This document shows positions 1 through 24,335 of a stretch of 24,335 nucleotides of DNA, in pieces; within the stretch, counting starts at the first letter, position 1, and the number at the start of each line of letters is the position of its first letter. The position numbers and the translations under genes are program-made. Below the pieces are notes generated by a model that saw only the letters and a list, made by a program, of their open reading frames with translations, had not been told where the DNA came from and ran no database searches. Where the stretch lies: contig CAZUUL010000002.1 in assembly GCA_964623155.1 (NCBI GenBank), positions 1-24,335 on the forward strand, read 5' to 3'. The DNA is from an uncultured Gammaproteobacteria bacterium. Lineage in GTDB: Bacteria; Patescibacteriota; Microgenomatia; CAZUUL01.

Positions 1-844
1 GAAGGTCTTGGAAAAATAAACTCTCAAAAGCCATGCCTTCGGCCATCTCCGGCATATCCAAAGGGCCCATCGGCCGGATCGTCCGGTAAATTCCGGTATC
101 GAAAAAGTAAAACTTGGGATGGGTTACCAAGCGTCGTTTGGCCCTTTTGGTAAAGGGCGGCAAGCGGTAGCCAATGAGCAAATCTTCCAAAATAGCAAAA
201 TAATTCTCCACTACTTTCCGTTCGATGGCGGCTTCCCGGGCGACTTCCGAGGTATTGAGCACCGACCCTTGCGAAAAACTGGCAGTTTCCAGGAATCTGG
301 CAAACGCGGCTAAATTTCTGGTCAATCCCTCCTGAAAGACTTCTGTCTCAAGGTAGGTCTTTACGTAACCTTCCAGATATTTTTTGGGGTCAGTTTCTTG
401 ATAAGACGATGGTAGCTGGCCAAAAGCCAGGGAACGGCTCACAGAGAAATCTTTGCCCAGTTCTACGGCTGTCAACGGATGCATAAAATAGGTCAGAGCT
501 CTACCTCCCAGTAGATTGTGTCCCTTCCTGCGTAATTTTCTAGCACTTGAACCGGTGAGGACAAAGGGGATTTTAGCCGTTTCAATTAAGCGATGTACTT
601 CGTTCAGAAGCTCTGGGATTCTTTGTATTTCATCAATCACTACTACATCATGATAAGCTACCGGAATATAATTCATCAGCCGTTGGGGGTTGGCTAATAA
701 ATCAGTAAATACCTCTGCCTCAAGAAGATCAAGATAAACGGCATGGGGGAATCGTGACTTGACATAGGTAGTTTTGCCTGTGCCGCGGGGACCGAAAAGA
801 AAGAAGCTTTTGTTACGCAAAGGGTTTATCAATCTGGAATACAT
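1..844 (-). CDS. AAA_14/DUF4143-type ATP-binding protein, 3' end runs off the window
   Basis: Manual translation from ATG at 844: MYSRLINPLRNKSFFLFGPRGTGKTT (Walker A), VVVIDEIQ (Walker B), LTGSSARKL, KFYFFDTG. Open to base 1; absent from the ORF track because it is partial. Confidence 0.85.
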   Translation of the reverse strand, partial: MYSRLINPLRNKSFFLFGPRGTGKTTYVKSRFPHAVYLDLLEAEVFTDLLANPQRLMNYIPVAYHDVVVIDEIQRIPELLNEVHRLIETAKIPFVLTGSSARKLRRKGHNLLGGRALTYFMHPLTAVELGKDFSVSRSLAFGQLPSSYQETDPKKYLEGYVKTYLETEVFQEGLTRNLAAFARFLETASFSQGSVLNTSEVAREAAIERKVVENYFAILEDLLIGYRLPPFTKRAKRRLVTHPKFYFFDTGIYRTIRPMGPLDMPEMAEGMAFESLFFQDL

Positions 845-850
845 AATTCC

Positions 851-878
851 ATTATACATAGATTTTTGGAGTTGTCAA
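851..878 (-). promoter_or_regulatory. sigma70 promoter of the ATPase gene, probably leaderless
   Basis: TTGACA (878-873), 16 nt, TATAAT (856-851), then 6 nt to ATG. Confidence 0.65.
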
Positions 879-987
879 GTCCATTTTAAGATCCTATTCT
901 GACTAATCAACGCAGACATTAAAATCTTTGCCATTTCATTTTAAGGTTTCTAGAATAAACCCGGCTGGCACCAAGGCCTTTTTTGGG

Positions 988-1329
988 TTATATAGTTTTA
1001 AGCTTATCATGTTTTGAAAAAAATTGTCTAAATAGCCACACTAAAAGGCAGGATAAAATATACCAACTAATAATACCAGCGGGGGGGAAAAGAAGTTCAA
1101 GGAAGCTATTAAAAGACTTGAAAAAGACCAGTATAGCTGGAAAGAAGAGGATAAGTAAATAGAGTTCTACAATGACAAGCACAGAATTAGTAAGAGAACT
1201 AATCAGGGATGAAGAATTTTCCATGGTAGAGAGTTCAAGAGCGCCAATAGTTATTGATAAAGCCATCGGAAAGAGGAAAAAGATTAAAATTTTTGCTTTA
1301 TTAGGCTTTAAAAATTCTTTCCAGCTCAT
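988..1329 (-). CDS. small hypothetical membrane protein (about 3 TM segments)
   Basis: 113 aa ORF with ATG start and three hydrophobic stretches; no family recognised. Confidence 0.6.
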   Translation of the reverse strand: MSWKEFLKPNKAKILIFFLFPMALSITIGALELSTMENSSSLISSLTNSVLVIVELYLLILFFPAILVFFKSFNSFLELLFPPAGIISWYILSCLLVWLFRQFFSKHDKLKTI

Positions 1330-1440
1330 AAAATCTTAATTACAACCAGTATACCCAAAATCAGGAGGAATAATTGAGTATACTTTTAGACATCTAAAAA
1401 ACACAGAAACCTGCTACAATAAAAGTGAAACCGTTACGAA

Positions 1441-2016
1441 ATGTCACGGTTTGAAAATAGAATCAAAATGGCGTACAAATATGACATGGAGAAAAAGATA
1501 AAACGTAAGAGAATCTACGCCTTTATTGACAGCCAGAACCTACATCTGGGTATGAGCAAAGATATTTACAAAGGTAAAAAGAAGATTTACGCTGGTTGGA
1601 AACTGGACTATAAAAAGTTTAGAGAATATTTATCCGATAAGTTTCGGGTAAGTATGGCTTTCCTATTTATTGGCTACATTCCACAAAATAAAAAACTCTA
1701 CCAGCAACTTAGGTCTTTTGGATATAACCTCGTCTTTAAGCAAACAGTAAAAGATAATTTAGGCAAGGCTAAGGGCAATGTGGATGCAGAATTGGTTCTT
1801 CACGCAGCAGCCATAGAATACTCACAGTACGATAAAGCAGTAGTTGTTTCAGGAGATGGTGATTTTCGCTGCCTTTATGAGTATTTAGTCGAATATAAGA
1901 AGCTTCTTAAGATCATCATTCCCAATAGGCAGGCGGAATCCTCACTTCTTAAACCGTTTCAAAAATATAAAGTATTTTTATATCGCGAGAGACAAAGACT
2001 TGAATTTAAGCAATAA
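1441..2016 (+). CDS. NYN-domain (LabA/DUF88, PIN-like) predicted ribonuclease
   Basis: Motifs AFIDSQNL, KGNVDAELV, VVSGDGDF. The start could be a later Met. Confidence 0.85.
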   Translation: MSRFENRIKMAYKYDMEKKIKRKRIYAFIDSQNLHLGMSKDIYKGKKKIYAGWKLDYKKFREYLSDKFRVSMAFLFIGYIPQNKKLYQQLRSFGYNLVFKQTVKDNLGKAKGNVDAELVLHAAAIEYSQYDKAVVVSGDGDFRCLYEYLVEYKKLLKIIIPNRQAESSLLKPFQKYKVFLYRERQRLEFKQ

Positions 2017-2074
2017 AAATGGGAGGCGTCGCAATATGACACGTAGTCATATGGTCGTATTCTCCCTCGTGATA
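2012..2074 (-). ncRNA. candidate small structured RNA convergent with the NYN gene
   Basis: Minus strand: GGGAG...AUAUGAC-UACGU-GUCAUAU...CUCCC then AUUUUUAUU overlapping the NYN stop codon. Own promoter at 2080-2108. Confidence 0.6.
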
Positions 2075-2079
2075 ACCGC

Positions 2080-2108
2080 ATTCTAACAAAATCTCATTTC
2101 CACGTCAA
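2080..2108 (-). promoter_or_regulatory. sigma70 promoter with extended -10 driving the candidate RNA
   Basis: TTGACG (2108-2103), 17 nt, TAGAAT (2085-2080), with a TG at the extended -10 position; no ORF follows. Confidence 0.65.
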
Positions 2109-2119
2109 CAACCTATAGT

Positions 2120-2415
2120 TTAAACAGCTGTCATAAATAAGACGAAGCCTTTTTGGTTCATAGTATCTTTAGTTTTACTGTATAGTAAACGATTGAACTA
2201 CAGCATCAACAGTATCTTTAGCGATGTCGGTACTAAACTCGAGTTTGTAATCAGAAACTTCTCCTGGTTTACCGGTAAAGCGGGTAACGAGGAACATTAA
2301 TAAACCAAATTAATATTGCCAAACCAAGCAATAGAACTGGAACAATAAATATAATTATTGGCGCAAAGCCTTTTTGCGATAATTTATTCTTGCTTGCATC
2401 TAATAGCTGCTTTAC
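2120..2415 (-). pseudogene. remnants of pilin-like-leader surface protein genes
   Basis: KGFAPIIIFIVPVLLLGLAILIWF (class III signal-like), an out-of-frame C-terminal piece ending ...DAVVQSFTIQ* at 2175, and a separate stub MNQKGFVLFMTAV* at 2161-2120. Confidence 0.45.
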
Positions 2416-2499
2416 TAAACTGACGGTAGCAAATCCAAAATCTTCATCTGCTTTATCCAACCACTCTTTTACTACTTTCGGATCGGGTATATTATCCAT
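2416..2499 (-). pseudogene. truncated HEPN gene (N-terminal 28 codons only)
   Basis: MDNIPDPKVVKEWLDKADEDFGFATVSL matches the first HEPN helix (WLxKAxEDxxxA). The start overlaps the MNT stop; the frame then reads into unrelated sequence. Confidence 0.6.
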
Positions 2500-2815
2500 A
2501 GAGGATGATTCCCTTGCTTGCAATAGTTTTATTTATAAAAGGATCTTTAAGCTTAAGGCGCTGATCAAATTCCTGCTGTGTATACACAATAAAATCGCAG
2601 GCTACTTCTCTATCAATCAATCTATCAACTTCTCTTGCTCTATCTATACTTCGCTGGGGCACCTGGTCTTTAATAAGAAAAAAATCCAGATCATTTGGTT
2701 CCTCTAGGTCATTAGAGGCAGCTGAGCCGAAAAGGATTACCTTTTTAGGATGGTATTTCTCTAGGAGCTGTTGAGCAACTTTTTTTGCCTGTTTTAAAAC
2801 TTCATCTTGAGTCAT
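2492..2815 (-). CDS. minimal nucleotidyltransferase (MNT) antitoxin
   Basis: KVILFGSAA...NDLDFFLI...CDFIVYT...KGIILYG. ATG at 2815 lies 7 nt after a TG-T-TATACT extended -10. Confidence 0.85.
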   Translation of the reverse strand: MTQDEVLKQAKKVAQQLLEKYHPKKVILFGSAASNDLEEPNDLDFFLIKDQVPQRSIDRAREVDRLIDREVACDFIVYTQQEFDQRLKLKDPFINKTIASKGIILYG

Positions 2816-2880
2816 AGTTATGAGTATAACACAAAAGGGGGGCTTTATTGAGTAAATCTGAAGGTGGAGAGGAGTGGCAC

Positions 2881-2943
2881 TTGACAATTCTTCTAATTTA
2901 TCTTAAAATACTTTAAGAATTGTAACAATTGTTAAATTGTAAC
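2881..2943 (+). promoter_or_regulatory. promoter and tandem operator-like repeats of the second ATPase gene
   Basis: TTGACA (2881), 17 nt, TAAAAT (2904); AATTGTAAC/AATTGTTAA/AATTGTAAC at 2918, 2927 and 2935. Confidence 0.6.
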
Positions 2944-2951
2944 TTAAAATT

Positions 2952-4244
2952 ATGGACAATGTGCTCTCTTTAGAAAATCTAGTTCACCTCCAAAATCCCT
3001 GGTTTACCAACCGTGGAGAAGCTCCCACGGATAAATTTCTGCCTAAAAGAGTTTTTTATGCCCCATTTAAAAGTCTAGTCGCTGAAACCAAGCAAATTTC
3101 CGCTCTCATCGGCATGAGGCGGGTGGGAAAAACAGTTATCCTGCGGCAACTGCTCGCCGAAAAACTGGAAGAGCCAAAAAACCTGCCTCTATATTTTTCC
3201 TTTGACCAGGAAATTATTCCTCCCCTAAAAAATCCCCTCTCCGAAATTATCAATTACTATCTTACGAACATCCTCAAACGAAAACTATCACAGATAGACC
3301 AAACTGTTTACCTCTTCTTTGATGAAATCCAACTGATTCCGTTCTGGCCAGATACCCTAAAAAGATATTACGACTTAAACCAGAAGCTGAAATTTGTAGT
3401 GTCTGGCTCGTCAAGCTTGTTTTTGCGCGAAAGCTCTAAAGAAAGTTTGGCAGGCAGAATTTTTGAACAAATTTTACCGCCCTTAACTTTCGGGGAATAT
3501 AAAACTTCCCAAAAAGGTTCAATCACTAGTGAGACAACAGGTTTTGAGGATTACCTTAGGTATGGGGGCTTTTTTGAAGAACTAGAACTTAACGATGAGG
3601 CACGAAAAAAGGAATTCTTACGGGAGTGGGTGCTGGGTAAAGTTTTGGAGCAAGACTTGTCAAACTTGACCCACGTCAGAGATAAACAAATCTTCCGAAT
3701 ACTTTTTCAGGTGATTCTCGGTTGCGTCGGCCAAAATGTGAGTCTGTCTAAAATCGCTACGGAACTTGAAGTCTCTCCGACGACCATTACTAATTACGTA
3801 TCTCTGTTAGAGCAAACTCTCCTGCTGGCTTCAGTTTTCAATTTAGCTGGAAGTTTTATCAGACGAGAACGACGACTACGTAAAATATATCCGAGCTCTC
3901 CCAATTTCCTCACTTTTTTACCCATTTCCCCGGCAAATTTAGGCCCGGGAGTAGAGACATATGTATTTAACTATCTTAGACGTATCTATAGCCGGGGGGT
4001 CTTCTTTTTTCAGGAACGTCAACGAGAGTTAGACTTTTTAGTTCCAGAAAAAAGTCTGGCCTTGGAAGTTAAGTACCAACAGAAAATTCATCCCCAAGAC
4101 TATCGTAACTTGAGGCAAGTTATGAAAAAGAAAAAGTATAGTCGTGGCGTTTTAGTCAACAAAAATGTCAGCAGCGAAAAAACTTTCCCCGAAGGCACAA
4201 TTATTTCCCTGCCAGCTCATCAACTCGAATCAAGCCAGATTTAA
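2952..4244 (+). CDS. AAA_14/DUF4143-type ATP-binding protein
   Basis: GMRRVGKT Walker A, LFFDEIQ Walker B, VSGSSS, ESLAGR, HTH-like IATELEVSPTTITNY, C-terminal ELDF...LEVK. Confidence 0.85.
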   Translation: MDNVLSLENLVHLQNPWFTNRGEAPTDKFLPKRVFYAPFKSLVAETKQISALIGMRRVGKTVILRQLLAEKLEEPKNLPLYFSFDQEIIPPLKNPLSEIINYYLTNILKRKLSQIDQTVYLFFDEIQLIPFWPDTLKRYYDLNQKLKFVVSGSSSLFLRESSKESLAGRIFEQILPPLTFGEYKTSQKGSITSETTGFEDYLRYGGFFEELELNDEARKKEFLREWVLGKVLEQDLSNLTHVRDKQIFRILFQVILGCVGQNVSLSKIATELEVSPTTITNYVSLLEQTLLLASVFNLAGSFIRRERRLRKIYPSSPNFLTFLPISPANLGPGVETYVFNYLRRIYSRGVFFFQERQRELDFLVPEKSLALEVKYQQKIHPQDYRNLRQVMKKKKYSRGVLVNKNVSSEKTFPEGTIISLPAHQLESSQI

Positions 4245-4416
4245 GAAGAGGCTCACCACCTGAACCTTCTTCCTGTTCAAATGCAGGCTGTTATACTCCT
4301 GTTGAGCTACTGGGTAAATCTGAAGGTGGTGGATTAGAACTATTGGCGCAAAGCCATATACAAGACTATATCTGTCTACGCCGGGTGCAGACTTGTACCC
4401 GGTAAAACCATCAGCT

Positions 4417-4734
4417 TTATATAACCTTTTTGATTTCTTCTTCAAACTTCTGTTTTGGCTGCGCGCCGATAAACTGACTCATCACATTTCCCCCCTTAAA
4501 TAGCATAAATGTCGGAATACTCATCACGCCATAGTTTGCTGCCAATTCCTGATGTTCATCAACATTGACCTTGCCTACTTTGATTTTACTGGCAAAATCT
4601 TTACCTATCTCATCAACAGTGGGTTCGACAATTTTACAGGGATTACACCACGGCGCCCAAAAGTCCACCAACACTGGAATGTTTGACTTTAACACCTCTT
4701 GTTCAAAATTATCTTTCGTCAGAACAACTGCCAT
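4417..4734 (-). CDS. trxA: thioredoxin
   Basis: VLVDFWAPWCNPCKIV, SIPTFMLFKGG. ATG at 4734 gives 105 aa. Confidence 0.93.
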   Translation of the reverse strand: MAVVLTKDNFEQEVLKSNIPVLVDFWAPWCNPCKIVEPTVDEIGKDFASKIKVGKVNVDEHQELAANYGVMSIPTFMLFKGGNVMSQFIGAQPKQKFEEEIKKVI

Positions 4735-4830
4735 AGTAATTCCATTGTAACAGGTATTCTTGCAAGGGAAAAGTAGCAAGTTGATATAGCTTTGTGAACA
4801 TGCTACAGTGAAATACGTAGCCAATTTATC

Positions 4831-7044
4831 ATGAAAAACTATTTGCAAGAAATAACCTCAAAAATCAAAGACAATAAGAGGTGGTGGGTTATTCTTACTC
4901 TCTTGCTTGCTTTTTTTGTGATTGTTGTTAGTCTTTTTTCAGGCAAGAAAACCTCCTTCTTAATCGGAACACTGCCTACTCCATCTATCAAACGCCAACC
5001 CTCAAAATTCCCTACTCCCACTCCCACCCCTGCGCCTAAAGTATACATTGAAACCTATGAAACTCGTGCACCGCTTCCACTCTTGCCAGACAACGTACGA
5101 ACTTACACAATAAAAACGAATTTTTCTCCTGAAGAGGTCAAAGTAGTTGGCAATAAGCTCGGTCTTAACCAATATCAACAACCTACTCGCCAGTATGCAC
5201 TTATGTCCAATACAGACAACCCACAAAACTACGGATTGTTGGCATTTAATCGCACCAGCGGCGAAGCAGTCTTTCAGTCCTATGGCAATCATAGAATAGC
5301 ATCAGCAGAGCAGGGAGAAAAAACAGCTATAGCCCAAGAATTTCTTTCCCATCTTGGGCTGATTGATACCACCGTTGTCTGTCGCTGGAGCTATGAGCGA
5401 AGAGATATCCCGCAGGTAACATTTGTTGAATGTCGAAGAGATTGGAGTTTGGTTGGTTTTCCAATTCTCAACCCAGAAGGTGTACTGAATATTTCTGAAA
5501 CGACACCTCTAAGTCAGATTGTTCTGGGACAGACAACAAATACCCAGACCAATGACCCAGGAAAAAACCGGCCGAACGAATTTAATACCGCCACCGTTGC
5601 CATCAATCAGGACGGCCACATCCTCGGCTTTCACTCTAATATTCGGCAAATTGTAGAAACGCATGACATTTCATCAAATAATAACCTCCTTACCCCAGAA
5701 GAAGCATTGACTAACTTTCAAAACCATAAAGCAGCTCGCTCGCTCATCAGCGTAGCGGGTTTGGGCTATACCAACTACAATCTTGTTTACCCTAACAATC
5801 AAGCCAAGGCCCAAAAAGCAACCATCACCGATTTTATCCTCTTTTACCCAGAAAAACTTCCCAAGTTTCCCCAAAGCGCTCTTGAACCATACTATCTGGT
5901 GCGAGGAACAAGCCGTTTGGATTCGGGGTACCTTGCTAATTTTATTGAAGTGGTAGCTGCGCTAAAGAATAGCAAATCAATATCAGACTTTAATCTTCCA
6001 TCTCAAGGACAGGTTGCTGGTGCCACGTTTGACGTGGCTGGTGTTTCAACCTCTCTTGCTCAAGATGAACGAAGTATTAAGTTTGAATCATTCGAACCTA
6101 CTACGAATCCATCTCCACAGCCAACAGATACTCCACCCAGGCCAACACCAGCAACAACCACAACCTGTGATGTCAACACTAGTCAATTCAATCCAGTCAT
6201 CGAAGTTGAACCAGGCTTACGGATTGGTGTTATTGCTGATCGCGGTCCAGCCAGCATGCAAGGTCCGACCCTTGCACCCTCACAATTACCCTTTGCAGAT
6301 ACTGCCTGGTATTATCTCCCAGGAACTGGGGTAACCACAGAAAACCAGCTGCGGCAAGATATCGAACAGATTGCCAATTTTCTACTTTCTCAACCCAATG
6401 TCCCCCAAGGCTACCGATTGTTTGATTGGTCGGTGATTCTACAGACATTTTTGAACAATATGGCAGCAGGTTTCAACCAATGCCCAATCCTTATTAGCGG
6501 TTGGTCACCGACTCTTTTTGTCTCTGGAAAACCCCATACCCAGCTGACAATTCGTGTCAATAGCAACCTCACCTATGTGGATACACCAGCAAGTGATGGT
6601 TGGTGGCATGTCAGGGTGCAGGATAATAGTAGTCTATCAGTCAATGGCTTTAACCGACCATTCCTCTACTATGAGTATGAACCAGTTCAGTTTAGCAGAC
6701 CAAAAACTGGCTGGATAATACAAAAAAATGCTATTAATCAATTTGCTAAAGATCTATCATCCCAATTAGCCCTCTTACCCCAAGAGGCGGACAGACTTGT
6801 CTTTGAACTTAATCACGCTGCATATAATGTAACTTCAGATATGCTTTTTATTGGTCTGATTGATCAGAGAGAAATTGATGAAAAACTCCCTTTGACCATT
6901 TCTCCTCCACCCGAATCAGTCAAACGCCACCATTTCTACGTTGGCAAAGCAGATGCTCAAACAGCTATCCAATCTCCTATCCTTACTCCTGTTGAGCGAA
7001 GAGGATTGACATTGCTTGAGTTGGGAGCCAATGGGCATCCATAA
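4831..7044 (+). CDS. large membrane-anchored surface protein (paralogue 1): TM, P/T linker, extracellular domain, Cys-bounded variable segment, C-terminal KPVIYLYP-type domain
   Basis: N-terminal TM; clear homology to 7044-8537, 17932-20076 and 23510-end; C-terminus has FLYYEY, GWII, IDEKLPLTISPPP as in the uncharacterised KPVIYLYP-type domain. Confidence 0.75.
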   Translation: MKNYLQEITSKIKDNKRWWVILTLLLAFFVIVVSLFSGKKTSFLIGTLPTPSIKRQPSKFPTPTPTPAPKVYIETYETRAPLPLLPDNVRTYTIKTNFSPEEVKVVGNKLGLNQYQQPTRQYALMSNTDNPQNYGLLAFNRTSGEAVFQSYGNHRIASAEQGEKTAIAQEFLSHLGLIDTTVVCRWSYERRDIPQVTFVECRRDWSLVGFPILNPEGVLNISETTPLSQIVLGQTTNTQTNDPGKNRPNEFNTATVAINQDGHILGFHSNIRQIVETHDISSNNNLLTPEEALTNFQNHKAARSLISVAGLGYTNYNLVYPNNQAKAQKATITDFILFYPEKLPKFPQSALEPYYLVRGTSRLDSGYLANFIEVVAALKNSKSISDFNLPSQGQVAGATFDVAGVSTSLAQDERSIKFESFEPTTNPSPQPTDTPPRPTPATTTTCDVNTSQFNPVIEVEPGLRIGVIADRGPASMQGPTLAPSQLPFADTAWYYLPGTGVTTENQLRQDIEQIANFLLSQPNVPQGYRLFDWSVILQTFLNNMAAGFNQCPILISGWSPTLFVSGKPHTQLTIRVNSNLTYVDTPASDGWWHVRVQDNSSLSVNGFNRPFLYYEYEPVQFSRPKTGWIIQKNAINQFAKDLSSQLALLPQEADRLVFELNHAAYNVTSDMLFIGLIDQREIDEKLPLTISPPPESVKRHHFYVGKADAQTAIQSPILTPVERRGLTLLELGANGHP

Positions 7045-8537
7045 TGAAGATACGTCTTATAATTGTTAGTAGTCTGTGTCTTGCTGTGCTTATAACCTTG
7101 CTTGTAAGCCAAACCCCACCTTTCTCTCCCCGTCTTAGACGCCTATTTTTTTCCAAATCGCTTGCTCCATACCTTGCTGATATGGTTCCACCTTCTCTTA
7201 ATTTTGATAATAAACCAAACAATGTTCCCGCTGCCCAGCATCTAGATATCAAACACTATATCCTTCAAACTTCTCTACCCAAAGCAACTGATGCCAGCAC
7301 CATCTATGAATTTAAACACTTGAAACGCGAGGATGCCATAGATTTTGCTAAGCGACTGCTGGGAGAAAACCCTAACGTCCGCGACCAAGGCCAAGAGCTT
7401 ATCATCAGCTCAAAAGACAAACAAGATGCAATACTGGTAATTGACCAAGTAACTGGTATGTTCTCCTATAAAGCCAAAAATCCTCCCCCTGTCCTGTCTC
7501 TTCCCAAAGACGGCAATCCTGCTGCTGTAGTAGCTAACTATTTACGGGAAAAACAATTAATTGATGATACGGTTGCTGCCACAGCCTACTATCGAACAAG
7601 TCAAAACTCGCAGGCTTTCTTTGTTGAATTTCACCGACTGTGGGAACACGTAGGCGCTCCCATTATCAACGTTGCCGGTATCCTCAATACTTCTCTTCCC
7701 CTGGATAATCTCTCGCTCACTTTTTATGATAACAACCAAACAAGCGATCAACCTCGGCGCAACGGGTTTAATACCTTAACAGCCATGGTGAGTGATGATG
7801 GAAGAGTGCTTGGCATCACTTCAACCTTGCGTACCATTGCAAAAAAACAAACTCTCTCGGCTTCTGGATTCTCACTTCTTGATCCGCAAAAAATTATTGC
7901 TGAATTGAAAAAAAATGGTTTTCTTTTAGGCTATGCCGTAGCAAAAAGTCCCTCTAGCTCATTTACCAATCTTTACTCAAATAATCAAGTCAAAATCACT
8001 AATGCCCATATTACTGATATTGTTCTTGTATATGAAGAAAAACCTCTCGGTGTTCCAGAGCGATTTCTTATACCTACCTATATTATTCGCGGCACAGGGA
8101 CTAGTGAAGCAGGTGAGACGGCATTTACCCAAACTGTCCCAGCCCTTGAGGTTGAAAGTGCTTTTCCTCCTCCGGCAGAAGCCCAAACCCAAGCTCCAGG
8201 GTTAAAATTTGGCAGCTATGATCCAGAATCAACTCGGCTTAATGAGGAAGCAAAAACTCCTGAGATATCTCCTCCACTGATTGCTGTTTCGCTGCGTTCA
8301 CAAACAGCTGGTTGTCAGGCAATTGATCAGGCTACGAATATGACTTATGATCCAAGCGATCGTCTTTTTGTGCCTGGAATCGGAACGCTGGTCATGTTTC
8401 GTTCAATCCCTCCCATAGCTAACCAAGTCTTTTTTCAATCACCGACTCCCAACCTAGTGGCTAATGCCCAGGGATTACAAATGACAATCGAAGGTATCGA
8501 AATCACTTCCCCCTGCCTAATCATGCCGGCAAATTAA
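7044..8537 (+). CDS. membrane-anchored surface protein (paralogue 2) lacking the C-terminal domain
   Basis: Start overlaps the upstream stop (TAATG); shares FVEFHRLW, PIINVAGILN, RRNGFNTLT, PTYIIRGT with the paralogues. Confidence 0.75.
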   Translation: MKIRLIIVSSLCLAVLITLLVSQTPPFSPRLRRLFFSKSLAPYLADMVPPSLNFDNKPNNVPAAQHLDIKHYILQTSLPKATDASTIYEFKHLKREDAIDFAKRLLGENPNVRDQGQELIISSKDKQDAILVIDQVTGMFSYKAKNPPPVLSLPKDGNPAAVVANYLREKQLIDDTVAATAYYRTSQNSQAFFVEFHRLWEHVGAPIINVAGILNTSLPLDNLSLTFYDNNQTSDQPRRNGFNTLTAMVSDDGRVLGITSTLRTIAKKQTLSASGFSLLDPQKIIAELKKNGFLLGYAVAKSPSSSFTNLYSNNQVKITNAHITDIVLVYEEKPLGVPERFLIPTYIIRGTGTSEAGETAFTQTVPALEVESAFPPPAEAQTQAPGLKFGSYDPESTRLNEEAKTPEISPPLIAVSLRSQTAGCQAIDQATNMTYDPSDRLFVPGIGTLVMFRSIPPIANQVFFQSPTPNLVANAQGLQMTIEGIEITSPCLIMPAN

Positions 8538-8540
8538 GAC

Positions 8541-8578
8541 TCCTTCCGAGGTGTCCTAGCTAGTACACATCGGAGGTG
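8541..8578. repeat. CACC-N5-GGTG doublet repeat, copy 1
   Basis: TCCTTCCGAGGTG, 12 nt (TCCTAGCTAGTA), CACATCGGAGGTG, starting 4 nt after a stop codon. Confidence 0.6.
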
Positions 8579-8651
8579 TATGGACCTCTAAACCGTTATT
8601 ATAGACCCCTCAAGGACTTGTTGCTTAGGTCATTTTTGTGGTATATTTAGG

Positions 8652-8870
8652 TTGATGAATATTCTTTACACACAACAAACCAGAGATTTTCAAGGCAAGT
8701 ATTTGGCGGTGAGTAAAAATAAAATAATAGCTTCAGGGAAAAGCGCGGCAGAAGCATTTAATTCGGCAAAAAGAATTCTGACCAAGGGTAAAAAAGTAGA
8801 GGGAGTTTACTATATTCCGCGAAAAAAAGATTTACTTACCGCGCTATGCGCTTTCCCTACTACCAAATAA
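8652..8870 (+). CDS. small DUF5678-like protein
   Basis: FQGKYLAV...KIIASGKSAAEAF pattern; overlaps the downstream protease gene; TGGTATATT just upstream. Confidence 0.65.
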   Translation: MMNILYTQQTRDFQGKYLAVSKNKIIASGKSAAEAFNSAKRILTKGKKVEGVYYIPRKKDLLTALCAFPTTK

Positions 8871-9253
8871 CTGTCAAGGATTTCGCGCCAATTATTCCCA
8901 TAAAGATTCAGGGTCCTAAAGGCTGGTTAGAATTTGAAGCATACATTGATTCTGGAGCGAGTGTTAGTATTTTTCACGCAGACAGGGCCGAAATTTTAGG
9001 CATAGATATCCAGGATGGTGACTCACTGTATCTGACTGTTGGCGACGGTGGACTTTTGGAAGTTTATCTTCATAAAGTAACTGTTGAATTGGCAAGTGAG
9101 CAATTCAGTTCAACCATAGGCTTCTCAGATCACTTGGGAGTAGGATTTAATCTTTTAGGCAGAAAAAGTATTTTCGAGCACTTCAGAATTTGTTTTGACG
9201 ATCTAAATCGCTTTATAGAACTTACACCTATATCCAAGACGGTAAAAAAGTAA
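8846..9253 (+). CDS. retropepsin-like (clan AA) aspartic protease
   Basis: AYIDSGAS catalytic motif and NLLGR motif; single-domain size. Confidence 0.85.
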   Translation: MRFPYYQITVKDFAPIIPIKIQGPKGWLEFEAYIDSGASVSIFHADRAEILGIDIQDGDSLYLTVGDGGLLEVYLHKVTVELASEQFSSTIGFSDHLGVGFNLLGRKSIFEHFRICFDDLNRFIELTPISKTVKK

Positions 9254-9268
9254 CCGTCGGCGAAAAGA

Positions 9269-9305
9269 TACCCTGAAGGTGCCAAGCTAAACCACCCTAA
9301 GGGTG
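9269..9305. repeat. CACC-N5-GGTG doublet repeat, copy 2
   Basis: TACCCTGAAGGTG, 11 nt (CCAAGCTAAAC), CACCCTAAGGGTG. Confidence 0.6.
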
Positions 9306-9360
9306 TGTGAAGATCACATGTTATAATAAACCTATAGTTTAAAAGATCGGAGGTGAAATT

Positions 9361-9648
9361 TTGATGAGACACGAAATTAAATCTATGATTCCTAGGATGG
9401 AGGCACATAAAATAGGTCAAAGAGAGTTTGGGGATGGAGAGTCAATGTGGCGAGGATGGAGTAGGGGATTATGGACTGACAGAGTACATACCCATACTCA
9501 AGTAGCCCTAGGCACTAAGCGAACAATTACCATTATGGGAAAAGGCTTTGATGGAGGAACTGCTACTGAAATAAAATACGCTCGCGAGGATGATAACGGA
9601 GTTAAAGGATATATTGTTATTTTTAATAAACAGCCAACAGTTGAGTAA
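9361..9648 (+). CDS. hypothetical protein
   Basis: 95 aa ORF; TG-T-TATAAT promoter near 9319-9327 and GGAGGTG just upstream; ATG at 9364. Confidence 0.55.
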   Translation: MMRHEIKSMIPRMEAHKIGQREFGDGESMWRGWSRGLWTDRVHTHTQVALGTKRTITIMGKGFDGGTATEIKYAREDDNGVKGYIVIFNKQPTVE

Positions 9649-9692
9649 CACGAGAATAAAACCATTATCAAAGATGTGAAGTTATGAAGTTA

Positions 9693-9727
9693 CACCTGGG
9701 ACGTGTTTTTCTCTTTACACCTAGGGA
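9693..9727. repeat. CACC-N5-GGTG doublet repeat, copy 3
   Basis: CACCTGGGACGTG, 12 nt, CACCTAGGGA. Confidence 0.6.
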
Positions 9728-9735
9728 AAATGGGG

Positions 9736-9798
9736 TTATTTCTTTTCCAGCGGAATATTGATGAAGGGCAAAGACGAGCTGCCGGCGACTTGAGGAAG
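9736..9798 (-). pseudogene. orphan 3' end of an SPFH/prohibitin gene
   Basis: Translates LPQVAGSSSLPFINIPLEKK*, 17/20 identical to the C-terminus encoded at 12599-12661. Confidence 0.8.
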
Positions 9799-9804
9799 AT
9801 GATA

Positions 9805-10043
9805 CTATTTGGGTTTAATTTTTTGCAGTAACCTTTCGCTTAACTGAAGGTAAAAATGGATGAGATCATCTTTGTTTAATGGTTTTAGCATGCGAGGAAA
9901 ACGAGTAAGTTTAGAAACGTCAACGATAATTGTGGCACAGAAAGAGCAGTACCACCTGTAAGAAAAAATGTTTTACCCGCCAGTGTGGCCAAAAATTGCC
10001 GGATTATTTGTTTTTGCAATGGCGTAAGGCTCGCTTGATTCAT
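9805..10043 (-). pseudogene. AbiEii-type nucleotidyltransferase toxin with a large internal deletion
   Basis: N-terminus MNQASLTPLQKQII...FFLTGGTALS joined out of frame to C-terminus ...TRFPRMLKPLNKDDLIHFYLQLSERLLQKIKPK*; both parts align with 14769-15425. Confidence 0.75.
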
Positions 10044-10049
10044 TATGGA

Positions 10050-10301
10050 TTATTTAGACCAAACAGTAAGTGCACGTTGCCAGGCGCGAGCAATAGATTT
10101 TTTAAGTTTTAGTTTTGGGAAAACTGATTTTAGCTGCTTTAATGTGATGTATTTCCAAATCTCAGCAAACGGTGCACTTTCTAACAAACGGGCAATCGCC
10201 CAGCGCTTAGTACTATCGCCCTCCCGGTTGTTTATGATGTTTTTTAGCTGATTGGAAGTTAGCTGATAATCCCAGAAATATGGTAAATATTTGTTGCTCA
10301 T
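10050..10301 (-). CDS. small AbiEii partner (DUF6922-like putative antitoxin)
   Basis: YFWDY motif, IARLLE; directly upstream of the AbiEii remnant, the same arrangement as 15371-15613. Confidence 0.65.
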   Translation of the reverse strand: MSNKYLPYFWDYQLTSNQLKNIINNREGDSTKRWAIARLLESAPFAEIWKYITLKQLKSVFPKLKLKKSIARAWQRALTVWSK

Positions 10302-10592
10302 AAACTATATTTTACTCTTCTAAAGAGTAAATGGTAGTTTTTCACACACCTCGTTCACACACCTGGTGTGAAATACCTGAAGGTGAAGCTGTCGGAGAAG
10401 ACCCTCTTCGGTCACGAGTCCACCAACACTATCGTTATGATGATATTCAACCGTTTCTGTTTCCATACTACGCGCAAGAGTAGTAATTAATACAGGAATT
10501 TTAACCTTTATATTATATACTATGAGACAATATTTTGAGGAAATGGGGTTATGGTGAATTCGCACCTGAAGTTATGGTATAATTTTTCCATA

Positions 10593-10865
10593 ATGACAAA
10601 GAGTACAAGCGTAAAGGTAATCAATATCCAGGATAAATTAGCCCTCTTTAATGAATACTGGTCTCCCAAGATTGTGGGAGAGCTCAATAACCATAAAGTG
10701 CAGGTTGTGAAGCTCAAAGGCGAATTTGTCATCATTCCTCACCTGATTGAGCACAAACCGGAAGCGCCCGAGGAAATTCACATCATCCTTATTGAACCCA
10801 AAAGCACGGTAAATACTGGCAATGTGGTTTCAAAGCATACCGTCCAAACCGCCCAAGAGTTTTAA
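10593..10865 (+). pseudogene. cupin-domain protein with in-frame deletion of the metal-binding core
   Basis: KLALFNEYWSPKIVGELN...KLKGEFV runs directly into IIPHLIEHKP...EPKSTVNTGNV; the usual WHxHxxEDE...GEF segment is missing. TGGTATAAT at 10575-10583. Confidence 0.7.
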
Positions 10866-11070
10866 AACCTCCACCCACAAGATAGCAGATTACTAATCTT
10901 TTCTCAAAACTAATCGCTAAAAGCAATAGAGATTCTATTTGCGACGACGCCACAATTCGCGTGATCGAGAAATCGATTGACTGTCGGCAACAACTTGAGA
11001 TTCGGCCACAATGGCCAAGCAGAGAGCCTTGGGAGAGAGATGATCGCTAAAGCTACTCGTCAAAACCATG

Positions 11071-11517
11071 TTAACGTCGGGGTTTTGGTCCTCGTGATCG
11101 TCGAGGAGTACCAGCCTCTTGCAGGCGAAGGCTCACTTCCCATTTACTAAGATCGTATCGTTCAGCAATCTGCTCAAGAGTAAGCCCTTGTAAATAGAGT
11201 TCCGAAGCAAGTTTTGGGGTAAGCTCAGGAGCTTTGTCATGACCAGGACCTCCTTCAAGTAGGTTTATGTTTTTACCACTTTCTCTTAGTTTCCTTTCCA
11301 GGGTAACATGAGACATAGAAAGTTTACTACTTGCTTTCCTGAGACTGCCTTCTTCTTTATAGACTCTCTCAAGCTCATCTGGATCATAGGGAATTGGCCG
11401 CCTTCCTGGTAGATTTCCTTCAATTCCCTGCCGTTGCCTTTCTCTTTTCACATGTGTGGTAGAGACGTCGAAATACTCTGCTATCTCATTTATTGACCAT
11501 CCTGGCTTGCTCTTGAC
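11071..11517 (-). pseudogene. 5'-truncated multi-HTH protein
   Basis: The frame stays open 22 codons upstream of the called GTG (GWSINEIAEYFDVSTTHVKRE, a further HTH) with no start codon, up to a TAA at 11518-11520; two more HTH-like repeats follow. Confidence 0.55.
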
Positions 11518-11549
11518 TTAGTTAATAGTTTATAGTAAACTATTAACTA
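11513..11549 (+). promoter_or_regulatory. promoter overlapped by a perfect 14-bp inverted repeat (putative operator)
   Basis: TTGACT (11513), 17 nt, TAAACT (11536); TAGTTAATAGTTTA-tag-TAAACTATTAACTA spans 11519-11549 and ends on the A of ATG. Confidence 0.75.
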
Positions 11550-12547
11550 TGAAAAGCTCTACTAGAGATAGAATCATTGCCTACATTACATATCATGGAC
11601 AAGCCAGAGTCTATGATTTAGTACGCGAACTGCGGATTAGTAATGTTGCTGTTCATAAGCAACTGAACCAGTTACTAAAAGCAGGCCTTTTAACGCGCGA
11701 AGGGAAGCCGCCAATTGTTTTTTATACGTTTCCTTCAAAAGAAAAGGTTAGCTCCATTGAAACAGAAACCTTACCAGAGGATACTGAAGGCCTCATTGCC
11801 GAAAACTTTCTCTCAATTACTCCTGATGGAACATTGCTCTATGGCCTAGATGGATTTAATTACTGGGTAGAAAAATATGGAAAGAAGACGCCGTATGGAA
11901 AGATCGCACATGAATATGTGGCTCTTTGGAAAGAGCAAAAGAAGCATTTCGACCAAGGAGGTTGGATTGATGCAACTGTTAAATTAACACGTTCCTTTTC
12001 AGAGGCATATGTAGATCACTTATTATTTGAAGATGTATACAGCTATAAGGTGTTTGGCAGAACCAAGCTTGCAAAACTTGTTATGTATGCAAAGCAAGTA
12101 GGCGCTCGAGAACTTATAGATCAGATTGCTGCTCTAGCTAAACCAGTCATAGAAAGGATTATTAGGTCATACTCAATTAATGCTATTGCGTATATTCCGC
12201 CTACCGTACCAAGACCCTTACAGTTTATGGATGAGTTTGCCTCACAGCTTAGACTGCCTTTACCAGAAATTGATCTGGTGAAGGTTATTCCTGGAGACAT
12301 TCCTATTCCTCAAAAGACACTAGCAGGTCTTCATGAGAGAATGATTAATGCACGTGATTCAATTTATTTAAAAAATACTACAGAGCTTTCTTATGCCAAC
12401 GTTTTACTGCTTGACGACGTAGTAGGTTCTGGCGCCTCCTTCCATGAAACGGCAAAGAAATTAAAAACAGCGAAGGCAGGAAAAAATATTGTCGCATTTG
12501 CACTGGTAGGGGCAATAAAAGGGTACGATGTTATTCGGGAGATATAA
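11549..12547 (+). CDS. winged-HTH plus phosphoribosyltransferase-fold (ComF-like) protein
   Basis: N-terminal wHTH (LVRELRISNVAVHKQLNQLLKAGLL); C-terminal PRPP-binding loop VLLLDDVVGSGAS. Confidence 0.8.
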   Translation: MKSSTRDRIIAYITYHGQARVYDLVRELRISNVAVHKQLNQLLKAGLLTREGKPPIVFYTFPSKEKVSSIETETLPEDTEGLIAENFLSITPDGTLLYGLDGFNYWVEKYGKKTPYGKIAHEYVALWKEQKKHFDQGGWIDATVKLTRSFSEAYVDHLLFEDVYSYKVFGRTKLAKLVMYAKQVGARELIDQIAALAKPVIERIIRSYSINAIAYIPPTVPRPLQFMDEFASQLRLPLPEIDLVKVIPGDIPIPQKTLAGLHERMINARDSIYLKNTTELSYANVLLLDDVVGSGASFHETAKKLKTAKAGKNIVAFALVGAIKGYDVIREI

Positions 12548-12556
12548 TTTTATGAG

Positions 12557-12591
12557 CACCTGGGAGGTGATTTAGCTAGGACACCTAGGGA
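12557..12591. repeat. CACC-N5-GGTG doublet repeat, copy 4
   Basis: CACCTGGGAGGTG, 12 nt (ATTTAGCTAGGA), CACCTAGGGA, between convergent stops. Confidence 0.65.
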
Positions 12592-12598
12592 TAAATGG

Positions 12599-13471
12599 TT
12601 ATTTCTTCTCCAGAGGAATATTGATAAACGGTAGCGACCCACTCCCAACTACCTGAGGCATTTTTCCATCCCACTTTTTTATGGCTTCAAGCTGGAGAAA
12701 TTCTTGCGTGAGGGTTTGCTTCTGCAAAGCCTGTGCTTCAGCCAAGCCTTTAGCTTCTGCAATCTTTGCCTCTGCCCGTTGAGAGGCTTCTTTGACCTCA
12801 AATTCTGCTTGTTTTACCCGCTGCTCGGCAATAACTTTATTTTCAATTGCTTTGGAGTATTCAGGCGAAAAATAGACAGCCCGGAGTAATAATTTATCCA
12901 AGATAATATGCTTTTCTTTCACAAGTTCAGTAATTTCTTTCTGCATGACAGATTCTGCTTCTTGGCGCTTCTCTGAATAAATGGCTGTAGCACTGTAGCG
13001 GCTTATCACCATTCGAATTTGACTGCGGGTTATGGTGCGGATTATTTTATCGATGTAATCAACGCCAATCGTCTTCCAAATCACTGGCGCTGCACCTGGT
13101 TCAATACGGAATAAGACAGAGGCATCAACTTTTACCTGTTAACCATCACTGGTCGGAGCATCCAGTGAGTCGTCACGACGCAACGCTCCCTCATCGGGCG
13201 CTGCTGACATGGTATATTCCTGAATTCTGGTATCAAACAGTTGCGCACTTTGCCAAAAGGGGATGAGGATATTTATCCCTTCATGCAGTTCGTACGGCAA
13301 TACTCCCCTACCTCGATCATATATTGCTCCAACAAAACCAGGCGGAACAAAGATCACAAAAGCGCGCAAGAAAATAAGTAGAAGTATTGTCCCAGTCACC
13401 CAGGGGAGAAAACGAGTAAATCGTCCAAAGGTGGTAAAGTCATAAGTGGTCGCAAATCGTGGCACTGGCAC
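12599..13471 (-). pseudogene. SPFH/prohibitin (band 7) family gene split by one in-frame TAA
   Basis: 13139-13471 and 12599-13084 are in the same frame and read ...PTSDG*QVKVDASVLFRI...; N-terminal TM, VPPGFVG, EAIKKWDGKMP. Confidence 0.8.
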
Positions 13472-13515
13472 ATGCCTATCGTAGGCGATTTAGAGTACAG
13501 AGTCAAGCAGATGAT

Positions 13516-14640
13516 TTATGAGAACAAGGCAATGTAATCTAAATAAGAGTATATCCGATTTCTCCGTTGTCCTGTTGTTTCTTTGAGTATTCCCAAGTTC
13601 TCGAATTTTGATACGAGAACTAAAGCATTAGGATTGGATAACGATGTAATCTGTTCGATATCTTTTACTCTAACAATAGGAGTTCGATACAAGCTATTAA
13701 GAAGCAGCATTCCTTTTTCCGCAGACCTTCCAAGACTTGCAACCTTAGCTACATGATTCTCTCGAAGCTTTATTATCTTCCTTGCTGTTTCAACTGCTTT
13801 ATCGGAAGTTGTTATAACTCCTTCGAGGAAGAACTTTAACCAGCCTTCAATATCATCTTTTTCTCTAAAGTCATTTAACTTATCGTAATATGCTTGTCTA
13901 TGCATTCTAAAGAAGTCTGATACATACAGCAATGGCTTTCGTAAGATACCTTGCTGGTAGAGGTAAAACGCTATAAGCAGTCTTCCAATTCTGCCATTAC
14001 CATCTAAGAATGGATGAATTGTTTCAAACTGCGCATGAATTAAACCAGTTTTTATAAGGATTGGCACGGGTGAAGCATGATGCAGGTACTCTTCTAAGTT
14101 ACCCATAAGCTTCATAACTTCTGTTTTGGGTGGAGGAATAAACACAGCAGTTTGCAAACTTGCGCCTCCTACCCAATTTTGGGAAGTCCTAAACTCTCCA
14201 GGATGTTTGTGTTCTCCTCGTACTCCTTGTAGCAACTTTTCATGAATTTCTCGAATAAGGCGTAAAGAGAGAGGTAGTGTTTTTAATCGTTCTATACCAT
14301 AGTTCATGGCGGCAATGTAGTTAAGTACCTCATGGACGTCTTTATGTATCTCTGCATCTTCTATTCGTGCTTCTGCTTTGAGTACATCCTCAAATGTGGC
14401 TTGGGTGCCTTCTATTTGACTTGAGAGTGTGGCTTCTTTTCGTACATACATTAGAATAAAGAGATCCACATGAGGAAACATATCCGCGACACTGTCTAAT
14501 CTTCCCATAGCAAGATCAGCCTTAGAAAGAAGGCTCTGAAGATCTGCATCCATTCTTACCTCAAATGGCAAAGGGTTAGACACAAATGCCTTATACCGTA
14601 ATTCACCATGGAGCTGGTTAAGATAAATTCCTGTCCTCAT
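13516..14640 (-). CDS. Fic-domain protein with N-terminal extension and C-terminal wHTH
   Basis: Canonical HPFLDGNGRIGR motif; EATLSSQIEGT, PGEFRTSQNW. Confidence 0.92.
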   Translation of the reverse strand: MRTGIYLNQLHGELRYKAFVSNPLPFEVRMDADLQSLLSKADLAMGRLDSVADMFPHVDLFILMYVRKEATLSSQIEGTQATFEDVLKAEARIEDAEIHKDVHEVLNYIAAMNYGIERLKTLPLSLRLIREIHEKLLQGVRGEHKHPGEFRTSQNWVGGASLQTAVFIPPPKTEVMKLMGNLEEYLHHASPVPILIKTGLIHAQFETIHPFLDGNGRIGRLLIAFYLYQQGILRKPLLYVSDFFRMHRQAYYDKLNDFREKDDIEGWLKFFLEGVITTSDKAVETARKIIKLRENHVAKVASLGRSAEKGMLLLNSLYRTPIVRVKDIEQITSLSNPNALVLVSKFENLGILKETTGQRRNRIYSYLDYIALFS

Positions 14641-14648
14641 AGCTAGTT

Positions 14649-14713
14649 AAATCGTAGATATAAATATTCATATCTACGGTTAGTAGTATAAATCGTAGAT
14701 AGTAATCAGTCAA
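14649..14713 (-). promoter_or_regulatory. Fic promoter with three operator-like boxes
   Basis: TTGACT (14713-14708), 17 nt, TATACT (14690-14685); AATCGTAGATA boxes at 14650 and 14691 plus an inverted one-mismatch copy at 14671. Confidence 0.65.
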
Positions 14714-14768
14714 TAGGGGCGAGCCCATGGATATGGATCGTACTTCAAAGTGAGGATTTCTTCTGGTG

Positions 14769-15425
14769 CTATGGTTTAACCACACTTGCTCCAAGTCTTT
14801 TTGCCTGTTTACGAAAAAATTCTTTTAACTCAGTGATTTTCACCGGTGTAACCATCTTTGGTAGCATATCAAAATCCTCTACCCCCAAAAAATTACCTGC
14901 TAAAAGCAATGGTTCGAGTTCCATACTAAATTTTATACGAACACCTTCTATTAAATCCCAAAGACTAAATGTTCTAAGGAGAAAGTATAAATCAACAAAA
15001 TCCTTAATCTCTCCTCTTTGCACAATGGTAAGAAGTTTATTCACTGCAATATCAAGTAGACTATCAATAGCTAATCCATGATAATCTTTACCAACCCTCA
15101 AGCGCTTGTATGGATAATAACCAAAGTCTACCTTCACCTGCACACTGGGGAAGGTAAGCATACAGATATATACAGGCCCGACTAGCCGGGCATTGAAGGA
15201 AAAATTATGTTTCTTTGCCCATTCGGACAAAAGAGTGAAAATTGATTGCGTATCAAACTTTTTTTCACTAAAAAAGTCGAGATCTTCTGAGTATCGATGA
15301 CCAAGGTAATAAGTAGCCAAGGCTGTCCCGCCCGTAAAGTAAAATTGCTGCCTTAACAAATCGTCCTTAACTACCCAATCCAAAATAAGGGTTTGCTCTT
15401 TGGTGAGGATTGGTATTTTCCCCAT
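14769..15425 (-). CDS. AbiEii-type nucleotidyltransferase toxin (type IV TA)
   Basis: FYFTGGTALA...HRYSEDLDF, KLLTIVQRGEIKDFVDLY. Confidence 0.88.
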   Translation of the reverse strand: MGKIPILTKEQTLILDWVVKDDLLRQQFYFTGGTALATYYLGHRYSEDLDFFSEKKFDTQSIFTLLSEWAKKHNFSFNARLVGPVYICMLTFPSVQVKVDFGYYPYKRLRVGKDYHGLAIDSLLDIAVNKLLTIVQRGEIKDFVDLYFLLRTFSLWDLIEGVRIKFSMELEPLLLAGNFLGVEDFDMLPKMVTPVKITELKEFFRKQAKRLGASVVKP

Positions 15426-15613
15426 ATTAATAGTTCAAATAGCCGGCGTTGTGAGCGAAACAAGTGCAGTTGATCCCAATATTTTTTAACAAGGCTAAGT
15501 TTTATTTTTTCGCCTTTATCCGGACCATAGTTAATCATTCGTTCCAGAATGAGAATCCGTCCCCGCTCAGATTTCTTTAATTCATTGATATTGTAATCCC
15601 AAATATGAACCAT
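15371..15613 (-). CDS. small AbiEii partner (DUF6922-like putative antitoxin)
   Basis: HIWDY motif, LERMINYG; ATG at 15613 downstream of TG-C-TATAAT; overlaps the toxin start. Confidence 0.65.
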   Translation of the reverse strand: MVHIWDYNINELKKSERGRILILERMINYGPDKGEKIKLSLVKKYWDQLHLFRSQRRLFELLIWGKYQSSPKSKPLFWIG

Positions 15614-17066
15614 AACAAGAGTAATTATAGCAAAAATCCGCCATAATATTTTGTTTAACTGCCAAGACACTTACTTTATCTTCATATAAAATCTCCCAGT
15701 TTGGAAGCACGCGAATCATTTGCACCAAAGGTAGGTTGGGTGGGAGAAGAATACCTTCAACTTGGTACTGATCAAAAAGTTCCTGCCAGTGCGGACCAAG
15801 GTATACTATTTGATGATAATCATCAAGGAAAAACCGATCCCCGACCACTTTAAACACATCCATGATCCCATTCTCAAATACTTTCCGCTCTGGCAACTGC
15901 CAAACCAAATACCCGCCCCAGTTAAAGTAGTTAATCAGCCGTTCAGGGACAGGATGAGTTTTGATATAGTTAATAGCACCATAGGGATAGTTTTGCCGAT
16001 ACGAGGCTAAAAAAGCCGGATTATTCATCATCCGCAAACTGGTATCAACGTTGTAAACTCCCCGACTAAGTATTGCAAGGGAAAAAGCCGCCAAAGCCAC
16101 AGTTGGCGGAGAAAAAAGCGATAAGCGGAACCTAATTAGCAGCGTTTGGCGAATAAATGTAGCCACCAGAGGTAAAAAGAGAGTAAAAAAGAACAAACTC
16201 ATCCTGACACTTTTAAGGGAAAAGAAGAAGAAAAGCAGCGAAAGCAAAAGCTCTGTCAGATTAAGGCGATTCTTTTTTATAAAAAAAAGTCCGTAACAAG
16301 CAATAACCAATGCGCCAACCAAAACATGGATGCCTCCCCGACTAAAGAGCGGCAGCCATTCCATGTTAAACTGTTGATTAAAAGGGTTTGAGGGAATGGC
16401 TGTGACAGATTGATAAATGCTAAAACCATAGGGATTAACTAGCGTAGCCAGAATTGAGAGTATTGTCACTGCAACCAAATTCTTAACCATCGTCCACATT
16501 TTGTCTCCTTTAATTGCAATACAAGTTTTTATCAACTCACACATAGTCACTCCGGCCAAAAAAACTAACCCGCTAAAAAAACCCCCGTGGAGGTTCACCC
16601 AAAGGACAAAAAGGCCGGGAACTAGATAGATACTTGGCCCGCCTTTTTTAAAATAACTGTAAACAAAACTAACCACAAGGCTAAAAAAAAGAAAACTTAC
16701 AACTTGCGGCCGGACACCAATTGAGGAAAAAATAATTGCTGCTGCCAGAAGCAGCAAGATTAGGGAGAAGAGTGACTGCCCCATCCGAAGATAAACAAAC
16801 CATAAACCAATACTGATCAAAAGGCTTACCCATACTGTAATTGCCAGCAAACCTGCCTGTTTATAAAACCAGGCGAAAATGACTTCTGATAACCATGAAT
16901 GGTAAATGTAGGGGTAATCAGGCAGAGAAAAAGAGAAAAGGTCGCTCCTGGGAATGGTATGAGTACTAATAATAAACTTTCCTACTCCCAGATGGACACC
17001 TAAGTCTGGATCATCAGGAAACTGAAAAACCAGAAGAAAAATACCTAAAAAGAGAAGTAGTTTTAT
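15582..17066 (-). CDS. polytopic membrane protein, GT-C-like glycosyltransferase; probable ATA start at 17066
   Basis: The frame is open 80 codons upstream of the track start and includes DDPDLGVHLGVG...YHSWLSEV; also VRPQ, WVNLHGGF, NYFNWGGYL. AGGAGG lies 8 nt before ATA. Confidence 0.7.
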   Translation of the reverse strand: MKLLLFLGIFLLVFQFPDDPDLGVHLGVGKFIISTHTIPRSDLFSFSLPDYPYIYHSWLSEVIFAWFYKQAGLLAITVWVSLLISIGLWFVYLRMGQSLFSLILLLLAAAIIFSSIGVRPQVVSFLFFSLVVSFVYSYFKKGGPSIYLVPGLFVLWVNLHGGFFSGLVFLAGVTMCELIKTCIAIKGDKMWTMVKNLVAVTILSILATLVNPYGFSIYQSVTAIPSNPFNQQFNMEWLPLFSRGGIHVLVGALVIACYGLFFIKKNRLNLTELLLSLLFFFFSLKSVRMSLFFFTLFLPLVATFIRQTLLIRFRLSLFSPPTVALAAFSLAILSRGVYNVDTSLRMMNNPAFLASYRQNYPYGAINYIKTHPVPERLINYFNWGGYLVWQLPERKVFENGIMDVFKVVGDRFFLDDYHQIVYLGPHWQELFDQYQVEGILLPPNLPLVQMIRVLPNWEILYEDKVSVLAVKQNIMADFCYNYSCYGSYLGLQYQ

Positions 17067-17090
17067 AAGATTATCCTCCTTGCTAAACTT

Positions 17091-24335: not shown

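Follow-up and report, generated by a model that had tools for sequence, protein, structure and literature searches.

The window, that is, the whole 24,335-nucleotide stretch of DNA analysed here, carries on its plus strand a gene for an NYN/LabA-like nuclease (1468..2016), which encodes 182 amino acids from the ATG at 1468 and ends in a TAA at 2014..2016; a longer version of the same open reading frame starts at 1441. The encoded protein matches the Pfam family PF01936 with 60.8 bits (cut-off 24.2) and resembles PDB entry 2qip both in sequence (1.8e-8) and in fold (E 4.6e-7). Its AlphaFold model (pLDDT 84.5, pTM 0.79) has 2qip (VPA0982) as its sole significant structural match, which provides no functional clue since 2qip is itself a protein without known function. 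PADLOC and NCBIfam were uninformative, PADLOC yielding only a weak match to HEC-09 (E 7e-4). In an alignment of 25 diverse homologues (A3), the residues of the NYN/PIN acidic set, D21, D106, D130 and D132, are invariant, and so are N104 and the stretch W44-F51 (WKLDYKKF). With its catalytic acidic residues preserved, the protein probably has nuclease activity, which would need control.

The Pfam score above the cut-off and the four acidic residues place the protein among the LabA-like NYN nucleases (PF01936/COG1432). The passages of PMC5499597 on LabA, PF01936 and VPA0982 present this group, NYN.COG1432, as a very large one and list its function as unknown; they describe other LabA-like NYN proteins as bearing an OST-HTH RNA-binding domain thought to recruit substrates, and name no RNA partner. 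The protein of the window is a member of the same group as 2qip, but the CPR subfamily to which it belongs has the invariant WKLDYKKF stretch and is without the OST-HTH domain.

On the minus strand, a small-RNA promoter was located by the promoter scan, with a -35 hexamer, TTGACG, at 2103..2108 and an extended -10 element, TGtTAGAAT, at 2080..2088 (TAGAAT itself at 2085..2080). This TTGACG-17-TAGAAT promoter with a TG before the -10 box, which the original prediction had described, matches the consensus at 10 of 12 positions. Considered alone, it is not significant, as 17 promoter-like sites in 6 kb were found against 12.7 expected in such AT-rich DNA. A count so near chance would suit a reading in which the hairpin downstream is a plain terminator for convergent genes, and the promoter either arose by chance or belonged to a decayed upstream cassette; such a terminator would keep transcription of the MNT/HEPN remnant genes (2269..2812, minus strand) from running on.

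We infer that the RNA starts at A2073, 7 nt after the -10 box, and ends within its U-tract, so that the predicted transcript, of about 62 nt (2012..2073, minus strand), consists of an AUCACGA leader, an interrupted hairpin and the U-tract. Our model R1 has a single hit in the window, at 2013..2076 on the minus strand (86.2 bits, E 4e-21). The 62-nt transcript from 2073 to 2012 folds with -17.7 kcal/mol (z = -3.86), and none of 200 shuffled sequences folds equally well. The single-stranded 5' leader (2067..2073) contains the invariant AUCA(C/U), corresponding to columns A4, T5, C6 and A7 of the class A alignment (A1). The hairpin (2021..2066), defined by folding and by covariation (12 alifold pairs) and standing as the original prediction had drawn it, has a lower stem GGGAG/CUCCC (2066..2062 with 2025..2021), an upper stem of 7 bp, AUAUGAC/GUCAUAU (2052..2046 with 2040..2034), and a hairpin loop UACGU at 2045..2041. 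The internal loop between the stems has an invariant ACGA on its 5' side and ACG on its 3' side. The distance from the end of the -10 box to the stem is 13 nt.

The U-tract AUUUUUAUU of the RNA's intrinsic terminator (2020..2012) overlaps the TAA of NYN, also in agreement with the original prediction, and 4 nt separate the NYN stop codon from the stem. Its T-run is conserved in A1, with T59 and T61 invariant and T60 and T62 at least 90% conserved. The stem followed by AUUUUUAUU is present on the minus strand and very probably terminates transcription there; the plus strand of the window has no U-tract here, and the hairpin is missing from the output of the terminator scan.

Two additional features were considered and rejected. 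A small protein encoded on the minus strand (ORF 2081..1959, 40 aa) is ruled out by its ATG, which overlaps the -10 box and lies upstream of the predicted start of the RNA, and by homologous loci such as L003, which have no ATG at this position. A pseudoknot between the leader and the loop (CACG with CGUG) would involve A1 columns 9 and 34, which do not covary consistently.

Distribution and structure of the RNA behind NYN genes

Relatives of the NYN protein number in the thousands, many of them at about 70-80% identity, and occur in CPR bacteria such as Levy-, Shapiro-, Gottesman- and Daviesbacteria. We retrieved 160 NYN-homologue loci, 80 from species-representative genomes and 80 from metagenomes; as both sets were picked by protein similarity alone, they are unbiased with regard to the RNA. 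Loci with at least 110 nt of sequence downstream were taken as evaluable (n=152). Of these 152 loci, 147 have a hairpin and a U-tract that are located and oriented alike at the 3' end of NYN, and 130 of the 147 also have a promoter with at least 9 of 12 matches within 62 nt upstream. The remaining 17 are mostly two-hairpin versions with a more distant promoter, or cases in which our rule chose the wrong hairpin. Five loci failed the rules (L050, L051, L054, L058 and L060): in L051 the region contains a stretch of N, and L054, L058 and L060 have no such element in the 190 nt after the match end (near residue 167). The recurrent layout 3' of NYN is an A-run (NYN strand), a hairpin and a short conserved stretch, with a -10 box and a TTGAC box on the opposite strand behind nearly all NYN genes. 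What sets the feature beyond chance is that about 150 independent loci have kept promoter, hairpin and U-tract 3' of an NYN homologue, and we are highly confident that it is a real, conserved RNA gene linked to NYN.

As annotated, the hosts of the RNA include Microgenomates, Parcubacteria, Saccharibacteria, Peribacteria and Gracilibacteria, and most of the loci come from CPR bacteria. All homologues of at least 63% identity with enough downstream sequence carry the RNA class of the window (class A), and most distant homologues carry diverged classes. The original prediction had named the absence of promoter and hairpin behind close NYN homologues as an outcome that would contradict it; instead, R1, the class A model, gave exactly one hit per class A locus, on the opposite strand directly after NYN, with 63-89 bits. 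Model R2 matches the same position in most other loci. A phage origin was considered and rejected: no close relative was found in IMG/VR, a profile scan retrieved 24 distant relatives, 4 of which have a class B RNA, and the sole hit of the DNA-pattern search (L185) was a chance match, on a high-GC contig without an NYN gene.

Promoters were scored against TTGACA-16/18-TATAAT over the 60 nt preceding the stem in 119 distinct instances. At least 9 of 12 positions match in 112 instances, at least 10 in 94, at least 11 in 55 and all 12 in 16; the corresponding frequencies in random 60-mers of the same loci are 9.3%, 1.4%, 0.2% and 0.2%. In 112 homologous instances the -35 consensus is T T G A C A/T, the spacer measures 16-18 nt, and the TG extension is present in 50 of the 119 distinct instances. 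In 107 of the 119, 13-18 nt separate the end of the -10 box from the stem, a spacing that predicts a single-stranded 5' leader of 7-11 nt, which has a conserved sequence in each class.

By comparison, these observations speak strongly against the reading as a plain terminator, to which we assign next to no probability. The promoter keeps its distance to the stem in about 130 loci, whatever unrelated genes lie upstream, and there is no conserved neighbour, so that it cannot be attributed to a decayed upstream cassette, the other contrary outcome that the original prediction had foreseen. The invariant internal loops, together with a dedicated promoter, go beyond what a plain terminator requires, and the failure of the terminator scan to list the hairpin points the same way.

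Class A RNAs occur in Levy-, Curtiss-, Davies-, Shapiro- and Dojkabacteria and in unnamed or oddly labelled MAGs. Their alignment A1 comprises 32 distinct sequences with 82% mean column identity, and RNAalifold recovers from it 12 pairs, 8 of them with compensatory changes. The upper stem AUAUGAC/GUCAUAU varies to AUAGAC/GUCUAU, AUGUGAC/GUCACAU and GUAUUUC/GAAAUAC, and the lower stem GGGAG/CUCCC to GAGAG/CUCUC; in a slightly extended structure, 92% of the cells are paired. The covariation score is 0.389, against 0.118 in shuffled alignments (0/500 reaching the observed value) and at most 0.119 with partners slid. Alongside these varying stems, the invariant positions in A1 include unpaired ones: AUCA in the leader, A16 and A17, ACGA at 19-22, ACG at 48-50, and G35 and U36. 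The class A loops contain three ACG triplets, and the class A leader reads AUCAC(N)AG.

Class B is found in hosts annotated as Parcubacteria-group phyla, some Saccharibacteria, Peribacteria and Gracilibacteria, and also in a small number of MAGs that bear the labels Omnitrophota, Dehalococcoidales or Deltaproteobacteria. Alignment A2 (53 sequences) gives it a hairpin of 18 bp and the loop consensus GGUUYCGUCC, and 17 of the 18 pairs show compensatory changes. Its covariation score is 0.492, compared with 0.256 for shuffled (0/500) and at most 0.219 for slid alignments; the alignment of downstream regions suggested in the original prediction thus supports the stems in both classes. The GUCC of the loop is conserved in hosts annotated to several different CPR phyla. 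Class B leaders read AUCACCACG, GUAUYUCUAG or AGAAUACAUAU, and the hairpin is flanked by A-runs and U-runs, as in a bidirectional terminator. In a subtype from Saccharibacteria, the core GCCUAAGGUUUCGACCGACCGC lies within an outer stem. Nine loci (L014, L016, L020, L118, L122, L131, L134, L142 and L144) have a tandem double core in one transcript, and a CUUAGGUAUCUCUCCGUUCG-like core was found behind more distant homologues, on the IMG/VR contigs L165, L166 and L168.

Strand, linkage to NYN and candidate functions

A G-U pair on the strand opposite NYN becomes an A-C mismatch on the NYN strand, which allows the two strands to be told apart. In class B, 87 G-U pairs were counted against 13 A-C mismatches (binomial p about 1e-14), divided into 36:4 for the lower and 51:9 for the upper stem; 38 of the 53 sequences have a G-U excess and 6 the reverse. 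Class A has 6 G-U and 0 A-C. At the same sites, model R2 scores about 40 bits lower on the NYN strand than on the opposite one. This asymmetry, together with the R2 scores, the U-tract and the promoter, indicates that the RNA is antisense-oriented to NYN, which upholds the orientation originally proposed.

The same evidence bears on a sense-strand element, i.e., a stem-loop in the 3' UTR of the NYN mRNA that could, for example, serve autoregulation by self-cleavage; Regnase-1 is autoregulated via a self-cleavage site. The plus strand does fold as well (-19.7 kcal/mol, z -2.2), and the NYN mRNA must contain the hairpin. We nevertheless disfavour this explanation as very improbable, because the G-U pairs of the minus strand would be A-C mismatches on the plus strand, and because the conserved promoter and U-tract serve the minus strand.

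No conserved gene neighbours were found: the largest cluster, present in 7 of 161 loci, consists of further NYN copies. Nor is there a conserved element upstream of NYN, the class A upstream regions being alignable only within local groups. In terms of sequence conservation, the unit has two elements, the NYN reading frame and the RNA gene with its promoter, and, given the lack of conserved neighbours, it appears as a self-contained two-part module. Hits of the models are almost entirely restricted to the region 3' of NYN genes, and most of the extra R2 hits follow a second copy of NYN within the locus (L038, L075, L085 and L141).

The position of the NYN stop codon ranges mostly from about 12 nt before the hairpin (37 nt in one locus) to about 50 nt inside it; some larger values are probably frame errors of the ORF extension. 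In most loci, then, the last NYN codons overlap the RNA gene. On the NYN strand of class A, no U-tract follows the hairpin, so that transcription of the NYN mRNA has to continue across the RNA gene, and complementarity between the RNA and the 3' end of this mRNA is unavoidable.

This geometry is the basis of the main rival to a protein-binding function, namely cis-antisense control of the type I kind, in which the RNA pairs with the 3' end of the NYN mRNA and keeps the level of a potentially toxic nuclease low, through duplex cleavage or decay, or by interference with the end of translation. The convergent genes share the hairpin, the U-tract of the window covers the NYN stop codon, the A- and U-runs of the class B hairpin resemble a bidirectional terminator, and at about 60 nt the RNA is similar in size to par RNA II; pairing that is unavoidable in most loci could be the whole mechanism. 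However, pairing in cis is automatic and needs no conserved primary sequence, yet the unpaired loops are invariant. The G-U asymmetry indicates that the structure is selected on the small RNA only, the loops are compact and UNCG-like, not consistent YUNR kissing loops, and tandem hairpin units would bring no obvious gain. Moreover, the 'toxin' would be a 182-aa nuclease and not a small membrane peptide. On balance, we regard cis-antisense control as rather unlikely to be the main function.

Recognition of the RNA by the NYN protein itself is the reading we favour, although tentatively and with slightly less than even confidence. It would explain why unpaired nucleotides are invariant even though internal loops weaken a terminator and are unneeded for pairing in cis, why the loop sequence is conserved across distant hosts, and why the core unit has been duplicated in tandem in some lineages. 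In addition, the RNA class changes with an insertion beside WKLDYKKF: class A NYN proteins have about 10 extra residues directly N-terminal to it. This last link tracks phylogeny and is thus not independent evidence. Ordinary terminators often have loops of the UNCG type (UUCG, UACG), which could account for some of the loop conservation.

Sequence and comparison show a strong sigma-70 promoter with an extended -10 that starts the predicted RNA about 7 nt before the stem, and a transcript of about 62 nt that folds into a hairpin with invariant unpaired ACG loops and ends at its own U-tract, on top of the NYN stop codon. According to the protein-binding model, this RNA would act as a specific ligand of the NYN nuclease, binding perhaps through the invariant basic WKLDYKKF patch. 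Once bound, it might hold NYN inactive, as a type III-like antitoxin or a decoy substrate, or else serve as its cofactor. Given its complementarity to the mRNA's 3' end, it may in addition reduce the synthesis of NYN, and the protein-binding and cis-antisense roles are mutually compatible. In four loci (L008, L108, L110 and L010), NYN has a premature stop or a frameshift and the RNA is intact, which fits poorly with strict toxin-antitoxin logic.

A third possibility, which we judge improbable, is a trans-acting or housekeeping RNA that is not an inhibitor and whose maturation, turnover or use depends on NYN; the RNA would be a substrate of the nuclease, or a specificity or guide subunit using the conserved 5' leader. 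The conserved single-stranded leader (AUCAC...) would suit such a role, and so would the few R2 hits without a detectable adjoining NYN gene (L043, L045, L078, L150 and L151) and the location of the module among ordinary housekeeping genes in many loci. The RNA could also replace the substrate-recruiting OST-HTH domain that the LabA passages of PMC5499597 ascribe to other LabA-like proteins. Against this, no target was found: in 113 loci, the duplex energies of the RNA and its leader, paired in trans with the NYN 5' UTR and start, were no different from those of shuffled sequences (mean z -0.01 and -0.05), and pairing of this kind was rejected. The leader is conserved, not variable, and is thus not that of an adaptive guide, and the tight linkage to NYN is more typical of partner pairs.

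We propose, as a possibility that we hold only with reserve, that the LabA-like NYN nucleases of CPR bacteria work as RNA-protein modules in which the convergent, constitutive small RNA of each gene would control or direct the nuclease. For CPR bacteria, whose genomes are small, descriptions of non-coding RNAs are few. A small RNA with a promoter and terminator of its own, kept beside NYN genes across CPR phyla, suggests a testable partner of the nuclease and, if the proposal is true, would offer the first functional handle on this uncharacterised LabA-like group. Should the RNA act as an inhibitor, the pair would make up a newly composed module resembling toxin-antitoxin or defence systems; should it act as a cofactor, the two would form a small ribonucleoprotein nuclease of a new kind.

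Comparison with known RNAs and toxin-antitoxin systems

At gathering thresholds, Rfam 15 has no match to the NYN-linked RNA in the window or in 20 homologous loci; the only Rfam families found are DUF3800-IX at 22574..22642 in the window, and tRNAs and RNase P RNA in the 20 loci. A permissive scan of 1900..2250 gave chance-level hits only (E at least 2.5). In the full-text literature searched, no small, antisense or non-coding RNA and no antitoxin partner of NYN/LabA was found, CPR bacteria included, and NYN, LabA and DUF88 are unmentioned in the main text of Weinberg et al. 2017 (PMC5737381). Within these sources, the original statement that stand-alone NYN/LabA proteins have no described RNA partner holds, and the widespread small-RNA family coupled to LabA-like NYN nuclease genes is apparently undescribed.

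The nearest analogue is the group of DUF3800-associated RNAs. According to the main text of Weinberg et al. 2017 (PMC5737381), 11 unrelated RNA motifs (DUF3800-I to -XI) are tied to DUF3800 genes, lie on either side and either strand of the gene and in several cases have terminators; no functional hypothesis is offered there. DUF3800 has been described as having an RNase H-like fold (PMC10910872). As reported in that main text, the DUF3800 RNAs are, like the NYN-linked RNA, short structured RNAs tied to one predicted nuclease family, may lie on the opposite strand, are followed in several cases by a terminator and form several structurally unrelated classes for a single protein family. The copy of DUF3800-IX in the window (RF02968, 22574..22642, plus strand, 63.4 bits, about 69 nt) has the same geometry as the NYN-RNA pair, with its own promoter, TTGAAC-17-TGgTATAAT, at 22534..22562, and a 3' end pointing at the stop codon of the DUF3800 gene, which is convergent to it (22654..23280, minus strand). 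The partner is what differs: the gene adjoining our RNA is not a DUF3800 (PF12686) gene but one for the PIN-like NYN/LabA nuclease (PF01936), linked in 147/152 loci. A third pair of the same shape is present in the window at 20948..21499. For studying the long-unexplained link between DUF3800 genes and their RNAs, the NYN-RNA pair offers a second and simpler case.

Convergent or 3'-overlapping type I pairs include par Fst RNA I/RNA II and, in Bacillus, txpA/RatA and bsrG/SR4; par RNA II measures about 60 nt, and the nuclease-type toxins of SymE/SymR and RalR/RalA are exceptions to the small-peptide rule. The NYN-linked RNA resembles these systems in being a convergent small RNA of about 60 nt, with its own promoter, that shares the terminator hairpin or overlaps the 3' end of the protein's mRNA; its complementarity to the mRNA follows from the geometric overlap only. 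It differs from them in its partner, which is a soluble NYN domain protein of 182 aa in place of a hydrophobic toxin of less than about 60 aa, and in the conservation of its unpaired primary sequence across distant hosts.

The type III systems ToxIN, CptIN and TenpIN combine an endoribonuclease-like protein with a small structured RNA. The NYN pair has a similar composition, its RNA could bind and inhibit NYN, and some Saccharibacteria loci have two tandem RNA units. Unlike in type III systems, the RNA is downstream and convergent, with no co-oriented upstream repeat array; in the window it is a single unit, and no tandem repeat array was found in 1200..2400. The protein, moreover, is an NYN protein and not of the ToxN/AbiQ, CptN or TenpN type, Pfam finding only NYN. 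If the proposed NYN module is real, then together with the DUF3800-RNA pair and the third pair it would represent a general class of 'nuclease plus convergent small RNA' modules that stands apart from canonical toxin-antitoxin systems of types I and III.

Further RNA types and degraded NYN copies

Among the homologous loci fetched for comparison, the RNA behind the NYN homologue consists of two tandem hairpin units in L014, L016, L020, L118, L122, L131, L134, L142 and L144, several of which are annotated as Saccharibacteria. Each unit contains the core GCCUAAGGUUUCGACCGACCGC, and both belong to one predicted transcript. In three IMG/VR contigs (L165, L166 and L168), a further kind of hairpin lies behind more remote NYN homologues; its core, read on the NYN strand, is CUUAGGUAUCUCUCCGUUCG-like, and L166 has two such units. 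Counting this type, at least four RNA classes accompany the NYN protein family.

In many loci of class B, the wider RNA class (e.g., L025, L026 and L035), the C-terminal tail of the NYN protein is lysine-rich (...LEYKKK). This tail is encoded by an A-run complementary to the U-tract of the small RNA; thus, a single DNA stretch serves both genes.

Some NYN copies look like pseudogenes: those of L008, L108 and L110 carry an in-frame TAG near codon 28, while those of L010 and L075 and the second copy of L085 are frameshifted. The RNA gene next to these copies is nonetheless intact and has a good promoter. In the TAG-interrupted L008, for example, R1, the model of the RNA class found in the window, scores 68 bits and the promoter matches 11/12.

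Genes surrounding the NYN region

The NYN region is bracketed by two AAA_14/DUF4143 ATPase genes, located at 2..844 on the minus strand and at 2952..4244 on the plus strand, the latter matching PDC-S01 (5.7e-54), a candidate defence family in PADLOC. Upstream of the small RNA, the minus strand encodes an MNT-type nucleotidyltransferase (2492..2812; Pfam Polbeta/NTP_transf_2, with a weak MntA match) and, downstream of this gene, an 84-aa ORF (2269..2523) whose HEPN-like-looking N-terminus is followed by a hydrophobic segment. This ORF appears to be a decayed partner gene. The terminator of the NYN-linked small RNA would act as a stop for read-through out of this minus-strand MNT region (2269..2887).

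Similar arrangements elsewhere in the window

A nucleotidyltransferase/HEPN-like gene pair (20090..20780) is flanked by 160-nt direct repeats that are 90% identical and lie at 19900..20059 and 20770..20929. As the 3′ end of a large ORF (18910..20076) is duplicated in this repeat, the pair looks like an insertion with duplication of its target.

Positions 20948..21499 hold a third pair resembling the NYN and DUF3800-IX pairs. A plus-strand promoter, TTGCCA-16-TGgTAGAAT (20948..20975), precedes a candidate hairpin RNA of ~65 nt (about 20983..21048; -23.5 kcal/mol, z -2.75), followed by AUUUUUAUUU. The hairpin points at the stop codon of a convergent minus-strand ORF of 149 aa (21050..21499; N-terminus IEIDQSGK). 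No match was found to the ORF in Pfam or to the pair in Rfam.

The DUF3800-IX RNA (RF02968; 22574..22642, plus strand, 63.4 bits) has its own promoter, TTGAAC-17-TGgTATAAT (22534..22562). A DUF3800 gene on the minus strand (22654..23280) is convergent with this RNA, which adjoins the gene's stop codon, the whole spanning 22534..23280. The DUF3800 protein matches PDC-M04A in PADLOC, and the geometry of this RNA and gene is identical to that of the NYN pair in the window.

What the first reader, a model, noticed from the sequence alone, without database searches (positions are those of the whole stretch)
9693..12661. Second displaced gene tail: SPFH C-terminus repeated 2.9 kb downstream around a cargo block
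Seen: 9736-9798 encodes LPQVAGSSSLPFINIPLEKK* versus MPQVVGSGSLPFINIPLEKK* at 12599-12661 (17/20 aa, 17/63 nt mismatches, mostly third position). Both are followed by the same CCATT..CCCTAGGTGT-N-CAC(C/G)TCCCAGGTG element. Between them lie HTH-PRTase, an HTH remnant, the cupin and an AbiEii pair. This is the same architecture as the 19900/20770 repeat, suggesting a general integrase-free route by which this lineage adds defence cargo behind conserved gene ends (inference).
Basis: partly seen in the sequence, partly recalled or inferred. Interest (0 to 1): 0.65.

Follow-up and report, generated by a model that had tools for sequence, protein, structure and literature searches.

The report
Stranded SPFH gene end beside REP
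A 20-codon leftover copy of the end of a membrane-scaffold (SPFH) gene, with the short dispersed repeat that follows it, lies 2.9 kb downstream of the full gene in an ultra-small groundwater bacterium. It is a real but fairly ordinary recombination scar with no integrase nearby.

Summary
Tail A (9736-9798, minus strand) and tail B (12599-12661) match at 17/20 residues. They differ at 17/63 bases, 12 of them third codon positions. Only these two tails, among 140 SPFH homologues, end in LEKK*. A single 3.1-kb contig from an independent assembly spans both copies, so this is not an assembly artefact.

The shared "hairpin" is not special to the duplication. It is a REP-like dispersed repeat with a third copy after an unrelated gene at 8544-8578. 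It occurs on at least 120 metagenome contigs, where inverted copies flank a 225-aa IS200-like (RAYT-type) Y1 transposase gene.

The two tails are as diverged at synonymous sites as SPFH genes of different species. Tail A has no aberrant residue. It is therefore the recently stranded end of a second, allelic SPFH gene, cut off at an illegitimate joint next to a decayed AbiEii toxin gene.

Most likely this is 3'-end displacement by homologous plus illegitimate recombination with DNA of a related lineage. The mechanism is inferred, not shown.

The "general route for defence cargo" idea is only partly supported. The layout recurs (twice here, once in a relative), always same-strand and downstream, with no recombinase domain found in the window. 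But the cargo is mostly pseudogenes, and 20 related SPFH loci show no orphan tails.

The parts
8544..8578 (-). REP-like repeat copy C. It lies 6 nt after the stop of the unrelated 497-aa surface-protein gene (7044-8537).
   Evidence: Pattern search. nhmmer with a profile of 125 metagenome copies, E = 6.6e-9. Inverted repeat I1.
9672..9692 (.). Possible weak extension of the repeat beyond REP-A, matching 12539-12556 at about 12/18 positions with a 4-nt indel.
   Evidence: Alignment A1. Weak, and not part of the REP family consensus.
9693..9727 (+). REP-like repeat copy A. Box 1 has one mismatch (ACGTG) and the loop is unrelated to that of copy B.
   Evidence: E = 1e-10.
9736..9798 (-). Orphan SPFH 3' end (tail A): 20 codons plus the stop codon. 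A stop lies 2 codons upstream in the same frame and there is no gene body.
9799..10043 (-). Decayed AbiEii-like toxin fragment (N-terminal FFLTGGTAL motif, then a frameshift and stops). It is cut off exactly at the tail A joint.
   Evidence: Three-frame translation. BLASTP against the intact AbiEii at 14769-15425, E = 0.002. No Pfam hit.
10050..10301 (-). Small ORF upstream of the AbiEii fragment. It is weakly similar to the DUF6922-like ORF that precedes the intact AbiEii.
   Evidence: E = 0.07. No family hit.
10551..10865 (+). Cupin with an internal deletion of about 25 residues.
   Evidence: phmmer against PDB 3d82, E = 7.5e-17. It aligns as two pieces, 4-47 and 73-102 of the 102-residue chain.
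11071..11511 (-). Multi-HTH ORF remnant. The frame is open to 11511 with no start codon until the GTG at 11451.
   Evidence: Sigma70_r4 and ECF-type HTH matches below the curated cut-offs.
11549..12547 (+). Intact winged-HTH plus PRTase gene. The PRTase domain is of the PsyrT/ShosT/ComF type. Its stop codon lies 9 nt from REP-B.
   Evidence: Pfam, NCBIfam, PADLOC PsyrT E = 2.3e-13. It has 156 homologues of 330-334 aa, up to 76% identical, in varied genomic contexts.
12557..12591 (+). REP-like repeat copy B. Four metagenome contigs carry the identical 35 bases.
   Evidence: (E = 5e-12). Many other contigs in the same samples match only this stretch and carry different flanks.
12599..13471 (-). 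Parent SPFH/Band 7 gene. Tail B is 12599-12661. The frame is broken by an in-frame TAA at 13136-13138.
   Evidence: Pfam Band_7 on both halves. Translation. Orthologues have Gln at that codon.
19898..20063 (+). Second example, upstream copy: the true 3' end of the 388-aa gene (18910-20076).
20090..20780 (+). Second example, cargo: an intact MNT (20090-20425) and HEPN (20343-20780) pair. The HEPN stop codon lies inside the downstream repeat copy.
   Evidence: Pfam. The HEPN C-terminus has the natural length compared with 8 homologues.
20768..20934 (+). Second example, downstream orphan copy of the 388-aa gene's last 55 or so codons (90% nt, 86% aa identity).

Best explanation
Tail A, with its REP-like repeat, is the stranded 3' end of a second, allelic (xenologous) SPFH gene.

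DNA from a related lineage that also carried the REP behind SPFH recombined into this locus. One joint was illegitimate. It lies at 9798/9799 and fuses the last 20 SPFH codons to a decayed AbiEii gene. As a result, two allelic gene ends now bracket a 2.74-kb block.

The most likely route is 3'-end displacement without a dedicated integrase. That could be a Campbell-type single crossover of a circular fragment that carried a gene end plus neighbouring genes. It could instead be homology-facilitated illegitimate recombination (HFIR, a homologous anchor at one end and a non-homologous joint at the other) after DNA uptake.

Shown: the fragment, its allelic character, the joint, and the absence of a recombinase domain in the window ORFs scanned.

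Inferred: the route, and which tail is the resident one.

The REP-like repeat is a passenger of the duplicated segment. It is a member of a dispersed family tied to RAYT-like Y1 transposases. At most it served as a patch of conserved sequence.
For: 1. Allelic origin.
- 12 of 17 differences are at third codon positions (P = 0.002 against 1/3; P = 0.03 against a model in which tail A drifts neutrally).
- Third-position identity between A and B is 6/17. Either tail against orthologues from other species averages 5.6-5.9/17.
- Every residue of tail A is one seen in real orthologues. The truncation is therefore recent relative to the divergence.

2. Sister status. Only A and B share the 6-nt insertion that gives LEKK*, the CC(CC)ATTT spacer and the REP. 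This holds against 120 database homologues and 22 genome loci.

3. Illegitimate joint. Homology stops at 9798, where a frameshifted AbiEii fragment begins.

4. No Pfam recombinase or transposase domain in any window ORF scanned.

5. Geometry. All 7 tail-only fragments found in 1.18 Mb lie on the same strand and downstream of the parent gene. The head-only hits look like N-terminal regions shared between full-length neighbouring genes rather than orphans, judged from coordinates only. The window has two cases and relative L015 has one.

6. Single SPFH copy in each of 22 related genomes' loci.

7. Patescibacteria are reported to keep homologous-recombination and competence genes (PMC12455944). 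The circle plus single-crossover model was proposed for rhs tip displacement (PMC2935791). HFIR is documented in naturally transformable bacteria (PMC6382021).
Against: - No empty site, donor allele or polymorphism was found. The only runs holding this DNA show one fixed form. The closest SPFH in 5.8 billion proteins is 79% identical.
- A and B share at most 11-nt identical runs and about 73% identity. That is poor substrate for RecA-dependent crossover inside the repeat. A crossover would have to lie further up in the gene body or in the 46-nt better-conserved stretch that runs from codon 13 through the first REP box.
- The bracketed block is mostly decayed genes. That fits old resident DNA as well as imported cargo.
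- A segment-wise search for mosaicism in SPFH-B was uninformative.
Confidence: 0.55

Rival explanations
1. Deleted paralogue. The lineage long carried two complete SPFH genes, each followed by the REP. A recent deletion running from inside AbiEii to codon -20 of one copy left tail A. No import was involved.
For: - The joint truncates both AbiEii and SPFH, as a single deletion would.
- The shared LEKK*, spacer and REP fit a duplication within the lineage.
- The region is full of decayed genes.
- Even the surviving SPFH carries a nonsense codon.
Against: - No related genome locus shows a second SPFH within 10 kb.
- Saturated synonymous divergence would require both copies to stay under selection for a very long time and then one to be lost recently.
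- Random decay of paralogues does not predict that all tail-only fragments are same-strand and downstream with no orphan heads.
Confidence: 0.2
2. Degenerate integrative island of the e14/phage-21-in-icd type. An element with its own integrase inserted site-specifically into the SPFH 3' end, brought a substitute gene end, and later lost its integrase.
For: The layout is the same as icd/icd' around e14: an intact gene using an element-borne end, with the displaced end on the far side (PMC6379469). The multi-HTH remnant at 11071-11511 could be a piece of a lost recombination-directionality or DNA-binding protein.
Against: - No integrase or recombinase domain in the block or in any other window ORF scanned.
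- No clear identical core. The longest shared runs are 11 nt.
- The far boundary is a truncated pseudogene, not a clean att boundary.
- The second example (MNT-HEPN, 0.7 kb) has no room for an integrase.
Confidence: 0.1
3. REP/RAYT-driven event. The Y1 (HUH) transposase that recognises the CACCT/AGGTG repeat, or recombination between REP copies, moved or joined REP-flanked segments. This would have duplicated the REP together with about 70 nt on its gene side.
For: - The repeat unit is centred on a REP.
- In other contigs the same REP family brackets toxin-antitoxin cassettes (L093, L141) and is duplicated together with its flanks (L093: 119 nt at 96%; L071: REP plus the end of a 162-aa gene at 91%).
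- REPs mark the left edge, the middle and the right edge of the 4-kb gap between the 497-aa gene and SPFH.
Against: - The flank shared by A and B is native SPFH coding sequence present in REP-less orthologues. It is not shared by other REP copies.
- The divergence is allelic, not that of a recent copy.
- The second example and L015 have no REP.
- There is no RAYT gene in the window, and the own genome could not be searched.
Confidence: 0.1
4. Chance resemblance or chimeric assembly.
For: The source is a metagenome-assembled genome at about 5-10x depth.
Against: E-values of 1e-8 to 1e-11 within the window. Independent contigs from four runs cross every junction with zero differences, one of them spanning both repeats.
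Confidence: 0.01

Closest known systems
C-terminal (3'-end) displacement at rhs loci (Jackson et al. 2009, PMC2935791)
   Same: An intact gene is followed on the same strand by 5'-truncated copies of its own 3' region. The proposed route is integrase-free: an episomal circle carrying a gene fragment plus downstream genes inserts by one homologous crossover and shunts the old end downstream.
   Different: At rhs loci the displaced tips are variable toxin domains with their immunity genes, and the recombining core sequences are near-identical. Here the duplicated end is the conserved part and is only 73% identical. The bracketed genes are unrelated to SPFH function.
Prophage e14 / phage 21 in icd of E. 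coli (Hill et al. 1989, as summarised in PMC6379469)
   Same: Insertion in the 3' end of a protein gene. The incoming DNA supplies a substitute end with conservative changes, and the original end persists as a pseudo-fragment at the far side.
   Different: e14 carries an integrase and uses defined att core sites. Neither was found here.
[quoted passage not shown] 2002; cited through PMC6382021)
   Same: A one-sided homologous anchor plus an illegitimate joint at a short microhomology allows foreign genes to be added without a recombinase. The ragged joint inside AbiEii fits this.
   Different: As I recall the cited experiments, which I did not read here, they mostly gave insertion with deletion. 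Duplication of the recipient end is not the typical outcome. No anchor or microhomology can be identified here without the parental sequences.
REP sequences with REP-associated tyrosine transposases (RAYT; Nunvar 2010; Bertels and Rainey 2011, PMC3337134)
   Same: This comparison concerns the "hairpin" only. It is short, extragenic and dispersed, sits close to gene ends, and flanks a Y1 (HUH) transposase gene in inverted orientation.
   Different: The motif is a CACCT-N3-AGGTG mini-palindrome plus a third CACCT box, not a GC-rich REP. It does not fold better than shuffled sequence. The transposase scores below NCBIfam's RAYT cut-off (47 against 80 bits). The host is a Patescibacteria lineage, and my one search found no paper describing RAYTs there.

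Membership tests
3'-end displacement scar (integrase-free recombination) | An intact parent gene followed downstream, on the same strand, by a 5'-truncated copy of its own 3' end. | tested here: met
   Caveat: the parent carries a nonsense codon further upstream.
3'-end displacement scar (integrase-free recombination) | The two ends differ as alleles shaped by purifying selection, not as a decaying fresh duplicate. | tested here: met
   12/17 differences are at third positions. Synonymous sites are as diverged as between species. Tail A has no aberrant residue.
3'-end displacement scar (integrase-free recombination) | Close relatives show the empty site or alternative cargo at the same gene end. 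| tested here: inconclusive
   No relative is closer than 79-80% aa identity. What follows SPFH differs in every one of 15 species examined, but synteny is absent on both sides. Only one population form exists in public runs.
3'-end displacement scar (integrase-free recombination) | No recombinase encoded in the bracketed DNA. | tested here: met
   Pfam, NCBIfam and PADLOC scans of the bracketed ORFs. Pfam scans of the other window ORFs tested.
Integrase-borne island in a gene 3' end (e14/icd type) | An integrase gene next to one attachment site. | tested here: not met
Integrase-borne island in a gene 3' end (e14/icd type) | An identical core sequence at both boundaries. | tested here: inconclusive
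   The longest identical runs are 11 nt (ATCAATATTCC, AAGAAATAACC, TCCCTAGGTGT).
REP / RAYT system (for the shared motif) | A short repeat, dispersed and mostly extragenic. | tested here: met
   3 copies in 24 kb and at least 120 metagenome contigs. 28/113 copies lie inside ORFs against 89 expected. Copies are about 5-fold enriched within 30 nt of stop codons.
REP / RAYT system (for the shared motif) | The repeat flanks a Y1 HUH transposase gene in inverted orientation. | tested here: met
   Met on other contigs (L047, L059, L072, L088, L131, L135, L136). Pfam Y1_Tnp scores 30.7-36.5 bits (cut-off 23). NCBIfam REP_Tyr_transpos scores 47 bits, below its 80-bit cut-off. No such gene is in the window.
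REP / RAYT system (for the shared motif) | A matching RAYT gene in the same genome, as a single copy. | not testable with these tools
REP / RAYT system (for the shared motif) | A stable imperfect palindrome. | tested here: inconclusive
   5-bp arms around a 3-nt loop. Minimum free energies are no better than shuffles, with z-scores from -1.9 to +0.6.
SPFH / Band 7 protein (parent gene) | A Band_7 domain in one open frame. | tested here: not met
   Both halves match PF01145, but an in-frame TAA at 13136-13138 splits the gene. The TAA is present in independent contigs.
AbiE toxin-antitoxin pair (bracketed genes at 9799-10301) | An AbiEii nucleotidyltransferase domain with an upstream antitoxin. 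| tested here: not met
   No Pfam, NCBIfam or PADLOC hit. Only a 31-residue pairwise match to the intact AbiEii (E = 0.002). The frame is broken.

The most novel reading that the evidence does not exclude
REP-like repeats parked a few bases behind stop codons may serve as portable, conserved anchor sites. They could act as short homology, or as sites recognised by the RAYT-like Y1 enzyme. Such anchors would let diverged Patescibacteria lineages splice gene blocks in behind gene ends without an integrase. Stranded gene ends plus REP, and REP-bracketed toxin-antitoxin cassettes (L093, L141), would be its footprints.
Probability: 0.1. Interest if true: 0.7.

Novelty: new member of a known kind. 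Interest (0 to 1): 0.35.

Why it matters
Ultra-small CPR (candidate phyla radiation) / Patescibacteria genomes have few recognisable mobile-element genes, yet they carry variable defence and toxin-antitoxin islands. Stranded allelic gene ends are direct footprints of how such blocks are joined in, apparently by ordinary recombination with DNA of related lineages. Each well-documented scar helps show that this route operates in these genomes.

The case also corrects a tempting over-reading. The conserved "hairpin" is a REP-like repeat of a Y1-transposase family. It is not part of an insertion signal.

Tried and rejected
The genome-wide orphan-tail census and the search for a RAYT gene in this genome could not be done.
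- Segmental duplication of a larger block (antitoxin-AbiEii-Fic-SPFH): rejected. blastn and tblastx find no similarity beyond the roughly 125-nt repeat.
- The motif as an intrinsic terminator or stable hairpin: rejected. There is no T-run, and folding energies are no better than shuffles.
- The motif as a known RNA family: no Rfam match at E <= 1.
- The EKK* extension and spacer as part of the mobile repeat: rejected. Other REP copies, including identical ones, have unrelated flanks.
- PRTase neighbourhoods as a clue to a donor arrangement: the closest homologues (71-76% identical) sit beside giant proteins or tRNA genes, never beside SPFH or a REP.
- Mosaic structure of SPFH-B from segment-wise identity to 120 homologues: no signal, the family looks star-like.
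- Search for alternative alleles or empty sites in public runs: only four runs of one study hold this DNA, all with the same form.
- Closest HEPN homologues: too distant (54% or less) and on contigs too short for a context test of the second example.
- Heterogeneity of divergence along the tail (third-position identity 1/12 in codons 1-12 against 6/8 in codons 13-20, Fisher P = 0.004): partly explained by conserved ATC-AAT codons in orthologues, so it is kept only as a hint.
- Integron-type cassettes: considered because REPs bracket cassettes in L093 and L141. No integrase domain was found in the window ORFs scanned, and the repeat is tied to a Y1 transposase instead. attC features were not tested.

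Full report
**Source.** The window is bases 1164-25498 of contig JACPYJ010000059.1 of the groundwater MAG GCA_016196025.1. The nearest SPFH relatives are Candidatus Gottesmanbacteria and other Patescibacteria MAGs. Everything genome-wide had to be approximated with related loci.

**The observation.**
- On the minus strand, 9736-9798 encodes LPQVAGSSSLPFINIPLEKK* and 12599-12661 encodes MPQVVGSGSLPFINIPLEKK*.
- That is 17/20 residues and 17/63 base differences, of which 12 are at third codon positions.
- The match is highly significant within the window: tblastn E = 1e-8 and blastn E = 1e-11.
- Homology ends sharply at 9798/12661 on the gene side. On the other side it runs through the stop codon, a 7-8-nt spacer and a 35-nt motif, and perhaps about 18 nt further.
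- A single independent Logan contig of 3127 nt covers 9667-12793 without a difference. One contig in each of four runs crosses the 9798/9799 joint with no alternative form.
- The structure is therefore real and fixed in the sampled population.

**The parent gene.** The region 12599-13471 is a 290-codon SPFH/Band 7 gene (Pfam on both halves). It carries an in-frame TAA at 13136-13138. An orthologue, L015, has Gln at the corresponding codon, so a CAA-to-TAA change is the likely cause. An independent contig confirms the stop.

**The shared "hairpin" is a REP-like repeat.**
- The motif CACCTnnGAnGTG-N12-CACCTnGGRA occurs three times in the window. The third copy is inverted and lies 6 nt after the stop of an unrelated 497-aa gene.
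- In the same metagenomes, many other contigs match only the 35 bases of copy B and carry different flanks.
I estimated that only a handful of matches would arise by chance.
- About 20 of 132 copies lie 20-26 nt upstream of a roughly 225-aa gene beginning MPGRxIPLVxxxIYHVFNRG.
- That protein matches Pfam Y1_Tnp (IS200-like) above the gathering score. Its best NCBIfam match is "REP-associated tyrosine transposase", below the curated cut-off.
- Most such genes are flanked by the motif in inverted orientation.
- Copies are strongly extragenic (28/113 inside ORFs against 89 expected) and about five-fold enriched within 30 nt of stop codons.
- The motif has no Rfam family and does not fold better than shuffled sequence.
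- It is absent from 337 kb of related Gottesmanbacteria loci.
- This is the layout described for REP/RAYT systems (PMC3337134). Sharing the motif is therefore not in itself evidence for the duplication, and the motif is not an insertion signal.

**The two tails relative to each other.**
- Among 120 database homologues and 22 genome loci, only A and B end in LEKK*. All others end in LK*, LR* or similar. The difference is a 6-nt insertion. A and B also share the spacer and the REP, so they are sister alleles.
- Across the 17 conserved codons, however, their third positions agree at only 6/17. That is the same as either tail against orthologues of other species, which average 5.6-5.9/17.
- The excess of third-position differences is significant (P = 0.002 against equal rates). 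It is marginal (P = 0.03) even against a model in which A drifted neutrally.
- Every residue of A is one found in real orthologues.
- Reading: A and B diverged for a long time as parts of functional genes. A was cut from its gene body only recently.

**The joint and the bracketed DNA.**
- Immediately upstream of tail A, on the same strand, lies an AbiEii-like fragment with a frameshift and stops. It is preceded by a small ORF of the kind that precedes the intact AbiEii at 14769-15425.
- Next comes a cupin lacking about 25 internal residues.
- Next is a multi-HTH ORF without a start codon.
- Last is an intact winged-HTH-PRTase gene whose PRTase domain resembles those of the PsyrT and ShosT defence toxins.
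- The PRTase family is widespread in Gottesmanbacteria-like genomes. It is 330-334 aa long, up to 76% identical, and sits in unrelated contexts.
- No recombinase or transposase domain was found in the block or in any other window ORF scanned.
- The "cargo" is thus mostly a graveyard of decayed genes with one intact defence-type gene.

**Generality.**
- The second repeat (19898-20063 against 20768-20934, 90% identical) brackets an intact MNT-HEPN pair. The HEPN stop codon lies inside the downstream copy, and the HEPN protein has the natural length.
- I ran a protein-level survey of 153 fetched loci plus the window: 1.18 Mb and 864 ORFs of at least 150 aa.
  - It found 7 tail-only fragments, all on the same strand and downstream of the parent gene.
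  - The head-only hits look like N-terminal regions shared between full-length neighbouring genes, judged from coordinates only.
  - Clear CPR cases are the two in this window and one in relative L015. There a nuclease gene is followed by a 251-aa gene on the opposite strand (no family scan was run) and then by a 103-codon orphan tail with three stops.
  - Two cases in 24 kb exceeds the survey rate (Poisson P about 0.001-0.003).
- SPFH itself is not a hotspot. There are no orphan SPFH tails in 148 kb downstream of 20 orthologues.
- Synteny around SPFH is absent in all 22 loci tested. The first downstream gene differs among the 15 species examined and includes PMT, Fic, TsaD, arginase, MoxR, cupin, SET and nuclease genes.

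**Mechanism.**
- The features are: allelic tails, a ragged illegitimate joint, same-strand downstream geometry, no recombinase domain found in the window, and a single SPFH per related genome.
- These fit 3'-end displacement by recombination with DNA from a related lineage.
- One version is the circle plus single-crossover model proposed for rhs tips (PMC2935791). The other is homology-facilitated illegitimate recombination (PMC6382021). Patescibacteria are reported to retain competence and recombination genes (PMC12455944).
- Weak points:
  - No donor or empty site was found.
  - Identity inside the repeat is low: 73% overall, with identical runs of at most 11 nt. The best stretch is 46 nt, from codon 13 through the first REP box.
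  - It cannot be told which tail is the resident one.
- Rivals are a deleted resident paralogue, a decayed integrase island of the e14/icd type (PMC6379469) and a REP/RAYT-driven event. The last is suggested by REP-bracketed cassettes in L093 and L141 and by REP-plus-flank duplicates in L093 and L071.

**Earlier notes of this scan.** They report the same CACCT/AGGTG RAYT-linked repeats and many "displaced tail" scars in Patescibacteria. I treated them as leads. The RAYT link and the displaced-tail geometry were re-derived here independently.

**Verdict.** This is a real, well-anchored recombination scar of a known kind. The useful correction is that the conserved motif is a REP-like repeat. 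The mechanistic generalisation is plausible but unproven.

Noticed in passing
window 13136-13138 (minus strand): The parent SPFH gene carries an in-frame TAA where an orthologue (L015) has Gln, probably CAA to TAA. It splits the gene into 110-aa and 161/178-aa pieces. The stop is present in an independent Logan contig.
   Followed up: partly
L093 8206-10454; L141 2586-11324: In other CPR-like contigs the same REP family sits between successive small gene pairs that look like toxin-antitoxin cassettes by sequence (no family scan was run). Three to four same-orientation copies lie 0.7-1.5 kb apart. In L093 a 119-nt unit containing the REP is repeated at 96% identity.
   Followed up: partly
L015 1195-3029: Just downstream of the SPFH orthologue of a relative, a 213-aa nuclease-like gene is followed by a 251-aa gene on the opposite strand. 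After that comes a 103-codon orphan copy of the nuclease C-terminus (65% aa identity, three in-frame stops).
   Followed up: partly
L071 2191-2411 and 3730-3988: A REP plus the last 50 or so codons of a 162-aa gene that has an overlapping small upstream ORF (PIN-toxin-like by eye, not scanned) recur 1.55 kb apart at 91% identity. The second copy runs off the contig end, so it cannot be classed as an orphan or as a full paralogue.
   Followed up: partly
window 10551-10865: The cupin ORF aligns to PDB 3d82 in two pieces (chain residues 4-47 and 73-102). This indicates an in-frame internal deletion of about 25 residues.
   Followed up: partly
window 13516-14640: The Fic gene directly upstream of SPFH matches the PADLOC SoFic defence model over its full length (E = 7.5e-121). 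SPFH therefore sits inside a defence-rich stretch: SoFic, AbiEii, PRTase, MNT-HEPN and DUF3800.
   Followed up: no
window 11512-11556: A 21-nt-arm near-perfect palindrome (CTTGACTTAGTTAATAGTTTA / TAAACTATTAACTATGAAAAG) overlaps the start of the wHTH-PRTase gene. It could be an autoregulatory operator.
   Followed up: no
window 22574-22642: Rfam DUF3800-IX RNA (63.4 bits against a gathering score of 36.8) lies next to the DUF3800 gene at 22654-23280.
   Followed up: no
window 17865-20076: The 367-aa and 388-aa ORFs overlap by 59 nt in different frames. Together they align to the single 737-aa paralogue at 4831-7044, so they look like a split or frameshifted copy. A third paralogue starts at 23510.
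   Followed up: no
L060 4534-7707 compared with window 4417-16850: In one distant relative, the homologues of the thioredoxin gene (60% aa) and the 422-aa gene (36% aa) lie 1.3 kb apart in the same order and orientation. In the window they are 10.7 kb apart, with the surface-protein genes, the REP region, SPFH, Fic and AbiEii in between.
   Followed up: no
   Followed up: partly
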